In this document: positions 1-64,000 of the stretch, in pieces
Numbering within the stretch: the first letter of the stretch is position 1
Layout of the letters: each line of letters begins with the position of its first letter
Virus record (IMG/VR): IMGVR_UViG_3300031134_000001
Span: 128,001 to 192,000 of that record
Direction: 5' to 3' (one strand)
From: a virus
Lineage: Duplodnaviria; Caudoviricetes
DNA: 64,000 nucleotides
Translations under genes and position numbers: made by a program
The notes under the pieces: model-generated
Database searches by the model: none
Told to the model about the DNA's origin: nothing
Seen by the model: the letters and a program-made list of their open reading frames with translations, nothing else

Positions 1-1
1 C

Positions 2-214
2 GCGACCGAGCGTCAGTACACGATGGACGTCATGAAATCGCTGGCCAACTTCAACACCACGCTCACGCGCTGGATGACGGAGCTGACCATGCCAGTGACG
101 AAGAAGATCTACCAAAGCTGCCGTACGTCGCTCGTGCTGGTCGAGAAGTCGCTCGGCGACTACAAGGCCGGTGCTGCTGCGTCTGCAGTTGCTGGTGGCG
201 GTATCGCTTCGTAA
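2..214 (+). CDS. 3' end of a gene cut by the window edge; possibly a phiKZ-type internal head protein
   Basis: Frame is open from position 2 (ATERQYTMDV...). The C-terminus ...RWMTEL...LVEKSLGDYK resembles phiKZ gp93-97-family ends, and it sits before a gp98-101-like block (from memory). Confidence 0.5.
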   Translation, partial: ATERQYTMDVMKSLANFNTTLTRWMTELTMPVTKKIYQSCRTSLVLVEKSLGDYKAGAAASAVAGGGIAS

Positions 215-228
215 GCGAGTCCTCCTCG

Positions 229-268
229 AAAAAACCCTACTGTCCTGTTGGATGGTGGGGTTTTTTTT
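229..268 (+). terminator. Rho-independent terminator
   Basis: Stem ccctactgtcc/ggatggtgggg followed by a T8 run. Confidence 0.85.
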
Positions 269-320
269 ATGACGCCTATAAAAAGGTGGATGGTATGAGC
301 TTTACTTTAGGAAGCAAATT

Positions 321-1865
321 ATGCCAATGATTAAGTTACCCGTTCCAGAAACCACTGAGAGTGTTACCCGTCCTGTGATGTTGGACGTTGTACGTCAACT
401 CATGGTCTTGACCGGTATCTCCAAGAAAACCAACATCGTCTACTTTGGCGACATGGAACGTAGCAAACAGCTTAACTCTGCCATCGGTGAATCCGAGAAA
501 GACGATCCCAACACCTTTGCGGCCAATGACAAGATCACCATTGAAATCTCTGAGAACTATTACAGCGATCTCGTGGTCAACGACGCCGTCGAGCGCCCTG
601 AGAATCTGCTGGTGTTCCAAGACGCGCCGCTGTCGATCACGGTCAAGCCGATCTACAAGCAAATGGATGCCAACATCAGTTTCAAGTACCGCACCAAAAA
701 CGAGAACGAAGCCATTCAATGGCGCGACTACATCAAGTCACGCATCACGCAAAAGTCTGAACTGTATCTGCACAATGTCAGTTACGCGTTCGGCATTCCG
801 GAAGAATGCATCTTTATCCTCAAAGAACTGCACCGCCTGCGGGAGAACGTTGCGGGCTTTGACGAAGACTTTGACACGTACTTCGCCAAACACCGTACGC
901 CCAAGATGACGATGCTGACGAACTTAAACGGTACGGCCAAGATGTGGGCTGTGCCTGAAACGCAAACCCGCATCCAAGGTTGGTTCGATTGGGGCGAAGC
1001 GCCTGAGAAGGCCACGCGCGATGGTGATGGCGGTACGTACACCGTGTCGTTTAATTACATCTTCCGCTACGCTCGCCCGTCTGAAGTTTACATGATGTAC
1101 CCGATCGTTGTGCATAACCAAATGCTTGACAAGAAGTTCCGGGATGTGAAACTCGAAGACCATAACGACCTGGAAACAGTAGCGTCCATGAACTCACGCT
1201 TGTTCCGTTCGTTTGAGGGGGCGCTCTGGAGCGACAAACAAGTACAAGACTTTGGTTTTTCAGTGCCATCCTACGATGAGTTCTGGCCAGCCATGACGGC
1301 CCGCAATACCCGGCGGCTGTTAACCTTGCTGTTTACGCTCGACCAGATGAATCCGCGACTGTTCATGAATATCGGCACTGTCAAGAACCGGCAATTCCAT
1401 CCTGATATTTTGGCGTACATCCGCGCTGAGCGTGAGTACCTGGCCAAGCCCGCCATGAGTGCGATCAATATCGGTCTGTACAAGAACGAGTTTTTAATCG
1501 ACCATGATCCCGTGCCGTTTACGATCGACGCTGATTTGAATGTGGTAGGTAAGCTGTCGATTAACTGGCGTGTGCAGCATCACTTGCGCATCAGTCTGTT
1601 TACCGATTGGCAATCCTTGCGTGGCGGCGCCTTACAGCGCTTACAAGACCATGGCCGCGCCGCCATTCTCATGTTGCTGGCCATTGACCCAACACTCAAG
1701 CAACGTGGGTTCTTGCCTGTCTTAATCGACGATAACTTCGTCTCCAAGACCAGTTTGTTAATCGCCATCCAAAACATGCAACCAATGGAAACCCCAGTGT
1801 TCATGGGGCCTACTGGCATGATGTATACTGTCCAGACGGTGTTCGTCGAGACGGATCGTCAATAG
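321..1865 (+). CDS. phiKZ-like virion structural protein (514 aa)
   Basis: Long ORF with SD (aggaag). Size and order match the conserved jumbo-phage block that follows the internal head genes. Confidence 0.7.
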   Translation: MPMIKLPVPETTESVTRPVMLDVVRQLMVLTGISKKTNIVYFGDMERSKQLNSAIGESEKDDPNTFAANDKITIEISENYYSDLVVNDAVERPENLLVFQDAPLSITVKPIYKQMDANISFKYRTKNENEAIQWRDYIKSRITQKSELYLHNVSYAFGIPEECIFILKELHRLRENVAGFDEDFDTYFAKHRTPKMTMLTNLNGTAKMWAVPETQTRIQGWFDWGEAPEKATRDGDGGTYTVSFNYIFRYARPSEVYMMYPIVVHNQMLDKKFRDVKLEDHNDLETVASMNSRLFRSFEGALWSDKQVQDFGFSVPSYDEFWPAMTARNTRRLLTLLFTLDQMNPRLFMNIGTVKNRQFHPDILAYIRAEREYLAKPAMSAINIGLYKNEFLIDHDPVPFTIDADLNVVGKLSINWRVQHHLRISLFTDWQSLRGGALQRLQDHGRAAILMLLAIDPTLKQRGFLPVLIDDNFVSKTSLLIAIQNMQPMETPVFMGPTGMMYTVQTVFVETDRQ

Positions 1866-1887
1866 CCACCTTTAAGAAAGAATACGC

Positions 1888-3255
1888 ATGCCTGTTATCG
1901 AAGACGACGCCCCTGGCGCGTTACCATCCAAGACCCCATCCCCTGTTCAGATCGCAGCGCCTGAATACAAAGGCATTACGGTCGATACTCGCTACGAGCC
2001 AGCCCGCGCTTTACTGACACACATCGAGGGGATGGCGTGGACGGTGAATTACTACAGCCAAGTGCTGGGCAAAGACAATGCGTTGTCCAGCCAGAACGTG
2101 GATCGCTCGGCGGTGTTCCAAGGCTACAAGCGCATCATCGCGTTAGAGCTCAAAGTCACCACAGCGCTTAACACCACGCAAGACCAACAGACCAAGAACT
2201 TCTCGGTCACCGGTCAAGCCAACCTGATTCCGTGTGGCCTGATCCCCAACGAAGGCGACTGCTTTATCGCTGACGTAGGTGACGGCCGTGAAGCGGTGTT
2301 TGAAATCACCAGCAGTGAAAAGCGTTCGATCTACAAAGACGGCGCGTACGTGATCGACTACAAGCTCGTGGACTATAGCGAGCAAGATGCGCGTATCGCT
2401 GACTTGACCATCAAGACTGTGGAAGAGTTGCAGTTCGATCGCGCGAGTCTGGAAGCTGGTCAGAAAGGTCTGATCCATAGCACTGACTTTGCCATCACGC
2501 AAAAGCTGCGCGGTTACTACGCTGAAATGTCGGACTACTACTTCGGCCGATTCTTCAGCAACAAACGTGGGACGATGCTGCTGCCAGCGCAGAACGTGGA
2601 GATTTACGATCCGTTCTTAACTGACGCCGTGCTGCGCATGTTCCGGGATGAGCCGCACGAGAACATCCGCCGTATTCGCCAGCTGAACATCTACGAAGAC
2701 GACAACTACGATTCGCCCACAGTCTGGACAGCGCTGCGTAACAAACGCCGTAAGGACCTGATCGGTTGCACGCGTCGTGTGGCTCTGGTCGCTACCAAGC
2801 ACTTCTCGCCTAATCCAGTGCTAAACAGTGCACGGTATTCGGGTGTGCAGTACGTGGTGTATCCGGTCGATGCGGTCAAGTCGGAAGACTACCATCACCG
2901 TGATCTGAGTAAACCGCTGGCTGTGGAAAGCATCCAGCTCTCACCGACACGCTTGATCAGCCTGACTGATCTGATCCAGATCACAGAACTCAATGGTTTG
3001 CCGTCGTTTAGCGCGCAAGCGATTTTGCCATCGCACAAAGACACGTATGTCTTCTCGCCCGCGTTCTACAACCAAACCAACCCAGGACAGTCTGCGCTCG
3101 AACTGGCGTTTAACGCCTACCTGGATGACAAAGCGTACAACATGAAACTACTGCAAGAACTGTGCGTGAGCTACACCTCGTGGGCACCACTCGAACAGTT
3201 CTACCAAATGCCATTCTTGATGGCCATTGTGCGTAGTGCAATCGGGAGGCTGTAA
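1888..3255 (+). CDS. phiKZ-like virion structural protein (455 aa)
   Basis: Motifs VTYYSQV and PNEGDCFIAD are typical of phiKZ-like virion proteins. Operonic with neighbours. Confidence 0.7.
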   Translation: MPVIEDDAPGALPSKTPSPVQIAAPEYKGITVDTRYEPARALLTHIEGMAWTVNYYSQVLGKDNALSSQNVDRSAVFQGYKRIIALELKVTTALNTTQDQQTKNFSVTGQANLIPCGLIPNEGDCFIADVGDGREAVFEITSSEKRSIYKDGAYVIDYKLVDYSEQDARIADLTIKTVEELQFDRASLEAGQKGLIHSTDFAITQKLRGYYAEMSDYYFGRFFSNKRGTMLLPAQNVEIYDPFLTDAVLRMFRDEPHENIRRIRQLNIYEDDNYDSPTVWTALRNKRRKDLIGCTRRVALVATKHFSPNPVLNSARYSGVQYVVYPVDAVKSEDYHHRDLSKPLAVESIQLSPTRLISLTDLIQITELNGLPSFSAQAILPSHKDTYVFSPAFYNQTNPGQSALELAFNAYLDDKAYNMKLLQELCVSYTSWAPLEQFYQMPFLMAIVRSAIGRL

Positions 3256-3956
3256 TGGCGTGGATTCCTGTTCACCAGCGTAGTACTGGCTGGTACTTGT
3301 TTAACAAGCTGTTTCACGTGCGGATCAATCCGCGGCAAGTGCGTACTGCCGAAGACATCAAACTGTTCGGTACACCCACTACCGGCAACGAAGACTTCGA
3401 CCGGGAGATGGACAAAGCCGAGCACGTGGTGATGTGGCCGATCTCGCAGATGGAAGCGCACTTCTCTGGTGGCTACAACGTGAAACTCGTCAAGCGTGAT
3501 GAGTGTTCCGAGATCTACACCTTGATCAGCAACCACCTCTCGGCGATGCGTAACTTAACCGTAGAGTCGGAGAACTCGGCCAACAGTCCTGAGATGATGG
3601 ATGAACTCATTCGACTGGACCGGTTTGCTGAAGCGGTGTTTACCCATGCACGTTACGGTCTGCGCGACAACCTGCAACACGCGGGTTACGCACGGCGTGC
3701 AAAAGCCCGTGACCGCTTTGCTAGTCTGGCGGACTTGATCCACCGCGGCGAAGTCAGTCAAGCGACAGTTAACATGGTGCCGAGTAACTCTGTAGTGGGT
3801 CGTAACTACGGTACGGCAGAAGACTTGCCAGCACCCATTCCTGAAACCGGCCTAGTGCCATTAGATCCAATCGTGGAAGATCCGCGTTTACCCAAACGCG
3901 TAAGCTTGGCCCAAATGTTCGAAGAACGAAAGAACCTGGGTGCACGGTGGACGTAG
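3255..3956 (+). CDS. conserved jumbo-phage hypothetical protein (233 aa)
   Basis: TAATG stop/start coupling with the upstream gene. Confidence 0.7.
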   Translation: MAWIPVHQRSTGWYLFNKLFHVRINPRQVRTAEDIKLFGTPTTGNEDFDREMDKAEHVVMWPISQMEAHFSGGYNVKLVKRDECSEIYTLISNHLSAMRNLTVESENSANSPEMMDELIRLDRFAEAVFTHARYGLRDNLQHAGYARRAKARDRFASLADLIHRGEVSQATVNMVPSNSVVGRNYGTAEDLPAPIPETGLVPLDPIVEDPRLPKRVSLAQMFEERKNLGARWT

Positions 3957-3965
3957 TGAGGACGT

Positions 3966-5327
3966 ATGGATATTGAAAAAAGTTCGCTCTGGCGTGAAGT
4001 ACAAGGCGTCTTAAGTGGTGGTAGTAAACCCGTACACCAGACATGGAGTGTGCGGATCTTTGCTGGTGGCGATACGATCATCCCGTTTAAGATCGTGTCG
4101 GTCGATATTGACCGCGATTACTTGAACAACTACACCGACTTCATTTTGGTAGACGTGCGGGTGCCTCTAGGCACTTACGCGAAACGGTTGTATCCACATC
4201 TGGCCAACGTAGAGATCGAGTTAAAGCGGGTCAACATTGGCGAGACCAGTGACGCAGCGCAGTTAAACGATGCTGTGGAAGTCGAGCGCTATACGGCCAT
4301 CATGATCGACACGGGTAATCCGATCATCGAAAACGGTGTGGGTAACACCACCTCTGAAGAAGACTTAAACCGCATCGAGATTTTAACGGTGAAGTTCCAA
4401 CTCTTGAATAAAGTGTTGGAGCAAATCCGCGTCATCCCCGTCGGCGGTATCCGCCGCAACATGACGGGTGAAGATGTGGTCAAGTCTGTCTTGACGCAAG
4501 CTTCGCAACTGGCAGACGTTGATACCAGTCGCAAGATCAAAGGCGTGCGGATGGTGCCTGCCTCGAACCAGCAAAAGCGTAGTGCGGTGATTCTGCCGCA
4601 CAACCTGGAGATGGTGAATGTGCCGCACCACGTGCACTACCACTGTGGCGGTTTGTACAACTCGGGGTTGGGTTACTATCTGCAAGACGATTACTGGCAT
4701 GTGTTCCCAGCGTTTGACAATACCCGGTTCAATGAAGGTGGCACAACCTTAACCATCATTAACCTGCCTCCACGTCGCTTGCCGGGTGTTGAGCGTACCT
4801 ACCGTAAGGATGGTGACAACTTGGTGGTGTTGGCTACTGGCGACTCGAACTTCCGAGATGTGAGTAACACCATGCAGCTCAATGCCGGTAACGGTGTGCG
4901 CTTTGCTGACGCGACATCCTTGCTCGATAGTTTCGCTACGGTGGCTAACAACAAAGCCCAAGCAGCGCGGGGCCGTAGCAATACCGAGATCATCACGGAC
5001 AAACGCCCGAATGGCATTAACTACACACCGACGGCTGCGCGCAGCATCAATGCCAATCCCTACGTGGAGTATTCGGCGCTGGCAGCGCGTCAAGGTAGCG
5101 GTATTAATCTGGTGTGGGAAAATGCCGACCACACGCTCTTGTATCCTGGGATGCCTGTGCGGGTGATGTATCTGGACGGGGCGGAGATCAAAGAGTTGTA
5201 CGGCGTGCTGTTAGGCGCGCATCTGTACGCGAGTCTGCGTGATGTTGGCGTGACGTCTGAACGGTTCGTGAACAACTTAACGTTAAGCGTGTTCGTCAAA
5301 CCAATGAGCAAAATGGCAGCAACCTAG
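3966..5327 (+). CDS. putative baseplate hub-like virion protein (453 aa)
   Basis: SD gaggacgt. Motifs GxYxxGLGYY and LYPGMPVRV are characteristic of phiKZ-like hub proteins (recalled). Confidence 0.6.
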   Translation: MDIEKSSLWREVQGVLSGGSKPVHQTWSVRIFAGGDTIIPFKIVSVDIDRDYLNNYTDFILVDVRVPLGTYAKRLYPHLANVEIELKRVNIGETSDAAQLNDAVEVERYTAIMIDTGNPIIENGVGNTTSEEDLNRIEILTVKFQLLNKVLEQIRVIPVGGIRRNMTGEDVVKSVLTQASQLADVDTSRKIKGVRMVPASNQQKRSAVILPHNLEMVNVPHHVHYHCGGLYNSGLGYYLQDDYWHVFPAFDNTRFNEGGTTLTIINLPPRRLPGVERTYRKDGDNLVVLATGDSNFRDVSNTMQLNAGNGVRFADATSLLDSFATVANNKAQAARGRSNTEIITDKRPNGINYTPTAARSINANPYVEYSALAARQGSGINLVWENADHTLLYPGMPVRVMYLDGAEIKELYGVLLGAHLYASLRDVGVTSERFVNNLTLSVFVKPMSKMAAT

Positions 5328-5366
5328 AGAGGAGGCGGGGAATTGTTGTATTCCCTGCGCTTCTTT
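5328..5366 (+). terminator. hairpin/terminator
   Basis: gaggcggggaat/attccctgcgcttc stem followed by a T-rich tail. Confidence 0.5.
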
Positions 5367-5439
5367 GGTAGTTATTTATTTATCTTATGCCTTACAGCTT
5401 TGCGCTGTCTTAGTTTACCCAGCTTTTTAAGGAGCCGCG

Positions 5440-6015
5440 ATGGCGACTGACCTCACTAAAGCGCCGTTGGAAATCCTGGTTGATCTGATCAACGACACCA
5501 ATGGCTGCGCTCTAACCACATCGGACATCACGTTCGGCCCCCCTTCTGCTTTGTTAAACAGCGCTCGCAATACGAGCCTGCGTATCACAGCAACCCCTAG
5601 CAGCGTCTACAGCGGCTCACGTGACGTTACGTACGACCGCATTGACATGGCGACCATTCCGGGCCTGCGCAGCACTGGGTTCGATCTGGGCACTGCCAGG
5701 ACTATCCGCGATTTGATCCCCATGATCAACAACGCGTATTTGCTTAACCTGCAGCCGGAAGATTACTACGACGACATCTTACCGAACTTCGGCCAAGGTG
5801 CTGACGTCAGTTACCACTTTACGCTGCGCGCCAAACCAGCGTCCTACATTTACCGTAATTGGTTGGTGTTGTCGGGCAATGGCAATCGCTTGGTGATTGG
5901 TGATGTGATTACCCAGAATCTGTTGTCGGGTTTCATCTTGCCAGAAATGAGCCAAGAACTGGAAGGCACTGAAATCTTAAATGGTTTCTTCTTCCCAGCG
6001 ACCGACCCCGTGTAG
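5440..6015 (+). CDS. virion/baseplate-associated protein, paralogue 1 (191 aa)
   Basis: SD aaggag. Motif RNTSLRITA..SVYSGSRDVTYDRIDM is shared with 6121 and 12730. Confidence 0.75.
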   Translation: MATDLTKAPLEILVDLINDTNGCALTTSDITFGPPSALLNSARNTSLRITATPSSVYSGSRDVTYDRIDMATIPGLRSTGFDLGTARTIRDLIPMINNAYLLNLQPEDYYDDILPNFGQGADVSYHFTLRAKPASYIYRNWLVLSGNGNRLVIGDVITQNLLSGFILPEMSQELEGTEILNGFFFPATDPV

Positions 6016-6034
6016 TTCCCCTGTTGGCTACAAA

Positions 6035-6096
6035 GTAGCATCCCTATCTCTACTTACCTACACGGGCGAGTGGGGGTAGGGATGCTACTTTTTTTT
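6035..6096 (+). terminator. Rho-independent terminator with long stem
   Basis: gtagcatccctatctctactt/agtgggggtagggatgctac followed by T8. Confidence 0.85.
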
Positions 6097-6120
6097 GTTG
6101 CATTTTACAAGGAAGTCATT

Positions 6121-6609
6121 ATGTCCAGCACCGATCGTATTTTGCAGATGGTGACGGAGAAGAACCGTCCAACCTATCCGCTCACCACAGAGCGCGTTGC
6201 GCTAAGCGGTTTGTTGGTTGAAAATGCCAACGATCACAACACACGCTTGACCATGCGAGCTCGGGGCAACAACACGGGCTACACAGGACAAGTCGACCTT
6301 TTCTACACCCGCGTGAGCTTGACCGCACTGGGTGCGTTGTACATCGCTCGGGAAAAACCGTTCTCGTTGGCTGAACTACTGGCCGCTATTAACGTTAACA
6401 AGAACGCTCAGATTACCACGGAAGACATCACCAACGTTGATGTACCGCCAACCGAGACGGGCGTGCCACTGGCCTTTACGTTAAGTGCCCAAGACGAATC
6501 GATGGTCTGGTTAGGTAACACCCGTGTGAATATCTTAACCGGCATCCCCGCAGCTGCCCCCGATCTGTTTACCTTCTTGAACAAAGAAGCTTCGCATTTG
6601 TTCGGATAA
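6121..6609 (+). CDS. virion/baseplate-associated protein, paralogue 2 (162 aa)
   Basis: SD aagga before ATG 6121; the track's GTG 6070 lies inside the terminator. Motif HNTRLTMRA..GYTGQVDLFYTRVSL. Confidence 0.75.
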   Translation: MSSTDRILQMVTEKNRPTYPLTTERVALSGLLVENANDHNTRLTMRARGNNTGYTGQVDLFYTRVSLTALGALYIAREKPFSLAELLAAINVNKNAQITTEDITNVDVPPTETGVPLAFTLSAQDESMVWLGNTRVNILTGIPAAAPDLFTFLNKEASHLFG

Positions 6610-6634
6610 GCACTCTTATAAAACACAGGAAGGA

Positions 6635-9600
6635 ATGAACATGTCGGAATTTGACGACCTGATTGACAAATTTAAGACCAGCATGGTAATGTCTGGCACC
6701 TACGTCAATGGCGACGATGGTACGGATATTCAAACAGCTAGCGGTCCCGTACCGTCCCTGGCTAAGCAAGCCAAGCTCGGTCGACTGCGTATCGACGCGG
6801 TGTTGCCGGACTTAACGCGTGTGCTGGTGTTGGAAGGCGATCGTGACTACAACGCCAACCAACAAGGCTGGGGTCGTTTGCACTTGGGGCTGGATCGTGT
6901 CGACAATACACCCGATGCATCCAAGCCGCTCTCGACTGCCATGCAACGCGCAATCGAAGAACTCATCACGCAGATCAAGCTTAAAGAAAACAAGTCCGAT
7001 CGCGATGTGCCCAACGGTTACCCGAGCTACACGGCTAGCCGCTTAAAGCTCATCGGCACTGCCAACCAACCCGTGGGCTACATCAGCCATCAGAACACGG
7101 TGGAACGTTCGTGGACGCTGCCTGACAAGAGTGGTGAGCTCGCACTCAAGAGCGACTTGACCGGCACCAATAGCGGCACCAACACTGGTGACGAAACGCA
7201 GACCACGATCTTAACCAAGCTTGGCGCAACGAAAGTAACCGGCACCAACACTGGTGACTTCGATTCCGTCACCACGTACACGACTGTCTCGGGCCTGCCG
7301 AACGTGGGTGTGGACAAACGCATCTACATCGTCAAGTCCAACGCCACGATGTACTTCTGGAATGGTGCGGCCTACCAGTTACTCACGACCTTGATCACGG
7401 ATAGTGACTCGGTCCCAGAAGGCAACAACAAATACTTCACCCAACTGCGCGCCATCCAATCGGTGCTGAGCACCTACGCGGTGACGCCCGCCGGTGTGGT
7501 AGTTGCTAGCGACACGGTGGTTGGTGCGATTGCGAAACTGCAAGCCCAGATCAACACCGCGATCAATGACTACAACGCCAAGCTCGCAGAACGTGAAACC
7601 CTGGTCAACAAAGCCACAACCTTCGCTACCGTCAATCACACGCTCTACCCAACGGTGCAAGCGGTCAAGACGTACGCTGACGCGCTCGTAGCGGGCGTTA
7701 TCAAGGACTGTGGCAACTGGGACGCGTCGAGCAACGCATTCCCCGCCACGGGCGGCTCAGGCACCTCTGGTGCGATTCGTAAAGGTAACTTCTGGTACGT
7801 GAATGTGGCAGGCACCTTGGGTGGTGTGGCTGTCAATATCGGCGACTCGTTCCGCGCTCTGGTTGATAGTCCAGAACAAGTGGCTGCAAACTGGGCGGTC
7901 CTTGAATCGAATCTCGGGTATGTTCCCTACAACGCCACAAACCCGGCCAAGTACATCTCCGCCATTACTGGTGCGATGGTCACGGGGGCTCTGGGTTATA
8001 CGCCTTTAAAGACGGCGGACAAAGACGCGAGCAGCGGCGTTGTGGGTATGACTGGTTTTGCGGTAAACCTGAAGAACGCCGACGGTACGTTTGTATCCAA
8101 GCTGATCAACAACGCCACGGGTGTGCGTCAATGGACGATGCCTGATAAAGACGGCGTGGTGGCTTTGATGTCGGATCTGACTGGCTTGACCAGTGGTACC
8201 AACACAGGCGATGAAACCAAAGACACGTTGCTGTCCAAACTCGGCGCGACCCAAGTTACCGGTAGCAACACGGGTGACCAGACCATCACCTTAACGGGTG
8301 ACGTCACAGGCGGCGGTACGGCCGGTGTAGCCACGACCATCGCAGCAGGCGCCGTAACCTTGAACAAGTTCCAAACGGTCCCTACCGGCGTTCTGGTGGG
8401 TCGTAGCGATGGTGGGACGGGTACTGCGCAACTGCTTAACGCTGCCAGTGTCAAAGCACTGCTGGGTTTGAATGCAGTGGACAACACGAGCGACGCCAAC
8501 AAAGTCGTTAGCGCAGCGCAGCAAACGGCACTGAACGCCAAAGAGAACACGGTTAACAAAGCGGTTGACTTTAGCGTGACGGACAACGTGCGTTACCCAA
8601 CGACGCTGGCTGTGAAGACCTTCGTGGATGCGCGTATCGCTGGTGTGGTGTCGGACTGTGGCAACTGGGATGCCTCGACTGGCGCTTACCCAACTGTGGG
8701 TGGTACTGGCACAAACGGGGCGATCAAGAAAGGCAACCTGTTCTACATCTCGACGGCCGGTGCCATCGGCGGCGTGATGTTAACCAACGGCGATAGCATT
8801 CGCGCTCTGGTGGACAACCCAGGTCAAAGCAATCTGAACTGGGGCGCTCTGGAGACGAACATTGGTTACGTGCCATACAACGCTACCAACCCAGCAGGCT
8901 ACATCTCCGGCATCAATGGCGCCATGGTCGCTAGCGCTCTGGGTTACGCGCCCGAGAATCCGAGTGCTCGCAACGCAGCCAACGGTTACCCAACCTTGCA
9001 AAACTACGGTGTGGTGTTAAAGAACGGCGATGGCGGCGCAGCTTCGGCTATCCGCAGCTCAGCAACAGTCGCCCGTAGCTGGACCATGCCAGACAAAGAC
9101 GGCATCGTTGCACTCCTGTCCGACTTGAGCGGTTTGAACTCCGGTACGAATACGGGTGACGAAACCCAAGCCACCATTCTGAACAAGTTGGGCGCGACCA
9201 GGGTTACAGGTAGCAATACCGGCGACGAAACTGGCACAACCATTCGTGCTAAGTTAGGCGGTGGTGCGTTGTCTGGTTCGAACACCGGTGATGAAACCGC
9301 CGAGACCATTCTGGCGAAACTGCCGATGGTGCCTGTGAACAAAGCCGGTGACTCGTTAACCGGTGCGCTGAACTTCGCGCCTGGAGCGCAGATCGTTAGT
9401 GCGGCCTCGCTGAACCTATCTGCTGTTAATAGCAACGTCGTGGAAGTAACTGGCGTTACGCAAATCACCAGTATCACGTTGGCTGACGGCATGATGCGCT
9501 TTGTGCGCTTTGCAGGTCGTTTGACTTTGGTGCATGGCGCAAATCTGGTTCTGCCTACCAATGCCAGTGTCATTACCAATCCAGGCGACTGGGCTGTGCT

Positions 9601-10015
9601 AGTCGGTCGCCCTAACGGTGTGGTCCAGTGCGTAAACTACATGCGCGCTTCGGGCATGCCGGTGTTTGGTAACTCGCGCGAGAAGGTGCGCCAGATTCTG
9701 GCCAACACGACTTCGACTGTGATTGACTTGAACACTGGTGACGAAGCAACTGTCTTCAAAGTGACGATCGCATCGAACACCACCATCACGTTCATCAACG
9801 CACCATCTTCGCCAACAGGCGAAATCTTCAACTTCTCCTTGATCACTATCAACGACGCTACCGATGGCCGGGCCATGGCTTTTGGCAATACCATCGAATG
9901 GGCCTTCAAGCAACTGCCCGCACGCACCACAGGCGCTAACGCCAAAGACGTGTGGTCGTTCTACGTTGATGGTTCCACGTATGGCGGCGCCCTGTCGTCG
10001 CAAGATCAAGGCTAA
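6635..10015 (+). CDS. long tail fibre protein (1126 aa) with internal repeats
   Basis: GL..VDNT.DA.K motif twice, the WTxPDK...SGTNTGDET block three times, and the CGNWDAS...GYVPYNATNP domain twice. Confidence 0.85.
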   Translation: MNMSEFDDLIDKFKTSMVMSGTYVNGDDGTDIQTASGPVPSLAKQAKLGRLRIDAVLPDLTRVLVLEGDRDYNANQQGWGRLHLGLDRVDNTPDASKPLSTAMQRAIEELITQIKLKENKSDRDVPNGYPSYTASRLKLIGTANQPVGYISHQNTVERSWTLPDKSGELALKSDLTGTNSGTNTGDETQTTILTKLGATKVTGTNTGDFDSVTTYTTVSGLPNVGVDKRIYIVKSNATMYFWNGAAYQLLTTLITDSDSVPEGNNKYFTQLRAIQSVLSTYAVTPAGVVVASDTVVGAIAKLQAQINTAINDYNAKLAERETLVNKATTFATVNHTLYPTVQAVKTYADALVAGVIKDCGNWDASSNAFPATGGSGTSGAIRKGNFWYVNVAGTLGGVAVNIGDSFRALVDSPEQVAANWAVLESNLGYVPYNATNPAKYISAITGAMVTGALGYTPLKTADKDASSGVVGMTGFAVNLKNADGTFVSKLINNATGVRQWTMPDKDGVVALMSDLTGLTSGTNTGDETKDTLLSKLGATQVTGSNTGDQTITLTGDVTGGGTAGVATTIAAGAVTLNKFQTVPTGVLVGRSDGGTGTAQLLNAASVKALLGLNAVDNTSDANKVVSAAQQTALNAKENTVNKAVDFSVTDNVRYPTTLAVKTFVDARIAGVVSDCGNWDASTGAYPTVGGTGTNGAIKKGNLFYISTAGAIGGVMLTNGDSIRALVDNPGQSNLNWGALETNIGYVPYNATNPAGYISGINGAMVASALGYAPENPSARNAANGYPTLQNYGVVLKNGDGGAASAIRSSATVARSWTMPDKDGIVALLSDLSGLNSGTNTGDETQATILNKLGATRVTGSNTGDETGTTIRAKLGGGALSGSNTGDETAETILAKLPMVPVNKAGDSLTGALNFAPGAQIVSAASLNLSAVNSNVVEVTGVTQITSITLADGMMRFVRFAGRLTLVHGANLVLPTNASVITNPGDWAVLVGRPNGVVQCVNYMRASGMPVFGNSREKVRQILANTTSTVIDLNTGDEATVFKVTIASNTTITFINAPSSPTGEIFNFSLITINDATDGRAMAFGNTIEWAFKQLPARTTGANAKDVWSFYVDGSTYGGALSSQDQG

Positions 10016-10021
10016 TGTTTC

Positions 10022-10047
10022 GAGGCGGGCTCACGCTCGCCTCTTTT
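10022..10047 (+). terminator. Rho-independent terminator
   Basis: gaggcgggc-tcac-gctcgcctc followed by tttt. Confidence 0.75.
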
Positions 10048-10065
10048 ACTTAACAAAGGTCGCTT

Positions 10066-11181
10066 ATGAAGTTATCTGGACGACTACGTCAGCAAATGAC
10101 GAACCGCGCACGTGGTACGATCACGTTGAACGCGCCGAGTGTTGTGCAACTGCCTTACGGACGGGGCTTGATTAAAGTCGGCGGTCGGGGTGGTTCTGGT
10201 AACGCACCGACTGGCGGTAGTGTGGCGAACTACAACAGTCCGACCCCAGGCACAGTTGCTAACTACAATCCTCCGACTGGCGGCACGTACGCTGGAACCA
10301 ATCCCACGGTAGCGGGTAATATCGCTGGTTACAATCCCACCAACGGCGGTAACGTAGCAGGTTACAACCCTACGACGCCGGGCAATGTGTCTGGCTACAA
10401 TGCAGGTTCGCCCGGCAACGTTGCGAACTACAATGCTCCGTCAGGTGGTAATTTGGCGGGATACAATGCACCGACGCCAGGCACGGCATATACCAATCCA
10501 GACATCACAACGCCAGGCAACACCAATCAACCAACGTATTCGCCGGGATATACCAATCCACCGAGCGACCAAGAAACACATGTGCCAACTCGCAACGGAT
10601 GTCCTGCCGGCTGGACATATGGCGGGTTAAACGATGGTTATAATTCCGGCACACAGTACCATGTCTGTTTCTTATCGCAGCCTGGCAACACCAATCCCGG
10701 CACGTACACACCAGGTTATACCAACCCGTCGAACATCACGTGGGGTAATCCTGCGACAAATGCCCCAGTGCCTGGAAACGCGTATTACAATCCGGTCTCG
10801 CCGGGCAATGCGAACTACAATTCACCAGTGCCTGGAAATGCCAATTACTACAGCCCAACATCGGGTACGGCAAACTACAACCCCACGTCGGGTGGCAATG
10901 CGATTTACAATCCTTCCACGGGCGGTAACGCACGCTACAATCCCACGGTAGCAGGCACAGCCAACTACAACCCTCCAGCTCCCGGTAACGCGAACTACAA
11001 TTCGACCGTTCCCGGTAATGCGGGAACGCCTGCGGTTATTGGTGGTGTCGCGTTCCCAGGCGGTGCTGCGGGTTCTGTGGCGTCGTTCGTCTCGCCCGCT
11101 CCATCGAACATTTCGTACAACAAGAGTGGTGTGCCTATTAACGTGCCTCCGGGTGGTTATGTGGTCATTACCACGATTTAA
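10066..11181 (+). CDS. Gly/Asn/Pro repeat tail-associated protein (371 aa)
   Basis: Glycine-rich domain halves (GGRGGSG ... FPGGAAG ... GGYVVI) flank eight 11-mers, a Cys-Cys segment and eight 10-mers. Confidence 0.75.
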   Translation: MKLSGRLRQQMTNRARGTITLNAPSVVQLPYGRGLIKVGGRGGSGNAPTGGSVANYNSPTPGTVANYNPPTGGTYAGTNPTVAGNIAGYNPTNGGNVAGYNPTTPGNVSGYNAGSPGNVANYNAPSGGNLAGYNAPTPGTAYTNPDITTPGNTNQPTYSPGYTNPPSDQETHVPTRNGCPAGWTYGGLNDGYNSGTQYHVCFLSQPGNTNPGTYTPGYTNPSNITWGNPATNAPVPGNAYYNPVSPGNANYNSPVPGNANYYSPTSGTANYNPTSGGNAIYNPSTGGNARYNPTVAGTANYNPPAPGNANYNSTVPGNAGTPAVIGGVAFPGGAAGSVASFVSPAPSNISYNKSGVPINVPPGGYVVITTI

Positions 11182-11193
11182 AAAGGCTTTACC

Positions 11194-12126
11194 ATGCAAC
11201 TTGCAAAATGGTATCTCGTTTGCGATCGAGTGAATAAACGCGCGATCGATCTGATCGTGCTGCCAGACATCTGGGGACAAGCCACGGGTCTGCGTAACCA
11301 AAGCGATGAAGACTTGGAGTTCTTCTGGCAATGGTCCCCGCACACTGAAACCAACTTCTTAACCGTGGACCGCGCACTGGAACTCGATTACGACATCGAA
11401 TCGATTACCAACGTCCTTGACATGAATAAGCCAGCCGTCTTGGAATGGGTACGCTCCATGCGTGATCCAGTTCTGGCAGCCACCGACAGCATCATCGTGT
11501 CAGATCGCTGGAATAGCTTGGATGTGGTTGCGCAAAACGACGCTACGGTGTTTCGTAATGCACTGCGTGACTTAACTACGCAGCAAGATCTATTCCGCCT
11601 GAAGTGGCCTAGCATTCCGCCTGTGCTCAATTTCCTGCGCAAGATGGATGTCAGTGCGATCACACAGCCAAGTGAAGAATTCTTGGCGATGTTTAGTGAG
11701 CCGTATCCAGCGCTGTCGTTAGCGGCTCGCCGGAGCAACATGTGGTTGCGCATCAAAGCAGAGCGCGACCGCCGCATTAATGGTGGTATCAAGATCATGG
11801 TTGACGGTAAGGCGTACTGGTTCTGGACTGACGATCCGTCCTGCAAACAGTACGCGCTGCTTGACGGTCACACCACACGTAACAACATGGCGTTAACCCA
11901 GGTCATCAACAACTGGAAAACCATGTCTGGAGAATTCGTCCCAATGACCGTGGCTATTTTGCGCGAAGTCATCGGGGCGGGTATCAGCAACGAAGGCGCT
12001 ATCTTCGACGTTGCTGAAGACCACAATAAAGCGATGGCGGCATTGGAAGAACCTGAAAGTTACGACTTCAGTCAAGGCTGGCCAGCATCGTTCGAAGAGT
12101 ATCAAGCTGCGATGGGGTTAATGTAG
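11194..12126 (+). CDS. tail fibre assembly chaperone (Tail_APC-like + DUF4376-like domains)
   Basis: VRSMRDPVLAATD...FRNALRDL...KWP, then IKAERDRRINGG...WKTMSGEFVPMT. Follows the fibre genes. Confidence 0.75.
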   Translation: MQLAKWYLVCDRVNKRAIDLIVLPDIWGQATGLRNQSDEDLEFFWQWSPHTETNFLTVDRALELDYDIESITNVLDMNKPAVLEWVRSMRDPVLAATDSIIVSDRWNSLDVVAQNDATVFRNALRDLTTQQDLFRLKWPSIPPVLNFLRKMDVSAITQPSEEFLAMFSEPYPALSLAARRSNMWLRIKAERDRRINGGIKIMVDGKAYWFWTDDPSCKQYALLDGHTTRNNMALTQVINNWKTMSGEFVPMTVAILREVIGAGISNEGAIFDVAEDHNKAMAALEEPESYDFSQGWPASFEEYQAAMGLM

Positions 12127-12160
12127 CGCGATACAATTTACCTTTAGAAAGGATCAGTAA

Positions 12161-12622
12161 GTGCAAGTTTTCTTCTACAAAGGTACCCGGCCCGGTTTGG
12201 CAGGTATCTATAGCTGGGGTGTGCGTAAAGTGACGCAGTCGCCTTACTCGCATTGTGAAATTCTGTTTAGTGACGGCATGTCTGCATCGGCGTCGTTTAC
12301 CGATCATGGTGTGCGTTTCAAAAAGATCGACTATGAACCAGAACACTGGGACGTGATCGATCTGCCATCGGAACTGTTCGAAGCACGAGCACGTCAATGG
12401 TTCATCGAACACAACGGCGATCCGTACGATCTCCTGGGCAACGTGTACTTCCTGTTTAGCTTGATCGGCGGTGATAAAGACAAGTGGTTCTGCTCGGAAG
12501 CACTGGGCGCAGCCCTGGGTCTGCCAGAGCCATGGCGGTTCGATCCAGGCACGTTGTACGAAGCTGTGAAGTGGTTGTCCGAATCACTCAAAGCCCAACA
12601 AGCTTTGCAAGTGGCTGCATAG
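12161..12622 (+). CDS. permuted papain-like NlpC/P60 (YiiX/YebB-type) amidase
   Basis: His motif YSHCE precedes YD and the Cys motif KWFCSE. GTG start with SD aaagga. Confidence 0.7.
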   Translation: MQVFFYKGTRPGLAGIYSWGVRKVTQSPYSHCEILFSDGMSASASFTDHGVRFKKIDYEPEHWDVIDLPSELFEARARQWFIEHNGDPYDLLGNVYFLFSLIGGDKDKWFCSEALGAALGLPEPWRFDPGTLYEAVKWLSESLKAQQALQVAA

Positions 12623-12631
12623 ACGGCATAG

Positions 12632-12660
12632 ACGTGGAGGGTCACCCCCTCCACGTTTTA
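12632..12660 (+). terminator. Rho-independent terminator
   Basis: acgtggaggg-tcacc-ccctccacgt followed by ttt. Confidence 0.8.
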
Positions 12661-12729
12661 TGCTTTCAAATCGAAAAAGTCGTTGTTATCGTATGTCTAT
12701 CAGTAATTTTTAATTTTACGAGGGTCATC

Positions 12730-13257
12730 ATGGATGATGAAATCAACGTACTACGCGACCCGGAGGAAGAGCTTATTGAGTTGATCAATAAGGACAACAT
12801 CACTCCCAAAGGCAGTATCAACTTAACGCTTGACGACGTTGAGTTATCTGACCCGGTCTCTGTTTCGTATGGCGGACGGAACACGCGCGTGACGGTTAAG
12901 GCCAAGCCGTCGTCAAAGTACACCGGCACCAAGGACGTGTTTTACAACCGGCTCGCACTTAGCGACTTGGGTTACATTGGCATCATTTCAGACGAACCGA
13001 TCTCTGCCCAGATGATCCTTGAAATGATTACCAGCAAAAAAGGCATCTCGATGCTGGCCGACGATTTCGAGCCAATCATCATTCCTTACCTGGAAGCTGG
13101 TGAAGCGCTCAAGATCAATCTGATTGCCAAGCCCACGGCGATCAAGTGGTATGGCCAAACCCAAGCAGACTACGCATTCGGCATTCCAGCCGGTCTGGGA
13201 TTACTGCACGAACTGATCCACAATACGTTGCCTACCCAAGGCTACTTAACACAGTAG
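12730..13257 (+). CDS. virion/baseplate-associated protein, paralogue 3 (175 aa)
   Basis: ATG 12730 after gaggg. Motif RNTRVTVKAKPSSKYTGTKDVFYNRLAL. Confidence 0.75.
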   Translation: MDDEINVLRDPEEELIELINKDNITPKGSINLTLDDVELSDPVSVSYGGRNTRVTVKAKPSSKYTGTKDVFYNRLALSDLGYIGIISDEPISAQMILEMITSKKGISMLADDFEPIIIPYLEAGEALKINLIAKPTAIKWYGQTQADYAFGIPAGLGLLHELIHNTLPTQGYLTQ

Positions 13258-13266
13258 GAGATACAC

Positions 13267-13773
13267 ATGTCTTTCAATGATTCAGTCGTCCAAGGCATTG
13301 CCGACTTCGACTTACTGCACCGCATCATGCACGGTCCAGCCAACGAAACCGTGGGAACGTCGGGTGGTCAAGTTCCTACCATCGCTAACGTGATTGCCGG
13401 TTTGTTCAGCCGGGTCATGGCTTCGATGAGCGCTGTCAGCACGACGGCGCTGAACTTGGATATGGAAGGTAACAAATCCTTCACCGTCCCCCAAGGCAAA
13501 GCGTTCCAGCCAGGTAACTGCGTTGTCGCTTATGCCGGCAATGAAAAATTCATCGCTGGTATCGTGCTCAGCTATACCGGCACCATGCTGACAATCAAAC
13601 CTACGCTTGTGAACGGCGAAGGTTCGTCCAATAACTGGACCATCGGCTTTTCTGGCCCTGTGGGTCCACGCGGCGCGGCAGGCCTGCCTGGTAAAGACGG
13701 CAAGGATGCCACCAGCACCGGCACCGGCGGCTCGGTAGAAAAGCTGATCAGCAAACTGCCTTGGGAAGTCTGA
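13267..13773 (+). CDS. tail fibre-associated protein with short collagen-like repeat (168 aa)
   Basis: SD aggag. GPVGPRGAAGLPGKDGKD. The N-terminus resembles the start of the 6635 fibre (T..G.VP..A). Confidence 0.7.
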   Translation: MSFNDSVVQGIADFDLLHRIMHGPANETVGTSGGQVPTIANVIAGLFSRVMASMSAVSTTALNLDMEGNKSFTVPQGKAFQPGNCVVAYAGNEKFIAGIVLSYTGTMLTIKPTLVNGEGSSNNWTIGFSGPVGPRGAAGLPGKDGKDATSTGTGGSVEKLISKLPWEV

Positions 13774-13815
13774 CCACTTTCCTCATCACCAATTACAATT
13801 ACTGAGGTATTTTTC

Positions 13816-15570
13816 ATGGCAACCAATCGCGTTATTGTCAAGGAAAGCGACAACGGCGGCATCTTCCCTCTGCGTGGGGATATGGATGTGCTGGTCAATT
13901 TCCGACCGACTGAAAGCTTTGGCATTCGTTTTGTGACGTATACCGATGCTGACTTCGTCATCAACTTCCAGGTGTGCAAAATCCGCCTGCCTGACCAGAC
14001 GCTGGCTGACTCGATGAGTGTCGGCGGTAAAGCATCGCTCTTCGTCGAACTCAAGTTCAACGCCAAATACGACACGTGGGACATCGTCGGCCACAACCTG
14101 TTCGCAGCAACTGCCGGTTCTGGCGGTGGTGGCGGTAGCGGTGGTACTGTTGGCGGTGGTGGTGCACCAGACGTCACCACTGGTAATCGTCCAGAAGTGC
14201 TGCTGCTGCCTGACGCTAACGGTGTGTTGACACCAGACGGCAGCATCTCGAACCGTTTCCGTTTCCAGATGACACGCAACATCACGCTGGCCAATCCGGT
14301 GAACTTCTTCAACAACGAACACATCTACCTGACCGGCTACCAAGACGAAGGCGGTGGTAAGAAGATTTCGTTTGGTCGTGCACTGATGCTGCCAGGCCAG
14401 ATGCCGTTCGTACCACCGCTGAACCCGAATGCGGCTTTCTTGATGGAACTGCGTCCAACGCAACACATCAAGACCGGCGCACTGAACTGGGCACTCTGGG
14501 GCTATCCAGACAAAGCCATGGCCAACGGTCTGGGCTTGGTGACAGAGCTGACCATGTTCGGCGACAAGAAATACTACACCATGGCGCAAACGTTCGCAGA
14601 CGCCAAAGGTGGCGGCACAATCAAGATCCTGCGTAACGGCCTGTCGGCTGAAGTCACGGCAACGTTGGAATGCCAAGCAGGCAACACCTACACCGTGGCT
14701 GGTATGCCGATCATCACCAACTCCGAAGACAAGCGTCCGACGCTGGAACTGTTGGGTGTGGACTTTGGTAGTGGCGGTGCGAATCGTCCGGCCTGGGGTA
14801 AAGCGCTGCTGAACTTCGAAGGCTCGGGCAAAGTTTACGTACGTGACCTGATCATCCAAGGCACGCGCGCTGAAGACGGCTCCGGTCGTGGTATCTGCCC
14901 GAACGGCACTGTAGAGATCCACGTGAATAACGTGCGCCTCTACAACAACAACAACGGCATGATGTGGGGTCATATGGCCTCGACCATCTACGTTACCGAT
15001 TCTCAGTTCGACTTTAACGGTATCGGTACCGAAGGTCGTGAAGACGGTTACACGCACAACCTGTACGCTGGTCACAGCGATGGTGTGGTTGCTTTGCGCT
15101 GCTCGTTCACCCGCTCGCAAAAGGGTCACGACTTCAAGAGCCGCGCTGCCTACAGCGAACTCAAGCAATGCTTCCTGAGCGGCGCCAACGAAGGTCGTGA
15201 ACTGGAACTGCCAAACGGTGGTCGTCTGCTGGCTGAACACTGCGTCTTCGAGAAGGTCGGCGGTAAAGATGGTCAGAACGACTTGTGCGTGTTTGGTCAA
15301 GAAGGTATTGAGAAGGATCGTCCGCGTGAGTACATCATGCGCAACTGCCGCTTCATCAACCAACGCGGCGCTGGTACGACTTCGACCTTCGTGCACAACA
15401 TGGACGCGGAAGTTCCTTGCCGGATCATCGATCCTGAGTTCGTCGGCGACTGGACTCTGGCGCGCCCTGACAAAGGCTTGATCAACTGCATCGTGGAATA
15501 CACGGGCGGTCCGCTCGGCCCACAACTGCCAGTTGGTCACCCATTCGTCGAGATGACCCCACCGGTTTAA
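13816..15570 (+). CDS. tailspike-like protein with right-handed parallel beta-helix (584 aa)
   Basis: Beta-helix family motifs GYTHNLY, GHDFKSRA and ELELPNGG. N-terminal module shared with 15622 and 57756. Confidence 0.75.
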   Translation: MATNRVIVKESDNGGIFPLRGDMDVLVNFRPTESFGIRFVTYTDADFVINFQVCKIRLPDQTLADSMSVGGKASLFVELKFNAKYDTWDIVGHNLFAATAGSGGGGGSGGTVGGGGAPDVTTGNRPEVLLLPDANGVLTPDGSISNRFRFQMTRNITLANPVNFFNNEHIYLTGYQDEGGGKKISFGRALMLPGQMPFVPPLNPNAAFLMELRPTQHIKTGALNWALWGYPDKAMANGLGLVTELTMFGDKKYYTMAQTFADAKGGGTIKILRNGLSAEVTATLECQAGNTYTVAGMPIITNSEDKRPTLELLGVDFGSGGANRPAWGKALLNFEGSGKVYVRDLIIQGTRAEDGSGRGICPNGTVEIHVNNVRLYNNNNGMMWGHMASTIYVTDSQFDFNGIGTEGREDGYTHNLYAGHSDGVVALRCSFTRSQKGHDFKSRAAYSELKQCFLSGANEGRELELPNGGRLLAEHCVFEKVGGKDGQNDLCVFGQEGIEKDRPREYIMRNCRFINQRGAGTTSTFVHNMDAEVPCRIIDPEFVGDWTLARPDKGLINCIVEYTGGPLGPQLPVGHPFVEMTPPV

Positions 15571-15621
15571 TCCCAACATACACCGATGCCGGTTATCCGG
15601 CATCGCTTACGTGGAGTAATT

Positions 15622-17019
15622 ATGGCACTGAATAATCTGCAAATTACCACTGAACACAATCGTGCGCAGATCGATTTGCATGGCGACATGGACGTAACGT
15701 TGGGCGTGGGTTTGCCTGCATCGTTCAACGTCCTTTTCTTTACAACCACCAGTGAGAAGTTCGCGATCAAAACGATCGAAACCATCATCGGTCTGGATGG
15801 TAAAGCTACCCAGCTGTTGAACTTTGGCGGTTCGCCCGGCCTGTCCATCAAGCTGGCTTACAACGCCACTGATAAGAAGTGGATGGTGGTTGACAACAAC
15901 ATCATGCGTAGCAGCGGTGTGAGTGAACACCTGATCGGCGAATACGAGTGGGAAAAGGAAGCGCTCCCAACCATTCGTGTGGCGGCCATCCCAGGTAGCG
16001 TCACCGCCGCTGGCAACGTGACGATCACGGCAACGGTCTCATCGCCTTATACGGTGGACTATGTCGAGTTCTACCGTAACGATGTCAAGGTCGCTACTGA
16101 CCGCGCAGCGCCGTACTCGTTCGTTGATCCGGTCACGATCGCCAACAACGGTAGTATTTCGTATCACGCTAAGCTGTTCGATACGCGCAACAACATCATT
16201 TCCAGCGAACCCGTAACGGTGGTGGTTAATATCGCTCCGCCTGTGGTGGAACCTGAACCAACACCAGATTCGACGCCACCGTCGGTCAACATGTCGGTCG
16301 ATACAACCAGCTTCACAGCACCTGGCATCTTAACGTTGACGGCGCAAGCCAACGACGATGTGGGCGTAACCAAAGTTGAGTTCCTGCGCAATGGCGTGGT
16401 GTTCGCGGTCAAGACGGTTGCACCTTACAGCACCACGCAAGGCATCACCGATGCGGACAACGGCACGATTGTCTACGCCGCGCGCGCACACGACTCGCGT
16501 AACTCGACGACGACGCCTTCGGTAAATGTGAGTGTGCAGATTTCCAAGCCATCGGAAGTCACGCAGTTAACCGTCGACACAAGTATCACCAGTTCCACGG
16601 AAGGTTCTATCGCCATCGCTGACAGCGGTACGAGCGCAACCGGTAAACGACTGGCTGCGGCGCAGGCGATCATCGATCAGATGTCGCCATCGCACACGCT
16701 GAACATCTACCGTGATGGTTTGACCATCTTCAGCGCCAAGTTCGCCGGACCCATGACCATCTACAACGATGGCAAGGATATCGGCGTTGGACTGAACGAT
16801 GTGGTCTCGGGCGTAGCTACTCGCTCGGCGGACATCAACACCGGTAAGTGGGCGTTCCAGCTGGTGGGTGGTGCTTCGGGTCAGCGTTTGATTGCAGGTA
16901 CCGTGGGTCCAACCGGATCGGGCGCTGACATCATTCTGCAAGACTCGCCGTTCCAAGGCCAGCAGTTCGACGCTATCGTCATCTTCATCCTCGATCGTTC
17001 GATCGACGGTTTGTCTTAA
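15622..17019 (+). CDS. tail-associated protein with two bacterial Ig-like (Big) domains
   Basis: SD ggag at 15613. Two repeats of type V..VEF..N......APY......D......S..V. Confidence 0.75.
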   Translation: MALNNLQITTEHNRAQIDLHGDMDVTLGVGLPASFNVLFFTTTSEKFAIKTIETIIGLDGKATQLLNFGGSPGLSIKLAYNATDKKWMVVDNNIMRSSGVSEHLIGEYEWEKEALPTIRVAAIPGSVTAAGNVTITATVSSPYTVDYVEFYRNDVKVATDRAAPYSFVDPVTIANNGSISYHAKLFDTRNNIISSEPVTVVVNIAPPVVEPEPTPDSTPPSVNMSVDTTSFTAPGILTLTAQANDDVGVTKVEFLRNGVVFAVKTVAPYSTTQGITDADNGTIVYAARAHDSRNSTTTPSVNVSVQISKPSEVTQLTVDTSITSSTEGSIAIADSGTSATGKRLAAAQAIIDQMSPSHTLNIYRDGLTIFSAKFAGPMTIYNDGKDIGVGLNDVVSGVATRSADINTGKWAFQLVGGASGQRLIAGTVGPTGSGADIILQDSPFQGQQFDAIVIFILDRSIDGLS

Positions 17020-17034
17020 TTTTCGAGGTATTTC

Positions 17035-19650
17035 ATGCTTACATGTGATCGTGTGTTAGCCAATGCAGTGCGTAAGCTCGGCGATAAACAAAGCCAAATG
17101 AGCTACATCGCCAATGCATTGGGTCCTAACCGTGTGGTACGAGCGTGGCACGACGCCAGCGGTACTGCGAAGTACCCAGCATTAACCGGCACCGAAATCA
17201 TCAGCCTGCAAATGGATGGTAATTTGAGTCTGGCCGGCGGCTCCATCACGGGCTTGGGCTTTACCAACAAAGTCAACAAGTTCCTGCCGAACATCAACCT
17301 GGCTACTGGCCAGGCAGTCATGCGTATCGAAGGTAACGGCCACTATATCCAAGGTACACTGGGTCTGCTTGGCAACTTCGACTTCTCGCTGTCGGCCAAC
17401 CCAGATCCACTGCGCGGCCTGGCGTTCTCCAATGCATCGCGCATGAACGCGCCGGTGTTTGTGCCGTCGGGTACCGGCCCTAAAGCCCCCGATAAAGTGC
17501 GCACATCGCCGCACCGCATCAAACTGTACGACTGGAGCGATCCACGTTCGCCAGTGCTGGTCAAATCGATTCCCTTCGACAACCGTCAACCTGACTGGGT
17601 GTACGAAGATGCTGAGATGGCCCGCAGTACAGGTGACGCGGCTGTGTGGCAGACCGAGAATGCGTTCTGGGATAACTTCAGTCTGGGCGCTACGCTCGTG
17701 ATTGCGGACCCAAGCTGCACCGAAGTCGGCAACGTTCCGCTGTACCAGATCATGGTCGGCTGGAAGTACGAAGCGTCGTGGAGCACCTACCCACGCAGCA
17801 ACACGCAGATGCGCGAAACCGTGGTGATGAACCCACCACCGTACAAGATCGTGGTTGAAGACCAGAACGGCACTACGATGTACGTCTGGGAAATGCACGA
17901 TGGTTCGCCAATCAACGACTTCCGTCTGTATTCGGGTAACAGTCACCGTGGTGGTCGCTCCGCTACCGCAGCGCTGCAACCGCAGTTCAACACGATGATG
18001 ATGCTGTTCTGGCAGAACACCCGCCCGCGCCGCACCGACTTCATCGAGAAGCTGTACCCTGGTTCGCTGAACTTCCGCCAGACGATGTCCAAGAGCTACC
18101 TGAGTATGATCAGCGTTGAACCGCTGCTCACCGGTGGCTACGGCGGTAACTCGGCCAACGGCCTGGCACACATGTACTACTCGACCAAATGGCCGAACGT
18201 GTATGGTCCACAACCGATTACCGACCCGTACATCAGCGCTGGTGCCAACAACGTGTACAGTGCGCTGTACAACGCGTGGGCGCAGGGTTACGGCTACGAG
18301 CCCGGTGCATTTGGTAACCACAACTGGTATACCTCGCCAGGTGGTCCACGCGGTGACCGCTGCGTCATCCCAACGTTCCTGGCCATGTACCTGACGGACC
18401 CAAGTGGTTACCGTCTGCAAGGCAATGTGCCGCACCGTGAGCTGGTTGATGAATGGTTCAAGAACTCCTGGAACCACAGTAACCACCACCTGACGAACGC
18501 GGCCACTTTGGCCACGATCCCGCTCGATGAAGTCATTGGCGATGAATGGGTGCTGGACGCAGCGTACTACGGCGTCTACCCACGTGACAAATCGATCCTG
18601 ATGTGCGGCGACCAACGTGAAGGTACGTCCCAGCGTCACTACGACCTCGAAGGTAACATGTACATCTCGGGTTGGGCCCGCGATCCACTGCACGACTACC
18701 ACAGCCGTGGTTGGGCGTCGATGGCGTTTTGCAGCCCAGCGCATGGTATCGGTAGTAAGTTCGATACCTTGACCTCGATGATGTTGCACCAGAACCCGTA
18801 CAAAGATCCGACCGATTATTACATGGTGCGGACAATGGCATGGCACTGGATGCACCTCGTGATCGCATGGAAGAATGCTAGTCAGCATCCGACCCTGGGT
18901 ATCCCACGCATCAAGATCGAGAACCACTTCGCCAAGATGCTCGAAGCGTACTACAACACATTCTACAAGCGTGTGTTCATCGACATGGACCAAGACCCAA
19001 CCGCAGTCATCATGCGTAATCTGGGTATCAGCGTTGACTGGTCGAATGGTCGTTGGGGTGACAAAGGCGGTCGTCTGGGCTTCTACATGGCTCACGTGCT
19101 CCAGCTGATGAAACAGACCGGTATGTGGCACGCCATGATTCGTCGTGGTACAGTGTATGAGACCGTCCTGAAAAATCTCATCGAGAACATGGACCGGTAC
19201 TGCTTCGGCATGATCACCGACGGTCGCGGCGCTGCAACTGGCTACCAAGCTATCGGCGGCAACAACTACGACGTCTCCACCATCCCTAGCGACTGGGCTG
19301 ACTGGTACGAACGCAACAAGAACGAGCCTTGGGCTGGTGACTTCGTGCACCGCGCTGAATGGCTCAACGGTCAGAACCGCTATGGCCCAATCGAGTACAA
19401 CCCGAATGAAGACGTCGGTAACTCGAACATGGTGTCCTACGCCCGTATCCGCCGTGACTACTTCCCTGAGATCCCACATCCGAAGCTGCAAGCGGCTAAC
19501 GATGAGTTCGATCGCTACGAAGCCATTGTCGCAGCGAAGGTGGCAGCGGAACCGGTCGATCGTAACAAGTACGATCTCGACTACAAGTACCGTTGCCAAG
19601 GCTTGTCGCCGTTCAAGGGACCGAAACCAGGCAATCTCGTTTTAGCGTAA
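17035..19650 (+). CDS. large tail-associated protein of unknown function, possibly glycan-processing (871 aa)
   Basis: SD gaggt. Trp/Tyr/His-rich C-terminal region. Lies in the fibre/spike operon. Confidence 0.6.
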   Translation: MLTCDRVLANAVRKLGDKQSQMSYIANALGPNRVVRAWHDASGTAKYPALTGTEIISLQMDGNLSLAGGSITGLGFTNKVNKFLPNINLATGQAVMRIEGNGHYIQGTLGLLGNFDFSLSANPDPLRGLAFSNASRMNAPVFVPSGTGPKAPDKVRTSPHRIKLYDWSDPRSPVLVKSIPFDNRQPDWVYEDAEMARSTGDAAVWQTENAFWDNFSLGATLVIADPSCTEVGNVPLYQIMVGWKYEASWSTYPRSNTQMRETVVMNPPPYKIVVEDQNGTTMYVWEMHDGSPINDFRLYSGNSHRGGRSATAALQPQFNTMMMLFWQNTRPRRTDFIEKLYPGSLNFRQTMSKSYLSMISVEPLLTGGYGGNSANGLAHMYYSTKWPNVYGPQPITDPYISAGANNVYSALYNAWAQGYGYEPGAFGNHNWYTSPGGPRGDRCVIPTFLAMYLTDPSGYRLQGNVPHRELVDEWFKNSWNHSNHHLTNAATLATIPLDEVIGDEWVLDAAYYGVYPRDKSILMCGDQREGTSQRHYDLEGNMYISGWARDPLHDYHSRGWASMAFCSPAHGIGSKFDTLTSMMLHQNPYKDPTDYYMVRTMAWHWMHLVIAWKNASQHPTLGIPRIKIENHFAKMLEAYYNTFYKRVFIDMDQDPTAVIMRNLGISVDWSNGRWGDKGGRLGFYMAHVLQLMKQTGMWHAMIRRGTVYETVLKNLIENMDRYCFGMITDGRGAATGYQAIGGNNYDVSTIPSDWADWYERNKNEPWAGDFVHRAEWLNGQNRYGPIEYNPNEDVGNSNMVSYARIRRDYFPEIPHPKLQAANDEFDRYEAIVAAKVAAEPVDRNKYDLDYKYRCQGLSPFKGPKPGNLVLA

Positions 19651-19657
19651 CAACACT

Positions 19658-19687
19658 AGCAGGTGGGCTTCGGCTCGCCTGCTTTTT
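19658..19687 (+). terminator. Rho-independent terminator
   Basis: agcaggtgggc-ttcg-gctcgcctgct followed by tttt. Confidence 0.85.
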
Positions 19688-19711
19688 CTCTGTAATTAAA
19701 AAGAGGTCAAA

Positions 19712-22700
19712 ATGGCTGTTTACACTACCCCTATGGGTAATCAGGTTCGCTTAAAGCTCAAAGGCTCGATCGTCGAGAGCGGTAGTGAGCCGAACTGGAG
19801 CTATAGCGGCGCAGCTGCTGGTGTTCCAAACACACAGCGTACCGGTATTTTCCCAGGCATTATCCCTGCCAACCAAAATGGCTCGATCGCCATCAAGGTC
19901 ACAACGCCGGGTGAAATCTCCCTGGCACTGCACAAGAGCACCACGCAACCGGCTGACGGTACGGACTTCGACTTCCGTTCGACGATTCGTTCGTCGACGC
20001 AAACGTATCAGCCAGTCAAACCCGGTCAAGCTACCGACACCCCTGAACTGCCGAAGGTCGACGACATCATGCAGATGCGTCGCCAAGACACCACCATCGT
20101 CGCTGAACTCTCGCGTGATAATGGCGCCACGTGGATCACGTTGGTAACCTGGACCGGCGTGCCGTTCACCCAAGAACTGACCGGTATGCTGTTCCTGGGT
20201 GTGGGTACCGTCATCGGTGGCCTTTACAGCAAAGGTCTGCGTCTGGGCGCCGCCTTCGATACGTTCGAAGGTCTGGCTGCTGGTACGTCGCTCACCAACC
20301 GGCTGTGGAAGAGTGGTGACTTTAGCTGGCCAACCGATGCTCTGGTGCGTCTGAAAGCCAACGGCGCCGGTTACGTGACACGTGACCTGACGCTGAACGA
20401 CACTCGCACCGTGGCGCGCCTGACCATGCGTGAAGGCGACCTCGGTTTGGCAGTGGCATTCAAGCACACCAACACTGACGAAACCTTAACTCCGATCTTG
20501 CGTATCGGTTGCGATAGCTCAGGCGCTGCCGGTATGCAGGTCAAGCTCGTGGGTGGTCGAATGCTGGCCTTGGAGCAGGGTTATGGACTCGACGGCGGTA
20601 GCAATTCAGTACCTGCCGTCCTCATGCTCGACCAGGAATACCTGTTCGAAGCATCGCTCTCGGACGATGCCAGCGGCAAAGTGTACAACTTCCGCCTGAT
20701 GCGCGCTCCTGGCGGCGCCCGTACCAGTCTGGTAGCACAAGGTACGGTTACCGCAAAATACGTACACACCGGTGGTCGCATGGCGATCGAAGCTTCGACA
20801 CAGTCCAATGAAATGGACCCAATCCAGCGTGTGGAAGCACTCACGACGCCTGTGGCGATCATCGACCAAGGTGGTTCGGCTTTCCCAGTAGATGATGGCG
20901 TTGTCATTACCTCGCTCATCGGTAAAGGCGCCGACTGCCACTTCGCTGAAATCGCTGACTGGTGGAATTGGGTGCCTGAAAGTCTGGTGGCCCAAAGGCG
21001 TAGTCACGTCGGTCTGCTCGACAAGACTGCAGTGTTCGCTTATCCCACCCTGAACATGTCCGGCAAGACGACCAGCCCTGAGTTCAGCCTGTTGCTGCGC
21101 CCACGTCCAGGTCATGCTTGGTACGAGCACCCAGACTTCCTGACGGGTCCACTGCGCTACAACCCAGAGCGTGGTGTGGCAATCGAACTGAGCTACCAGT
21201 ACAACGATCTGCTTACAGTGGGTTGCGAAAACTTCGCGGTTGAGAGTTGCCAGATCAAGAGCAAAGACCAAGCATGGTCGGGTGGCTGCTTGGTGCGCGT
21301 TGCGGCGTATAACAGCCCACTGCGCATGAACTTTATCGACACCGGCGTTATCGCTGGCCGCTGGAGTGTTGGTGTCAAGACCATGGGTGATGGCCACTAC
21401 GGCAACATCGTTTGGATTCCAGGTTCGCCCGAATTCGCGGTGCACCACGACACCCAAGGCGGTTTCTGGGAAAACAACACGATCGTCGGCGCTTCGGATG
21501 GCGGAGCAGCTACCGATACCATCGCGCTTACCAGCTCACGCGGCACTCATCGTAACAACGCTTTCTTCGGCTTCGCAGAGAACTTCCGCTCTTACTACGG
21601 TACGGCAGTGGACTTCCTTAACTGCGCTACCGACAAAGCAGAAAACATGGCGTTTGCTGTGTCGACCGGTAAGAAAGAAAACAATCTGTATGGTCTGGCC
21701 GCAACTGACCAGTTCATGAACACCACCAAGCTCGGTTGCGACTTGCGCGTGAAGGAAGGTTCGGCATTCTACAACGCTGGCGCAACGCCAAGTTCGTGGA
21801 ACACCCGCTCCATCAACGGCGCTCGTGTCAAGCAAGGTGTGGTTGACATCGGTGCATGGGAAGCGCCGCGGCGTCTGCCAAGCAAAATCGTGATCAGCGG
21901 TAAAGCCACCAACACCACCGGTTACACCACCCCGATCCGCGTCACCCTCAACCAAGTGCTGGTCGGTGATGAAACACAAACCGTCAAGATGTCCGATGGC
22001 GCGCAAGGTGTGTTTACGCCAGCAACGTTCATCCTGTCGGCGGCTCAACCATTCCAAGACGTGGTGTACGCTTCGGCTGGTGATCTGGGCGCTCGCACGA
22101 TCACGGCCATGGACCACATGGGCACTTACGACATTGCTGACGGCACGTTCGCCATGCAAGTCATCGCGCCTTCGCCAGCGACCAAGCTCGTGGTGGAAAA
22201 CGTGGTAGCAGGTAAAGTGGGCGAAGCGGTAACGTTCACCCTCTCGACTGACAACCCACTGTTTAGCGATCACTCGATCGTCTACACGCTGTCCTCGGAC
22301 GGCCCTGGTGTGTTTGCGGAAAAGACCGGCACCCTGAACAAAGGTAACCTCAACGACGTCATCTCGTTCATGCCGCTCGATTCGGGTGACTACAACATCA
22401 CCATTTCGCCTAACGGCAATCTGGCGATGGCAACGATGGTGGTGAAAGTAACTGTAGCGGCGCTGCCTCCGACCTATGGTCCGGGCGAGAACCGTTACTA
22501 CGTGGGTCCGGGTCGTCAGTTCCTGACCATGGATGCATGTATTGCTTACATCAACAATCGCGATCTGGTGACGGACAAAGCCTCGATCTTCGTCCATGTG
22601 GCTGGCAACATTTCGGTCAAGGGCCAAATCTCGCTGACACAAGACTCGACATATTTCGTCACCATCTTGCCATCGGGTAGTAAAGGTTATCGCACCAAAG

Positions 22701-25651
22701 CTACCATGGGTAAATTCCATTACCCGGACGATGGTGCCGAGATGACGTTTGCGGGCGGTGACTTCAAAGTGCCACCAGGCACGGTCGTGAAAGAAATGCG
22801 TCTGAAGTTTAGTGACGGCTCGCGCCTGAACTTTACTGGCCTGCGCACGGGTTCGGTGATGAGTTACTTGCGAGACAATCGCATTTTCGTTGAGCGTCTG
22901 GGAACGGATTGGGTGATTGGTTGCGGCGAGTTCGCCTCCAGTTTGGAAATCTTCAACAACGTGTTTGTTGCTACCCGCCCTGGTGTAGTGGCTGGTCTGG
23001 GTGACGGCTACGGCGCGATCTACGGTAACACCTTTGTTGGTCTGGGTGCTGCTGTGGGTGACGTTACGTTGGCGTTTGGTTACTACGGTAATCCAGGCGG
23101 TCAACAAGTTATCCAGAACAACGTGTTCTTGGATTGCGGTGGCTGGCCAATGAACTTTGCCAACACGGCGCCAAACCGCTACAATCCGGACTTCTTCACC
23201 AACAACTACACCAACACACCGCTGTCGGGCGCAAAAGACTTGGTGCTGCCAATCGGTATGTTGGCACACACCACGAGTGCTCTGGTCGTGGACAAAGCGC
23301 TGGATCTGCGTCCTGCTGAAAACAGCATGCTGCTGGGTAAGGCAACGGCGATCGCGATTTCGAAGAACGATGGTGCGGGTAACAACCGCGGCTTCCAACC
23401 AGACATCGGCGCATTCCAGCGCACACCAGCTACTACACTGCCGATCGTGACAGCAACCAAGCAAGACCTCCAAGGTCAGATGTTGAAGTTGGGTGTGTCG
23501 TTGGTCAACACGGTCGACACGCTGAATGTCATCGTCGAAGCTGATGGTAGCGGCGGCGCAAGCCGTGGTCCGCTGCCAGTGACGTTTACCGCCACAGACG
23601 CTGCAATCGACATCAGCAGCTTGACGCCAGGTAAGTACAAGGCGCCAGTCTTCACAGCAGCTAACGCGGGTGGTTCGGGCAAGTCGACGGGCTTCCTGCC
23701 ATTTACCATCGACCCAATCGTGGTCAATGCAACACTGGCTGACTTTATCGGCGTGACCGATACGGTGCTCGCGCAAGGTCGTCCTAAGTTGCCGTTCCGT
23801 GGTACGACGAACGGTTCGGTGGTTGATCTGTTGCCACCGACTGTGAAGCTCTCCGCAAACCAGACCAACTTCATCGAACAAGGTTTCGTCGAACTGACGG
23901 CTGAAGTGGGCGATGACGTGGGTGTAACCAAGGTTGAGTTCTACAAGAACGATATCCTGGCCATGGTGCGTGAGGCTGCGCCTTGGACTTACTCGCTGTT
24001 GATGTCAGCTACCTCGACCAAAACATCGGTCTGGAAAGCCAAGGCGTTTGACCTGTCCGGCAAGTCCACTACCAGCGATGCGGTCAATGTGTATTCCAAC
24101 ATCCCATCGCCTGATCTGGTTGCGCCAACGGTGGTGAGCATTGTCGCCAACGACAAGCACAACCTGACGATCGAATTCTCGCGCGCTATGAACACGGCGC
24201 CTGACTACGACTTCGCAGGTTCCGGCAGTTACGCGCTGGGTGACCACATGGTGATGTCTTCGCGCTGGCTCGATGGTAGCAATACCAAACTGAGCATGGG
24301 TCTGGACGGTCACTGGACGATGGCTGCTGGTGAAGTGTTGTCGTTCTCGTACATCCAAAACAAGATCCGCGGCTGGCGTAGCGCTGATGGCGTGTTGGTC
24401 GGTTCGTTGCACGACATCCCGGTTACCAACAACATCCCAGTGGAACTGAAGGAGCCGCTGCACCATGCTGTTAGCAACATCGGCGCTAACCTGCCGATCG
24501 CGTCGACGCCATGGACTCGCGGTAGCGCGAGCTGGGAACCAAACACCAAGCTGGTCGGTAAAACCGGTGGTGGTGTGGTGCCAGGTGCAGGTAACCCAGT
24601 GATCGCTGGTATCGCCCGTAGCGGTGAGTTCTTCAACGATGGTTACTTCTACCAACGTGGTCTGGCGGTCTTCTTCAAGATGAACGCGGCAACTGATTCG
24701 GCGTACGGTCTCATCCTGCGTTCGGACAACAGTGAGACAGCGTTTGGTAAAGGTCTGCGCGTTTGGGTAACCAACGACGGCGTGGTGCATTTCAACCACG
24801 TACCTGAAAGCAGCATCACCCCAACGGTGTTGCCGGATATCCCAACGTCGGCGCTGGTAGCTGGTCAAGAGTACTGCCTGGAAATTCAGCAGTTTCTCAT
24901 CAGTGGCTTCTCGGTGTACGAGTACCGTCTGTCTGCAAGCGCTAACCGCGTACGTGGTGCGACGCTGGCGAGTGTGCGGTTCCATACCACGGAATCGAGC
25001 AACTCGCCGTACATGAAAGTCTACGCGGTCAATCCATCGGCCACGCCAGCGACCATCACGCACTTCGAAGGTCCAACTGGCTTCTTCGGCGCACCAGAAG
25101 TCTGGCCAGCCATGACTCTGCCAAACAAGGCACGTTTGTCGAAACTGTCAAACATTGTCGAGAGCGGCTCGGCGCCGGATTACGTCTACACCGGTAAAGG
25201 TGCGATGCTGGCCGACACCCCAGGTGGCGTGTTCGATCTGATGTTCAGTAATCGCGCATGGGCCTCCAACGGTATCCAAGCGACGCTGGGTGATCAGATC
25301 AACGACATCCATCTGGCAGTTTGCATGAGCAAGACGGCAAACGTCGTTGGTGAGTTGTTACCAGTGAAGAACACGCTGATGGCCATTCGTGCATCGGCGG
25401 TGGGTAAGAAGTACGAAGTGTTGGTCAACAACAAACTGCGTGCTGCCCAGAAACAGGTAACCATCGCTGCTGGTGACATGATCCGTATCCGCTGCGTAGC
25501 AACGGCGATCTTCGCTGAAGTCATGAAGAACGGCGTGTGGATCAAGCTCGGCTACATCCGTAGCGCTACCAATCCTGACGGCAGTAACTCGATGATGTAC
25601 AGTCAGTTGCTGCTGCCAGGTAACTCGACGGTCTCGGGTTTGAAATACTAA
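19712..25651 (+). CDS. giant multidomain adhesin/tailspike-like protein (1979 aa)
   Basis: Two beta-helix-like units ending DIGAWE and DIGAFQ, an Ig-like domain (DDVGVTKVEF), lectin-like domains and a repeated terminal domain. Confidence 0.75.
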   Translation: MAVYTTPMGNQVRLKLKGSIVESGSEPNWSYSGAAAGVPNTQRTGIFPGIIPANQNGSIAIKVTTPGEISLALHKSTTQPADGTDFDFRSTIRSSTQTYQPVKPGQATDTPELPKVDDIMQMRRQDTTIVAELSRDNGATWITLVTWTGVPFTQELTGMLFLGVGTVIGGLYSKGLRLGAAFDTFEGLAAGTSLTNRLWKSGDFSWPTDALVRLKANGAGYVTRDLTLNDTRTVARLTMREGDLGLAVAFKHTNTDETLTPILRIGCDSSGAAGMQVKLVGGRMLALEQGYGLDGGSNSVPAVLMLDQEYLFEASLSDDASGKVYNFRLMRAPGGARTSLVAQGTVTAKYVHTGGRMAIEASTQSNEMDPIQRVEALTTPVAIIDQGGSAFPVDDGVVITSLIGKGADCHFAEIADWWNWVPESLVAQRRSHVGLLDKTAVFAYPTLNMSGKTTSPEFSLLLRPRPGHAWYEHPDFLTGPLRYNPERGVAIELSYQYNDLLTVGCENFAVESCQIKSKDQAWSGGCLVRVAAYNSPLRMNFIDTGVIAGRWSVGVKTMGDGHYGNIVWIPGSPEFAVHHDTQGGFWENNTIVGASDGGAATDTIALTSSRGTHRNNAFFGFAENFRSYYGTAVDFLNCATDKAENMAFAVSTGKKENNLYGLAATDQFMNTTKLGCDLRVKEGSAFYNAGATPSSWNTRSINGARVKQGVVDIGAWEAPRRLPSKIVISGKATNTTGYTTPIRVTLNQVLVGDETQTVKMSDGAQGVFTPATFILSAAQPFQDVVYASAGDLGARTITAMDHMGTYDIADGTFAMQVIAPSPATKLVVENVVAGKVGEAVTFTLSTDNPLFSDHSIVYTLSSDGPGVFAEKTGTLNKGNLNDVISFMPLDSGDYNITISPNGNLAMATMVVKVTVAALPPTYGPGENRYYVGPGRQFLTMDACIAYINNRDLVTDKASIFVHVAGNISVKGQISLTQDSTYFVTILPSGSKGYRTKATMGKFHYPDDGAEMTFAGGDFKVPPGTVVKEMRLKFSDGSRLNFTGLRTGSVMSYLRDNRIFVERLGTDWVIGCGEFASSLEIFNNVFVATRPGVVAGLGDGYGAIYGNTFVGLGAAVGDVTLAFGYYGNPGGQQVIQNNVFLDCGGWPMNFANTAPNRYNPDFFTNNYTNTPLSGAKDLVLPIGMLAHTTSALVVDKALDLRPAENSMLLGKATAIAISKNDGAGNNRGFQPDIGAFQRTPATTLPIVTATKQDLQGQMLKLGVSLVNTVDTLNVIVEADGSGGASRGPLPVTFTATDAAIDISSLTPGKYKAPVFTAANAGGSGKSTGFLPFTIDPIVVNATLADFIGVTDTVLAQGRPKLPFRGTTNGSVVDLLPPTVKLSANQTNFIEQGFVELTAEVGDDVGVTKVEFYKNDILAMVREAAPWTYSLLMSATSTKTSVWKAKAFDLSGKSTTSDAVNVYSNIPSPDLVAPTVVSIVANDKHNLTIEFSRAMNTAPDYDFAGSGSYALGDHMVMSSRWLDGSNTKLSMGLDGHWTMAAGEVLSFSYIQNKIRGWRSADGVLVGSLHDIPVTNNIPVELKEPLHHAVSNIGANLPIASTPWTRGSASWEPNTKLVGKTGGGVVPGAGNPVIAGIARSGEFFNDGYFYQRGLAVFFKMNAATDSAYGLILRSDNSETAFGKGLRVWVTNDGVVHFNHVPESSITPTVLPDIPTSALVAGQEYCLEIQQFLISGFSVYEYRLSASANRVRGATLASVRFHTTESSNSPYMKVYAVNPSATPATITHFEGPTGFFGAPEVWPAMTLPNKARLSKLSNIVESGSAPDYVYTGKGAMLADTPGGVFDLMFSNRAWASNGIQATLGDQINDIHLAVCMSKTANVVGELLPVKNTLMAIRASAVGKKYEVLVNNKLRAAQKQVTIAAGDMIRIRCVATAIFAEVMKNGVWIKLGYIRSATNPDGSNSMMYSQLLLPGNSTVSGLKY

Positions 25652-25688
25652 TCGAGTAATCGGTTGTTAATCTTAGATTAACCATAGA

Positions 25689-25720
25689 CTCCCTCCCGGC
25701 CTTGCGGCTGGGAGGGGGCT
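25689..25720 (+). terminator. intergenic hairpin ending the tail operon
   Basis: ctccctcccggcc-ttgc-ggctgggagggg followed by cttatgccg. Confidence 0.65.
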
Positions 25721-25745
25721 TATGCCGTCATGTGGTACTAGAATA

Positions 25746-25762
25746 TTTCACGTCCATATTAC
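25746..25762 (+). promoter_or_regulatory. phiKZ-type early promoter candidate
   Basis: TTTCA-N6-TATTAC, with the same spacing as the site at 42960. TATTAC is the known phiKZ early promoter core. Confidence 0.6.
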
Positions 25763-25823
25763 ACAGGTAGATAGAACAACCAATGTTCTACGACATGTCT
25801 AAACTCTTCCTGAAAGGAACATC

Positions 25824-26927
25824 ATGCTCGACCGTACCGTTAGTAACCGCATTGCGATGCTGCGCCCACTTTTGATCATCGCCATGGTGTTCTCTCACAT
25901 GCAGAGTACATCGATCAACATGTCGGACATCGATCCTGGCTTTTTCAATCACGTCGGCGCATTCTTCATCCACGGCATTGCGCGTGGTACGGTGCCTACC
26001 ATGTCAATGATTGCTGGCTTCCTACTCTTTAGCATGAGCCTTGATTTACAGTTTACCAAGATGGTCAAGAAAAAGATGACTACACTGGTCATTCCTTTCA
26101 TCGCTTTCAATCTCGCCTACGTCGCCTATGTGGTCGTATGCGACATTGTGTTCAAAGAAAACCGTCTAGGCGACTTGGCTACTTTGGCAGCAAGCATCGG
26201 TTGGTTTGATGTCTTGTTTGGTTTTGGTCAATACCCAGTTAACGCACCGTTGTACTTTGTGCGTGACCTGATTGTCTTTAGCCTGATGGCCCCGCTTTTG
26301 GGCGGCATCATGCGTACTCTCCCAGTCTTGGGTCTGGCTGGCTTGATCGTGATCTTCGGTTTCAATCACGACGGCAATCTGGTGTTTCGTAGTTCCAGCC
26401 TCATCCTGTTCTATATCGGCGGGATGGCAGCAGTCTACAAATGGGACCTCCTGGCAATGGACAAGTATGCTAAACCATGCGCTGTGATTTTCCTGCTCTT
26501 GTGCCTGGCGTTGATGGCGTTTAAGATGGCCGACAACACGATCCTCGTGATGGCTGCGCCCTTCTTGATCTGGCCAGCAGCATCGCTCTTGAGCAAAACC
26601 CGTATCGAAGCCTGGGGTCTGAAACATGCTAAGTACAGCTTCTTCATCTTTGCGGCGCACATGCCGTTGATGGAACTGACCTGGCTGGCTGTGACGGGTC
26701 CACTCAAGTTTGTGCCATACATCGTTTACTGGGCTATCACCCCGTTTGCAGTGTCGGCATTCTTGATGGTCGTCTACAACGTGAGCATGCGTGTTGCGCC
26801 TACGGCGTTTAACATCATGGTCGGCGCACGTCCTGCGAAACCGAAGTATGCAGATCGTCGCAAAACCGCGCGTCCTGTCAACGCTCCTGTCTACTCGGCA
26901 GAAGAGCGCATGACACTCGCGCATTAA
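25824..26927 (+). CDS. membrane acyltransferase family 3 (ExoH/OafA-like)
   Basis: About 10 hydrophobic segments. Motifs RIAMLR..LI..MVFSH, VP..S.IAGFLLF and PLYFVRDL. Confidence 0.8.
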   Translation: MLDRTVSNRIAMLRPLLIIAMVFSHMQSTSINMSDIDPGFFNHVGAFFIHGIARGTVPTMSMIAGFLLFSMSLDLQFTKMVKKKMTTLVIPFIAFNLAYVAYVVVCDIVFKENRLGDLATLAASIGWFDVLFGFGQYPVNAPLYFVRDLIVFSLMAPLLGGIMRTLPVLGLAGLIVIFGFNHDGNLVFRSSSLILFYIGGMAAVYKWDLLAMDKYAKPCAVIFLLLCLALMAFKMADNTILVMAAPFLIWPAASLLSKTRIEAWGLKHAKYSFFIFAAHMPLMELTWLAVTGPLKFVPYIVYWAITPFAVSAFLMVVYNVSMRVAPTAFNIMVGARPAKPKYADRRKTARPVNAPVYSAEERMTLAH

Positions 26928-26966
26928 TTAATCCATCCTTATAACCAACAACATAAAGGAACTATC

Positions 26967-27569
26967 ATGAGCAGTATTACTTACAGTGTCAACAACGAAC
27001 TTTACGCCGCCCAACACTTGATTCTCGGATGGACGATCTGGGCTGACGGCGGGCGTCCATGTCCGGTGAGTCATTTGTATTCCCACTACGAACTTTACGG
27101 CATCAAGCAAATGCGTGATTTGTTTTCTGGACCGACTTATCCACAAGGCCTGCGTGATGCGTTCGATGCAGTAATCGCATTGGCCGAAGCCAAGGAGCGG
27201 CGAGCGGCGAGCGAACTGGCAGATCGCTACGAGGCGGCTGAAGCCTGTGCTGAAGCCATGGTCGACAAGCAGATTCGAGAACTGCGTGACCAACTCAAAA
27301 CTTGTCAAGAGCTTAACCAGCAGGCTCTGACGCAAATTGCGATCATGTGGGTTAGCGCTCGAATGGCAGAAACTACGTCCGTACCTGAGATTCAGCGCCT
27401 GATCCGTCTGAAGTCATTTATCATGGACCGGGTGTTTCAGTTTAGCTGGCGTGATTATGGATTGCATGGCAAGTTTCTTGCAAGCACAGATTGCCGTGTT
27501 TGTGTGAAAAAGCCAGCCACAGAAGAACTCGCGGAATTGATTCTTGGGATCATCCCGTTTGAGCGGTAA
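26967..27569 (+). CDS. hypothetical protein (200 aa)
   Basis: SD aaagga with an AAC-rich leader; coiled-coil centre. Confidence 0.7.
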   Translation: MSSITYSVNNELYAAQHLILGWTIWADGGRPCPVSHLYSHYELYGIKQMRDLFSGPTYPQGLRDAFDAVIALAEAKERRAASELADRYEAAEACAEAMVDKQIRELRDQLKTCQELNQQALTQIAIMWVSARMAETTSVPEIQRLIRLKSFIMDRVFQFSWRDYGLHGKFLASTDCRVCVKKPATEELAELILGIIPFER

Positions 27570-27572
27570 TAC

Positions 27573-27600
27573 AAGAGAGACCTTCGGGTCTCTTTTTTTT
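27573..27600 (+). terminator. Rho-independent terminator
   Basis: aagagagacc-ttcg-ggtctctttt followed by a T run. Confidence 0.9.
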
Positions 27601-27631
27601 TGTTTGTTTCTGTGAGAGTAAGTAAGGAGTG

Positions 27632-27656
27632 AGCTATTAGCTTAAAGCTAATAGCT
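27632..27656. repeat. perfect 12-bp inverted repeat with 1-nt spacer
   Basis: AGCTATTAGCTT-A-AAGCTAATAGCT. Confidence 0.8.
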
Positions 27657-27767
27657 AGGTATAGAGGTGAAAGTTGCCTAGGGGATGGAGGGTTGTGGAG
27701 GGGGTAGCAAGCGATTAACCACCTGCCTTGTGGGCAAGTAGGAGTTAATTTGGCTCAACTGTTAATG

Positions 27768-27797
27768 GTTCTAAATAGAAATAAACCTATATCACTT
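27768..27797 (+). promoter_or_regulatory. phage promoter candidate GTTCTAAA-N12-TATATCACTT
   Basis: The same bipartite motif and spacing occur at 52942. Confidence 0.55.
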
Positions 27798-27831
27798 CTG
27801 TGTATTCTTTAATGGAATGAAAGGAATCTAA

Positions 27832-28221
27832 ATGATGACAAAAACTAACGGTGGAGTATGGGTTCCTCCCAGCTCGTTGTTCAAACTACCTCCTGAATTA
27901 CGAGCTCGCGCAGAAGCCCTTCTTGCTAAGCCAATGGATGCGACGGCTTACGCAGAGTCAGAAGCTTTGGGTATCGATCTTCAGAATTTCTTTCATCCTC
28001 ATGTTCCATATCTCGGTCAGATGGAAAGCGATGATGGGTTGTTGATGGATCGCATCGTCGCTGCGCGTGACAAGTATGTGGCCGATGCAGATAATCAAAA
28101 GCTGTATTTCGAGAAGCTTCAAGCGGGTATGGCCATGGCTCTCGAAGCTGCCCATTTCTTGGGAGGTCATTTACAGATTTCCTATCAACCCAAGAAAAAC
28201 GTGGAACCCAAGGAGCCGTGA
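27832..28221 (+). CDS. hypothetical protein (129 aa)
   Basis: SD aaagga. Confidence 0.7.
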   Translation: MMTKTNGGVWVPPSSLFKLPPELRARAEALLAKPMDATAYAESEALGIDLQNFFHPHVPYLGQMESDDGLLMDRIVAARDKYVADADNQKLYFEKLQAGMAMALEAAHFLGGHLQISYQPKKNVEPKEP

Positions 28222-28222
28222 C

Positions 28223-28402
28223 GTGGCCACCATTGAAACTCAGAAGTATGCGGATCTTGATCGATTGAGGTCCCAACTCAATGGTACAGTAGCGGCCATT
28301 GATCACCGTGAAGTTGATCTGGAACTGCTGAACTCGGCAATCAAATTGTCAGAGAAACTTACCAGCCTGTTGCAAGGTATCAAAACCGAGATCACTCAAT
28401 GA
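28223..28402 (+). CDS. small coiled-coil hypothetical protein (59 aa)
   Basis: GTG start 7 nt after aggag; fills the operon gap. Confidence 0.55.
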   Translation: MATIETQKYADLDRLRSQLNGTVAAIDHREVDLELLNSAIKLSEKLTSLLQGIKTEITQ

Positions 28403-28414
28403 AGGAGCCGTAAC

Positions 28415-28957
28415 ATGGTCATGCTAAGAAAGCACATTGATCGCAATCTCCAGATGTTTAAAGACTATCTGGAAACGGGCGATCTCGCAGCAGTGGGACT
28501 AAAGCATGGCTTGCAGGAGCGTTCTGCCTACAGCACCGTCGGCACTGTGCGCATGCATATCCTGCGGATGCTCGATCGTTACCAGATGCCTTTGCCCAAG
28601 AACCGCAAGCGTGTCGACGTCAAGAATGAAAAGGCTTATTGGCTTGATATGCTGCAAACGTATCACGTCTACTTGACTGAGTACTACGAAGTCAATATGA
28701 GTAGTCTGGTGGGCAAGATCGGGATCAACGGGATGGCGGTTGAAAAGCTCAATCGTTTGGAGATCTACACGGTCAGCGATTTACTTGGTGCGATGCAAAC
28801 GGATAAGCCAGTCTTGGCTAAGACATTCAAGTATATCTATCCAAGCATCAAAGACATCGAAAAGCGTCTGCAGAAACTGGGTCTTGATCCGTATGGTGGT
28901 CGTGAACAAACCATCAAACAACCGGAACAAATACTCACAGCTACAGTTCCGCTTTAA
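28415..28957 (+). CDS. HTH + RNAP alpha-CTD-like domain protein (180 aa)
   Basis: SD aaggag. C-terminal LNRLEIYTVSDLL...SIKDIEKRLQKLGL matches the alpha-CTD pattern. Confidence 0.6.
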   Translation: MVMLRKHIDRNLQMFKDYLETGDLAAVGLKHGLQERSAYSTVGTVRMHILRMLDRYQMPLPKNRKRVDVKNEKAYWLDMLQTYHVYLTEYYEVNMSSLVGKIGINGMAVEKLNRLEIYTVSDLLGAMQTDKPVLAKTFKYIYPSIKDIEKRLQKLGLDPYGGREQTIKQPEQILTATVPL

Positions 28958-29018
28958 AAATACCGTAAACACATTCTTTATGGCGTAGTACCCCGATAAC
29001 CAATAACTAAATAACGTT

Positions 29019-29381
29019 ATGAAGAACCTTACACCTAGCGTCATTGTTCTGATACGTCAAGATGGGTCGAGAGCTTATTTGCCCGCCAGTGCTACTTGCC
29101 CCACAATTGAGGAAGTACCGGCCGAAGCACTTGGTCGTTTGGGTGAGTTGGAGATCATCCGCCAGTCGTATAAGCGTGTACATTTTCATGGGTTGACTGA
29201 CGACCGTGAAAAGTTGCCGTTCATTGTCAGTCGAGAAGTCTTCGATGCATTACCTGATGACGCTACCGACTTCGTTATGTGCGATGTCGAGACCGCTATC
29301 GTGAATGGTTTGGGCTTGCCTCATGTCATTCGTCGTTTCATTGCAAAACCCGCAGCACAAATCCCCTTTAAAGCAGTCTAA
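29019..29381 (+). CDS. hypothetical protein (120 aa)
   Basis: ORF in operon context. Confidence 0.6.
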   Translation: MKNLTPSVIVLIRQDGSRAYLPASATCPTIEEVPAEALGRLGELEIIRQSYKRVHFHGLTDDREKLPFIVSREVFDALPDDATDFVMCDVETAIVNGLGLPHVIRRFIAKPAAQIPFKAV

Positions 29382-29408
29382 CAATTAACAACATTCAAGG
29401 ATACTATC

Positions 29409-29837
29409 ATGTTCGGATTCGGTAACAAAGACAAAAAAGCAGACAACTCGGTCACCATCAAATTCTCGCTGATGGCCCCAGTGCTGTTCCACAAAGACTG
29501 CAACGGTCTTCCTGAGCACGGCAAGCTGTGCGCTGAACACGCGACCCTGAACGTCAGCAAGAGCGACGGCGTGCGCTTCCACTTCGAAGGCATCGAACCA
29601 CCGCAGATGACGGCTGAAGTTCTGGCCTACATCACCGACCAAGCTGAGCGCCAAGGTTACATCGTGCATTACCTGCACAGCTACGTGAACGTGCTGAACC
29701 AACTGCCAGCACCGGTTCTGCGTCCACGTTCGGCAACCCCGGCACCAGTGCTGCACGCCTCGCCCAACACTTCCGCACGCGGTCACAACCGCAGCCTGCG
29801 TAAGCCAGCTGAACCCACGCAAGCGGCAGCAGCGTAA
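29409..29837 (+). CDS. hypothetical protein with Pro-rich tail (142 aa)
   Basis: SD aagga; strongly biased codon usage. Confidence 0.7.
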   Translation: MFGFGNKDKKADNSVTIKFSLMAPVLFHKDCNGLPEHGKLCAEHATLNVSKSDGVRFHFEGIEPPQMTAEVLAYITDQAERQGYIVHYLHSYVNVLNQLPAPVLRPRSATPAPVLHASPNTSARGHNRSLRKPAEPTQAAAA

Positions 29838-29862
29838 TCGGCCGGAGAAGTAAGGTCATACT

Positions 29863-29897
29863 AGCCCTCCTCCACTCAACGAGTGGGGGAGTTGGCT
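29863..29897 (+). terminator. intergenic hairpin
   Basis: ctcctccactc-aac-gagtggggga followed by a T-rich tail. Confidence 0.6.
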
Positions 29898-29928
29898 TAC
29901 TCTATTTATTTTTTTGGATTGTTGAATT

Positions 29929-30147
29929 ATGACAACGAAAACCTATCTGGTTAAAAAGTGCAAAGAAGACGGATCAACACCCATGGGGGAATGCCCGGAA
30001 GTTGAAATCGAAGCGCCTACACTGCCGTGGCACAACGACTACCAAAGCTTGTTGGCCGAGTTTTACAAGCGTTACCCAGAATGGTTAATTGTCAGCTGGG
30101 GACACAAAGCAGAAATCTTGGCGCATCGCGCCGCTCACAATAACTAA
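29929..30147 (+). CDS. hypothetical protein (72 aa)
   Basis: ORF upstream of tmk. Confidence 0.55.
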   Translation: MTTKTYLVKKCKEDGSTPMGECPEVEIEAPTLPWHNDYQSLLAEFYKRYPEWLIVSWGHKAEILAHRAAHNN

Positions 30148-30159
30148 CACGAAGAAATC

Positions 30160-30795
30160 ATGTCCACGATCAAAGGTAAGTTCTTGACACTCGAAGGCGT
30201 TGACGCCAGTGGGAAGTCCACCAACATTCAACCGTTGGCGGAACATTTGCGCTCCCGCGGTTATAAGGTTCACGTGACGCGTGAGCCAGGTGGCAGTCCA
30301 GCTGCGGAAGCGATTCGCGGTGTCTTACTCAACAAGGATCTGGAAATGTCGGATGCGACTGAGCTTTTGCTCTTTCTCGCGGCGCGGCGTGACCACGTTG
30401 AGAAAGTCATCAAGCCCTATCTCGAAAAGGGTTACGTCGTGATCTCCGATCGCTTCAGTGATACGATGTACGCTTACCAAGGACATGCTCGTGGTCTGAG
30501 CGAAATGATGTTGTCGTTAGAGCAGACACTCGGCGGGGAGATCGAACCTGACTATACGCTGTTCTTCGATATCCCCTTCGAAGAAAGCTGCCGGCGCTTA
30601 GCAGCCCGTACTGAAAAGCAAGATCGCATGGACTTACAAGCCAGCGACTTCCGCCGTCGTTGTTTTGACGGTTACCAAATCCGCTTCAAAGAAAACCAAC
30701 ACCGCATGCACCGGATCGATGCTCTACCTAACTCCAAGGTCGTGAAAGAGAAAGTGCTCGCCTGGGCTAACACAGTGTTTGAAAACCTGAACTAA
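30160..30795 (+). CDS. tmk: thymidylate kinase
   Basis: P-loop LEGVDASGKST, TREPGG, SDRF. Confidence 0.95.
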   Translation: MSTIKGKFLTLEGVDASGKSTNIQPLAEHLRSRGYKVHVTREPGGSPAAEAIRGVLLNKDLEMSDATELLLFLAARRDHVEKVIKPYLEKGYVVISDRFSDTMYAYQGHARGLSEMMLSLEQTLGGEIEPDYTLFFDIPFEESCRRLAARTEKQDRMDLQASDFRRRCFDGYQIRFKENQHRMHRIDALPNSKVVKEKVLAWANTVFENLN

Positions 30796-30798
30796 GTC

Positions 30799-31044
30799 AT
30801 GGTCAAACACAAAGGGCTGAGCATTCGTGTCGGTACCAAGACATTCCATGATGTCGGTAAGATGAACCGCAGTGGCCTATGGACCGTACAAGACGCCATA
30901 GAACGCGAGCAGTCCAACGTCAGTCATGCATTGCAAGGCAACGTCTCAGCGGCAACAACCGTGCAGCTGCACAACAAAATGCGAAGTCTGGAAAAGCGTG
31001 CTGAACGTGTGCGTCAACTGATTCGTTGTTTACATAACCAATAA
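30799..31044 (+). CDS. hypothetical protein, paralogue of 31053
   Basis: G...F.DV.KM....L.TV..A..E motif. Confidence 0.6.
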   Translation: MVKHKGLSIRVGTKTFHDVGKMNRSGLWTVQDAIEREQSNVSHALQGNVSAATTVQLHNKMRSLEKRAERVRQLIRCLHNQ

Positions 31045-31052
31045 AGAAAAGT

Positions 31053-31364
31053 ATGCCAAATATCAAAGCAGGTGGCCGTGTCTTCCGTGATGTGCAAAAG
31101 ATGGACATGGAACAACTTCAAACGGTGCGCATTGCGCTCGTGAAAGAGATGCAGAAGCTGGTAGCGTCGGCGCAACGACAAAAGCTGGCGGAGAATCCTT
31201 CGCGCGCTGCCAGGGGCTTGATGTCACAGATGGATAGCACGATGCAGCAACTGGAGCACCGCCTCAAGATGGTTGATGGCTTTGCCAAACAAACCATCAA
31301 GAAAGCCATCCCGGAAGTGCCCAAGCATTACCTCGACAAACAGGAAGGTGCAGCCGATGAATAA
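31053..31364 (+). CDS. hypothetical protein, paralogue of 30799
   Basis: Same N-terminal motif followed by a coiled coil. Confidence 0.65.
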   Translation: MPNIKAGGRVFRDVQKMDMEQLQTVRIALVKEMQKLVASAQRQKLAENPSRAARGLMSQMDSTMQQLEHRLKMVDGFAKQTIKKAIPEVPKHYLDKQEGAADE

Positions 31365-31830
31365 GTCAGACACCGAACCGCTGCGTCCGATCACTGAAGT
31401 TATCGGACAGCCAAACAAGTATCATCCGTTTATCGACGTCGATGGTAACGGCTCGATCATCATCACGGCGCTCAAGCTTATTCCGCAAAACGAGAAGAGC
31501 TTGATCTTTACGAACATCTCGGGCATGTTCAACGACAAAGGTTTCGCTGAGCCGGATGACGCTAGCGTCATTACGTACGACTTCAATGAAGCGAAGATCT
31601 TCGTGGGTAACTTGGCTGGTTACGCTGATATGGCGATCAACGACATCGAACGTCTGTACCGGAACGAGATCGATTCGCTGGGCCTGCGTAATCTGCCTAA
31701 CCTCACGTACGATGATTTGTCAGATGAACCGATTGACTACAACGTCGCGGCGATTCAATGGCAGCGCAGTGACTTTGACAAGATCATCGCGTACATCACG
31801 TTGACGTACAAAAACAATGTCAGCCATTGA
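31357..31830 (+). CDS. hypothetical protein (157 aa)
   Basis: ATG overlaps the previous stop; SD ggaagg. Confidence 0.65.
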   Translation: MNKSDTEPLRPITEVIGQPNKYHPFIDVDGNGSIIITALKLIPQNEKSLIFTNISGMFNDKGFAEPDDASVITYDFNEAKIFVGNLAGYADMAINDIERLYRNEIDSLGLRNLPNLTYDDLSDEPIDYNVAAIQWQRSDFDKIIAYITLTYKNNVSH

Positions 31831-32440
31831 AAAGCGATACACCGGGAAAAAGCGCGAAGTGCAAGGTTGGTTTTCTACGCATACGGAATATCAGTGCGTT
31901 CTAACTGACCTTAGTACTAGCGCGACGCGCATTTTCTGGGAACGGGCCCATCGCGGCAATACGCTGCCATGGATCATAAGCACCTTTCGACGAAATAAAG
32001 GCGAACCTATCATGAGTCGTACCGATCCGCGACCTGGACCTACGGACCCTACAGCCGATCAACGCTGCCCAAAAAACCAATTCGTGCCACGCATGTCTGG
32101 ATGCAATGCTGATCCTCAAACCTGCGGCGTCCACTCTTCGCACGCTAAAGAAGTGCAACGTCGGCTCGCGGCTTTTAATGCTGAGCGTGCTGAGTTGGAA
32201 CGACGGGCCGAAATGCCGGCGCCAGTTGTCCAGCTTTATATCTGGCGTCCTTCCATACAAATCCTTAATCACACCATCGTCGTTGCTGCCACCAGTTTGA
32301 AAGAAGCTACTCAAGCTGCAAACGAAATGGTGGCGACAGCTGGTACCGGATTTGATGGTGGAAATTACTACGGATGGCCTGATCATTATCAGCATCCGAT
32401 CGTTGCCCAAGTCGGCACCGCCGTCGGTTTAGAGTTCTAA
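31817..32440 (+). CDS. hypothetical protein (start uncertain, 31817 or 32012)
   Basis: ORF in operon. Confidence 0.5.
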   Translation: MSAIEKRYTGKKREVQGWFSTHTEYQCVLTDLSTSATRIFWERAHRGNTLPWIISTFRRNKGEPIMSRTDPRPGPTDPTADQRCPKNQFVPRMSGCNADPQTCGVHSSHAKEVQRRLAAFNAERAELERRAEMPAPVVQLYIWRPSIQILNHTIVVAATSLKEATQAANEMVATAGTGFDGGNYYGWPDHYQHPIVAQVGTAVGLEF

Positions 32441-32458
32441 TAGAAAAAGAGGCTGACG

Positions 32459-32635
32459 ATGTCAATCTTTTATACGATAAAAACGATTTGGCACCACTCG
32501 ATTTTAAGGCCCCGCAGTTTATTTGATTGCGTTTGGCTTGCTACTTGTATCATTTTGGCTATAGTAGCTGTATTAGTCTGGAGTGTTGGGGCAATTGAAT
32601 ATTTACGCGCTCTAAACAGACTGCAATGGTATTGA
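32459..32635 (+). CDS. small membrane protein (58 aa), below the ORF-track cutoff
   Basis: SD aagagg. MSIFYTIKTIWHHSILRPRSLFDCVWLATCIILAIVAVLVWSVG... Confidence 0.55.
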   Translation: MSIFYTIKTIWHHSILRPRSLFDCVWLATCIILAIVAVLVWSVGAIEYLRALNRLQWY

Positions 32636-32698
32636 ACAAAGATGGATTATTCGCAAGGCGAAGTAATCACTCAGACTAACAATTAACAGGGATCAACC

Positions 32699-33769
32699 AT
32701 GACCACGAACGGCCCACAAATCATCGCTACCATGCTCGCCAACAAGAAGATCAGCCCGCAAGAAGCGCAGTATCTGGAAATGATGGGTACTGTCCACAAC
32801 AACGGCCAAGTCAAGACCGATCGCACAGGCACCGGCACGACATCCCAGTTCGGCAAGATGATGCGCTTCAATCTCCAGGAAGGCTTCCCACTCCTGTCGA
32901 CCAAGAAGATCCACCTGAAGTCGATCATCCATGAACTGATCTGGTTCCTCCAGGGTTCGACCAACATCGCCTACCTGAAAGAAAACGGCGTGTCCATCTG
33001 GGATGAATGGGCTGACGCCGACGGTGAACTCGGTCCGGTCTATGGCGCGCAGTGGCGCCGTTGGCAAGACACCAAGATCATGCATCCAGTCAATGACGCA
33101 GTCAAGATTGAACAGATGCAAAAGAACGGTTACGTTCACATGGGCGACACTACGTATCGCGGTGTAGCTGGTAAAATGGTTGTGTTGGTCAAGGAATACG
33201 ACCAGATTAGCGACGCCATGCACGCGATCAAGACCACCCCTGACTCGCGCCGCATCATCGTCTCGGGCTGGAACGTTGGCGATGTGCCAGGCATGAAGCT
33301 GCCGCCGTGCCACGCCCTGTACCAGTTCTACGTGTCGGACCTGACGCTGGAAGAACGGGTGAAATGGTTTAACAAAACCACTGGCAACTATATCAAGGGT
33401 CCTGCTTCGCACGAGATGTACGACAAAGAAGGCGTGCCGCGCAAGAAGCTGTCTTGCATGTTGTACCAGCGCTCGGCTGATATTTTCCTGGGTGTGCCGT
33501 TCAACATCGCGTCGTACGCAATCCTGACCCACATGTTCGCCCAACAAGCTGACATGGCGGTTGGTGAATTCATCTGGGTCGGCGGTGATTGCCACGTCTA
33601 CTCGAACCACACGGAACAGGTCGAGACGCAGTTGCTGCGCGAAGCACGCCCGCTGCCGCAACTCGTGATCAAGCGTAAGCCTGATTCGATCTTCGACTAC
33701 AAGTTCGAAGACTTCGAAGTCGTCGGCTACGATCCGCATCCGGGTATCAAAGCCCCAGTGGCGGTGTAA
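32699..33769 (+). CDS. thyA: thymidylate synthase
   Basis: [30 protein letters not shown]; two insertions relative to E. coli ThyA. Confidence 0.97.
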
Positions 33770-33770
33770 C

Positions 33771-34004
33771 ATGAGCTTATTCAAACGTTCCAGTGCATCC
33801 GCCGCTTCCCCAGCGATGGCGCTAGTTCTTGTTGCCGTACTTATCTGCATGGCAGTCAACACAACCGGCATCGGGAGTTACAACAAAGAACCGGGCGTGA
33901 TTGCCCGCGGTTGGTCCAAGTGGATGGCTGTGAAATTCGGCTATCAACTCCTGATCATTCTGGTGTTGTCCACCATCATCGCCACCACACTCTTCGGAAA
34001 GTAA
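33771..34004 (+). CDS. small membrane protein (2 TM)
   Basis: Two hydrophobic segments; directly follows thyA. Confidence 0.6.
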   Translation: MSLFKRSSASAASPAMALVLVAVLICMAVNTTGIGSYNKEPGVIARGWSKWMAVKFGYQLLIILVLSTIIATTLFGK

Positions 34005-34006
34005 CC

Positions 34007-34153
34007 ATGGAAGACTACGATGACGGATTCCTTTCCAACGGGATCGGATACGATGACGATGAGGAAACGACCTGGACGAGCATTATCGTCAAGATCATCC
34101 TCTTGGGATTGTTCGCGGTGTTTCTGATCTGCACGGAAGGTAAGCATGTCTAA
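34007..34153 (+). CDS. small membrane protein (48 aa)
   Basis: Acidic N-terminus followed by a TM helix. Confidence 0.5.
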   Translation: MEDYDDGFLSNGIGYDDDEETTWTSIIVKIILLGLFAVFLICTEGKHV

Positions 34154-34466
34154 AGAAGATGATTCCGTTGCTAAGTGGATACTGGCCATTCCTATTATCG
34201 TGGTAGTTATGGTGCTGTACTTGCTTGTCAGTGTTTATCGGATAAATCAAAAAGCGGCCGATGAACTACCTGCCAGGCAAGCCAGTTATCAGCAGTATCT
34301 ATTGACCCATCAATGTGTGGTCACCGGTTACGCTGGCAAACACGCCATGGAAATTTACCAGTGCGAACACGGCATGCTCCTGTCGCGTGATATCTGGACG
34401 CAAATTGAAGTCAAGGAGATAAGGGATGACCTTCGATTATTTTCAAAAGATGTCGCAAGACATTAA
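34146..34466 (+). CDS. membrane-anchored hypothetical protein (106 aa)
   Basis: N-terminal TM; two Cys in the soluble part. Confidence 0.6.
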   Translation: MSKEDDSVAKWILAIPIIVVVMVLYLLVSVYRINQKAADELPARQASYQQYLLTHQCVVTGYAGKHAMEIYQCEHGMLLSRDIWTQIEVKEIRDDLRLFSKDVARH

Positions 34467-34647
34467 CGCCCGCTTTCGCAAAATTACTCAGGAAACGTTT
34501 GCTGCCATTTCTGAAAGTTTTGATCGTCAGCGGGCGCAAGTAGCCACTAAAGGTCACAAAAAGAAAGTGTTCCACAAGAAGTCTCGACAAAAGGTAAAAC
34601 CTTCGTCGGTGCTGCAAAATCTTCTGAATAAAAATAACTCGCTATAA
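34426..34647 (+). CDS. small basic hypothetical protein
   Basis: SD aaggag; Lys-rich C-terminus. Confidence 0.5.
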   Translation: MTFDYFQKMSQDINARFRKITQETFAAISESFDRQRAQVATKGHKKKVFHKKSRQKVKPSSVLQNLLNKNNSL

Positions 34648-34667
34648 GTCAACAACAAAGGAAAGTA

Positions 34668-35678
34668 ATGCAACTCGATTTGAACGCAACACAAGGCAAG
34701 CGGGTCCATGCGTCGGACAAACGCATGATCAATGCTACCACCGACGTCAACCAACTCGTACCGTTCAAGTACAAGTGGGCGTGGGACATGTATCTGGCAG
34801 CCTGCGAGAACCAGTGGATGCCAACTGAACACGACATGCGTGCTGATGCCGGTCAGTGGCAGTCGAGTGTTGTCAGCCAAGCTGATCGCTGCGCTGTGTC
34901 GCGCGCGCTGTACGCGTCGGTGTTCCAGTACGGTCAAGGCATGGACAGCATCGTCCTGGGCATCTATCGTCACCTTACGGCGCCTGAAGCGCGTCAGTAC
35001 CTGCTGCGTCAAAGCTTCGAAGAAGGTCTGTCCTCGCATGCGTTCTCTCACATCGTAGAAGCGCTGGGTGACATCCCTGAAGATACGATCGACCGTTCGA
35101 TCCGTAAAGACTACCTCGCGCCTTACCTGGCCGTGCTGTCCGATCCGAAGTACAAGACCGGCACGGTCGATACTGACCAAGCGTTGCTGCGCGCCCTCGC
35201 GGTGTACACCGTGACCATGAAAGGGTTGTTCCCGCTCGTGGACATTATCCAAGTGCTGGAACTGGGTCAGCGTGGCAAGATGGCGTCCGTGGCAGCTATG
35301 CACCGTCTGGAACTTCGGGACTTGACGATGCATTGCAATTTCGGTGTCGAAGTCATCAACGCCATCAAGACCGAGAACCCGCATCTCTGGACGCCTGCGC
35401 TGCGCGCTGAGCTGACCAACCTCATCACTCAGGCCGTCGATATCGAAGCGGCGTACATCGGTCAGATCTCGCCAGCAGACGACGCCAAGTACGCGATGTT
35501 CCTGCGCATCGTGGCCAACCGCCGCGCTAACCAAATCGGTCTGGACAACATCTATCCGAATCCTGGCAAGAATCCTTTCCCGTGGATCGGTGAACTGCTG
35601 GGTCTGCGCAAAGATGACGCCGGCTTCGAGGTGCGCGCCATGGAAACCAAAACCACAGAAACCCTGAGCTGGGACTAA
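34668..35678 (+). CDS. nrdB: ribonucleotide reductase beta (R2)-like protein lacking metal and radical residues
   Basis: Collinear with betaproteobacterial NrdB (VNQLVPFKYKWAW, QWMP, MHCNFG, ENPHLW, NPFPW, LSWD), but the ligands are substituted (see findings). Confidence 0.9.
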   Translation: MQLDLNATQGKRVHASDKRMINATTDVNQLVPFKYKWAWDMYLAACENQWMPTEHDMRADAGQWQSSVVSQADRCAVSRALYASVFQYGQGMDSIVLGIYRHLTAPEARQYLLRQSFEEGLSSHAFSHIVEALGDIPEDTIDRSIRKDYLAPYLAVLSDPKYKTGTVDTDQALLRALAVYTVTMKGLFPLVDIIQVLELGQRGKMASVAAMHRLELRDLTMHCNFGVEVINAIKTENPHLWTPALRAELTNLITQAVDIEAAYIGQISPADDAKYAMFLRIVANRRANQIGLDNIYPNPGKNPFPWIGELLGLRKDDAGFEVRAMETKTTETLSWD

Positions 35679-35684
35679 TCATTA

Positions 35685-35713
35685 CCCCTAGTCTTTCGAG
35701 GCTAGGGTTTTTT
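35685..35713 (+). terminator. Rho-independent terminator
   Basis: ccctagtct-ttcg-aggctaggg followed by T6. Confidence 0.85.
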
Positions 35714-35742
35714 CTTACGTTTATATCACTAGGAGTATACCC

Positions 35743-36549
35743 ATGAAAATTTCGAACATCCCGATGATCGTCGCTCTGCTGGCCACTGCCCTGGCTGGCT
35801 GCGGTAATGACCACCCACCCGCACCACAAGCGCAATACCAGCAACCTGTCGTCATCCAGCAAGCCCCAGCCGTTCAGCAAGACAACTCCGGCACCAACAT
35901 GCTCGCCGGCGCCGCCCTGGGCGCAGCTGCTGCCATGGCACTGTCCGATCGCGATCGTCACTACGACAACCGGCCTCGCCATGTCGAGTACGAGAACAAG
36001 ACCACGATCGTCAACAACTACCACGGCCCTAAGCCTGGTGTCGCGGCACCGGTCGCCGCTGCTGCTGTTGCCGCCGCGACACCAGCACGTACGCCGGTTT
36101 CCGATCAACTGGTGAACATGGCCAAAACGACGCCGCCTGTTGTCAAGCCCAGTTATGCTGCGCCGGGCACTGCCAGTCCAGTCCCAGCGCCGTCCCAAGC
36201 CTTCCTGACCGGCAACAAGACTCTGACCGTATCGAATACGCCAGCGGTCAAGTCGTACGCACCAGCAGCCGCTCCGGCGTTGCCTGCACCCAAGCCCATG
36301 TTGGCGTTGCCTGCACCTACCCAGGTCAGCTTGACCAAACCGGCACCGACGGCAATGCAAGTTCCTAAGACTGCACAGAACGCCATCCCGCGTCCATCGA
36401 ACTACAACTACAAACCACTGCAAGCATCGTACACGCCGACCAAGTCGTATTCGTCCAGCTCCTCGTACAAACCGTCCAAGAGCTACAGTAGTTCGAGCAG
36501 CTCGCGCAGCTCCAGCAGTTCGCGTAGTTCGAGTAGTTCCCGTCGTTAA
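35743..36549 (+). CDS. lipoprotein with Pro/Ala-rich body and Ser/Arg-rich tail (268 aa)
   Basis: SD aggag; lipobox LAGC; C-terminus SSSSSRSSSSSRSSSSSRR. Confidence 0.8.
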   Translation: MKISNIPMIVALLATALAGCGNDHPPAPQAQYQQPVVIQQAPAVQQDNSGTNMLAGAALGAAAAMALSDRDRHYDNRPRHVEYENKTTIVNNYHGPKPGVAAPVAAAAVAAATPARTPVSDQLVNMAKTTPPVVKPSYAAPGTASPVPAPSQAFLTGNKTLTVSNTPAVKSYAPAAAPALPAPKPMLALPAPTQVSLTKPAPTAMQVPKTAQNAIPRPSNYNYKPLQASYTPTKSYSSSSSYKPSKSYSSSSSSRSSSSSRSSSSSRR

Positions 36550-36552
36550 ACC

Positions 36553-36591
36553 ATAACCACTCCCAGCCATTGATTTGGCGGGAGTGGTTAT
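36553..36591 (+). terminator. intergenic hairpin
   Basis: ataaccactccc...gggagtggttat. Confidence 0.6.
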
Positions 36592-36606
36592 TAAAGGAGT
36601 GTTGTT

Positions 36607-36876
36607 ATGTCGCTTATGTATTACTCGTCCGGTTTCTCCAGTTTGTTCCATAGCTATCGTGACAGGTTCACTCAGTATTACGATCGCCCCTTTTACGCTG
36701 AGCTTAATGGTGGCAGTAATCTGCAAGAGATATATCGCCACCGGTTGGTAGTGAAAAATCAACGGGCTGCAGCACAATCCAAACGGCACAAGTCGCGCCA
36801 CATCCATGTGCCGGTGGACAAAGACGTCCCGCAGAAGATTCTGAACTTCATTAACCGCGCATGCGTATTGGAATAG
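36607..36876 (+). CDS. hypothetical protein (89 aa)
   Basis: SD aaggag. Confidence 0.6.
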   Translation: MSLMYYSSGFSSLFHSYRDRFTQYYDRPFYAELNGGSNLQEIYRHRLVVKNQRAAAQSKRHKSRHIHVPVDKDVPQKILNFINRACVLE

Positions 36877-36880
36877 ATTA

Positions 36881-36897
36881 ATTCAAATATACATTAC
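36881..36897 (+). promoter_or_regulatory. early promoter variant
   Basis: ATTCA-N6-CATTAC, followed by tgt as at 42971. Confidence 0.4.
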
Positions 36898-36925
36898 TGT
36901 AGTGTCATAACCAACAACAAAAGAG

Positions 36926-37639
36926 GTGAGCATGAGATGTTATATGAAATTGCGGGACCGTATTGATTTGGCTCAGCGAATCATGCGCGGTCAGCGTTTG
37001 GTAAACGTTGTCAATGAAACGGGTTACAGCACGGAAATGGTAAAACGTTTTGTCAGCGAAATCATCTTTCAAACGCATTGGATCGGTGTACACGCCGGCT
37101 TTAAGGTGGACATGCGCGATGTGACATCGGTTGAGCTGCGAAGAAACAAAAAGCACTACCAGCCAATCGTCAATTACTTTGAACAGCAGTGTATTGCTTT
37201 TCAAAAGAAGCCAACCCCTGACTATCCGTTTCTTTACCTGGACTTACCTAAAAGAGCTCAAGCCCCCATCTTGGCATTCATGAGCAAGCGGTTAGGTCCG
37301 CAGGTGTTACCAACCATCCAGCAAGTTGTGGATGTCTTCAAAGAAAACAGCGTGTATTACGATATGCCCAAAATGGGTGAATTGTCCATGCTCAAGTTGT
37401 TTGAGGCAATCCGGGAAAACAACTTGGAATTCATGTGGGGAGACAGGCACCTACCTCAAGTCGAGAAGTACATCGCCAGCGCAAAAATAAAACTGCGTCA
37501 CTATAACCAACAACAGAAAGCTTTACATGCTAAAAAGAATCAAGTGGTCTTTCCAACAAGCCTTCGTCGCAACCTTCGTGTGGAGCTTCACGATGCTGAT
37601 GTTTGTGGTGATCGTAGCCGGTCAACGCAGCATCCCTGA
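36926..37639 (+). CDS. HTH + RNAP alpha-CTD-like domain protein (start may be 36932)
   Basis: N-terminal HTH-like RIMRGQRLVNVVNETGYSTEMVKR; LDLPKRAQ...TIQQVV...MPKMGELSMLKL. Confidence 0.55.
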   Translation: MSMRCYMKLRDRIDLAQRIMRGQRLVNVVNETGYSTEMVKRFVSEIIFQTHWIGVHAGFKVDMRDVTSVELRRNKKHYQPIVNYFEQQCIAFQKKPTPDYPFLYLDLPKRAQAPILAFMSKRLGPQVLPTIQQVVDVFKENSVYYDMPKMGELSMLKLFEAIRENNLEFMWGDRHLPQVEKYIASAKIKLRHYNQQQKALHAKKNQVVFPTSLRRNLRVELHDADVCGDRSRSTQHP

Positions 37640-38033
37640 CGTCTGGGCACTTCTGCCCGCGGTAGCAGTCTTCCCGCCCCTGGTATATCGCTGGTGTCAG
37701 TTTTACTTCATCTACGGTGTATCCGACTTCCAGACAGAAAAGCACGGTATCTCGATCGGGCATCGCAACTCGTTTGTATCGTCCAGCCGCAAACATCTCA
37801 TCCCCTCACCATGGGAGCGCGTGTCGCTGTATCCGTGGGAGGTTGTGGAGTTTGATAACGGTATGCTCATTCTTTACGAGCGCGGAACGACGATGGAAGC
37901 GTGTGAGGAGTTCTTGTCTGAATGCTTGGGCTACCGCAAATTCTGGCCGCTCATCGATAGCGGTAAACGCTACACCGGGTTCAAGGTCTACGACTACCGA
38001 CTCGGTTTTTTAAAGTTGGTTAAAATTCATTGA
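37527..38033 (+). CDS. membrane protein (2 TM, 168 aa)
   Basis: Two N-terminal TM segments; overlaps the upstream gene by 113 nt. Confidence 0.6.
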   Translation: MLKRIKWSFQQAFVATFVWSFTMLMFVVIVAGQRSIPDVWALLPAVAVFPPLVYRWCQFYFIYGVSDFQTEKHGISIGHRNSFVSSSRKHLIPSPWERVSLYPWEVVEFDNGMLILYERGTTMEACEEFLSECLGYRKFWPLIDSGKRYTGFKVYDYRLGFLKLVKIH

Positions 38034-38095
38034 CCAACGGTATTAATAGGGGAGTCCTTAGAGACTCTCCATTTAACTAACAACAAGGAAACAAC

Positions 38096-38701
38096 ATGAA
38101 CCAACAAAACAGCGCAACTTCGATGGAAATGTCGTTCAGTAACTTCGACTTCAACATGAACCACATGAAGTTCATTGCCGGTCTGTTCACCAACATTCAT
38201 TCGGCCAAAGTGGCCAAGCTGGCCGAAGACATCCGCCTGTGGGGGCTGGCACGTTCGGCCAACAGCAAAAGCAGCGTCGCGTATCAAGTCCGCATTCACA
38301 GCAGCCGCGACATGGTCGTAAGTGGCAGTGAGTTCATCAGTCTGACCACCGACGAAGTGTTGTCCGATGTTGACAATATCCTGAGCGTCGGTCTGTCCTC
38401 GTACCGGCCAGATGACTGGGAAACGTTCCGGGCGGTGGTTAACCCAGAAGGTGCTCTGGAACTATACGACCGCGCCCTTCGCCTGCTTAAACCGCAGCTG
38501 GGTGAAGTCAACCTGGCAGCCTATGTCGCGCTGCGTCACCTGATCGCAACTGCCGCTCGCTTTTCTCAAGTGGCGCAGATTCAAGATGAATCGATCTCGT
38601 TCGAGTATCAAGACGGAAAAATGGTCCACATCTTCAAGGTGGTCATTCCGCACGTAGCGCCGCGCGCCATGGCCAATCTGGCAAACGAAGCAACGGCATA
38701 A
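38096..38701 (+). CDS. hypothetical protein (201 aa)
   Basis: SD aagga with AAC leader. Confidence 0.7.
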   Translation: MNQQNSATSMEMSFSNFDFNMNHMKFIAGLFTNIHSAKVAKLAEDIRLWGLARSANSKSSVAYQVRIHSSRDMVVSGSEFISLTTDEVLSDVDNILSVGLSSYRPDDWETFRAVVNPEGALELYDRALRLLKPQLGEVNLAAYVALRHLIATAARFSQVAQIQDESISFEYQDGKMVHIFKVVIPHVAPRAMANLANEATA

Positions 38702-38708
38702 CCGCCCC

Positions 38709-38733
38709 CTCCCCTGCCTGCGGGTGGGGGATT
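38709..38733 (+). terminator. intergenic hairpin
   Basis: tcccctgcc-tgc-gggtggggga followed by ttt. Confidence 0.5.
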
Positions 38734-38912
38734 TGTGATATCAAAAAAATGACTACTTACGATATTGGCTACCAAGCATATAGCCAACGCCACCCACTTG
38801 ACTCCACCAAGCCCAATGTGTTTGATCCCTCCCAGCCGCAAGAATGGCAAAACGGATGGATACAAGCCCAACACGATGAAGTCGATCTGTTAACAACCGG
38901 TTAAGGTTTATT

Positions 38913-39491
38913 ATGGCTATTGATACTCTGTACGCAGCGATGTTGGCTGAACAATGCGCTGCGCGCCACCGTACGCCCAAAGCAACGGTTACGCATCCGA
39001 AAGGTGTGATCGTGCCTGGTAGCACCTTGCTCACCGAGAACATCCGCGACCCAGACTACGTGCCGTACTGCGGCCCGTGCGATCCGATGCAACGTATGCG
39101 TCGTAACGAGACGGGGTTTTACTGCCCAACTTGTTTGAATAAAACAAACTGGGACTTATCGAAATTCAACGGTAACGCCGACGTTCAGTTCGATCCTGAA
39201 TATGCGGACATGGAATGGGTGGCTACGCATCAAGCTAAAGTGCAAGCTTTGAAAGACCATGAAGCAAAGCATAAAAAACCGTTTTCAGAAAACCAAGATC
39301 CGGCAACGAAGTTCCAGATCGACTGGTCGGAAGATGCGGGCAAGAAGAACACCCACTTCCATCCGTGTAATAAATGCGGTAAATCTTTTTTTGGTAAAAA
39401 GAGCCGCAAGTACTGCGTCGTGTGCAACGAACAAAACGAAGAGCGTTTGAAACAACAGAAAATGCGCAACGATCCCATGCCGTGGAAATAA
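38913..39491 (+). CDS. double zinc-ribbon protein (192 aa)
   Basis: CGPC...CPTC and CNKC...CVVC. Confidence 0.7.
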   Translation: MAIDTLYAAMLAEQCAARHRTPKATVTHPKGVIVPGSTLLTENIRDPDYVPYCGPCDPMQRMRRNETGFYCPTCLNKTNWDLSKFNGNADVQFDPEYADMEWVATHQAKVQALKDHEAKHKKPFSENQDPATKFQIDWSEDAGKKNTHFHPCNKCGKSFFGKKSRKYCVVCNEQNEERLKQQKMRNDPMPWK

Positions 39492-39507
39492 CTTAAAAGG
39501 AACCGAT

Positions 39508-40410
39508 ATGGCAGCCTACCAGATTCACACGATCCAGATGGCCAACCATCGCAAGTTGAAAGATGGGATGCATCTTCTGGACACGACTGCCAAATCGGGC
39601 GTTCCTGCGTTCGCTCCTGTCTTTTCAAATGTGATGGCTTATAAGGACGGTACGCTGTCTGAAGAAGAATACACCCGTCGCTATTTGGAGAAAATGGCGG
39701 CATCCCAAGTTACTTCCCCGAGTATCTGGGAAGAGCTGTTAGTGCATAAGCAAGTGGCTGTGGCATGTTACTGCACACCAGGCAAGTTCTGCCACCGGCA
39801 TTTGTTTGTGCCGATCATGAAAGAGTATCTGGAAGAACGCGGTCACACGGTTGAACTCATGGGGGAGTTAGGTGGCAAGCAGTATTGCAACCACATCCCA
39901 GAAGCGATCGTATCGATTCCGTTTGAGCGTAAGATCATTCCGTTTTACACACGCGACCATGTGCTGTCGAACCACGCCCCTATCGGCTTTACTGTCAAGG
40001 ACATCCATTTCAAGCATGGTGAGATGTTCCTGATGTACTGCAAGGCTGTGTTGATGGGCGACACGGAAACAGCCAACAAGATCCTGGTCACTGATAACCC
40101 ACAAGCGTGCAAGATGTTAGGCAAGCGCGTTAAGCCGTGGGATGAGCAAAAGTGGTTACTTAAGCGGCGCGGTATCAGTAACCGTTTGTGTTACGAGAAA
40201 GCGGTGCAAAACCCAGAGGTGGATGAATATCTCCTCGGCACCAATAACGATATTTTGGTGGAGGCCAGTCCCTCCGACCGCATCTGGGGTGTGGGTATTG
40301 CTGAGAACGATCCCCGTATCTTTGACGTTAACGAATGGCTGGGACTAAACCTATTGGGTGAGTCCTGGATGTGGGCTCGACGTAAGCGACAAGAAGATGT
40401 TATCTTTTGA
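39508..40410 (+). CDS. DUF488-like + NADAR (YbiA) fusion protein
   Basis: N-terminal CYC..GKFCHRH. C-terminal LSN.......F...E...MY.KA, K.LGK.VK..D...W and LVEASPSDRIWGVG. Confidence 0.85.
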   Translation: MAAYQIHTIQMANHRKLKDGMHLLDTTAKSGVPAFAPVFSNVMAYKDGTLSEEEYTRRYLEKMAASQVTSPSIWEELLVHKQVAVACYCTPGKFCHRHLFVPIMKEYLEERGHTVELMGELGGKQYCNHIPEAIVSIPFERKIIPFYTRDHVLSNHAPIGFTVKDIHFKHGEMFLMYCKAVLMGDTETANKILVTDNPQACKMLGKRVKPWDEQKWLLKRRGISNRLCYEKAVQNPEVDEYLLGTNNDILVEASPSDRIWGVGIAENDPRIFDVNEWLGLNLLGESWMWARRKRQEDVIF

Positions 40411-40419
40411 AAGTATTTC

Positions 40420-41076
40420 ATGAATCAATCAGCGTTTAAGTTTCACTTCTTCGGGGCGCTTGATGACAACAATCCCTTTTCCAAAAAGAACCGTGCAGAA
40501 TCTTTGCGCGGTGCGATTGCGTTATTACTGATCCCTTTTTTTGTTTACTTTTTCGGCGTTGCCATCGAGACTGAATTTAGTGCGTCGACATTATTTTTCT
40601 CGTGGCTGGTAGGTGTCGAGACCGCCTTGTTAGAAGTTGTTTACCAATCAGCGATGGTCGGTTGGTACGCACGGCGACGTGAGCGTGCGGGTTATAACAC
40701 AATCGATCGCTCCCCTGGTTATTTCGCCAAACACCTCACACTGTTTGATCGCTTTCATAAGCAGCTCATGTGTGACCATATTGACGACGACGATGAGCGC
40801 ATCGTCGCCTCAGCTAACCTGGACGATAACGACGGTGTGTGGTATGTGTTATGCCCAGGCAGGCACCATCACGTCATTTGGTTTATGGCCCAACACGGTA
40901 TGAATAAACGTATCGTCGACCAAGGTTTCCTGACCAACAAATACCGCTATTTGGATCGTGAAGCTGCCCGAGCGATGGCGATGCGTAATGGGCAGTGTCC
41001 TAATCCTGACCATAGCGTTGATTTGTTCTCAGAAGACCTCTGGTCAATACCTCCCTATCTCGCACAGAAAGAATAA
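40420..41076 (+). CDS. membrane protein with a conserved phage C-terminal domain
   Basis: Two TM segments; RHHH...QGFLTN..RY..RE.A...A..NGQ...LFSEDLW. Confidence 0.65.
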   Translation: MNQSAFKFHFFGALDDNNPFSKKNRAESLRGAIALLLIPFFVYFFGVAIETEFSASTLFFSWLVGVETALLEVVYQSAMVGWYARRRERAGYNTIDRSPGYFAKHLTLFDRFHKQLMCDHIDDDDERIVASANLDDNDGVWYVLCPGRHHHVIWFMAQHGMNKRIVDQGFLTNKYRYLDREAARAMAMRNGQCPNPDHSVDLFSEDLWSIPPYLAQKE

Positions 41077-41078
41077 TC

Positions 41079-41666
41079 ATGCAACGCAAACCGCGCTTCG
41101 GATTTAACACGCATGGCAACGTGATCGCTCTGCCACAAAACCAATCCGGTCGTAACGTCACGATCATCGCTGCCATGGCCCGTAACAACGGGATCGGCAT
41201 CGCTAACCGAATGCCATGGCATGTGCCAGAAGACATGGCGCAATTCAAACGCTTGACCATGGGTGAACCAGTCATCATGGGTCGCAAGACGTTTGAGTCA
41301 TTGCCTTTAAATTCTCGCACAGGCGAACGGGTGTTGACAGGTCGACAGATGTTGGTGGTAACGCGCGATCCACATTTTAAAGCCAGTGAAGTTATGGCGG
41401 TAAGATCGCTTGAAGACGCACTTACCGCTTGTGGCGATCGTCAGATCTTCATCATCGGCGGTGGTCAGATCTACAAAGAAGCGATGGACAAAGATCTGGT
41501 GGACGACATGATCTTGACCCGCTTCAACAAGGTCGCGTCATGCGACACGTTCTTCCCAGAGCCGTGTCCTTCTCGATATACGCCTGTTGTATTTAGTTCG
41601 CACCAGTCTGGCAAATTGGCTTTTAAATACGAATACTGGTGTCACATCAAACCAGAGAAAGAATAA
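41079..41666 (+). CDS. folA: dihydrofolate reductase
   Basis: IAAMARNNGIG...MPWHVPEDMAQFKRLT, VIMGRKTFESLP, IIGGGQIY, CDTFFP. Confidence 0.95.
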   Translation: MQRKPRFGFNTHGNVIALPQNQSGRNVTIIAAMARNNGIGIANRMPWHVPEDMAQFKRLTMGEPVIMGRKTFESLPLNSRTGERVLTGRQMLVVTRDPHFKASEVMAVRSLEDALTACGDRQIFIIGGGQIYKEAMDKDLVDDMILTRFNKVASCDTFFPEPCPSRYTPVVFSSHQSGKLAFKYEYWCHIKPEKE

Positions 41667-41671
41667 ACTAC

Positions 41672-42157
41672 ATGGCCATCAAGAGTTCCAAAGTTCCACC
41701 GCGATCTACTTCGCGTAAGTTCGGTAAGATCGAAGAGAATCAAGGCGTGATTGCGTGCGATCGCGTAGTGCCCTTGCCGTTTGACTTGGCCACCGTTTAC
41801 ACCGCTGCGCAGAACTTTCGTATCGATCTGGCAAAGGGTTACCATACACGACCCTCTGACTGGGTACTGGTGCAAGCCAGTTACATGCAAGAAGCATTGG
41901 AAGTCTTGCAAGAGCAAGGTTGCGGTTTGTATCCCGGTGAGAACAATGAACCATGGATTACTGTGCGTGTGGTGGGTAACGTACCCATGCCTTCGCCACG
42001 TGCGATGTCGTTGTCGTTGATCTTTACGTTCCTGTTCGTTCGTAACGATGTGAGTTTGCTTACGTCAAAGTACTTCCCGCACCCAGCCAAGATCAATACG
42101 GCTGAAGCGATCAAAGATTTGCAGACCGAAATCAACAGCGTTTTCGTTTATCACTGA
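41672..42157 (+). CDS. hypothetical protein (161 aa)
   Basis: ATG 6 nt after the folA stop. Confidence 0.6.
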   Translation: MAIKSSKVPPRSTSRKFGKIEENQGVIACDRVVPLPFDLATVYTAAQNFRIDLAKGYHTRPSDWVLVQASYMQEALEVLQEQGCGLYPGENNEPWITVRVVGNVPMPSPRAMSLSLIFTFLFVRNDVSLLTSKYFPHPAKINTAEAIKDLQTEINSVFVYH

Positions 42158-42196
42158 CATACTCCCCCGCCACCCTTACAGGTGGCGGGAGGTATG
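42158..42196 (+). terminator. intergenic hairpin
   Basis: catactccc..gccacc/ggtggcgggaggtatg. Confidence 0.55.
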
Positions 42197-42249
42197 AACT
42201 ATTTTTTATTGGCAACATTGAAAATATAACGAAATTGTTAGGAGGTATC

Positions 42250-42444
42250 ATGCCCCATAAAGAACCCGTAGCGCCATTTGTCGCGACGTTAGAATTGCGC
42301 ATCGCAGTTCCTGAAGGGACACACATGCCCGACCAACAAAAGTTGCAGCAGCTGTGGGTGGCTGTAACGGCGGAAGGAGTAATCTTAAAGGAGTGGCGCG
42401 ACGTGCCACGCGTTTTAGTCCAAAAGGGAAAAGAACATGAGTGA
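42250..42444 (+). CDS. hypothetical protein (64 aa)
   Basis: SD ggagg. Confidence 0.55.
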   Translation: MPHKEPVAPFVATLELRIAVPEGTHMPDQQKLQQLWVAVTAEGVILKEWRDVPRVLVQKGKEHE

Positions 42445-42940
42445 AAAGTTGCAGAACAATCCGGAACATAACACGCCAGCAATCCGCGTTACTGTGGAGT
42501 CCCGCGCTCGCGGCACTGGCAGTAGTCGTCTGGCGCACGTCATTGCATTTCTGATCGCCAAGATCGGCTATAGCGATGTTCAGCTTGTTTCCAGCAAGAG
42601 TGAATTCTTGCCGAACGAGCGCCCGGACGCTGACGAAGAAATCGCTGCCATGAGCAAGCAGCCAATTCAAATTGTCGAGATGGTGGTTTTCGACGGCGGA
42701 CATCACGCGCCGCGTCAAGTGTATTCGCACCAAGTCGGCCCTATCAGCCCACTGATGCAAGAAACTGATCTTCGCATCCGTACGCTGTTCGAGGCCATCA
42801 AGCACGGCGATGAAGACCATCAAGCCTGGTTGCGCGCCGCCATCGCCGCACACTTCGCGGGTGAACCAAAACCAGAGTACGTGGCGGGTAAATCGAGCAA
42901 AGATAAACCTGCTGCGGACGTGGAACATCATCCCGTCTAA
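42437..42940 (+). CDS. hypothetical protein (167 aa)
   Basis: Overlapping start; C-terminal HGDEDHQAWL motif. Confidence 0.65.
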   Translation: MSEKLQNNPEHNTPAIRVTVESRARGTGSSRLAHVIAFLIAKIGYSDVQLVSSKSEFLPNERPDADEEIAAMSKQPIQIVEMVVFDGGHHAPRQVYSHQVGPISPLMQETDLRIRTLFEAIKHGDEDHQAWLRAAIAAHFAGEPKPEYVAGKSSKDKPAADVEHHPV

Positions 42941-42959
42941 ATCGTGTGGTAATAGAGAT

Positions 42960-42976
42960 TTTAACGCACATATTAC
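42960..42976 (+). promoter_or_regulatory. phiKZ-type early promoter candidate
   Basis: TTTAA-N6-TATTAC. Confidence 0.65.
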
Positions 42977-43005
42977 TGTTAAGATCTAGGTAACGGAACT
43001 TAGAG

Positions 43006-43030
43006 GCCAGTCCTTCGGGGCTGGCTTTCT
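43006..43030 (+). terminator. UUCG hairpin followed by TATGCCG
   Basis: gccagtcc-ttcg-gggctggc followed by tttct. Confidence 0.6.
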
Positions 43031-43137
43031 ATGCCGTCGTTTGGAAACGTAGGAAAAGTTATTCACCTCGCTCATGCTTTGGATGCAGTACGTCCGTATC
43101 CGGCTATTCTTTTGTGTCACTTTAAAAGGGAAGTACA

Positions 43138-44697
43138 ATGAACTCCAATAACCAACAACAAGAACCAACCAAATACGTTTTCTCCATCGATGAGGACGGC
43201 GACATCAGCCCGCATGCAGTAAAGGCAGGCACCGCAGTGCCTGAAATCCCAGCCGGCGTTTATACGTTGGTGTATATCGAACCAATGCCTGGTCGCGGCC
43301 CGCAGCTCTATCTGCGCCCAGAAAAGAACTTCCAGATTCCAGAGCGCCTCTACGGCGACGTCAAGCTGAACGTCGATCGCTATCTGCGTTCGTACGAGAT
43401 GAACGACAAGAATCTGGGTGCGCTGTTCATCGGCGAACAAGGTTCGGGTAAAACCATGCAGCTCAAAGCACTGGCGGTGAAAGCTGTCGAGCTGAGCTAC
43501 CCTGTGATCCTGATCAACGAGGTGATTCCAGGTTCGCTCCTGAACTGGTTCCTCTCGACCATTGTTCAGCCTACGCTCGTGTGTTTCGACGAATTCGAGA
43601 AATCGTACGACACCCCCGATAAGCAACGCCCGATCCTGCAGCTGCTCGACGGCACCAACACGGGTAGCAAAAAGATGTACTGCTTCTCGGCCAACGAGCT
43701 CAAGAAGATCAGCCCGCACATGGTCAATCGCCCAAGCCGTATTCGCTATGTGCGCACGTTCCGTCGCCTGGAAATCTCCACGGTGGTGGACTACGTGCAA
43801 ACCAACCTCAAGAACTGTACGGAAGACCACGTCCGTGCGTTCATCCATCTGGCTCTGGCTGACGGTCTGGACGAAGATCGCAAGAACATGTCGAACGGCA
43901 TGAACTTCGACATGATGGCCGAATACGTGCGCGAGATGAACCAATTCCCTGGTTCGCTCAACGAGGTGCTTCACGTGATGGGGTTGAAAGGCAGCGATAC
44001 GTGGGCCCGCTTCGAAGTGAACGGCTTTGTCGACGGCGAGCGGGTGCATCATGCCATGGCGCACGGCACGCACAGCGGCGCCTACGCGGGTAGCGATGAA
44101 TGGTTGATCAACTTCAGTATCCATGTAGAAAAACTGCGTGAGAAAGCTACCGAAGATGAAGTCGACCGCTGGAAATGGGACTACGACAAAGTCGAGCTCA
44201 CCCAGCGCGATTTCAAGAGCTTTGGCGATTCGCATGATTCGCTGATCTTTGAGAAAGATGGCGTGGAATACCACCTGCGCTATATCGACTTCGAGAAATC
44301 GAACAAGCTGAAAATCAAAGTGGAGGAAACCAATTCGGGAAAGCGGCCCGCGCAGCAGCCAAAGACGGCGGCTCTGCGCGTGGAATCGGCCGCGGATTCA
44401 GTTTCCCCATGTCCCTCCCCCTTGACCACAGCTTCGTCTTCCCACTCAGCCTCTCCTTCGGAAGAATGTACCGTGAAGCCTTCGGAGACTACAAGCCAGA
44501 CGACTACGCCGATGGCGGAAATCCAAAAAACATCCGAGAATCCGACGCAAAAGGAATCGAGCAGTCAACCTCCGGAGGAAAAGAACTCGACACCGACACC
44601 AACGAGAAACTCTCTGAAGACGGTGATGATGACGACGATGACGACGAAAGAAAGCCCGAAGGATGCCTCGACTGGTCATGACCCAGATCAGTCGTAA
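43138..44697 (+). CDS. AAA+ ATPase paralogue 1 (frame-0 product, 519 aa)
   Basis: Walker A GEQGSGKT, Walker B CFDEFEK, sensor SAN, NRPSRIRY. Confidence 0.85.
   Translation: MNSNNQQQEPTKYVFSIDEDGDISPHAVKAGTAVPEIPAGVYTLVYIEPMPGRGPQLYLRPEKNFQIPERLYGDVKLNVDRYLRSYEMNDKNLGALFIGEQGSGKTMQLKALAVKAVELSYPVILINEVIPGSLLNWFLSTIVQPTLVCFDEFEKSYDTPDKQRPILQLLDGTNTGSKKMYCFSANELKKISPHMVNRPSRIRYVRTFRRLEISTVVDYVQTNLKNCTEDHVRAFIHLALADGLDEDRKNMSNGMNFDMMAEYVREMNQFPGSLNEVLHVMGLKGSDTWARFEVNGFVDGERVHHAMAHGTHSGAYAGSDEWLINFSIHVEKLREKATEDEVDRWKWDYDKVELTQRDFKSFGDSHDSLIFEKDGVEYHLRYIDFEKSNKLKIKVEETNSGKRPAQQPKTAALRVESAADSVSPCPSPLTTASSSHSASPSEECTVKPSETTSQTTTPMAEIQKTSENPTQKESSSQPPEEKNSTPTPTRNSLKTVMMTTMTTKESPKDASTGHDPDQS
44322..44380 (+). 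promoter_or_regulatory. predicted programmed -1 ribosomal frameshift cassette
   Basis: GGAGG (44322-26), in-phase G GGA AAG (44337-43), 5-nt spacer, hairpin 44349-44380. Confidence 0.65.
44340..44681 (+). CDS. alternative (-1 frame) acidic C-terminal tail of the AAA ATPase
   Basis: Open for 113 codons from the slippery site: KAARAAAKDGG...EDGDDDDDDDERKPEGCLDWS. Confidence 0.55.
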   Translation, partial: KAARAAAKDGGSARGIGRGFSFPMSLPLDHSFVFPLSLSFGRMYREAFGDYKPDDYADGGNPKNIRESDAKGIEQSTSGGKELDTDTNEKLSEDGDDDDDDDERKPEGCLDWS

Positions 44698-44790
44698 TCG
44701 GCACTACTTGTAATACCATCTAAGCCCGCGCTACCAGAGGCGGGTCGTAATCTGTACTACCCATAACCAACAACTATTAAGGATAAGACC

Positions 44791-46227
44791 ATGAACATTC
44801 AAAAACAACAACGCGAAGAAGTCAAGTACGCTTTCGATATCGCAGACGACGGCGTGGTTCGTCCAATGCGTCGAGTGCGTTCGAACATGGTGGCTGAATT
44901 GCCACCGCGGGTATACCGCTTGGTTGTCGATCAGACTGGTCCGCATCTGGTGCCAGAAAACGACTTCAACATGCCGGCACGGGTGTACGGTACATCGAAC
45001 ACCTACGCGCAACGCTTTATCCGCGCATACGAGCTGGGTACCAAAAACCTCGGCGCGTTGCTGATCGGTTTGCCTGGTTCGGGTAAGACCTTGACGCTCA
45101 AGCACGTGGCCATGCTCGCGGTGCAAGCGATGATGCCGGCGATCATCGTCAACACGGCGATCTCCGGTCAGATCCTAACGCAATTCCTCTCGACCATCAC
45201 CCAGCAATGCGTGGTCTGCATGGATGAATTCGACAAGAAATACGGCGGCAAAGATTCGGACGGCGATTCGATCCCGCTGGAGATGCAAGACTCGATCCTG
45301 GAACTGCTCGATGGCGCGACCGTCGGCGAAAAGAAGATGTTCATTCTGACCGCCAACGACGACGGCAAGATCTCGCCTCTGCTCAAGGACCGTCCTAGCC
45401 GGATTCGCTACACGATCAAGTACGCGCAAATCGACCAGGACACCGTCATCGATTATGTCAGCTCCAACCTCAAGAACTGCACGGAGGATCATATCCGCGC
45501 TTTCCTGATGGTGGCCAACGCCGACCGCATGAGTCGCACCGGCATGAACTTCGATTCGATGGTCGAACTCGTGAACGAAATGAACTACTTCGAATGCTCG
45601 CTCGACGAAGCGCTCGAACTCATGCTGCGTAACGGCAAGGAATCCTTCACGTCATTTAATGTCAAGGTGTTCCGTGAAGGCGTGTGGATCGATACTTCAG
45701 CCGGCTTCGGTAGTCATAACGGCGTGTACATGACGAATGGTGACTACGTCCTCACCTTCCAAATGGTGGTGCCGTCGACGCAGGAGGATGTACCCGCCCA
45801 GCGTTACGAGGTGAGACTCACGGCTGATCATTTCGTCGGCTTCGCTGAAAGCCGTTCGGCCTTCGAGTTCAAACTCAATGAGTTCACGTTCATGCTCGAC
45901 ATGGTTGATCAAGCAACAGCCAGTCGAAATAGTACGGCTGCAAAGAACGCTTATGAACAGCGGCCTGACGTGATCGCATACAAAGAGCAGAAGCAAAAGG
46001 AGAAGGAGAAAGAAGCTGCTGAAAAGAACGCGGCAGAAAACGACGATGAAGATGATGGTCTGAAAATCCGTCGTCCGCGGATGTTCGGCATGGATCTGGA
46101 GGCCATGGGCATGGGTCGTCACCATTTGACTAGCCTTATCCGCGATTACGGGACCGAGGTGTCTTCCGATCTGTTGCCGCCGGCGATGAATTTCGGCGCG
46201 CCCGACCCTGACGACAAAGCATCATAA
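44791..46227 (+). CDS. AAA+ ATPase paralogue 2 (478 aa)
   Basis: GLPGSGKT, CMDEFDK, TAN, DRPSRIRY; collinear with 43138. Confidence 0.85.
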   Translation: MNIQKQQREEVKYAFDIADDGVVRPMRRVRSNMVAELPPRVYRLVVDQTGPHLVPENDFNMPARVYGTSNTYAQRFIRAYELGTKNLGALLIGLPGSGKTLTLKHVAMLAVQAMMPAIIVNTAISGQILTQFLSTITQQCVVCMDEFDKKYGGKDSDGDSIPLEMQDSILELLDGATVGEKKMFILTANDDGKISPLLKDRPSRIRYTIKYAQIDQDTVIDYVSSNLKNCTEDHIRAFLMVANADRMSRTGMNFDSMVELVNEMNYFECSLDEALELMLRNGKESFTSFNVKVFREGVWIDTSAGFGSHNGVYMTNGDYVLTFQMVVPSTQEDVPAQRYEVRLTADHFVGFAESRSAFEFKLNEFTFMLDMVDQATASRNSTAAKNAYEQRPDVIAYKEQKQKEKEKEAAEKNAAENDDEDDGLKIRRPRMFGMDLEAMGMGRHHLTSLIRDYGTEVSSDLLPPAMNFGAPDPDDKAS

Positions 46228-46297
46228 CACCACCTAGACCCGCGCTAATATAGGCGGGTCTGGTCGTTACTTCATAACTAACAACAAAGGTACTATC

Positions 46298-47185
46298 ATG
46301 AAAGCTAAAGAAGTGTACTGCGGGATGATTCAGTTCTTCACCCGTACTTTCGATAAACTCGATTTCAGCGTACGTCGTCAAACGACCGTGCGTCCACTAC
46401 ACGATCCTGAGGTCAAGGCCGTGGGCAATGCCGAGCTGGAAGACATGGCGACTGCTTTGCTCAACGCAGCGCACGCGTCCGGCCAAACCATCACGATCGA
46501 AAGCAAAAGCGTGGCCCCATACGGCATGGGTGGTTATGCGCCTCAAGTGAAGATTCATCCGAACTACGCCAGCGTGCGCGCCGCGATGGATGCGTTACAA
46601 GCGCGCCGGGACGGCACCGCCAAGCCACCAGCCCAATTGAAGTACGATCCAGAGCATCTGCCACAACCGCTCAAGGCACGCTTGATCCCATGGCCAGACG
46701 CTGACGAAGAACTGCAAGACGCCTTAAGTCGCGACCCACGTCATCTGCCACACCACGTGTTGGTGCGTCTGGTGAAAGAATACGACCGCCGCCTGATGCA
46801 GATGTGGGACAAGGTCGGCTTCGAACGCCAACACAATCTGGTATCGGATTTCCAAAACTCCGTTCCGGCTAAGCTGCGCGAAAAAGACAGCCCGTCAGCA
46901 GATCCGACCAGTAAACCAATCACGGTGTCGTACAGTACCAGCGTTGGTGATCTGTCAAAGATGTTATCGCTCACATCTCAGCAGCTCATCCAGAGAATGA
47001 TCTCGCTGAAAATGCGCCAGTGCACAATCAGCAATCGGCTGTCTTTTGATGAAATCAAGAAGATAGCGCTTTCTTTCGGGTATATCTCTCGCCTCGAAAC
47101 CGAATACGCAATGGAACTGGTGCGCACTTCAGACGCAGTAAACGGAGGCACCGCAGCGAAGGAAGACCATGCATCCGGAACTTAA
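46298..47185 (+). CDS. hypothetical protein with an IF2 N-terminal-like domain near the C-terminus
   Basis: SVGDLSKMLSLTSQQLIQRMISLKMRQCTISNRLSFDEIKKIALSFGY. Confidence 0.65.
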   Translation: MKAKEVYCGMIQFFTRTFDKLDFSVRRQTTVRPLHDPEVKAVGNAELEDMATALLNAAHASGQTITIESKSVAPYGMGGYAPQVKIHPNYASVRAAMDALQARRDGTAKPPAQLKYDPEHLPQPLKARLIPWPDADEELQDALSRDPRHLPHHVLVRLVKEYDRRLMQMWDKVGFERQHNLVSDFQNSVPAKLREKDSPSADPTSKPITVSYSTSVGDLSKMLSLTSQQLIQRMISLKMRQCTISNRLSFDEIKKIALSFGYISRLETEYAMELVRTSDAVNGGTAAKEDHASGT

Positions 47186-47477
47186 ATTCTTCCTGACGCT
47201 GGGCTTTCTGATCGCCTATGCCGTAGGCTTCTTCTGCTACGAGCTCTGGCTGTTCAACCTCGTGACGTGGTGGTGGACAGAACTGATGCGCTATCGCGAG
47301 ATCTTCACCATGTTCCAAGCGCTCGTTAACTTCGGCTGGGTGGCTGGTACTACAATCATGATGGTGCCGCTATTTGCCTGGGCGCCGGTGTGGTTGTTTA
47401 AAGAGCTGATGGAGATCTACCGCCAGTACCACTTCGATAAACCTTACGAAGCCAAACCGTACGTCTCTTACCGATAA
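47169..47477 (+). CDS. membrane protein (102 aa)
   Basis: SD aagga; hydrophobic. Confidence 0.65.
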   Translation: MHPELKFFLTLGFLIAYAVGFFCYELWLFNLVTWWWTELMRYREIFTMFQALVNFGWVAGTTIMMVPLFAWAPVWLFKELMEIYRQYHFDKPYEAKPYVSYR

Positions 47478-47557
47478 ATTTTATGCATCGCTAAGTCATT
47501 GGAGACTCAAAACATCGAGTCTCTTTTCTTTATCTTTTTATCAACGAGGTTAATGAG

Positions 47558-47767
47558 ATGTACTTTCGCATTCAACAAAGCTTGATGTTAAGTGGTTACC
47601 TCGGACTGCTGTTCTCGGTCTTTGGTCCATGGCCGATCGTTACCCCACACTGGGTGCGGGAAGCTTCAGCACTCTTCTTTGGCATCATCATGATTTCTGG
47701 CGTGATCATGGCCGTCATTACCGAGCATCGCTACGAGCGTGCTCAACGAAAAGCCTCCCGCCGATAG
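47558..47767 (+). CDS. membrane protein (69 aa, 2 TM)
   Basis: SD gaggt. Confidence 0.6.
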   Translation: MYFRIQQSLMLSGYLGLLFSVFGPWPIVTPHWVREASALFFGIIMISGVIMAVITEHRYERAQRKASRR

Positions 47768-47779
47768 CGGGGGGTTTTT
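47751..47779 (+). terminator. Rho-independent terminator
   Basis: gcctcccgc-cgata-gcgggggg followed by T5. Confidence 0.7.
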
Positions 47780-47892
47780 ATACCTCTTCTTTTTTTTTGG
47801 TTGAATGGGGCTTTCGTTACCGTTTGATATGAGTCAACCAACTCATCCAAACATTATCATTCAGATTAAAAAGTATTACGAAGAGGAAAGTT

Positions 47893-48057
47893 ATGTGCAG
47901 ATTTTTAATTATGTCACTAATCGCTGTGTTGGTGATATTAGGTGTTGTGTTTTTTGTTGTCACTGCGTTAGCAACTGTTGTCGGTGTCCTGGCATGGATC
48001 GTCGGTTATGTGGCTTGGTCGTACGCTGCTGACGTTTCTCTACGTTTGAAAGACTGA
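47893..48057 (+). CDS. small membrane protein (54 aa), below the ORF-track cutoff
   Basis: SD gagga. MCRFLIMSLIAVLVILGVVFFVVTALATVVGVLAWIVGYVAW... Confidence 0.55.
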   Translation: MCRFLIMSLIAVLVILGVVFFVVTALATVVGVLAWIVGYVAWSYAADVSLRLKD

Positions 48058-48058
48058 C

Positions 48059-48679
48059 ATGGGACATCTTGTTAAAGTGGACGGCATTGAACTCAATGCC
48101 ACAGTACGCGCTCAATCGTTGGAGTGCGACGAATGCAATGATCAGTACAACGGCGGGAACGGCGAAGACAAAGCTGGCCCTATCAAGCCGAATGGCTACC
48201 GTAGTATCACACCTACCGATCTAATCTGGGACGCGAAGCGCTTAGGGTGGACGGGGCTGGAGAAGTACGAGACGCCCCCGCAAGGTAAAGCGCCGCCAGA
48301 CTTGTGTCCTGTGTGTTCTGCCATGAAACGAGCACCATACTGGCCAACACTGGTGCATGAACCGATAGGCTCCCTGATCATCGCTTATCAGCCTACCGGT
48401 CCCCTGGTGCAGCGCCACGTTCTGGTGGCTCCTCTGGAGCGTCGCAAGATCGGTGTGGGTGTGCATAATTGGCCTGGCCGTAGTCGGGTCATTCAAGCGC
48501 CTGCAATTATCGATGTCAAGATCGTTGCGCAAGAAATGGGACCACTGGAGATTGACTTTCTCAACATCGTCCGCTGGCCTGGTCACAAAACACAACCGCC
48601 CTTCAAAGCAAAGTCTCCCACCATCCGCCTGTGGTCCTGGGGTGATGGCAAAGTGTACGCCAAAGAAGTTTCTCATTAA
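48059..48679 (+). CDS. hypothetical zinc-binding protein (206 aa)
   Basis: CDEC ... CPVC. Confidence 0.65.
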   Translation: MGHLVKVDGIELNATVRAQSLECDECNDQYNGGNGEDKAGPIKPNGYRSITPTDLIWDAKRLGWTGLEKYETPPQGKAPPDLCPVCSAMKRAPYWPTLVHEPIGSLIIAYQPTGPLVQRHVLVAPLERRKIGVGVHNWPGRSRVIQAPAIIDVKIVAQEMGPLEIDFLNIVRWPGHKTQPPFKAKSPTIRLWSWGDGKVYAKEVSH

Positions 48680-48702
48680 CGCACCATAACCAAATAAGAA
48701 CC

Positions 48703-49677
48703 ATGTCCAAAGAGAAATTCCCTACCAGCACCGAACACCCAAATGTTTGCCTGTGGCATGCGAACTGCATGGACGGTCAGATTGCCGCAGCATTGATGTA
48801 TCGTTTCTTTCGCGGTAAGATCGAATGCGTACCAGTGCGCTACAACGAACCACCACCGCTTGAACTAATGCGCGGTAAGCACGTCTATCTGGTGGACTTC
48901 ACGTACCCAGTGGATGTGCTGTTACCTCATCTCGATTCGATGGCATCGCTTAACATCCTCGACCATCATCAAGACGCCATGGCGGACTGGCAGCGTCTTT
49001 GGGCAACTGCCGATAGCCCATCCGAGGTAAATCTGGAAAAGTTGTACGTCAAGTTTGACATTACTAAGTCAGGCGCGATGCTGGTGTGGGATTTCACCTT
49101 TGGCGTGGGCGGCGATCATCCTTTGGCGCTTACCGTACCAAAACTTGTGCGTTATGCACAAGCGTACGATCTGTGGACCAAAGAACTCCACATGACCGAC
49201 GAAGTGCAAAGCGCGCTGCGTTACAACTACCCGCCACATTTGGCCAAGCTCGATGAGCTGGCTAGCTTCCTGCTTCTGGCCAACGAAGCGGACATCGAAG
49301 AACTGAAAGACACCGGCAAGATTATTCTGGATCAAGAGCGCGTTCTGGCTGAGTCATTGATTCGCCGCTCGCTTCGATTCGAGACGTTCTTGGGTTACGA
49401 GAACGTCGCTGTGTGTCAGATGCCGGCTGAACTGGTTAACCAGGCAGGTGAGATGATTTACACTCGCCATCCTGAAGTACCGTTTGTGGTGCTGTTCGAG
49501 GACAACTACAAATACCAAAGCCGCAAGTACTCGTTCCGCAGCCATCGCGATCTGGGGATGAACGTATCCAAAGTCGCCGCGATGTTGGGCGGTAAAGGTC
49601 ACAAGAATTCGGCAGGCGCCACGGTTAACCTCGCGCTTGTCTTCGAAGCTGAAGCAATGTTCGACATCGTCGAATAA
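48703..49677 (+). CDS. DHH-family phosphoesterase
   Basis: HANCMDG, LVDF, ILDHH and a DHHA1-like GGKGHKNSAG. Confidence 0.8.
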   Translation: MSKEKFPTSTEHPNVCLWHANCMDGQIAAALMYRFFRGKIECVPVRYNEPPPLELMRGKHVYLVDFTYPVDVLLPHLDSMASLNILDHHQDAMADWQRLWATADSPSEVNLEKLYVKFDITKSGAMLVWDFTFGVGGDHPLALTVPKLVRYAQAYDLWTKELHMTDEVQSALRYNYPPHLAKLDELASFLLLANEADIEELKDTGKIILDQERVLAESLIRRSLRFETFLGYENVAVCQMPAELVNQAGEMIYTRHPEVPFVVLFEDNYKYQSRKYSFRSHRDLGMNVSKVAAMLGGKGHKNSAGATVNLALVFEAEAMFDIVE

Positions 49678-49703
49678 CGACAAAGATAAAAAAGGAAAAC
49701 AGC

Positions 49704-51083
49704 ATGAGCCTGCACCATATCACCCAAGAAACCAAACGCTTGCCACAGTTTATCTTGGCGATCGACGCCGAGTATTACTACAACCTGGCCCCCAACTTCG
49801 TCAACAGCATCAACGAGTTCCCGGCGGACTCGTTTTGCCGTAACGCGCAAAGCTATCTGGCGATTCGTGAACGCGAGTACTTGGATGAGTCGACTTCGTT
49901 CACCCAACGCGATCTGGTCGGCGGTTGGACCATGAATGCCAAGGGCGAAAAGAAGAAGGGCGATCCTCGCTACAAACAACTGCTGCCGTACCTGGTCGCC
50001 CGTCAACTGCAGGAAGACGGCACGTACCTGTACTTCCCGTACCGCCGCACCAAGAAGGTCGGCGAGTCGCGCCTGGCTGGTAATGGCTCGCTCGGCTACG
50101 GCGGGCACATCGATCTGGAAGACATCGTCTCGACCAAGTCGATCATCGACCTGGGTGCTACCATTCTGAAGTCGGCTGAGCGTGAAGCAGTCGAAGAGTT
50201 CACCTTGCGCCACACCTTCTTTGGTGAACAAAAAGTCACTCTGGGCATGTACCGCGACAACATCTCGTTCGGCAACCTGTTCATCGTCGACAACAGCAAC
50301 GAAGTCGGCGAACTGCACCTGGGTATCATCATGTACTTCGACGTTCCGCTGGGCTGGACCCTCGAAGCGTCGGAAGACGAACTGGCGAAGCTGCCGCCGA
50401 TGACTGCCCAGCAGATGCTGACGGACCCATCGTTCAACGGCGAGAACTGGACCATGCTCTACCTTAACCACATCGCCGGCGGCGCCGACGTCGAGATGGA
50501 CGACTCCGGCTGCGAAGTCGAACAACTGAGCGACCTGTGCGAAGACGACATCCCAGGTAGCGAAGGCAATGGCGAAGGTGGCGATGTGGCACCGCTCTTC
50601 AATTATACCAGCACCGAAATCAAAGAACTGCCGATCTATATTGTCCCTCGTATCAATCCGTCCGAGTTCACTCATCTGGACCAGTACACCGCAATGACTG
50701 AACGTCCTCAATCGATTGAACAAAATTCGACCCTGTCGATCGACCACGGCGGCGAGAAAGTCGGCGAAGCCGATGCTCAGTTCGTGCGAGATGAAATCGC
50801 CAAGCGTGACAACCGTATTCCACAGACCGAGAAAGAAGCTCTCAATTTCGGCCGTGGCGGCGCTTACGCTCCTGAAGGAACACCTGAAGCTCTGGCTAAA
50901 CTGCAAAACGCATCGGCGACCTCGGCCAACAGTCACAAGACTGACGCCGCCACGGCGCCGCGCTATATCAGCGAAAACTTCAAGGCCACCATTAACGGTG
51001 TGGATATTCCGCTGGAAGTAACTGAGCAAGAAGAAGAACACTTCAAGTTCATGGCCGCGTCCGTCGGAGCGCCTCGTGTCTAA
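49704..51083 (+). CDS. Nudix-like hydrolase with an acidic C-terminal extension
   Basis: YKQLLPY, YRR...GESRL....SLGYGGHID, REAVEE, EVG.LHLG. Confidence 0.65.
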   Translation: MSLHHITQETKRLPQFILAIDAEYYYNLAPNFVNSINEFPADSFCRNAQSYLAIREREYLDESTSFTQRDLVGGWTMNAKGEKKKGDPRYKQLLPYLVARQLQEDGTYLYFPYRRTKKVGESRLAGNGSLGYGGHIDLEDIVSTKSIIDLGATILKSAEREAVEEFTLRHTFFGEQKVTLGMYRDNISFGNLFIVDNSNEVGELHLGIIMYFDVPLGWTLEASEDELAKLPPMTAQQMLTDPSFNGENWTMLYLNHIAGGADVEMDDSGCEVEQLSDLCEDDIPGSEGNGEGGDVAPLFNYTSTEIKELPIYIVPRINPSEFTHLDQYTAMTERPQSIEQNSTLSIDHGGEKVGEADAQFVRDEIAKRDNRIPQTEKEALNFGRGGAYAPEGTPEALAKLQNASATSANSHKTDAATAPRYISENFKATINGVDIPLEVTEQEEEHFKFMAASVGAPRV

Positions 51084-51136
51084 CCGGGCTGAAACGGCCC
51101 CAGGACCACAATCGTCGCCGGAACCTACCGACTATC

Positions 51137-51406
51137 ATGTCGGGGAGATTCGGCGGCGTGTGGACGCGCCTGTCAAGCCGACTGTGGAGAAACCACGTGA
51201 ACAAACCCCGTAAACGACGGGTCGTCAAGAAAGTTAAACAAGACGGCCCGTTCTCCAATAAACTGTTAACCTTGGCCCGCAACACTGTCGCTAAGGTTAA
51301 AGCTGGCACCATGACACGTGACGCCGCTCAGAAGCTGTTAACTGAAAGCGGCATGCCGGTACTTAAGATCGAAGGGTGGGTTGATCCTCATGCTCCTCAT
51401 GCGTGA
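51137..51406 (+). CDS. basic hypothetical protein
   Basis: ORF in operon. Confidence 0.5.
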   Translation: MSGRFGGVWTRLSSRLWRNHVNKPRKRRVVKKVKQDGPFSNKLLTLARNTVAKVKAGTMTRDAAQKLLTESGMPVLKIEGWVDPHAPHA

Positions 51407-51710
51407 AGCGCTTATCGAAAAAGCTGCAGCAGTAACCGCCGAAGTTTTCTACGACTTGCATCAAGGGCGTGGGGATACTTCGCTGGTCGAAGTCGACGGC
51501 GAGAAGGTAATTCGTCCTTATCTGCCGCTCATGGTCGATCCAATCGGGGAGGGTCTGGAGTTTCGCAATACGGAAATCACGGACCCGCAGAGCAAGAAGT
51601 CTTTCAATCTCACACCGACCGAGAAGAAATACCTCGACGAACGTGTGGATAAACTTCTGGCCAAGAAGGTGCGCGAAGCAATCACCTCAATGAAGAAGCA
51701 AGATGGCTGA
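51399..51710 (+). CDS. hypothetical protein (start 51390 or 51399)
   Basis: Overlaps the previous stop. Confidence 0.6.
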   Translation: MREALIEKAAAVTAEVFYDLHQGRGDTSLVEVDGEKVIRPYLPLMVDPIGEGLEFRNTEITDPQSKKSFNLTPTEKKYLDERVDKLLAKKVREAITSMKKQDG

Positions 51711-51918
51711 TACTTCCGAAGCGCTCTTTCAAGAAGCCAAAAACTTGATTGAGCGCGCTCACGTGATCGGCGTGGTGATTAACTTATCCATGCCATCGGC
51801 CAAGCAAAAGCAAACCTTCGGCACGACTGACGCTGTCGTCGTTGCTCCTGACACCCACGGGTCGGGGAAGACGTTGTTCTACCCGACCCCTAGCCGAACC
51901 GGACAGAAATTCTTATGA
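51703..51918 (+). CDS. hypothetical protein (71 aa)
   Basis: Coupled start/stop. Confidence 0.55.
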   Translation: MADTSEALFQEAKNLIERAHVIGVVINLSMPSAKQKQTFGTTDAVVVAPDTHGSGKTLFYPTPSRTGQKFL

Positions 51919-52274
51919 AAACCATCGAAGTATCTACCACCAACGATACGCTGCGCTTGGCGTATTACGCAGAGCGTTTGCAATCGCTTGTGCAAAGCGC
52001 TCGCTCCGAAGGCATCGAGCTGTCGATCCCTAGCTACGAGCCGCAAGAAGCTTTGGCTAAAGTGCGTAAATCGCAGCACTACGCCAAACACGACGTTGTG
52101 CTCGCCCTGCCAGCCGTCTTCAATCACGAGTTCCTGGGGCAGCCCAGCTACGTGACGGCGAGTGCCATTCTCGATGGCCGCCCGATGAGCGATCAAGAAA
52201 GCAGCCGTATCGTTCAATCGACGCGTGCGTCGTCGGACGCTTACAGCGAGCCAGACCAGCCAACCAAAACATAA
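51915..52274 (+). CDS. hypothetical protein (119 aa)
   Basis: ATGA coupling. Confidence 0.6.
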   Translation: MKTIEVSTTNDTLRLAYYAERLQSLVQSARSEGIELSIPSYEPQEALAKVRKSQHYAKHDVVLALPAVFNHEFLGQPSYVTASAILDGRPMSDQESSRIVQSTRASSDAYSEPDQPTKT

Positions 52275-52295
52275 CCCACCCCAGAAAACAACAAA

Positions 52296-52880
52296 ATGGA
52301 ATACGACAAACCTCACGGCGCTACTGCGCTGATTCCGGTGCTGCGTCCTGAAAGCGCACAACACTTCGTCGACCCTAGCGACGTCGAGCCACAAGCCATC
52401 AACGACAACCTGAGTACGTCAGCGCTGCGCGTTGGTGTTCGCCTCGATCTTCTGGGTATCAGCAATACCAACGAATCGTTTGGCGCGGACGGCATCGATC
52501 CAGCCATCACCCTGGCCAAGATCTACTACCGCACCAAAAGCGGCGCCGTCCACGAAGTCGATGTGAGCGACATGCCATACAACGCCTTCGTGCCTGCGTA
52601 CCAAGGGAACTACCGCGATGTGACGGTGAACATGTCGCTGGAAGTAAGCATGCTGGGCGAACCTACCACATGGCTCGGTAAGCTGGGCAAGAAGATCGCC
52701 ATGTGGATCGACGGCGACCCTAAGGTGATGTTGCGTTTTACCGGCAACGCCAACCTGCCAATGGGTACGATCCAAGTCGACGCCGTCTCGGACCATCCGG
52801 ACGTAACGCCAATCGGTTATACGGTGTCGGCTTACCGCATCAACATGAGTCGTGTTGGTCGCAGCTGCCCTGCCATGTAA
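52296..52880 (+). CDS. stand-alone protein resembling an internal segment of the phiKZ-like major capsid protein
   Basis: LDLLGIS, D.IDPAITL..IYY, QGNYR, GNANL, GY...AYR.N..R. Confidence 0.55.
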   Translation: MEYDKPHGATALIPVLRPESAQHFVDPSDVEPQAINDNLSTSALRVGVRLDLLGISNTNESFGADGIDPAITLAKIYYRTKSGAVHEVDVSDMPYNAFVPAYQGNYRDVTVNMSLEVSMLGEPTTWLGKLGKKIAMWIDGDPKVMLRFTGNANLPMGTIQVDAVSDHPDVTPIGYTVSAYRINMSRVGRSCPAM

Positions 52881-52901
52881 GACAAAAGAGAAACACAAAA
52901 A

Positions 52902-52934
52902 TACCTAGACCTCCTATCATGGGAGGTCTAGGTA
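52902..52934 (+). terminator. intergenic hairpin
   Basis: tacctagacctcct-atcat-gggaggtctaggta. Confidence 0.65.
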
Positions 52935-52941
52935 GTATGTC

Positions 52942-52971
52942 GTTCTAAAGAAATGAAAGGCTATATCACTT
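52942..52971 (+). promoter_or_regulatory. phage promoter candidate GTTCTAAA-N12-TATATCACTT
   Basis: Matches 27768 in sequence and spacing. Confidence 0.55.
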
Positions 52972-53013
52972 AGCTGAAGTTGTTCCCCTAATAACTAACA
53001 AGGAAAAGCAGTA

Positions 53014-54102
53014 ATGAAAAACATCACGCTCGAATACCTGTTCAACATGCTGGCCAGTCGCACTGGCGGCATCCGTTGGGATGACACTGTTGAAATCTCA
53101 CGGTTGGAAGAAGGTAAGTCGTCGAACAGTCTGTCCGCTGAATGTTATTCCAAAGATTCGGAAGAAACCATTGCTAAAGTTTTGCAGTATTTGCATAGCC
53201 GGCACTACATCACAAAACAAGACAACATGCAAGCCCTTCGTAGCATCAAGGGTTTTCGAATGCTGCCCGAAGAAAAATGCATCAACACATACGTCTCGGT
53301 TAGTACAGGTTCAATGTACGATAATGAGGTTAACATTCATATCACGGGTGACCCGCAAGAATGTGATATCGTGATGGTGTGGTTCAAAGAAAACTTCAAG
53401 CAACTCGGTTCAACCGTCCGAACTGCGATCGGACTTAATCGCAATGGCGGTATCGACTACGACAGCGCTTTCATGCATCCTGATAAAGTGCGTCTGTCGC
53501 GCCAAAGCTTCTACCCATGGTTGTCGGTGCCTATCGAAGAATACGCCAAGGCGTATATGGCTGCCGAAGAATCGGTTCTGGTGATGTTCGGACCGCCGGG
53601 CACACTCAAGAGTACGTTCCTGCGCACGTTGATCGCCTACAGCGGCACTGACGCTGTCCTCGCATTCAACGAAGGTGTGATCCAATCACCAGAGCTGTTG
53701 CGTTCGTACTTCAACTTGAATCGTACCAACATCTTGGCGTACGAAGACATCGACCGCCATCTCGGCCATCGTTCGGACGATAACCCAATGATGTCGTCGT
53801 TACTTAACGCTGCCGACGGGGTAGTGCAGCGCATCGGTAAGAAGTTGATCTTCGTGACCAATCTCCCCAACGTTGATCGCATCGATGAAGCGCTGCTCCG
53901 CCAAGGTCGTTGCTACGACATTCTCGACTTCCGTCTTCTGACGCGGGACGAAGCTGCTGCCATTCGTGTCGACATGAAGTTGCCCCCCATGGACTTTAGC
54001 AGTAAAGAGAAGTGGTCGGGCGCGGAAGCGTTGTCCACTCACGATGTTCATCGCCAGCGCGTGAACCGCTTCGGTAACAAGCTCGGCTTTACCAACAGCT
54101 AA
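53014..54102 (+). CDS. AAA+ ATPase 3 with an atypical Walker A
   Basis: GPPGTLKS, AYEDID, FVTN, DEALLRQGR. Confidence 0.8.
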   Translation: MKNITLEYLFNMLASRTGGIRWDDTVEISRLEEGKSSNSLSAECYSKDSEETIAKVLQYLHSRHYITKQDNMQALRSIKGFRMLPEEKCINTYVSVSTGSMYDNEVNIHITGDPQECDIVMVWFKENFKQLGSTVRTAIGLNRNGGIDYDSAFMHPDKVRLSRQSFYPWLSVPIEEYAKAYMAAEESVLVMFGPPGTLKSTFLRTLIAYSGTDAVLAFNEGVIQSPELLRSYFNLNRTNILAYEDIDRHLGHRSDDNPMMSSLLNAADGVVQRIGKKLIFVTNLPNVDRIDEALLRQGRCYDILDFRLLTRDEAAAIRVDMKLPPMDFSSKEKWSGAEALSTHDVHRQRVNRFGNKLGFTNS

Positions 54103-54115
54103 CAAGGATTCTATC

Positions 54116-54541
54116 ATGAGTGTAGTGCAGGTTAAAACGATGTGGGAGCTGGACGATTCAGTAGGATATCCAGCCTACCAAGGCGTGATCGATATTTTGC
54201 AAAACCATCCAGAGATCCAGGCTGACACTGCGGTCTCCGGTTCCTGGCACCGCGTCAAGCAGATTGAATTTAACGACACTGGCGTTAGCATTTCTTACAG
54301 CAACCCAAATGCCAGGGCGCCACTCGACCTCTGTCTTAAAATCCATCTTGGGCATGTGAGCAAGCCGTTGAAAAACAACAAGGAGCTCAACGACGCTGTT
54401 CGTCAAAAGCTGATCGACATCCTGGCTAACGGCGGCACCATTCGCAAATACCGCAACACCATCGTCGGGGCTGACGTCATCACGATCGAACGCTTCAATC
54501 CCACGAGCGATCGCGCTACGCTGTACTTCGAAAACAAATAA
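54116..54541 (+). CDS. hypothetical protein (141 aa)
   Basis: SD aagga. Confidence 0.65.
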   Translation: MSVVQVKTMWELDDSVGYPAYQGVIDILQNHPEIQADTAVSGSWHRVKQIEFNDTGVSISYSNPNARAPLDLCLKIHLGHVSKPLKNNKELNDAVRQKLIDILANGGTIRKYRNTIVGADVITIERFNPTSDRATLYFENK

Positions 54542-54602
54542 CCAAGTCTGTAATTCCATTAACCGTTTTACCCTCTAATTAACAACTAAAAGGAAATACA
54601 TC

Positions 54603-56288
54603 ATGTTTAACCAACGTTTCGGCTTTACCCGTCCAGGCACCCAGAACATCGCAACTACCTGGGTCAGATCTTTCAACAGTCTCATCGCAGGTCACTCAGA
54701 CCTGCCGGATGTGTTGGTGTTCGCCCACGACCACAACACTAAACCGGATGGCTCGCCGTTGACGTCGAACCCAACCGCACGACCTTTCATTCAAACCGTG
54801 GGTGTGGCTGTTGGCGCCAACGGCGAGTGGGGTTTGGCGATCTTTGCACCACACGGCATGCTGGAATCCGCGCCGCAGAGCGAACGCGTTGACTACATGA
54901 ACAGCAGCCCGTCAGTGATGTCAGCCATTTACAAGCTGGCGGCCGAACGTAATGTCGAAGCGACAGCGATCCACTTTAACAGTGTGCTTGTCGACACGGT
55001 CGGTCTCGATCCAAACGACCCTGAGGTAGTGCGTCGGCTGCTGTCGGCGCTGCTCAACCGCGCAGAGAGCAGTCTGGGTCGTGTTCTGGCTGAACGGGAA
55101 AAGGAAGCATTGCCAGGCATGATCGACTTCAATGAAGCTCGTGGTCGCGTTGTGCTCGAACAGAACGTAAGTTACGAAAATCCAGTGCTGCGTGATCTCC
55201 TCGGCAAGATCGTCCGTAACGACTACGTCTTTACCTTGACTGTCAAAGAACCACCACGCCGTGACAGCGTGGTCGAGCCGGTGATAACGACGTTACTCAA
55301 GGTCAGCGGCTACGTTGACTTTAAGCGTGCGCCAACCGAATCGAATCCAGGCCAGCCATGGAACATCCAACCTCTGCGCTACTTGCCAGAATTCATCATT
55401 ACCGATATCGACAACGGGAGCGGTGAAATGACGGCGATGCATGAACAGCAAGCCACCATGTTCGCTATTGCCATGGTGGCGCAATACATGCGTGCGGGTC
55501 GGTGGACGGAGCGCCACATGGCGCACCTGAAAACCCACAACGAGAAAGACTTGACGTTGTTGTTCGATACTCAGCAGCGCGAAGTATTCATCCGTGAAAA
55601 ACACCAGAACGGTTACGCCGCCATGGCAGACCTGGCCAGCAAAATCCTGTCTCCTGGCTTCCTGCTGTCGATTGATATCCCGCAAAATCCAACCGGCAAC
55701 ATGGAACTCAGGACACTTTTCGAAGTTGTGGTGCGCCACTCGACGTCGATCGTATCGATGTTCAATGATGTCGCAGCTAGCCTGGGTCGGGACGACTACT
55801 ACGGTCGTTATGCTAATCCTAACGACCTTGGTAACGCCTACTTGCCCTCGGTGATGGTGCCGATGGGTTCCATGGTTGTTGTCGAGAAAGCTGGTAAGTT
55901 CGAGTGTGATGTTCGTCAGATGGACACGCTGCGCGCTTTGCATGTTTGCGAAGAAGCAGTTAGTGCGGGCAGTAACCGCGTGAACATCCAGAAGATGGCA
56001 TCGAATTATCTGGACCTGTTCTATCTGCAACATACGTCCAACGCTCATCGTGGTCAGTCTGGTCCATCGACGTTCGGTCGCGGCGGCCACATGGCTTACG
56101 AGCACGCAGCCTTTCTGAAGCATGTGAGCATGACGCCGGAATACTACAATGTGGCGCATCGCACAACGTTCAATGGCCAGTTTGTCAACCTCGTGGTGAA
56201 CTTGTTGGGTTCCAGCGGTTTGGACATCCGAACAGACGACCAGACGAAGGCTTTGCTGACGGCTGACCATCAGGCGATCGTGCTGTAA
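54603..56288 (+). CDS. chimallin (ChmA, nuclear shell protein)-like protein, truncated at the C-terminus
   Basis: Ordered motifs match remembered ChmA: RLL..LLN, D..G..VR.D, V.G.VD..R.P, IITD, F.I, RW, SID, MG, D.R..D.L.AL, A.R.TFN..F, GL.I..D. Confidence 0.7.
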   Translation: MFNQRFGFTRPGTQNIATTWVRSFNSLIAGHSDLPDVLVFAHDHNTKPDGSPLTSNPTARPFIQTVGVAVGANGEWGLAIFAPHGMLESAPQSERVDYMNSSPSVMSAIYKLAAERNVEATAIHFNSVLVDTVGLDPNDPEVVRRLLSALLNRAESSLGRVLAEREKEALPGMIDFNEARGRVVLEQNVSYENPVLRDLLGKIVRNDYVFTLTVKEPPRRDSVVEPVITTLLKVSGYVDFKRAPTESNPGQPWNIQPLRYLPEFIITDIDNGSGEMTAMHEQQATMFAIAMVAQYMRAGRWTERHMAHLKTHNEKDLTLLFDTQQREVFIREKHQNGYAAMADLASKILSPGFLLSIDIPQNPTGNMELRTLFEVVVRHSTSIVSMFNDVAASLGRDDYYGRYANPNDLGNAYLPSVMVPMGSMVVVEKAGKFECDVRQMDTLRALHVCEEAVSAGSNRVNIQKMASNYLDLFYLQHTSNAHRGQSGPSTFGRGGHMAYEHAAFLKHVSMTPEYYNVAHRTTFNGQFVNLVVNLLGSSGLDIRTDDQTKALLTADHQAIVL

Positions 56289-56291
56289 TAC

Positions 56292-56330
56292 AAGAGAGCT
56301 AGGGGGTAACACCCCTAGCTCTCTTTTTTT
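56292..56330 (+). terminator. Rho-independent terminator
   Basis: aagagagctagggg/cccctagctctctt followed by a T run. Confidence 0.9.
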
Positions 56331-56387
56331 GTTTGTTGAGATGCTATGTTAGCCTAGTAGGCTGTGTATTCTCAACCAAGGACCATC

Positions 56388-56924
56388 ATGACCGCTGCCA
56401 GTATCCCGCTTTCGTTAAACAACATCTCGCAAGAGAAAATGCTGCACCTGAAAAAGCATCCTCGCTTGCTCGAAGCGTTGGATCAGTGGGTGCTATTCGC
56501 TGATCGCCGGTTGATCCCGGAAATGCGGGAACTCGGCCAGATCGTCAACAAACTCTACGACTTCCCAAAAGAACTCCGGCTGTATCGTGGCTTTCGTTTG
56601 GGGAGTTTCCAGGACAATCTAGGCGTTGATGGAAATTCCCATATCGGCCAAATCTCGACGTACCAGACCGATGAGTGCTCACTCTCGTTTAGTACCAACG
56701 AACAAATCGCCCAAGCGTTTGGTAACGTGGTTGTCTCGACCACCATCCAAACACAAAGGTCGGAGTTCTTATACATCACCGACGAACTGGTTGTACTGAT
56801 TCACGAAGCGCGTAACTTAAAGCAATTCATGAATCAGTGCGAAGTCATTCTCTTACCGCCAATGACCATCACGCTTAAAGTGCAACAATTTGAAAAGGGC
56901 TTTACAGCGTCGATGCGTTGGTAA
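56388..56924 (+). CDS. putative ADP-ribosyltransferase (R-S-E class)
   Basis: LYRG, SFST and QCEVILLP in the canonical order. ATG 56388 has SD aagga. Confidence 0.7.
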   Translation: MTAASIPLSLNNISQEKMLHLKKHPRLLEALDQWVLFADRRLIPEMRELGQIVNKLYDFPKELRLYRGFRLGSFQDNLGVDGNSHIGQISTYQTDECSLSFSTNEQIAQAFGNVVVSTTIQTQRSEFLYITDELVVLIHEARNLKQFMNQCEVILLPPMTITLKVQQFEKGFTASMRW

Positions 56925-56933
56925 AGGAACATT

Positions 56934-57170
56934 ATGAACACAACACCCGCTTCTGAATTCGATATTAAAACTGATCGAATGATGAAACCTAAAAAGATTC
57001 TGGACATGCTCGCTGCCGTTGGTGTGTCGGTTTCTCGCGCAACGTTCGAGCGCTGGATCAAGACCAAGTATTTCCCAGCACCTTCGCTGCATGTGGGACG
57101 CACCCGCCGCTGGACCGAGGCTTCTGTCAGAGCTTGGCTTGAACAATGCGTCAAGGACGCGAAAGGATAA
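56934..57170 (+). CDS. AlpA/excisionase-like winged-helix protein
   Basis: VSRATFERWIK...FPAP...GRTRRW....VRAWL. Confidence 0.75.
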   Translation: MNTTPASEFDIKTDRMMKPKKILDMLAAVGVSVSRATFERWIKTKYFPAPSLHVGRTRRWTEASVRAWLEQCVKDAKG

Positions 57171-57174
57171 CAAC

Positions 57175-57594
57175 ATGTACGGCGTAAGAATCAACTACAA
57201 CGACGACAAGCCCGACGCTGTCCAATACCTCAACTACGATGCCCATCAAGCGTGGGATACCGGACATTATCTATCGCCCGGTTTACTTGAGCCAGATGTT
57301 TACGGTTCGCCAGAAGTTGCCCAATTCGTTATTAAGTCGTTGATCACATTCCTTCTTGACGGGATGACCGACGTAGTGCGTAACGAGGAAACTGAGTTTA
57401 CGCACCGGCGTGATGACTGGTTGTCCGTATTAATCGACATCCAGCAACGGCATTCGACGGATGAAATTAGCCCAGCCGGTTATATCCATCGCGCCGACCG
57501 CCTACCGTTCTACCAGAAGATGACATTTGACGTGGTGGTCTACGCTGCGACAACGTACGAATCGCATTGCATGCCTAGTCTTGTTTCCCCTTAG
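57175..57594 (+). CDS. hypothetical protein (139 aa)
   Basis: SD aaagga. Confidence 0.6.
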   Translation: MYGVRINYNDDKPDAVQYLNYDAHQAWDTGHYLSPGLLEPDVYGSPEVAQFVIKSLITFLLDGMTDVVRNEETEFTHRRDDWLSVLIDIQQRHSTDEISPAGYIHRADRLPFYQKMTFDVVVYAATTYESHCMPSLVSP

Positions 57595-57692
57595 CAACAA
57601 GTTAACACGGTAGGCCGATAGTATGGCAGTGGGATAAACTCAGAAGAAGAAGCACTATACTGCGCAAGCTTTTAACACGCGGCATATACCTC

Positions 57693-57717
57693 CTCCCTAC
57701 GCTAAAAGCGTAGGGAG
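57693..57717 (+). terminator. intergenic hairpin
   Basis: ctccctacgct-aaa-agcgtagggag. Confidence 0.6.
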
Positions 57718-57755
57718 AGAGTGTGTATTATTTATTTTTTTTTTAAGGAGTTTAT

Positions 57756-58697
57756 GTGACAACTGTTCTTAACATCACGAAAGACGATGACCGGCTTAGC
57801 CATGCATTACTGGGCAATATGCGCGTGGCATTTGACGCAGCTTTGCCTGAAGGTTTTATCGTCAGCTTTTATACCGACACCGCCGAGACGTTTAGCGTTA
57901 GTAGTAACTTCGCTCGGTTCCAAAACGTGTCGGGCTTTCTGTCTAGCCAGATCGTTGTGGGCGGCACACCTGGTCGACTCTTCCAGTTCGTCTACAAATT
58001 AGACCGCAAAGTCTTTATCCTCAACGTCAGTGAAGGTGGCGGTCCTACCAGTGAAGGTCCTAAAGGCGAAGGCACAGTAGGCGGGGCTACCGACGTGAAC
58101 TTAACGACCATCGGTCGCACTAACCACAATGACTTGGTGGCAGTGAAAGATGCCACGACCGCAGTGGGTACAAAGATCCCGAATGTGGGTAAGAAAGCCG
58201 CTAGCGGTTCTTTACCAGTAGTACTGGCCACAGACACAACCCTGCCGCTGCCTATCGGCGCAGCGACCGAAGATACACTGGCCGCGCTGAAGTTAGAGCA
58301 TCACGATGATCTGGTAGCGTTGCTAGCCGCGCTGAACCTTACGCATGCGGACCTGGCTCACTTAACAGAGGTCCAGCAAGCGGGGGTGCAGGCACTGCTG
58401 AACAAATCCGTTACGTTGCCCACCGGCGCAGCCGAGACCAACCGTAGCGGTACCGTGGCTGCGGCTAACACTGCGCAAACCATTATGGCTGCAAACCCAG
58501 CACGTAAGTATTTCGAACTCCAGAATCTGGATGCCAGCGTAACGCTGTGGTTCCGTAAAGACGGCGGCGCAGCTGTAGCCGGCGCACCAGGCACGCTATC
58601 GCTCGCACCGGGCGCTTTCTATAGCGGTCAAGCCGTGGGCGCTGTCAGTATCATCAGCTCGTTGGTCAACCATCCCTTCACCGCAGTAGAAGCTTAA
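57756..58697 (+). CDS. tail/fibre-associated protein with the shared N-terminal module (313 aa)
   Basis: GTG start with SD aaggag. N-terminus homologous to 13816 and 15622; LPLP.GAATE motif; C-terminal beta-sandwich-like region. Confidence 0.7.
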   Translation: MTTVLNITKDDDRLSHALLGNMRVAFDAALPEGFIVSFYTDTAETFSVSSNFARFQNVSGFLSSQIVVGGTPGRLFQFVYKLDRKVFILNVSEGGGPTSEGPKGEGTVGGATDVNLTTIGRTNHNDLVAVKDATTAVGTKIPNVGKKAASGSLPVVLATDTTLPLPIGAATEDTLAALKLEHHDDLVALLAALNLTHADLAHLTEVQQAGVQALLNKSVTLPTGAAETNRSGTVAAANTAQTIMAANPARKYFELQNLDASVTLWFRKDGGAAVAGAPGTLSLAPGAFYSGQAVGAVSIISSLVNHPFTAVEA

Positions 58698-58709
58698 TCG
58701 AGGACAATT

Positions 58710-59588
58710 ATGGGCAGCATGACAAATTCGCCAAGGTCGGGCATTCAACTTCGTACCTGGGCAGAACGACCTAACAATCCCAAGATCGGCGATCGGTTCC
58801 AGGTTAACGATGCAGGTAAACGCATCATGGAATGGAACGGCACGCTGTGGGTGCCTGCTAACGGTCAACCATGGCGTCAAGCAGCAATGCCCGTCGGAGC
58901 TTGTTCCGCAGGATCGTTTACCAACACCACGGGCTCATTTACACTCATTACGCCGTTTCATTACGTCTATAGCGTAGAAGCCACGGGCGGCATCTATCTG
59001 TATTTCCCAGCTGGCGTTATTGCCCCTGGTTCACCTGCTGGCGTGTATTACTGCATTATGAGTAGCACTACAGAAGGCGTCGTGTACAACAACTTGTATA
59101 CGGGTGATGAGGCAGTAAAACCAACCGTATTAGTGCCGATGACTTCGTTTGTTGCCAATTGGACGCAAACCGGCAATGAGATTACTTTGCGCACTACGCC
59201 GATCTATGGAAAGATGTTGGGCCCTCATGGGCGTATCAAGATTTCCAAAGCGTGGACAATGAACACAACCAGTGCCAACAAATTCCAATACATGCGTTTA
59301 GGTAACGCGTTGATGTCGCAAGTGGGTTATGGTAGCCAAGCCGCTGGACGTGCTGAATACCTTATCCAAAACACCGGCACACCCCAAAACCAATTCGTGT
59401 TTAACGTAACTAATGGCATCTCGGTTGGTCCTTCGCAAGTTAACAGTGTCGCGGCATTCACCAACGCTAATACCGAAGTGGACTTACTGCTTACTTCTTC
59501 AGTGGTGTTGAGCTGGAATGCGTCGCTAGGCAAAGTCAATGATTGGATAGTCGATCATGGACAAACCGTGGAGATTTATCAGGGATGA
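58710..59588 (+). CDS. probable fibre/virion protein (292 aa)
   Basis: SD gagga. Beta-rich; short W-rich N-terminal motif MEWNGTLWVP. Confidence 0.6.
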   Translation: MGSMTNSPRSGIQLRTWAERPNNPKIGDRFQVNDAGKRIMEWNGTLWVPANGQPWRQAAMPVGACSAGSFTNTTGSFTLITPFHYVYSVEATGGIYLYFPAGVIAPGSPAGVYYCIMSSTTEGVVYNNLYTGDEAVKPTVLVPMTSFVANWTQTGNEITLRTTPIYGKMLGPHGRIKISKAWTMNTTSANKFQYMRLGNALMSQVGYGSQAAGRAEYLIQNTGTPQNQFVFNVTNGISVGPSQVNSVAAFTNANTEVDLLLTSSVVLSWNASLGKVNDWIVDHGQTVEIYQG

Positions 59589-59995
59589 TTCACGAATTCA
59601 CTGTTGATCAACAGGATTTGGTTGACGCTATAACAGAGCCTAAACACGTCTGGTACGACCTCGGACGCATTGTGGTGTTTACCGGCTCGGATATGCCCAT
59701 TGTTGTGAATCCTTCTTTGGCGATTGACGAAGAGCGTGAGCGTCGCCTGAATGCTGGTCTTCTATGGAACGGTGTGCGTTGGTATACGGACGCAAGCTTT
59801 CGCACTGAACTGACCTCGATGGTATTGTCGTTTAGTGCCGGCATCTTACCGCCAAATGGCACAGTCAATGTGCGCACCATGGATAAGACCGTGGTAAAGC
59901 TCGGTGAGAACGAATTGAAAATACTGGCCGGGAATGTGCTGGGCTATGTTCAAAGTGTGTATACGTGGTCCTGGGAAGAGAAAGACAAGCTGTAA
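59585..59995 (+). CDS. DUF4376-like fibre chaperone (136 aa)
   Basis: IDEERERRLNAG..WNG...TD...RT.D...V.L; ATGA coupling. Confidence 0.65.
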   Translation: MIHEFTVDQQDLVDAITEPKHVWYDLGRIVVFTGSDMPIVVNPSLAIDEERERRLNAGLLWNGVRWYTDASFRTELTSMVLSFSAGILPPNGTVNVRTMDKTVVKLGENELKILAGNVLGYVQSVYTWSWEEKDKL

Positions 59996-60044
59996 GCACG
60001 ACACCACATTCACGCAGTATCCACTAAATAGTTAGGAAAGCACC

Positions 60045-62042
60045 ATGAGCCACAATGTTACAAGAAACGCCCTGGGTAACGTAACGAGTATTCTTGGCCC
60101 CGACGGTAAACTGTTACGGTTTGCCAACAGTACGCCCACCGACCAAGTGATGGCTGACCAAGCCGTCAAAGACACTGGCGGCTTTCCGCTGTTTGACATC
60201 GGCGAGACACTGAGCTACAAGGGACTCTTCCCGCTGCGCAAGGTCGATAACGGCGCGTCGTCGCGGTATGTGTTGGGCGCAGCCACAATTCCAGCTGTTC
60301 CCAACTCACCGAACATGACCAACCCAGAAAGCTACGGTTGGCAGACGCTGGGTAAGCTCACCATTCCTGGTGGCGCCCTGGTCGGTAAAGGGACGGCAGT
60401 GTGTAGCTTCATTCTGGAATGCTTAGCGCAGTTCGGCACCAACGCTCACTACATCTTTGCGGATATCGAAGTGGCGGGTGACGGCGCGGTGGGTAACTTC
60501 TTTACCCGTCCAGTTGCTAGTGCAACGCGCCTCGATACGTCGTTCACGTTAACCGGCAAAGATTCTTCGACTCTTACCCTGTCAGGCGGCGGCTGGTACT
60601 CCTACACCGGCGGCTTCTCGAAGCGTTGCAACCTGATGAAAGACATCACGATCGTCTTCAAGTTCGCAGCAGCGAGCAACATGGGTCGCGCAGTGTCGTT
60701 TGTCTCAGGTAAGGGCGACCTTAAAGACACAGTCGCTTCGCCACAAGCAGGCGTTGCTTACCGTGATCCAATCCAACAGCCGTTTAAAGCCAGCGCGTTC
60801 TGGAACGTTCCGCTGGGTGATGGCGCGATCTTCCAACAAGCGACCGATCCAGAAACCGCATGTATTCTGACAGGTAACCCAGGCGGTGTGGCCAACGGCG
60901 CGTTTGCCTGGATCAGCGGTAAAGATGGCGGCGGTAATAACTTCATCCAGCTCAAGTCGGATGACCCCATCAGTAACTTCGCTTACGGTTCGCGCGCTTA
61001 CGGTGGTCCATGGCCATTTGCGCACACGGACACAGGCGGCGCCTCCGGTACGTTCCGTATGCGGGCGCCAGCGCAGGAATTCATCACAGCGCAGTCCAGT
61101 GACCGGGTCATCACCCTCATCACGCCAGACAAGCGCTACATGCTGGAATCGGGCGAGTACAGCTACAACGCCACCACCAACACGCACCGGCTCGGTTACT
61201 GCACGATCTGGGATTTGTACGGCACGGGTCTGTCGAACAACATCACCACCAACCAACCACTCATGAGTGAAGGTTACCGCGCCAGTGGTCACCCGCTGTG
61301 TGGCGGTATTATCCGTGTCTCGGACATGGAAAAGGGCAGCATCGATCACGTGATTGCCATGCAGCTCTCCCAGTGGCAACAACGCGCTGGTGTGTTCTCG
61401 GTGGTAAGTGCTGTCGTGGGTGGTACGGCTGTTTCTGTCAAACCACTGGACGCGCAGCAAAAGACCCAGAGCTACGCTTCGCTGCTCAAGGCCGGTAAAG
61501 TGATCGGTTACGCTGGTGCTAACTATACGCTGGCTACTGATGCCACGTACGATGCAACCAACAACACCACCAACTTCACCGTCACCACAGCAATTACCGG
61601 CAGTTCGGGAACGCTGTACTTGGGTGGTGCTAACAAGAACAACCAGCAAGCCAATCAGTTAGTCTGGCCTGCCACGTACGTCGACAACTATAGCCTGGAC
61701 CATGGCCAGTGGGGTTGCTATCGTGGTCTGGTGCCATTAGGCGCGATGTTTGGCATTCCACCTAACGTGGACGTCACGACGCTGGGCTTGACGCCTGAAG
61801 GCTTGATGTTGGCCCGTGCTTTCCAAAAGTACGGCGGTGTGAATAACGACACCACCAACAACACGTTCTCGATCTGCTTCCTGGAAACAGGCATGAGCGC
61901 TACCCAGAAAGACAATCTGAACAAGGACCGTATCTTACTGCGTAACCAACTGCGCATGATCACGAACATCAGTGCAGCCAATCCGGGCGGGCCAGGTAAT
62001 CGCCTGATCACACCGCCGCAAGATCTGTACCCGTTCTATTGA
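60045..62042 (+). CDS. tailspike/fibre-like protein with a bacterial secreted-type C-terminal domain (665 aa)
   Basis: PF..SAFWN.PL, RASG.PL.GG.IR..D...G.I.H, P.G....IPP..D...LGLT..G...ARA.QKYG. Confidence 0.6.
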   Translation: MSHNVTRNALGNVTSILGPDGKLLRFANSTPTDQVMADQAVKDTGGFPLFDIGETLSYKGLFPLRKVDNGASSRYVLGAATIPAVPNSPNMTNPESYGWQTLGKLTIPGGALVGKGTAVCSFILECLAQFGTNAHYIFADIEVAGDGAVGNFFTRPVASATRLDTSFTLTGKDSSTLTLSGGGWYSYTGGFSKRCNLMKDITIVFKFAAASNMGRAVSFVSGKGDLKDTVASPQAGVAYRDPIQQPFKASAFWNVPLGDGAIFQQATDPETACILTGNPGGVANGAFAWISGKDGGGNNFIQLKSDDPISNFAYGSRAYGGPWPFAHTDTGGASGTFRMRAPAQEFITAQSSDRVITLITPDKRYMLESGEYSYNATTNTHRLGYCTIWDLYGTGLSNNITTNQPLMSEGYRASGHPLCGGIIRVSDMEKGSIDHVIAMQLSQWQQRAGVFSVVSAVVGGTAVSVKPLDAQQKTQSYASLLKAGKVIGYAGANYTLATDATYDATNNTTNFTVTTAITGSSGTLYLGGANKNNQQANQLVWPATYVDNYSLDHGQWGCYRGLVPLGAMFGIPPNVDVTTLGLTPEGLMLARAFQKYGGVNNDTTNNTFSICFLETGMSATQKDNLNKDRILLRNQLRMITNISAANPGGPGNRLITPPQDLYPFY

Positions 62043-62099
62043 TTACAAAAAGCTAATGTTGATCTCCAGTAATAATTTACAGGGGATTAGGATAGTGTG

Positions 62100-62720
62100 C
62101 GAGAAAAGATGTTTTTCGGCGATAAGCCATGGTTAGATCCTTCGATGGATCGCACTGGACTAATGAAAGCGCTTTGAAAACTGTCTGCTCTGGGAGATCT
62201 TTGATAATTTAGATAAATCTGTTGGTAGGTGTGATAGAACCACACGAGACAACCAACTAGGAGGAGCAGTAACCTTCTGAAAAACCTTCAATGGTTAGTC
62301 GGCCTGCACTTAGCGACGATCGCTATTTGCCTGCATAGGTCGGTTAACAAGTTGTGCTCTTTACATCGGACGTATGGGCCGATGAAGATGGGTTAGTAGG
62401 CTCGCCTGCACTTCGGTGTGGCCGCCCAACGCCCTAGAGCACCGATATTCGTGATGCGTCCCTCAGGGCAGGTGTTATACTCCGGCCACCGACGCGTATT
62501 GGTACCTTTGAATAGCAATGTGCAACAGCCGAATCGGAACGTTTGCATGTTGCCCAGGTCCCACGAATGCTCGTGCACAGCCGGAAGGTGATTGGGTTGA
62601 TCTTCCCCCAGCCCAGTCATGCTTTTGGATGTGTACCGCCAATTCACATCAAATCGATCAAGTGTTGTGTTATGTATCCTGGAGTATTCAGTCAAACGTT
62701 GCTCCAGGCATGCATGTAGT
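62100..62720 (+). ncRNA. putative structured non-coding region
   Basis: No credible + strand ORF. Multiple stems, e.g. 62294-305/62337-348, 62221-226/62252-257 and 62678-684/62702-708. Confidence 0.4.
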
Positions 62721-62729
62721 ACAAGTTTC

Positions 62730-62815
62730 GGGCGGATAGGCAAGCGGTCAAAGCCAGCTGACTGTAAATCAGCCCCCTCTGTGGTTCGTAGGTTCAAATC
62801 CTTCTCCGCCCACCA
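62730..62815 (+). tRNA. tRNA-Tyr (GUA)
   Basis: GGGCGGA/TCCGCCC acceptor, anticodon GTA at 62764-66, long variable arm, encoded CCA. Confidence 0.95.
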
Positions 62816-62820
62816 AGTTA

Positions 62821-62934
62821 GGAAACGCATGAGCGACCTCTAGAAGGGGCGCAGTGAATCAAACCCTGAGAAGGGTAGCCGAGCGGAAAGTAACATCTAG
62901 GCGATGGTAAGGTGAAATCTGCTCATGTGTTTCC
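62821..62934 (+). ncRNA. 114-nt multi-hairpin RNA closed by a 14-bp stem
   Basis: ggaaacgcatgagc/gctcatgtgtttcc; internal accct-gaga-agggt GNRA hairpin. Confidence 0.55.
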
Positions 62935-62953
62935 CTCTGTTTCAAGTTTCACC

Positions 62954-63083
62954 GGGTATGTAGCTCAGTTGGTAGAGCAAGGCTCTTCGTGGGAATGCGC
63001 ACCCCCACACCGGCTTAATAGCCGGCGCCGAAAGGCAGCGACCAAAGCCTAGGTCCTGGGTTCGAGTCCCGGCATATCCACCA
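62954..63083 (+). ncRNA. tRNA-like RNA with Ala identity and a 61-nt structured anticodon loop
   Basis: Canonical acceptor, D and T arms and CCA; G3.U70 and A73; stem AGGCT/AGCCT encloses three hairpins. Confidence 0.8.
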
Positions 63084-63265
63084 AACACAGTAGTAAGAAA
63101 GAGCACAAACCCAACTTACGGCTTCACCACATTCGATGTGGATCTCTCGTAACATCCTCCCGTGCCGAGTCGGCTCTTGAAGTCGGCGGGATATGAGGTG
63201 CCCGACGCGTTCGGAGTGTTGGAACTCCCCTTGCCTGAAAAGGCGTTTAGTAGCAAAGTTTCAAT

Positions 63266-63414
63266 GGCTAAGATGGTGAAGTGGAAGACACAGCTATTCA
63301 CTCCTAGGTTCAGTGAGTAGTATTTGAAAGACAACTCTGTGCGATTTAGGGGAAACCTTATTGGTCAAACTGCTTGTCTAGTAGAACGGGGGTTCGATTC
63401 CTCCTCTTCAGCCT
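63266..63414 (+). ncRNA. degenerate tRNA-like RNA with large internal insert
   Basis: GGCTAAGA/TCTT(C)AGCC, D-like GGTGAAGTGGAAGACAC, T arm GGGGG-TTCGATT-CCTCC; no CCA. Confidence 0.45.
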
Positions 63415-63435
63415 ACTGTTTCAATGTAGTTAGCA

Positions 63436-63556
63436 GGGCATGTAGCTCAGTGGTAGAGCACCGTCTAGTGTGGTTCAACTCCACACCGTTCCACACCTGG
63501 GGCGGCACTGGTTAAATTGACGGAGGTCTTGGGTTCAATTCCTGACATGTCCACCA
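63436..63556 (+). ncRNA. tRNA-like RNA with Ala identity and a 53-nt structured anticodon loop
   Basis: GGGCATG/CATGTCC (G3.U70), A73, CCA; stem CCGTC/GACGG encloses two hairpins. Confidence 0.8.
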
Positions 63557-63590
63557 GAATTCATCGTAGTACAAACAACAGGAGAAGATC

Positions 63591-63746
63591 ATGAAACGCA
63601 TGAGTAAGCCATACCCAGAATCGTCGACCCGTCAAGCTGAACGCGGCCTGCGTCAAGGTCTGCACAGCATCCAAGTCCCGGTCGCTGGCAAGCACAACAC
63701 GATCCTCCAGACCAAACCATCGAGCGCACGCGTCTCGATGAACTAA
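63591..63746 (+). CDS. small basic protein (51 aa) inside the tRNA cluster
   Basis: SD aggag with AAC leader. MKRMSKPYPESSTRQAERGLRQG... Confidence 0.55.
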   Translation: MKRMSKPYPESSTRQAERGLRQGLHSIQVPVAGKHNTILQTKPSSARVSMN

Positions 63747-63751
63747 ACGCG

Positions 63752-63844
63752 GGAAGCGTGGCCGAGCCGGTTTAAGGCACTGGTTTGCTAAACCAGCGTA
63801 GGGAGCAATCCCTACCGTGAGTTCGAATCTCACCGCTTCCGCCA
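63752..63844 (+). tRNA. tRNA-Ser (GCU)
   Basis: GGAAGCG/CGCTTCC, anticodon GCT at 63787-89, long variable arm, G73, CCA. Confidence 0.95.
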
Positions 63845-63866
63845 ATTCACATTTTCAAAGGTTGTC

Positions 63867-64000
63867 ATGTTCACTTTCCTCTATTGGCTCTGCGTCATGG
63901 TTGTGGTTGCCTACTTCGTCATCCAATGGCCGAAGTCGGTGAACAAGATCAAATGCATCGCTGGTTTCATCGCAGCGTTCCTGCCGCTCGTGAACTTCGT
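63867..64000 (+). CDS. membrane protein, truncated by the window edge
   Basis: SD aaagg. MFTFLYWLCVMVVVAYFVIQW... Confidence 0.5.
   Translation, partial: MFTFLYWLCVMVVVAYFVIQWPKSVNKIKCIAGFIAAFLPLVNF

What the first reader, a model, noticed from the sequence alone, without database searches (positions are those of the whole stretch)
62954..63083. Anticodon-less, alanine-identity tRNA-like RNA with a three-hairpin domain (copy 1)
Seen: perfect acceptor (GGGTATG/CATATCC, G3.U70), A73-CCA, D arm, AGGTC variable loop and T arm. The anticodon stem AGGCT/AGCCT encloses 61 nt forming gtggg/cccac, ccggct-taat-agccgg and gcc-GAAA-ggc hairpins. Established: AlaRS reads G3.U70 and A73 and ignores the anticodon, which is how tmRNA is charged. 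The insert is far too short for a group I intron and has no tag ORF. Inference: a chargeable but non-decoding RNA, for example a ribosome-rescue or stalling device, an Ala donor for non-ribosomal transfer, a decoy for anticodon nucleases or uncharged-tRNA sensing, or a tRNA with a new intron type.
Basis: partly seen in the sequence, partly recalled or inferred. Interest (0 to 1): 0.88.

Follow-up and report, generated by a model that had tools for sequence, protein, structure and literature searches.

The report
Alanine tRNA shell with swappable cargo
A giant phage's tRNA gene cluster holds a gene that matches an alanine tRNA in every part except the anticodon loop, which is replaced by a 61-base folded module that close relatives have swapped for a different one, so it is probably a tRNA-shaped carrier RNA and not a decoder, a kind of phage RNA that has barely been described.

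Summary
Window 62954-63083 scores as a tRNA (Rfam RF00005, 55 bits). It has an intact acceptor stem, D arm, variable loop and T arm, plus G3:U70, A73 and an encoded CCA. A 61-nt domain of three stable hairpins sits where the 7-nt anticodon loop should be.

G3:U70 with A73 is nearly specific to alanine tRNAs: 27 of 32 Ala versus 4 of 901 non-Ala phage tRNAs. The phage has no tmRNA, SmpB, Ro, RtcB, Rnl2-type ligase, splicing endonuclease or AlaRS. It does encode a CCA-adding-type enzyme.

In metagenome contigs of close relatives the tRNA body is kept, but the whole anticodon arm and insert (71 nt) is replaced by 112 other letters.

A paralog (copy 2) carries a circularly permuted, tmRNA-TLD/YrlA-like inner tRNA domain. 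That domain is conserved with compensatory changes in Xanthomonas phage RTH11. Five unrelated IMG/VR contigs hold further Ala-identity tRNA-like genes with non-anticodon inserts.

Best reading: a non-decoding, probably alanylated tRNA scaffold carrying an exchangeable module whose target is unknown. An unusual intron or a disrupted gene is not excluded.

This scan noted "tRNA-shaped inserts" in phage tRNAs before on other DNA, and Lak-megaphage "enigmatic introns" are the published precedent.

The parts
62954..62960 (+). Acceptor stem, 5' strand (G1 G2 G3 ...)
   Evidence: Pairs 7/7 with 63073-63079, with G3 opposite T70
62963..62978 (+). D arm (4-bp stem, 8-nt loop containing GG)
   Evidence: RF00005 alignment
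62980..62984 (+). Anticodon-stem 5' strand (AGGCT); doubles as the closing helix of the inserted four-way junction
   Evidence: Perfect 5-bp complement of 63046-63050. The alignments to relatives' contigs break exactly here.
62985..63045 (+). 61-nt cargo domain in place of the 7-nt anticodon loop
   Evidence: No Rfam family at E<=1. No significant similarity to other cargos.
62989..63008 (+). Hairpin H1 (5 bp, 10-nt loop); occupies the T-arm position of a permuted cloverleaf
   Evidence: Pair probability 0.94-0.95
63010..63025 (+). Hairpin H2 (6 bp, UAAU loop); occupies the position of a capped acceptor stem
   Evidence: Pair probability 0.86-1.0
63027..63036 (+). Hairpin H3 (3 bp, GAAA tetraloop); occupies the D-arm position
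   Evidence: Pair probability 0.97-0.98
63037..63045 (+). Single-stranded tail AGCGACCAA ahead of the 3' strand of the anticodon stem
   Evidence: ACCA-containing tails stand at the same place in FLC9, FLC4-3B, FLC1-1B and RP12.
63046..63050 (+). Anticodon-stem 3' strand (AGCCT)
63051..63072 (+). Variable loop AGGTC and T arm (canonical TTCGAGT loop)
   Evidence: RF00005 alignment. Unchanged in the relatives' contigs.
63073..63083 (+). Acceptor 3' strand with U70, discriminator A73 and encoded CCA
   Evidence: Identity statistics.
63436..63556 (+). Paralog (copy 2): the same Ala-type body, with a cargo that is a circularly permuted tRNA/TLD-like domain. It consists of an inner T arm (63469-63485), an inner acceptor (63486-63492 paired with 63499-63505, which also has G3:U70 and A73) and a D-loop-like strand (63506-63518).
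   Evidence: Homolog in phage RTH11 with compensatory changes. Weak tmRNA_permuted match of 20.2 bits.
62730..62815 (+). tRNA-Tyr(GTA), the first gene of the array. It is preceded by a GTAGTA motif at 62716, the only such motif upstream of copy 1.

Best explanation
Copy 1 is a genuine gene for a non-decoding, tRNA-shaped carrier RNA derived from an alanine tRNA.

The body (acceptor stem, D arm, T arm, encoded CCA) is kept intact. The transcript is therefore made with the tRNA array and trimmed like a tRNA: RNase P at the 5' end, exonucleases or the phage's own CCA-adding-type enzyme at the 3' end. It would fold into the usual elbow.

Because G3:U70 and A73 are present and AlaRS ignores the anticodon, the host AlaRS most likely alanylates it.

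The anticodon loop is replaced by an exchangeable structured module. Together with the anticodon stem this module forms a four-way junction with the helix order of a circularly permuted cloverleaf (T-like, capped acceptor-like, D-like hairpins), here in degenerate form. With no anticodon loop at the right distance from the CCA end it cannot read codons.

The module is probably the working part and the tRNA body the handle that gives processing, stability and tRNA-like partners. The likeliest use is as bait or decoy for a host or phage factor that binds tRNA-like RNA, in a contest that favours cassette replacement.

Shown: anatomy, identity set, array context, cassette replacement in close relatives, sister elements in related phages, and absence of known splicing or rescue partners.
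Inferred: expression, processing, charging, and any target of the module.
For: - Full-length tRNA model match with a 58-nt loop insertion, and stable hairpins.
- Ala identity: G3:U70 with A73 in 27/32 Ala versus 4/901 non-Ala phage tRNAs.
- The gene lies co-oriented among 7 canonical tRNAs, and the phage has no canonical tRNA-Ala or tRNA-Gly.
- In contigs of close relatives from two other studies the body is retained (62946-62979 and 63051 onward; no listed change in 63051-63083). The arm 62980-63050 is replaced by 112 other letters. The inner part of a third tRNA-like gene (63325-63382) is likewise replaced by 67 letters.
- Copy 2 shares the body but carries a different cargo. That cargo is conserved in Xanthomonas phage RTH11 with compensatory changes in 4 of 5 pairs of the shared stem, 1 pair of the inner T stem and 2 pairs of the inner acceptor.
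- The inner domain of a second RTH11 element matches the tRNA-like module of YrlA at 44 bits.
- Insert-bearing tRNA-like genes, mostly unannotated, occur in FLC9, FLC4-3B, FLC1-1B, RP12/RP31, RTH11, LucasX and XacN1.
- FLC4-3B and FLC1-1B are 93% identical, yet the would-be anticodon region changes in sequence and length while acceptor pair 7:66 covaries. These genes are therefore kept but do not decode.
- Five unrelated IMG/VR contigs hold Ala-identity (G3:U70, A73, CCA) tRNA-like genes of 105-125 nt with 50-66-nt non-anticodon domains. All pass the tRNA gathering score, and two sit beside canonical tRNA-Ala genes.
- The phage encodes a CCA-adding-type nucleotidyltransferase.
Against: - There is no RNA evidence at all: none of the runs listed as holding the region is on record as RNA.
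- Copy 1's cargo has no homolog, so its fold rests on a single sequence and on thermodynamics. The anticodon stem has low predicted pair probability.
- Sister elements in other phages lack G3:U70 and some have irregular acceptor stems, so alanylation may be an inherited by-product rather than the function.
- Rapid replacement of the cargo also fits a selfish insertion or a gene in decay.
- The flanks of the insert can be joined into a perfect 7-nt loop, CUUCCAA.
- No target of the module was identified. A 14-nt antisense match inside a phage ORF is at chance level.
Confidence: 0.5

Rival explanations
1. It is an interrupted tRNA gene with a new, protein-dependent intron. The 54-nt insert would be cut out, for example by tRNA-end-processing enzymes acting on a tRNA-like insert, or by an unknown nuclease, and the halves ligated. 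The product would be a 76-nt tRNA with loop CUUCCAA (anticodon UCC).
For: - ARAGORN in intron mode calls tRNA(UCC) with a 54-nt intron, and the rebuilt loop has U33 and A37.
- UCC fits the A/U-ending codon bias of the phage's other tRNAs. The relative RTH11 carries a canonical tRNA-Gly(UCC) next to its nested elements.
- Published precedent: Lak megaphage tRNAs with 'enigmatic' introns, one of which may itself encode a tRNA (PMC6784885).
- Earlier notes of this scan describe tRNA-shaped inserts in phage tRNA anticodon loops.
Against: - The body has Ala identity (G3:U70, A73, G2:C71), not the bacterial Gly set (U73, C2:G71, G3:C70; my own knowledge). The product would insert Ala at Gly codons.
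- The insert is not a 5'-to-3' minihelix ending at a splice site. Its ends do not pair, and its helix order is the permuted, closed one, so RNase P or Z cuts would not release it.
- Copy 2 and the FLC/RP12/RTH11 elements give no sensible anticodon loop.
- In close relatives the anticodon stem itself is replaced along with the insert.
- The phage has no RtcB, Rnl2-type ligase or splicing endonuclease. No group I or other ribozyme model matches.
Confidence: 0.12
2. It is a dead or dying tRNA-Ala-type gene whose anticodon arm was destroyed by insertion or recombination. The hairpins would be incidental and the RNA would have no function.
For: - The cargo is an orphan sequence and differs between close relatives.
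- The array shows indels and rearrangements: the 114-nt element is absent in one relative, and gene order differs in another.
- Conservation of the 33-nt 3' half is not statistically distinguishable from the ~5% divergence of the flanks.
Against: - All body elements, G3:U70 and the encoded CCA are intact in both copies, which differ by a compensatory change at pair 4:69.
- The same architecture is kept in several distantly related phages (30-40% protein identity), with covariation.
- Ala-type insert-bearing genes recur in unrelated contigs beside intact tRNA-Ala genes.
- Jumbo-phage tRNA arrays are compact, and the three hairpins are unusually stable.
Confidence: 0.2
3. The function lies in the alanylated acceptor end rather than in the cargo. 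The RNA would be an Ala donor for a non-ribosomal transferase, or a sponge for AlaRS, EF-Tu or a toxin that attacks tRNA 3' ends. The bulky arm would simply keep it off the ribosome.
For: - The Ala identity set is present in both copies and in the inner acceptor of copy 2.
- Ala-type scaffolds recur in other phages next to normal tRNA-Ala genes.
- A third cargo-bearing gene in the array uses a long-variable-arm body, a class whose synthetases also ignore the anticodon (first-reader note e1-5335919).
Against: - Homologous elements in RTH11, FLC9, FLC4-3B and RP12 lack G3:U70, and some have mismatched acceptor stems.
- No aminoacyl-transferase or AlaRS gene was found (AlaRS; transferases were not searched).
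- This reading does not explain why the cargo is structured and replaced by another structured cassette.
Confidence: 0.1
4. It is a minimal tmRNA-like ribosome-rescue RNA. Alanylated, it would enter stalled ribosomes and use the short frame ending in the tandem stops UAA UAG in the loop of hairpin H2.
For: - Ala identity, as in tmRNA.
- A 7-codon frame ends in UAAUAG at 63016-63021.
- Copy 2's insert and its RTH11 homolog give weak matches to the tmRNA and permuted-tmRNA models (20-22 bits).
Against: - ARAGORN finds no tmRNA.
- The Rfam scores are far below the gathering score of 47, and they concern copy 2, not copy 1.
- The full D arm and anticodon stem occupy the place SmpB takes in a TLD (my own knowledge).
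- The phage has no SmpB.
- 61 nt is too short to reach the decoding centre the way H2 and PK1 do. The frame lies in stems and its end is unlike known tags. A tandem stop in 61 nt has a chance probability of roughly 0.1.
Confidence: 0.04

Closest known systems
'Enigmatic' introns in tRNA genes of Lak megaphages (Devoto et al. 2019, PMC6784885)
   Same: Phage tRNA genes of a huge phage carry inserts of tens of bases in the anticodon loop. One insert may itself fold as a tRNA. Presence differs between related phages. No known intron class fits, and the mechanism is unknown.
   Different: The Lak host tRNAs have a recognisable anticodon of their own, and the intron is identical across cohorts. Here the rebuilt anticodon contradicts the body's Ala identity, the arm is replaced wholesale in relatives, and the inner fold is permuted and closed, not a 5'-to-3' tRNA.
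YrlA, bacterial Y RNA with a tRNA-like module (Rfam RF02553; Chen et al. 2014, PMC4201824)
   Same: T arm, capped acceptor-like hairpin and D arm appear in circularly permuted order, joined to the rest of the RNA through the anticodon-stem position. The inner domain of RTH11's nested element matches this module at 44 bits. Copy 1's cargo has the same helix order.
   Different: There is no Ro-binding stem; a complete tRNA takes its place. The phage has no Ro/TROVE gene. Copy 1 itself gives no YrlA match at E<=1, and its loops lack T-loop and D-loop signatures.
tmRNA tRNA-like domain, including two-piece (permuted) tmRNA
   Same: An alanine-identity acceptor (G3:U70, A73, CCA) sits on an RNA that does not decode with an anticodon. 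Copy 2's inner domain has the permuted order, a UUCAACU T loop and a GG-containing D-loop analogue.
   Different: Copy 1 has a full D arm and anticodon stem, no pseudoknots, no credible tag frame, no SmpB partner and no model match.
Phage T4 stable RNAs rnaC and rnaD (species 1 and 2) in the tRNA gene cluster
   Same: Small stable RNAs of unknown function are encoded inside a phage tRNA array. rnaC ends in a T arm plus acceptor-like 3' strand.
   Different: T4 rnaC is only partly tRNA-like (17.5 bits to a tRNA-Sec model), and neither has a full tRNA body with Ala identity. No sequence relation was found.
Engineered 'tRNA scaffold' for recombinant RNA expression (Ponchon and Dardel 2007; my own knowledge)
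   Same: A structured RNA is inserted in place of the anticodon loop of a tRNA so that the chimera is processed and stabilised like a tRNA.
   Different: It is a laboratory device. It serves here only as a functional analogy for what the natural chimera may achieve.

Membership tests
tRNA (Rfam RF00005) | Cloverleaf with acceptor, D, anticodon and T arms scoring above the gathering threshold | tested here: met
   55.1 bits against a gathering score of 29, model positions 1-71
tRNA (functional decoder) | 7-nt anticodon loop with U33 and a purine at position 37 on a 5-bp stem | tested here: not met
   The loop is 61 nt. A 7-nt loop appears only if 54 nt are removed.
Alanine tRNA identity | G3:U70 wobble pair, A73 and a CCA end | tested here: met
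   Read directly from the sequence. The combination occurs in 27/32 Ala and 4/901 non-Ala phage tRNAs.
Alanine tRNA identity | Actual aminoacylation by AlaRS | not testable with these tools
   Needs an in vitro charging assay or an acid-gel Northern blot
Alanine tRNA identity | Alanine anticodon (NGC) | tested here: not met
   No way of joining the loop flanks gives NGC. The options are UCC, ACC or UCG.
tmRNA (RF00023 / permuted RF04321) | TLD without a D stem, pseudoknots, tag reading frame with resume codon; detection by ARAGORN or Rfam | tested here: not met
   ARAGORN -m finds none. The only overlap with copy 1 is a 16.9-bit match (E 0.63) that starts at its T arm.
tmRNA | SmpB partner | tested here: not met
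   PF01668 is absent from the 271-kb genome, and the controls responded. A host SmpB cannot be assessed.
YrlA / Y RNA | Permuted tRNA-like module (T arm, capped acceptor, D arm) | tested here: inconclusive
   The helix order fits, but the loops are not T- or D-like and there is no RF02553 match at E<=1 for copy 1. The RTH11 sister element matches at 44 bits against a gathering score of 69.
YrlA / Y RNA | Ro-binding stem and a neighbouring Ro60 (TROVE) gene | tested here: not met
   The stem is replaced by a tRNA body, and PF05731 is absent.
Group I intron in a tRNA anticodon loop | Catalytic core of about 200 nt or more, matching the Rfam intron models | tested here: not met
   The insert is 54-61 nt and no intron or ribozyme family matches at E<=1.
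Archaeal/eukaryal-type tRNA intron | Bulge-helix-bulge motif at the splice sites, plus a splicing endonuclease and a ligase | tested here: not met
   Only a 3-bp UCG/CGA helix with unequal bulges can be drawn. PF01974, RtcB and Rnl2 are absent. The Rnl1 search had silent controls.
'tRNA-shaped intron' of phage tRNAs (Lak-type; earlier notes of this scan) | The insert runs from an inner acceptor 5' strand to an inner 3' strand plus NCCA at the splice sites, and the host tRNA keeps an anticodon matching its identity | tested here: not met
   The insert ends do not pair. The helix order is permuted and closed. The rebuilt anticodon (UCC) conflicts with Ala identity.

The most novel reading that the evidence does not exclude
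Phages, especially jumbo phages with tRNA arrays, encode an undescribed class of 'cargo tRNAs'. These are complete tRNA bodies, often of anticodon-independent identity such as alanine and therefore still chargeable. Their anticodon arm is a swappable cassette that can be a second, circularly permuted tRNA/TLD-like domain or another structured module. Cassettes would be exchanged between close relatives because the module acts in phage-host conflict, as bait, decoy or tether for tRNA-binding factors.
Probability: 0.3. Interest if true: 0.85.

Novelty: new variant of a known kind. Interest (0 to 1): 0.6.

Why it matters
If real, this RNA shows that phages reuse the tRNA fold as a natural expression and stability scaffold for other RNA modules, a trick known so far from tmRNA, Y RNAs and the laboratory.

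It would also show that an alanine identity set can be kept on an RNA that never reads a codon.

It gives a concrete, testable entry to two old puzzles: the function of stable non-tRNA RNAs in phage tRNA clusters (T4 rnaC and rnaD), and the 'enigmatic introns' of megaphage tRNAs.

It also flags a gap in annotation. Such genes are unannotated in several GenBank jumbo-phage records because default tRNA finders skip them.

Tried and rejected
- **Homologs of the copy 1 insert.** blastn against 50,697 phage records found only generic tRNA 5' halves. Exact-pattern scans of IMG/VR and JGI metagenomes for the copy 2 core found nothing. Local alignment against 13 other cargos gave z<2.3.
- **Relatives through the neighbouring 665-aa protein.** None were found. 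A 64%-identical relative contig holds no tRNAs.
- **The 112-nt allele.** It could not be retrieved. Read laying shows at most 40 intervening letters, and look-ups by protein identity need unaltered sequences.
- **RNA evidence.** No RNA run was listed.
- **GGGATATG at 63188-63195 as an alternative 5' acceptor strand.** I considered a permuted-tmRNA layout (weak hit). It is rejected because relatives carry T>C at 63192 while the partner strand is unchanged.
- **sRNA-type target.** The 14-nt antisense match at genome 106346 lies inside an ORF and is at chance level.
- **Shared 'CAGCRACC' tail motif with L150 and L155 cargos.** Not significant for copy 1.
- **Sigma-70 promoters and intrinsic terminators.** None in 61900-64000.
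- **Homing endonuclease in the array.** No such ORF was evident by eye. The Pfam call failed on a coordinate slip and was not repeated.
- **MAFFT alignment of copy 2 with RTH11.** It misaligned the stems, so pairs were tabulated by hand-segmentation in a script and no covariance model was built.
- **Literature searches.** Six searches found no description of nested or cargo-bearing tRNA-like RNAs beyond Devoto 2019.

Full report
**What is there**

Window 62954-63083 (+ strand) is a tRNA-like gene.
- a 7-bp acceptor stem with G3 opposite U70
- A73 and an encoded CCA
- a normal D arm
- a perfect 5-bp anticodon stem (62980-62984 with 63046-63050)
- an AGGTC variable loop
- a canonical T arm

Rfam's tRNA model aligns end to end at 55.1 bits (gathering score 29), with 58 nt inserted in the anticodon loop. 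Default ARAGORN skips the gene.

The 61 nt between the stem strands form three hairpins: H1 (62989-63008), H2 (63010-63025) and H3 (63027-63036, GAAA loop). Their pair probabilities are 0.86-1.0. The complete cloverleaf-plus-hairpins structure lies 1.9 kcal/mol above the MFE. The insert alone folds better than shuffles, with z -2.2.

**Identity**

G3:U70 together with A73 occurs in 27 of 32 tRNA-Ala but in only 4 of 901 other tRNAs, so the body is alanine-type with high confidence.

It is established knowledge (Hou and Schimmel 1988; McClain and Foss 1988; minihelix work of Francklyn and Schimmel; cited from my own knowledge) that AlaRS needs G3:U70 and not the anticodon.

The genome is a 271-kb IMG/VR record with terminal repeats. 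It holds seven canonical tRNAs (Tyr, Ser, Gln, Asn, His, Thr, Leu), no canonical tRNA-Ala or tRNA-Gly, and no tmRNA.

Joining the loop flanks can only produce the anticodons UCC, ACC or UCG. ARAGORN's intron mode picks UCC with a 54-nt intron. A UCC anticodon on a body with A73, G2:C71 and G3:U70 would not be a glycine tRNA by the bacterial rules (my own knowledge).

**What it is not**

- No Rfam family other than tRNA matches the region at E<=1. There is no group I intron, no self-cleaving ribozyme, no riboswitch and no YrlA.
- The genome lacks SmpB, RtcB, Ro/TROVE, AlaRS, an Rnl2-type ligase and a tRNA-splicing endonuclease, with responding controls. The Rnl1 search is uninformative because its controls were silent.
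- The genome does encode a CCA-adding-type nucleotidyltransferase.
- The short frame ending in the tandem stops UAA UAG in the H2 loop is noted. It lies in stems, and it is too short and too close to the body to work like a tmRNA tag frame.

**Context**

The phage is phiKZ-like. A virion protein of the window finds 288 jumbo-phage records, nearest Burkholderia phage FLC9 (40% identity) and Xanthomonas phages LucasX and RTH11 (about 37%).

The array starts at tRNA-Tyr (62730) behind a GTAGTA motif, which recurs before other units here and in FLC9. No sigma-70 promoter or intrinsic terminator is predicted.

Copy 1 follows tRNA-Tyr and a 114-nt structured spacer, so it is probably co-transcribed and cut out like its neighbours (inference).

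**Close relatives**

DNA runs from phyllosphere, straw and marine metagenomes hold near-identical contigs.

- One straw contig (run X3, record 9, 2,452 nt) and a marine one (X8) align to the copy 1 body up to 62979 and again from 63051, with no listed change in 63051-63083. Between those points, 112 other letters stand in place of the 71 nt that make up the anticodon stem and insert.
- The same contig replaces the inner part of a third tRNA-like gene (63325-63382) by 67 letters.
- It lacks the 114-nt spacer.
- It leaves copy 2 unchanged.
- In X8 the order of units differs.

The body is therefore conserved while the arm is an exchangeable cassette. The break points coincide with the stem boundaries, so the relatives do not simply carry another intron in the same anticodon arm. 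I could not read the 112 letters.

**The paralog and sister elements**

Copy 2 (63436-63556) has almost the same body as copy 1. It differs by a compensatory change at pair 4:69 and keeps G3:U70, A73 and CCA.

Its insert reads, in order:
1. a T arm with loop UUCAACU
2. a 7-bp hairpin that is an acceptor stem closed by five bases, again with G3:U70 and followed by A73
3. a GG-containing single strand resembling the D-loop analogue of tmRNA

This is a circularly permuted tRNA/TLD-like domain sharing its 'anticodon' stem with the outer tRNA.

Xanthomonas phage RTH11 has a clear homolog. Between the two, four of the five pairs of the shared stem, one pair of the inner T stem and two pairs of the inner acceptor change on both sides, while the inner T loop and D-like strand stay almost identical.

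A second RTH11 element is a complete tRNA inside a tRNA. Its inner domain matches the tRNA-like module of YrlA (model positions 18-91) at 44 bits.

FLC9 has two such nested elements and one with a long hairpin cargo. FLC4-3B, FLC1-1B and RP12/RP31 have the hairpin type, with an ACCA-containing tail before the 3' strand of the stem. LucasX and XacN1 have further variants. Most are unannotated in GenBank.

FLC4-3B and FLC1-1B are 93% identical overall. Even so, the would-be anticodon region differs in sequence and length while acceptor pair 7:66 covaries. These genes are maintained but do not decode.

None of these relatives has G3:U70. phiKZ, PhiPA3, 201phi2-1, Psa21 and Xoo-sp14 show no tRNA-model match longer than about 90 nt.

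Seen against this family, copy 1's three hairpins plus the anticodon stem make a four-way junction with the same helix order (T-like, capped acceptor-like, D-like), but without T-loop or D-loop signatures. I read it as a degenerate member. This reading is an inference from topology and from a weak shared 10-mer with copy 2 (z 1.8).

**Recurrence of the alanine type**

A pattern scan of IMG/VR for tRNA bodies ending in UCC-A-CCA with a long gap between the D and T arms gave eight genes. Five of them have G3:U70, A73 and CCA on a 7-bp stem and carry 50-66-nt non-anticodon domains:
- L148 c8350-8474
- L150 c5434-5557
- L153 c4654-4761
- L154 7520-7628
- L155 5276-5396

All five pass the tRNA gathering score (34-46 bits). 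In L148 and L150 they sit in arrays that also contain normal tRNA-Ala(UGC) genes. L148's array also holds a GOLLD RNA.

Their cargos are unrelated to copy 1's, though some are related to each other.

The pattern fixed U70, so this shows recurrence, not enrichment. In the loci that were not selected for U70, 2 of 9 insert-bearing genes have G3:U70, which is suggestive only.

**Literature and earlier notes**

Six full-text searches found no description of such chimeras.

The nearest published observation is Devoto et al. 2019. Lak megaphage tRNAs carry 'enigmatic' introns, one of which may itself encode a tRNA, with presence/absence variation (PMC6784885). I reached that paper through earlier notes of this scan describing 'tRNA-shaped introns' in phage tRNA anticodon loops on other DNA.

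The present case differs in three ways:
- The inner fold is permuted and closed.
- The rebuilt anticodon contradicts the body's identity.
- The whole arm is swapped in relatives.

YrlA (PMC4201824), tmRNA and the T4 stable RNAs rnaC and rnaD are the other comparators.

**Mechanism and odds**

- **Carrier RNA (0.5).** Most likely copy 1 is a non-decoding carrier RNA. The tRNA-Ala body secures tRNA-type processing, a CCA end, stability and probably alanylation. The cassette in the anticodon arm is the effector, plausibly a bait or decoy for a factor that binds tRNA-like RNA, which would explain cassette turnover. Only the anatomy, identity set, context, turnover and family resemblance are shown. 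Expression, processing, charging and target are inferred.
- **Disrupted gene in decay (0.2).**
- **New protein-dependent intron yielding a UCC tRNA (0.12).**
- **Function residing in the alanylated end (0.1).**
- **Mini-tmRNA (0.04).**

**Limits**

- There are no RNA data.
- Copy 1's cargo is a single sequence without covariation support.
- The 112-nt allele is unread.
- The family comparisons rest on a handful of phages and on hand-segmented alignments, not on a covariance model.

Noticed in passing
window 63436-63556: Copy 2's insert is a circularly permuted tRNA/tmRNA-TLD-like domain. Its inner acceptor (63486-63492 paired with 63499-63505) also has G3:U70 followed by A73. If the 5-nt cap were cut, the RNA would become a two-piece molecule with two alanine-type acceptor ends. 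A homolog with compensatory changes is in Xanthomonas phage RTH11 (L142:2701-2838).
   Followed up: partly
window 63266-63414: A third tRNA-like gene on a long-variable-arm body has no CCA. Its inner part, 63325-63382, is replaced by 67 other letters in a close relative, the same cassette behaviour as copy 1.
   Followed up: partly
window 62821-62934: The 114-nt structured spacer between tRNA-Tyr and copy 1 is absent from the relatives' contigs. In X3, 45 letters replace 175. In X8, tRNA-Tyr is joined directly to 63089. The array is modular, with indels and reordering.
   Followed up: partly
window 62716, 63090, 63317, 63566; also 62939, 63258, 63418: A GTAGTA motif, and a GTTTCAA motif, recur shortly upstream of units in the array. 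GTAGTA also precedes nearly every tRNA in Burkholderia phage FLC9 (L016). It may be a phage-RNAP promoter or a processing signal.
   Followed up: no
window 63188-63195: GGGATATG is the exact complement of copy 1's 3' acceptor strand. In relatives it reads GGGACATG, the complement of copy 2's 3' acceptor strand. It could be a remnant 5' half of another scaffold, or chance.
   Followed up: partly
L142:2850-2999 (Xanthomonas phage RTH11, OQ790161.1): A complete tRNA nested in the anticodon arm of another tRNA, with two D arms, two T arms and two acceptor stems. The inner domain matches the tRNA-like module of Rfam YrlA at 44 bits.
   Followed up: partly
L016:4110-4590 (FLC9); L143 c506-617 (FLC4-3B); L145 (FLC1-1B); L141/L146 (RP12/RP31); L017:3859-3978 (LucasX); L161 (XacN1): Insert-bearing tRNA-like genes in GenBank jumbo-phage records lie where no feature is annotated. 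Default tRNA finders miss them.
   Followed up: partly
L150 c5275-5391 and c5434-5557; L155 5276-5396: The cargos of three insert-bearing tRNA-like genes from unrelated IMG/VR contigs share a motif around GCGCACAGCA following a hairpin (pairwise z 4.3-6.0). This is a separate cargo family.
   Followed up: no
G000:C1:212628-212978 (outside the window): A 415-aa ORF matches the PolyA_pol/CCA-adding nucleotidyltransferase family. It could complete or repair the 3' ends of the phage's tRNAs and tRNA-like RNAs.
   Followed up: no
GAAAC ... GUC) can be seen in the sequence. It gets no Rfam hammerhead match at E<=0.1.
   Followed up: no
L148 c6758-7201 (IMG/VR contig of 360 kb): A GOLLD RNA (187 bits) lies in the same tRNA array as an Ala-identity insert-bearing tRNA-like gene. 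The window's own array is headed by a ~660-nt non-coding stretch (62061-62720) with no Rfam match.
   Followed up: no

What the first reader, a model, noticed from the sequence alone, without database searches (positions are those of the whole stretch)
63436..63556. Anticodon-less, alanine-identity tRNA-like RNA with a different insert (copy 2)
Seen: GGGCATG/CATGTCC (again G3.U70), A73-CCA and near-identical D and variable loops to copy 1, but with compensated stems (CCGTC/GACGG). The 53-nt loop is unrelated in sequence: gtgtgg-TTCAACT-ccacac (a T-loop-like hairpin) plus ccgttcca/tggggcgg. Two copies keeping pairing and Ala identity while the inserts diverge argues for selection on a chargeable scaffold with variable payload (inference).
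Basis: partly seen in the sequence, partly recalled or inferred. Interest (0 to 1): 0.82.

Follow-up and report, generated by a model that had tools for sequence, protein, structure and literature searches.

The report
Two tRNA shapes joined tail-to-tail
A giant phage carries an alanine-type tRNA gene whose anticodon loop is replaced by a second, loop-closed tRNA-like top half, giving a tail-to-tail double tRNA mimic that cannot read codons; a cultured Burkholderia phage has the same design and the function is unknown.

Summary
Window 63436-63556 is a canonical tRNA body with G3.U70, A73 and an encoded CCA. Its 5-bp anticodon stem closes a 53-nt insert instead of a 7-nt loop (Rfam tRNA 49.5 bits).

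The insert is itself tRNA-like:
- It has a true T arm, followed directly by a 7-8 bp acceptor-like helix closed by a short loop, then a GG-containing D-loop analogue.
- The inner helix has its own G3.U70 and A73.
- This is a circularly permuted tRNA/tmRNA top half with the topology of YrlA. It shares the anticodon stem with the outer tRNA.

The cultured Burkholderia jumbo phage FLC9 has the same nested fold with many compensatory changes. It lacks G3.U70 and mostly lacks CCA, so alanine identity is not conserved across the family.

In a close relative (L162) the sister gene, copy 1, keeps its scaffold but carries a different insert, a permuted tRNA-Leu-like. Another relative lacks copy 2.

No excision of the insert gives a sensible anticodon, and the phage shows no RtcB or Rnl2-type ligase (the Rnl1 search had no working control), so an intron is unlikely.

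Best reading: a processed, non-decoding double tRNA mimic, possibly alanylated, with an unknown partner.

This scan noted related nested or tRNA-shaped inserts on other DNA before (e1-2989576 and the CPR cases).

The parts
63436..63442 (+). outer acceptor 5' strand GGGCAUG (G3 at 63438)
   Evidence: Pairs 7/7 with 63546-63552, with G3.U70. Rfam tRNA alignment and RNAfold.
63445..63459 (+). outer D arm GCUC-AGUGGUA-GAGC (G18 G19 present)
   Evidence: Differs from copy 1 by one base.
63461..63465 (+). shared anticodon-type stem, 5' strand CCGUC
   Evidence: Pairs with 63519-63523. In FLC9 the equivalent stem is CCCGU/ACGGG.
63468..63486 (+). inner T arm GUGUGG-UUCAACU-CCACAC
   Evidence: Matches the strict T-arm motif: 10 occurrences in the genome against 0.55 expected. 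Three pairs are changed on both sides relative to FLC9.
63486..63493 (+). inner acceptor 3' strand CCGUUCC followed by A (the position-73 equivalent, 63493)
   Evidence: Follows the T stem with no spacer, as in tRNA. Pairs with 63499-63505, including a G.U at the 3:70 position.
63494..63498 (+). closing loop CACC(U) of the inner acceptor
   Evidence: RNAfold. The equivalent loop is 13 nt in FLC9.
63499..63505 (+). inner acceptor 5' strand GGGGCGG
63506..63518 (+). single-stranded D-loop analogue CACUGGUUAAAUU, with a GG that could dock on the inner T loop
   Evidence: Aligns to the 5' region of Rfam's permuted tmRNA consensus (20.2 bits, E 0.11). FLC9 has GUAACUGGUAAACAA at this place. A relative in run X9 has lost one U here.
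63519..63523 (+). shared anticodon-type stem, 3' strand GACGG
63524..63545 (+). outer variable loop AGGUC and outer T arm UUGGG-UUCAAUU-CCUGA
63546..63556 (+). outer acceptor 3' strand CAUGUCC (U70 at 63548), A73, CCA
   Evidence: The same 3' end is typical of phage tRNA-Ala and phage tmRNA genes.
62954..63083 (+). copy 1: paralogous Ala-type scaffold with a different insert of about 60 nt (three hairpins)
   Evidence: Rfam tRNA 55.1 bits. The insert together with its anticodon stem is replaced in L162 by a permuted tRNA-Leu-like.
63266..63414 (+). third tRNA-like gene of the cluster: 8-bp acceptor with a bulge, class-II type D arm, long stem, large variable domain, no CCA
   Evidence: Its variable domain (63325-63382) is replaced in relatives.

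Best explanation
The locus encodes a non-decoding double tRNA mimic.

The outer part is a complete tRNA of alanine type. It should fold as an L and be cut out of the tRNA-array transcript by the usual tRNA-end enzymes. With G3.U70, A73 and CCA it is a plausible substrate for alanyl-tRNA synthetase, which does not read the anticodon.

In place of the anticodon loop, the 5-bp stem carries a second tRNA-like top half in circularly permuted order: T arm, then an acceptor helix closed by a loop, then a D-loop analogue. This gives two L-shaped heads joined tail-to-tail through one shared stem.

The inner head has the topology of YrlA and of the tRNA-like domain of tmRNA. With a 7-bp acceptor stacked on a 5-bp T stem, it could be opened by RNase P and given a CCA, as happens to M. 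smegmatis YrlA.

Most likely role: it binds or titrates proteins that recognise tRNA shape, rather than taking part in decoding.

Shown: the sequence, the fold, its conservation in FLC9, and the modular swapping of inserts.
Inferred: processing, charging, and the binding partner.
For: - Canonical outer tRNA core with a 53-nt insertion.
- The inner T arm is far above chance: 10 motif hits against 0.55 expected, 9 of them in the tRNA cluster.
- The inner acceptor helix follows the T stem with no spacer and carries G.U at 3:70 plus A73.
- RNAfold gives the same nested fold independently for this RNA and for FLC9 L151:4443-4578.
- A covariance model of the inner module plus the shared stem finds FLC9 as its only other full-length hit in about 1 Mb of phage tRNA-rich DNA (26.5 bits, E about 1e-4). 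On that alignment 97% of cells pair and 6 pairs are changed on both sides, against 30-51% paired when the partners are slid.
- In L162 the copy 1 scaffold carries another permuted tRNA-like insert: T arm, closed acceptor, Leu-type D arm, anticodon arm.
- No choice of excision points gives an alanine anticodon. ARAGORN's best guesses are Phe(AAA) here and Gly(UCC) for copy 1, and the L162 allele gives a meaningless call (a 'stop' anticodon).
- The genome has no ordinary tRNA-Ala.
- The phage encodes a CCA-adding enzyme with an HD domain.
Against: - There is no expression or processing data. All runs that hold the sequence are DNA.
- Only two independent sequences of this exact design are known (the G000/L162 sequence and FLC9), so the covariation statistics are thin.
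- FLC9 lacks G3.U70 and mostly lacks CCA, so charging cannot be the conserved function.
- The element is dispensable in the L157 lineage.
- The identity of copy 2 between G000 and L162 is uninformative, because the whole 600-nt neighbourhood differs by only 1%.
- No partner protein (Ro/TROVE, SmpB) is encoded by the phage.
Confidence: 0.5

Rival explanations
1. It is an interrupted tRNA gene. The 53-nt insert is an intron, like the 'enigmatic introns' of Lak phage tRNAs, and is removed to give a working tRNA.
For: - Introns in phage tRNA anticodon loops have been reported, one of them said to look like a tRNA itself (PMC6784885).
- Many IMG/VR tRNA genes carry 40-60-nt inserts. For some of them, removing the insert restores a perfect tRNA-Asn or tRNA-Thr.
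- ARAGORN in intron mode calls this locus.
Against: - Any excision that keeps U33 gives anticodon AAA with U37 on an alanine-identity acceptor, which would be a missense tRNA.
- The copy 1 alleles in G000 and L162 would yield different anticodons, or none.
- The tRNA-like module is permuted, so RNase P and 3' trimming would cut inside the insert rather than at its borders.
- The insert is far too short for a group I intron and no bulge-helix-bulge motif is seen by eye. The only ribozyme-class hit in a permissive Rfam search is a weak permuted-tmRNA match.
- The phage has no RtcB and no Rnl2-type ligase. The Rnl1 search was uninformative.
- No insert-free allele was found in relatives.
Confidence: 0.12
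2. It is a tRNA-Ala gene inactivated by a selfish or recombinational insertion of tRNA-derived sequence, and is neutral or of no use to the phage.
For: - Inserts are swapped between close relatives, and copy 2 is absent from the L157 lineage.
- Exchange at the universally conserved D-arm and T-arm sequences is easy.
- Earlier notes of this scan describe nested tRNA genes as mobile cassettes in other genomes.
Against: - Both scaffolds keep every invariant tRNA position and fully paired stems, with compensatory differences between copies 1 and 2.
- The same nested architecture is kept, with changes on both sides of many pairs, in FLC9. FLC9's virion protein is only 40.6% identical to that of G000.
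- Decay would not preserve five helices in both phages.
Confidence: 0.18
3. It is a miniature tmRNA-like RNA. Either it is alanine-charged and acts with host SmpB on stalled ribosomes, or its inner tRNA-like domain acts as a decoy for SmpB.
For: - The acceptor GGGCAUG...CAUGUCC-ACCA is the one used by phage tmRNAs and phage tRNA-Ala genes.
- The inner module gives a weak match to Rfam's permuted tmRNA at the T arm / acceptor / 5' GGGG..CUGGUU junction (20.2 bits, E 0.11).
- L126 has a comparable double tRNA-like domain directly after a full-length tmRNA.
Against: - The score is far below the gathering score of 47.
- ARAGORN finds no tmRNA in the genome.
- There is no pseudoknot, and no tag reading frame with a typical ending.
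- The outer part has a full D stem, which tmRNAs lack.
- The phage has no SmpB.
- The FLC9 homologue lacks alanine identity.
Confidence: 0.1
4. It serves mainly as a processing signal (tRNA punctuation). Cleavage at its ends defines the 5' end of the mRNA for the 51-aa ORF that starts 34 nt downstream.
For: - In L157, copy 1 sits in front of the same ORF with the same 34-nt leader, so either tRNA-like gene can occupy that place.
- No sigma-70-type promoter or intrinsic terminator is found in 62000-64000, which fits one long transcript that must be cut.
Against: - An ordinary tRNA would do this job.
- This does not explain the elaborate and conserved inner module, or why the decoding loop is lost.
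Confidence: 0.1

Closest known systems
YrlA, the bacterial and phage Y RNA-like tRNA mimic (Rfam RF02553; Chen et al. 2014, PMC4201824)
   Same: - The module order is the same: T arm, then an acceptor-like stem closed by a loop, then the D element, attached to the rest of the RNA where the anticodon stem would be.
- M. smegmatis YrlA, which has a 7-bp acceptor, is cut by RNase P and receives CCA.
   Different: - Here the module is attached to a complete second tRNA, not to a Ro-binding stem.
- There is no GNCGAA motif and no Rfam YrlA hit even at E<=5.
- The phage has no Ro/TROVE gene.
- The D element is a loop without a stem.
tRNA-like domain of tmRNA, especially two-piece (permuted) tmRNA genes (Rfam RF04321)
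   Same: - Alanine identity (G3.U70, A73).
- A D-loop analogue without a stem (..CUGGUU..GAC).
- The gene order T arm, acceptor 3' strand, short linker, acceptor 5' strand.
- Processing at the linker is known for permuted tmRNA.
   Different: - No mRNA-like reading frame and no pseudoknots.
- 20.2 bits against a gathering score of 47.
- The 'P2' helix is only 5 bp and leads into another tRNA.
'Enigmatic introns' of Lak megaphage tRNAs (Devoto et al. 2019, PMC6784885)
   Same: - A phage tRNA gene interrupted in the anticodon region by a conserved insert.
- One Lak insert was said to look like a tRNA.
   Different: - In Lak phages, alleles with and without the insert exist and a normal anticodon is recovered.
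- Here no anticodon is recoverable and the inner module is permuted and loop-closed.
tRNA scaffold used in the laboratory to express recombinant RNAs (an insert replaces the anticodon loop; from my own knowledge)
   Same: - The payload is placed on the anticodon stem of an otherwise intact tRNA.
- The tRNA gives correct end processing and stability.
   Different: - This one is natural.
- The payload is itself tRNA-like.
Permuted tRNA genes of the red alga Cyanidioschyzon merolae (from my own knowledge)
   Same: The 3' half precedes the 5' half, and the acceptor is closed by a linker that must be opened by the tRNA-end enzymes.
   Different: - The algal genes are stand-alone and mature through a circular intermediate made by the splicing endonuclease and ligase.
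- Neither enzyme is evident in this phage.

Membership tests
tRNA (Rfam RF00005) | Cloverleaf that scores above the gathering threshold | tested here: met
   49.5 bits against a threshold of 29, covering model positions 1-71.
tRNA (decoding) | 7-nt anticodon loop with U33 and an anticodon that matches the acceptor identity | tested here: not met
   The loop is 53 nt. The only excisions that keep U33 give AAA with U37, which is not an alanine anticodon.
Alanine-accepting RNAs (AlaRS substrates) | G3.U70 in the acceptor, A73, and a free CCA end | tested here: met
   The outer helix has G63438.U63548, A63553 and CCA. The inner helix also has G.U at 3:70 and A73, but it is closed by a loop.
Alanine-accepting RNAs (AlaRS substrates) | Actual aminoacylation with alanine | not testable with these tools
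   This needs in vitro charging or acid-gel analysis.
Alanine-accepting RNAs (AlaRS substrates) | G3.U70 conserved in homologues | tested here: not met
   The FLC9 homologue has C3-G70 and ends in ACA. G3.U70 does recur in unrelated insert-bearing tRNA-likes: L152, L135 and L013.
tmRNA (RF00023) and permuted tmRNA (RF04321) | Score above gathering, a tag reading frame, and pseudoknots | tested here: not met
   Best match is 20.2 bits against a gathering score of 47. ARAGORN finds no tmRNA.
YrlA (RF02553) | Module order T arm, closed acceptor-like stem, D element | tested here: met
   Read from the sequence and from folding. The order is as described in PMC4201824.
YrlA (RF02553) | Ro-binding stem with the GNCGAA motif, a Ro/TROVE gene nearby, and a match to the Rfam model | tested here: not met
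   No YrlA hit at E<=5. No GNCGAA in 63436-63556. No TROVE gene in the genome.
Self-splicing or enzyme-spliced tRNA introns (group I; bulge-helix-bulge) | A ribozyme core, or two 3-nt bulges around a 4-bp helix at the exon borders; a ligase available | tested here: not met
   - 53 nt is far too short for a group I intron.
- The permissive Rfam search gives only a weak permuted-tmRNA match inside the insert.
- No bulge-helix-bulge motif is seen by eye.
- No RtcB or Rnl2 in the genome.
Nested double tRNA-like RNA of FLC9-type jumbo phages (defined here) | An outer tRNA body whose anticodon stem carries T arm, closed acceptor and D analogue | tested here: met
   The R2 model hits FLC9 L151:4470-4542 at 26.5 bits. 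The predicted folds are the same and 6 pairs are changed on both sides.

The most novel reading that the evidence does not exclude
RNase P opens the inner acceptor loop and the phage CCA-adding enzyme completes the new 3' end. The mature product is then a two-chain particle of two pieces of about 58 nt, held together by swapped acceptor strands and the shared stem. It has two tRNA heads and two alanine-accepting CCA ends. Such a double-headed aminoacyl-RNA has no described counterpart. It could engage a dimeric partner such as AlaRS, or deliver or sequester two alanyl ends at once.
Probability: 0.12. Interest if true: 0.9.

Novelty: new variant of a known kind. Interest (0 to 1): 0.72.

Why it matters
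Phage tRNA genes are usually read as codon-usage helpers or as spare parts against tRNA-cleaving defences. This locus shows a nucleus-forming jumbo phage keeping tRNA-shaped RNAs that cannot decode.

- They are built modularly on a tRNA-Ala scaffold, and the payload is itself a loop-closed tRNA top half.
- If the RNA is expressed, it would be a natural tRNA-scaffolded RNA, and a second kind of tRNA mimic beside YrlA and tmRNA.
- It may show how phages interfere with, or borrow, enzymes that recognise tRNA shape.
- The same design occurs in the cultured phage FLC9, so it can be tested at the bench.
- It also warns annotators: ARAGORN's default mode misses these genes, and its intron mode misnames them as Phe(AAA) or Gly(UCC).

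Tried and rejected
- **Close relatives through IMG/VR.** Searches with the neighbouring 665-aa protein and with a virion protein found nothing. An exact 34-mer of the insert was absent from viral contigs and metagenome contigs. A degenerate pattern for the inner module returned only chance matches or tandem tRNAs.
- **Full-length covariance model R1.** It scores every ordinary tRNA as high as the FLC9 homologue, so it is useless as a detector. The inner-module model R2 was used instead.
- **Other cultured jumbo phages.** R2 found nothing real in FLC1-1B, RP12, Xoo-sp14, RSF1 or XacN1. Its one weak hit lies in coding sequence.
- **Whole records of L157, L160 and L163.** These could not be searched because they are not held. 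Contigs of the more distant protein homologues carry no tRNA cluster next to the gene.
- **Conservation of copy 2 among near relatives.** It looked striking, but the surrounding 600 nt differ by only 1%, so it says nothing about selection.
- **T arm plus 'closed acceptor' in other phage loci.** A scan gave 38 cases, but about 20 are expected by chance and several are simply tandem tRNAs with like acceptors. I do not count them as family members.
- **tmRNA-like tag frame.** In copy 2 the frame that ends at UAA reads ..WGGTG*, which is unlike a tag. Copy 1 has AUG CGC ACC CCC ACA CCG GCU UAA UAG, which I regard as coincidence.
- **Thermodynamic stability.** The whole RNA is not exceptional against shuffles (z = -1.43). 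The case rests on motifs and comparison, not on energy.
- **Pfam on the putative chimallin.** No hit in this Pfam copy. The assignment rests on 89% identity to a protein recorded with PF25677.

Full report
**Context**

The window is bases 128001-192000 of a complete 271,026-bp virus record with direct terminal repeats.
- A virion protein is 40.6% identical to one of Burkholderia phage FLC9, and 32-34% identical to those of Ralstonia, Xanthomonas and Erwinia jumbo phages.
- Window 54603-56288 is 89% identical to a protein of relative L157 that is recorded as chimallin, PF25677. L157 also has a PhiKZ-type capsid gene nearby.
- The genome is therefore a phiKZ-like, presumably nucleus-forming, jumbo phage. 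It was assembled from a phyllosphere metagenome, and relatives occur in straw and other metagenomes.
- The finding lies in a one-strand tRNA array: Tyr, copy 1, a third tRNA-like gene, copy 2, a 51-aa ORF, Ser, then Gln, Asn, His, Thr and Leu.
- No sigma-70-type promoter or intrinsic terminator is seen in 62000-64000.

**Observation**

- Rfam's tRNA model aligns 63436-63553 end to end at 49.5 bits (gathering score 29), with 53 nt inserted where the 7-nt anticodon loop should be. Copy 1 (62954-63080) scores 55.1 bits with a 58-nt insertion.
- The outer body has the invariant tRNA positions: U8, A14, G18 G19, G15 with C48, G53-C61 and U54 U55 C56 A58. It has G3.U70, A73 and an encoded CCA, as do most other tRNAs of the array.
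- Copies 1 and 2 differ by compensated changes: pair 4:69 is U-A in copy 1 and C-G in copy 2, the anticodon stems are entirely different but both paired, and the T stems differ.
- ARAGORN's default mode misses both genes. In intron mode it names them Gly(UCC) and Phe(AAA), which is arbitrary.

**What the insert is**

Read 5' to 3', the 53 nt consist of:
- UA;
- a hairpin GUGUGG-UUCAACU-CCACAC, whose loop fits the T-loop consensus;
- directly after it, CCGUUCC-A;
- a short loop CACC(U);
- GGGGCGG, which pairs with CCGUUCC;
- a single-stranded CACUGGUUAAAUU.

This is a tRNA top half in circularly permuted order: T arm, acceptor 3' strand, discriminator, closing loop, acceptor 5' strand, D-loop analogue with GG.

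The inner acceptor reads G1-C72, G2-C71, G3.U70, G4.U69, C5-G68, G6-C67, G7-C66, A73. It therefore repeats the alanine signature.

The stem CCGUC/GACGG serves as the anticodon stem of the outer tRNA and, from its other end, as the equivalent stem of the inner module. The predicted object is two L-shaped heads joined tail-to-tail.

RNAfold finds the two inner hairpins and the shared stem without any constraint.

**Is it more than chance?**
- A strict T-arm motif (five pairs, G-C closing pair, loop TTCRANY) occurs ten times on the + strand of the genome and never on the - strand. Eight of the ten belong to tRNA or tRNA-like genes of the cluster, one is this inner arm, and one lies elsewhere. Shuffled genomes give 0.55.
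- A fully paired 7-nt helix directly after a T stem, with a loop of 3-15 nt, is expected in about 1% of T arms. This estimate comes from the pairing odds I used to judge.
- Overall folding energy is not exceptional (z = -1.43).
- Rfam's permuted-tmRNA model aligns 63469-63513 weakly (20.2 bits, E 0.11 in a 1.4-kb search). I treat this only as a pointer to the topology.

**Relatives**

Near relatives were reached through the neighbouring 665-aa protein.
- L162 (65% identity in that protein) has copy 2 unchanged. The whole stretch 63383-64000 differs by only 1%, so this identity says nothing about constraint.
- L162's copy 1 is informative. The acceptor, D arm, variable loop and T arm are kept. 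The anticodon stem is different (UGAUC/GAUCA), and the insert is an unrelated 112 nt: T arm GGGGG-UUCGAGU-CCCCC, acceptor 3' strand UAUCCGC, A, a 10-nt loop, acceptor 5' strand GCGGGUA, a Leu-type D arm GGCGGAAUUGGUAGACGC, and an anticodon-type arm CCGGC-CUAGAGA-GCCGG. This is a complete, permuted tRNA-Leu-like with a closed acceptor.
- Contigs from two runs of different studies show the same replacement, and also a replacement of the variable domain of the third tRNA-like gene.
- L157, L158 and L159 (88% identity) have copy 1 as in G000. They lack the third gene and copy 2, and copy 1's CCA is joined to the sequence that follows copy 2 in G000.
- The unit of exchange is therefore the anticodon stem plus its payload, between the universally conserved D-arm and T-arm sequences. 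The genes are accessory.

**A distant homologue**

The tRNA array of FLC9 (L151) contains three odd tRNA-likes.
- One of them, L151:4443-4578, has the same parts in the same order as copy 2: outer acceptor, D arm, stem CCCGU/ACGGG, inner T arm CCCGG-UUCAAAU-CCGGG, inner acceptor UCUGCCC/GGGCAGG closed by 13 nt, D analogue GUAACUGGUAAACAA, and outer T arm.
- RNAfold predicts that fold on its own.
- Covariance model R2 was built from G000 alone and covers only the inner module plus the shared stem. It finds this FLC9 site as its only other full-length hit in about 1 Mb of phage tRNA-rich loci (26.5 bits, rough E between 6e-5 and 8e-4).
- On the model-guided alignment, 97% of cells pair and 6 pairs are changed on both sides. 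With the partners slid by 1-3 columns, 30-51% pair. By eye, the outer acceptor, shared stem and outer T stem add at least six more double changes.
- With two sequences this is suggestive, not statistical proof.
- Another FLC9 element (4119-4275) resembles L162's copy 1. It has the same Leu-type D arm inside an outer tRNA, although its acceptor strands allow alternative pairings.
- FLC9's outer acceptors have C3-G70, an odd 2-nt bulge, and in two of three cases end in ACA rather than CCA. Alanine identity and an encoded CCA are therefore not family-wide.

**Wider survey**
- Ala-type acceptors of this sequence (..CAURUCC-ACCA) in IMG/VR belong mostly to phage tmRNAs and tRNA-Ala genes. Several belong to short anticodon-less tRNA-likes.
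- One of these, L126, is a 110-nt nested double tRNA-like domain with G3.U70 in both helices, directly after a full tmRNA.
- Requiring this D arm, a long insert and an Ala-type CCA end gave only one further locus, L152.
- R2 found nothing in five other cultured jumbo phages.
- The exact design is therefore rare, while the broader theme of phage tRNA genes with inserts or without anticodon arms is common.

**Mechanism**

An intron reading is unlikely for these reasons:
- No excision restores an alanine anticodon.
- Keeping U33 gives AAA with U37 on an alanine acceptor, which would mistranslate.
- The two alleles of copy 1 would give different anticodons, or none.
- The tRNA-like module is permuted, so RNase P and 3' trimming would nick the insert in its middle instead of releasing it.
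- The phage has no RtcB and no Rnl2-type ligase, and the Rnl1 search was uninformative.

A tmRNA reading fails on score, on the lack of a tag frame and pseudoknots, and on the presence of a D stem. The phage also lacks SmpB.

YrlA has the same module order. M. smegmatis YrlA is cleaved by RNase P in its closed 7-bp acceptor and receives CCA (PMC4201824). But the Ro-binding stem, its motif, an Rfam match and a Ro gene are all missing here.

What remains is a non-decoding tRNA mimic built on a tRNA scaffold.
- The outer half should be excised and stabilised like any tRNA of the array.
- In G000 the outer half is a plausible AlaRS substrate. That G3.U70 with A73 suffices and that the anticodon is not read is established knowledge.
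- The genome has no normal tRNA-Ala. It does encode a CCA-adding enzyme with an HD domain.
- The inner half offers a second tRNA elbow and an acceptor helix, either closed or opened by RNase P.

I take the most likely role to be binding or titrating proteins that recognise tRNA shape. The partner is not identified.

**Novelty and verdict**

The elements are individually known: tRNA mimics, permuted tRNA-like domains, and inserts in phage tRNAs (PMC6784885). I found no description of a tail-to-tail fusion of a complete tRNA with a permuted, loop-closed tRNA top half, or of its modular exchange.

Earlier unverified notes of this scan describe related things on other DNA: tRNA-top-half-shaped inserts in a gut phage, and nested tRNA genes in CPR bacteria. 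I rate this a new variant of a known kind. It is real and interesting, and its function is open.

Noticed in passing
window 62954-63083; L162:8779-8949: Copy 1 keeps its Ala-type scaffold in relative L162. Its anticodon stem and insert are replaced there by a complete, circularly permuted tRNA-Leu-like with a closed acceptor and an anticodon-type loop CUAGAGA. G000's own insert keeps only the CCGGC/GCCGG arm of it.
   Followed up: partly
window 63266-63414 (variable part 63325-63382): The third tRNA-like gene has an 8-bp acceptor with a bulged C, a class-II type D arm, a 9-bp stem with a 9-nt loop CCUAGGUUC, and no CCA. Its internal domain of about 58 nt is swapped for an unrelated 67 nt in L162 and in straw-metagenome contigs.
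   Followed up: partly
L157:7971-9240 (also L158, L159): In the relatives with 88% identity in the neighbouring protein, the third tRNA-like gene and copy 2 are absent. Copy 1's CCA is joined directly to the 34-nt leader of the 51-aa ORF, as if the two paralogous 3' ends had recombined.
   Followed up: yes
L151:4119-4275 and L151:4295-4407 (Burkholderia phage FLC9): Two further odd tRNA-likes lie in the FLC9 array. One has an inner T arm, a closed acceptor and a Leu-type D arm. The other has a 46-nt insert that ends in GCCACCA just before the stem. All three FLC9 outer acceptors have an extra CC between the T stem and the acceptor. None of them is annotated in the GenBank record.
   Followed up: partly
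window 63084-63110, 63240-63262, 63415-63435, 63557-63580; L151 spacers: The spacers between tRNA-like genes share a GTAGTA motif, often preceded by GAATTC, in both G000 and FLC9. This could be a phage promoter or a processing signal.
   Followed up: no
L126:5374-5483 (- strand): A 110-nt nested double tRNA-like domain lies 5 nt after a full-length phage tmRNA. Both its outer and inner acceptors have G3.U70 and A73, and it has no D stems.
   Followed up: partly
IMG/VR loci L002, L010, L017, L025, L099 and many others: A large class of phage tRNA-shaped genes has inserts of 40-60 nt that contain a covarying hairpin followed by a conserved ACAGCAA. In some of them the anticodon stem-loop seems restorable; in others it does not.
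   Followed up: no
IMG/VR loci L003, L109, L074, L094, L102: In a second class, an insert of about 50 nt ending in AGTTACTT sits in the 5' strand of the anticodon stem, around positions 28/29. Removing it restores a perfect tRNA-Asn(GTT) or tRNA-Thr(TGT).
   Followed up: no
IMG/VR loci L185, L189, L190, L206, L218, L243 and others: Many viral contigs carry tRNA-likes of about 58 nt with an acceptor, D arm and T arm but no anticodon arm. They often lie just upstream of an ORF.
   Followed up: no
L125:5979-6053, L146, L150: A 75-nt tRNA-like with the same acceptor as copy 1 (GGGTATG/CATATCC-ACCA) has an unpaired anticodon arm. ARAGORN calls it a tRNA with a four-base anticodon.
   Followed up: no
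G000 212622-213857 (outside the window; L153:1276-2511): The phage encodes a CCA-adding enzyme with PolyA_pol head, RNA-binding and HD domains.
   Followed up: yes
window 54603-56288: A 561-aa protein is 89% identical to a relative's protein recorded as chimallin (PF25677). This Pfam copy gave no direct hit.
   Followed up: partly
window 62821-62934 and 62061-62720: The 114-nt structured element after tRNA-Tyr, and the ORF-free stretch of about 660 nt in front of the array, are conserved in L157. In L162 the 114-nt element is missing and the upstream stretch has an internal replacement.
   Followed up: no
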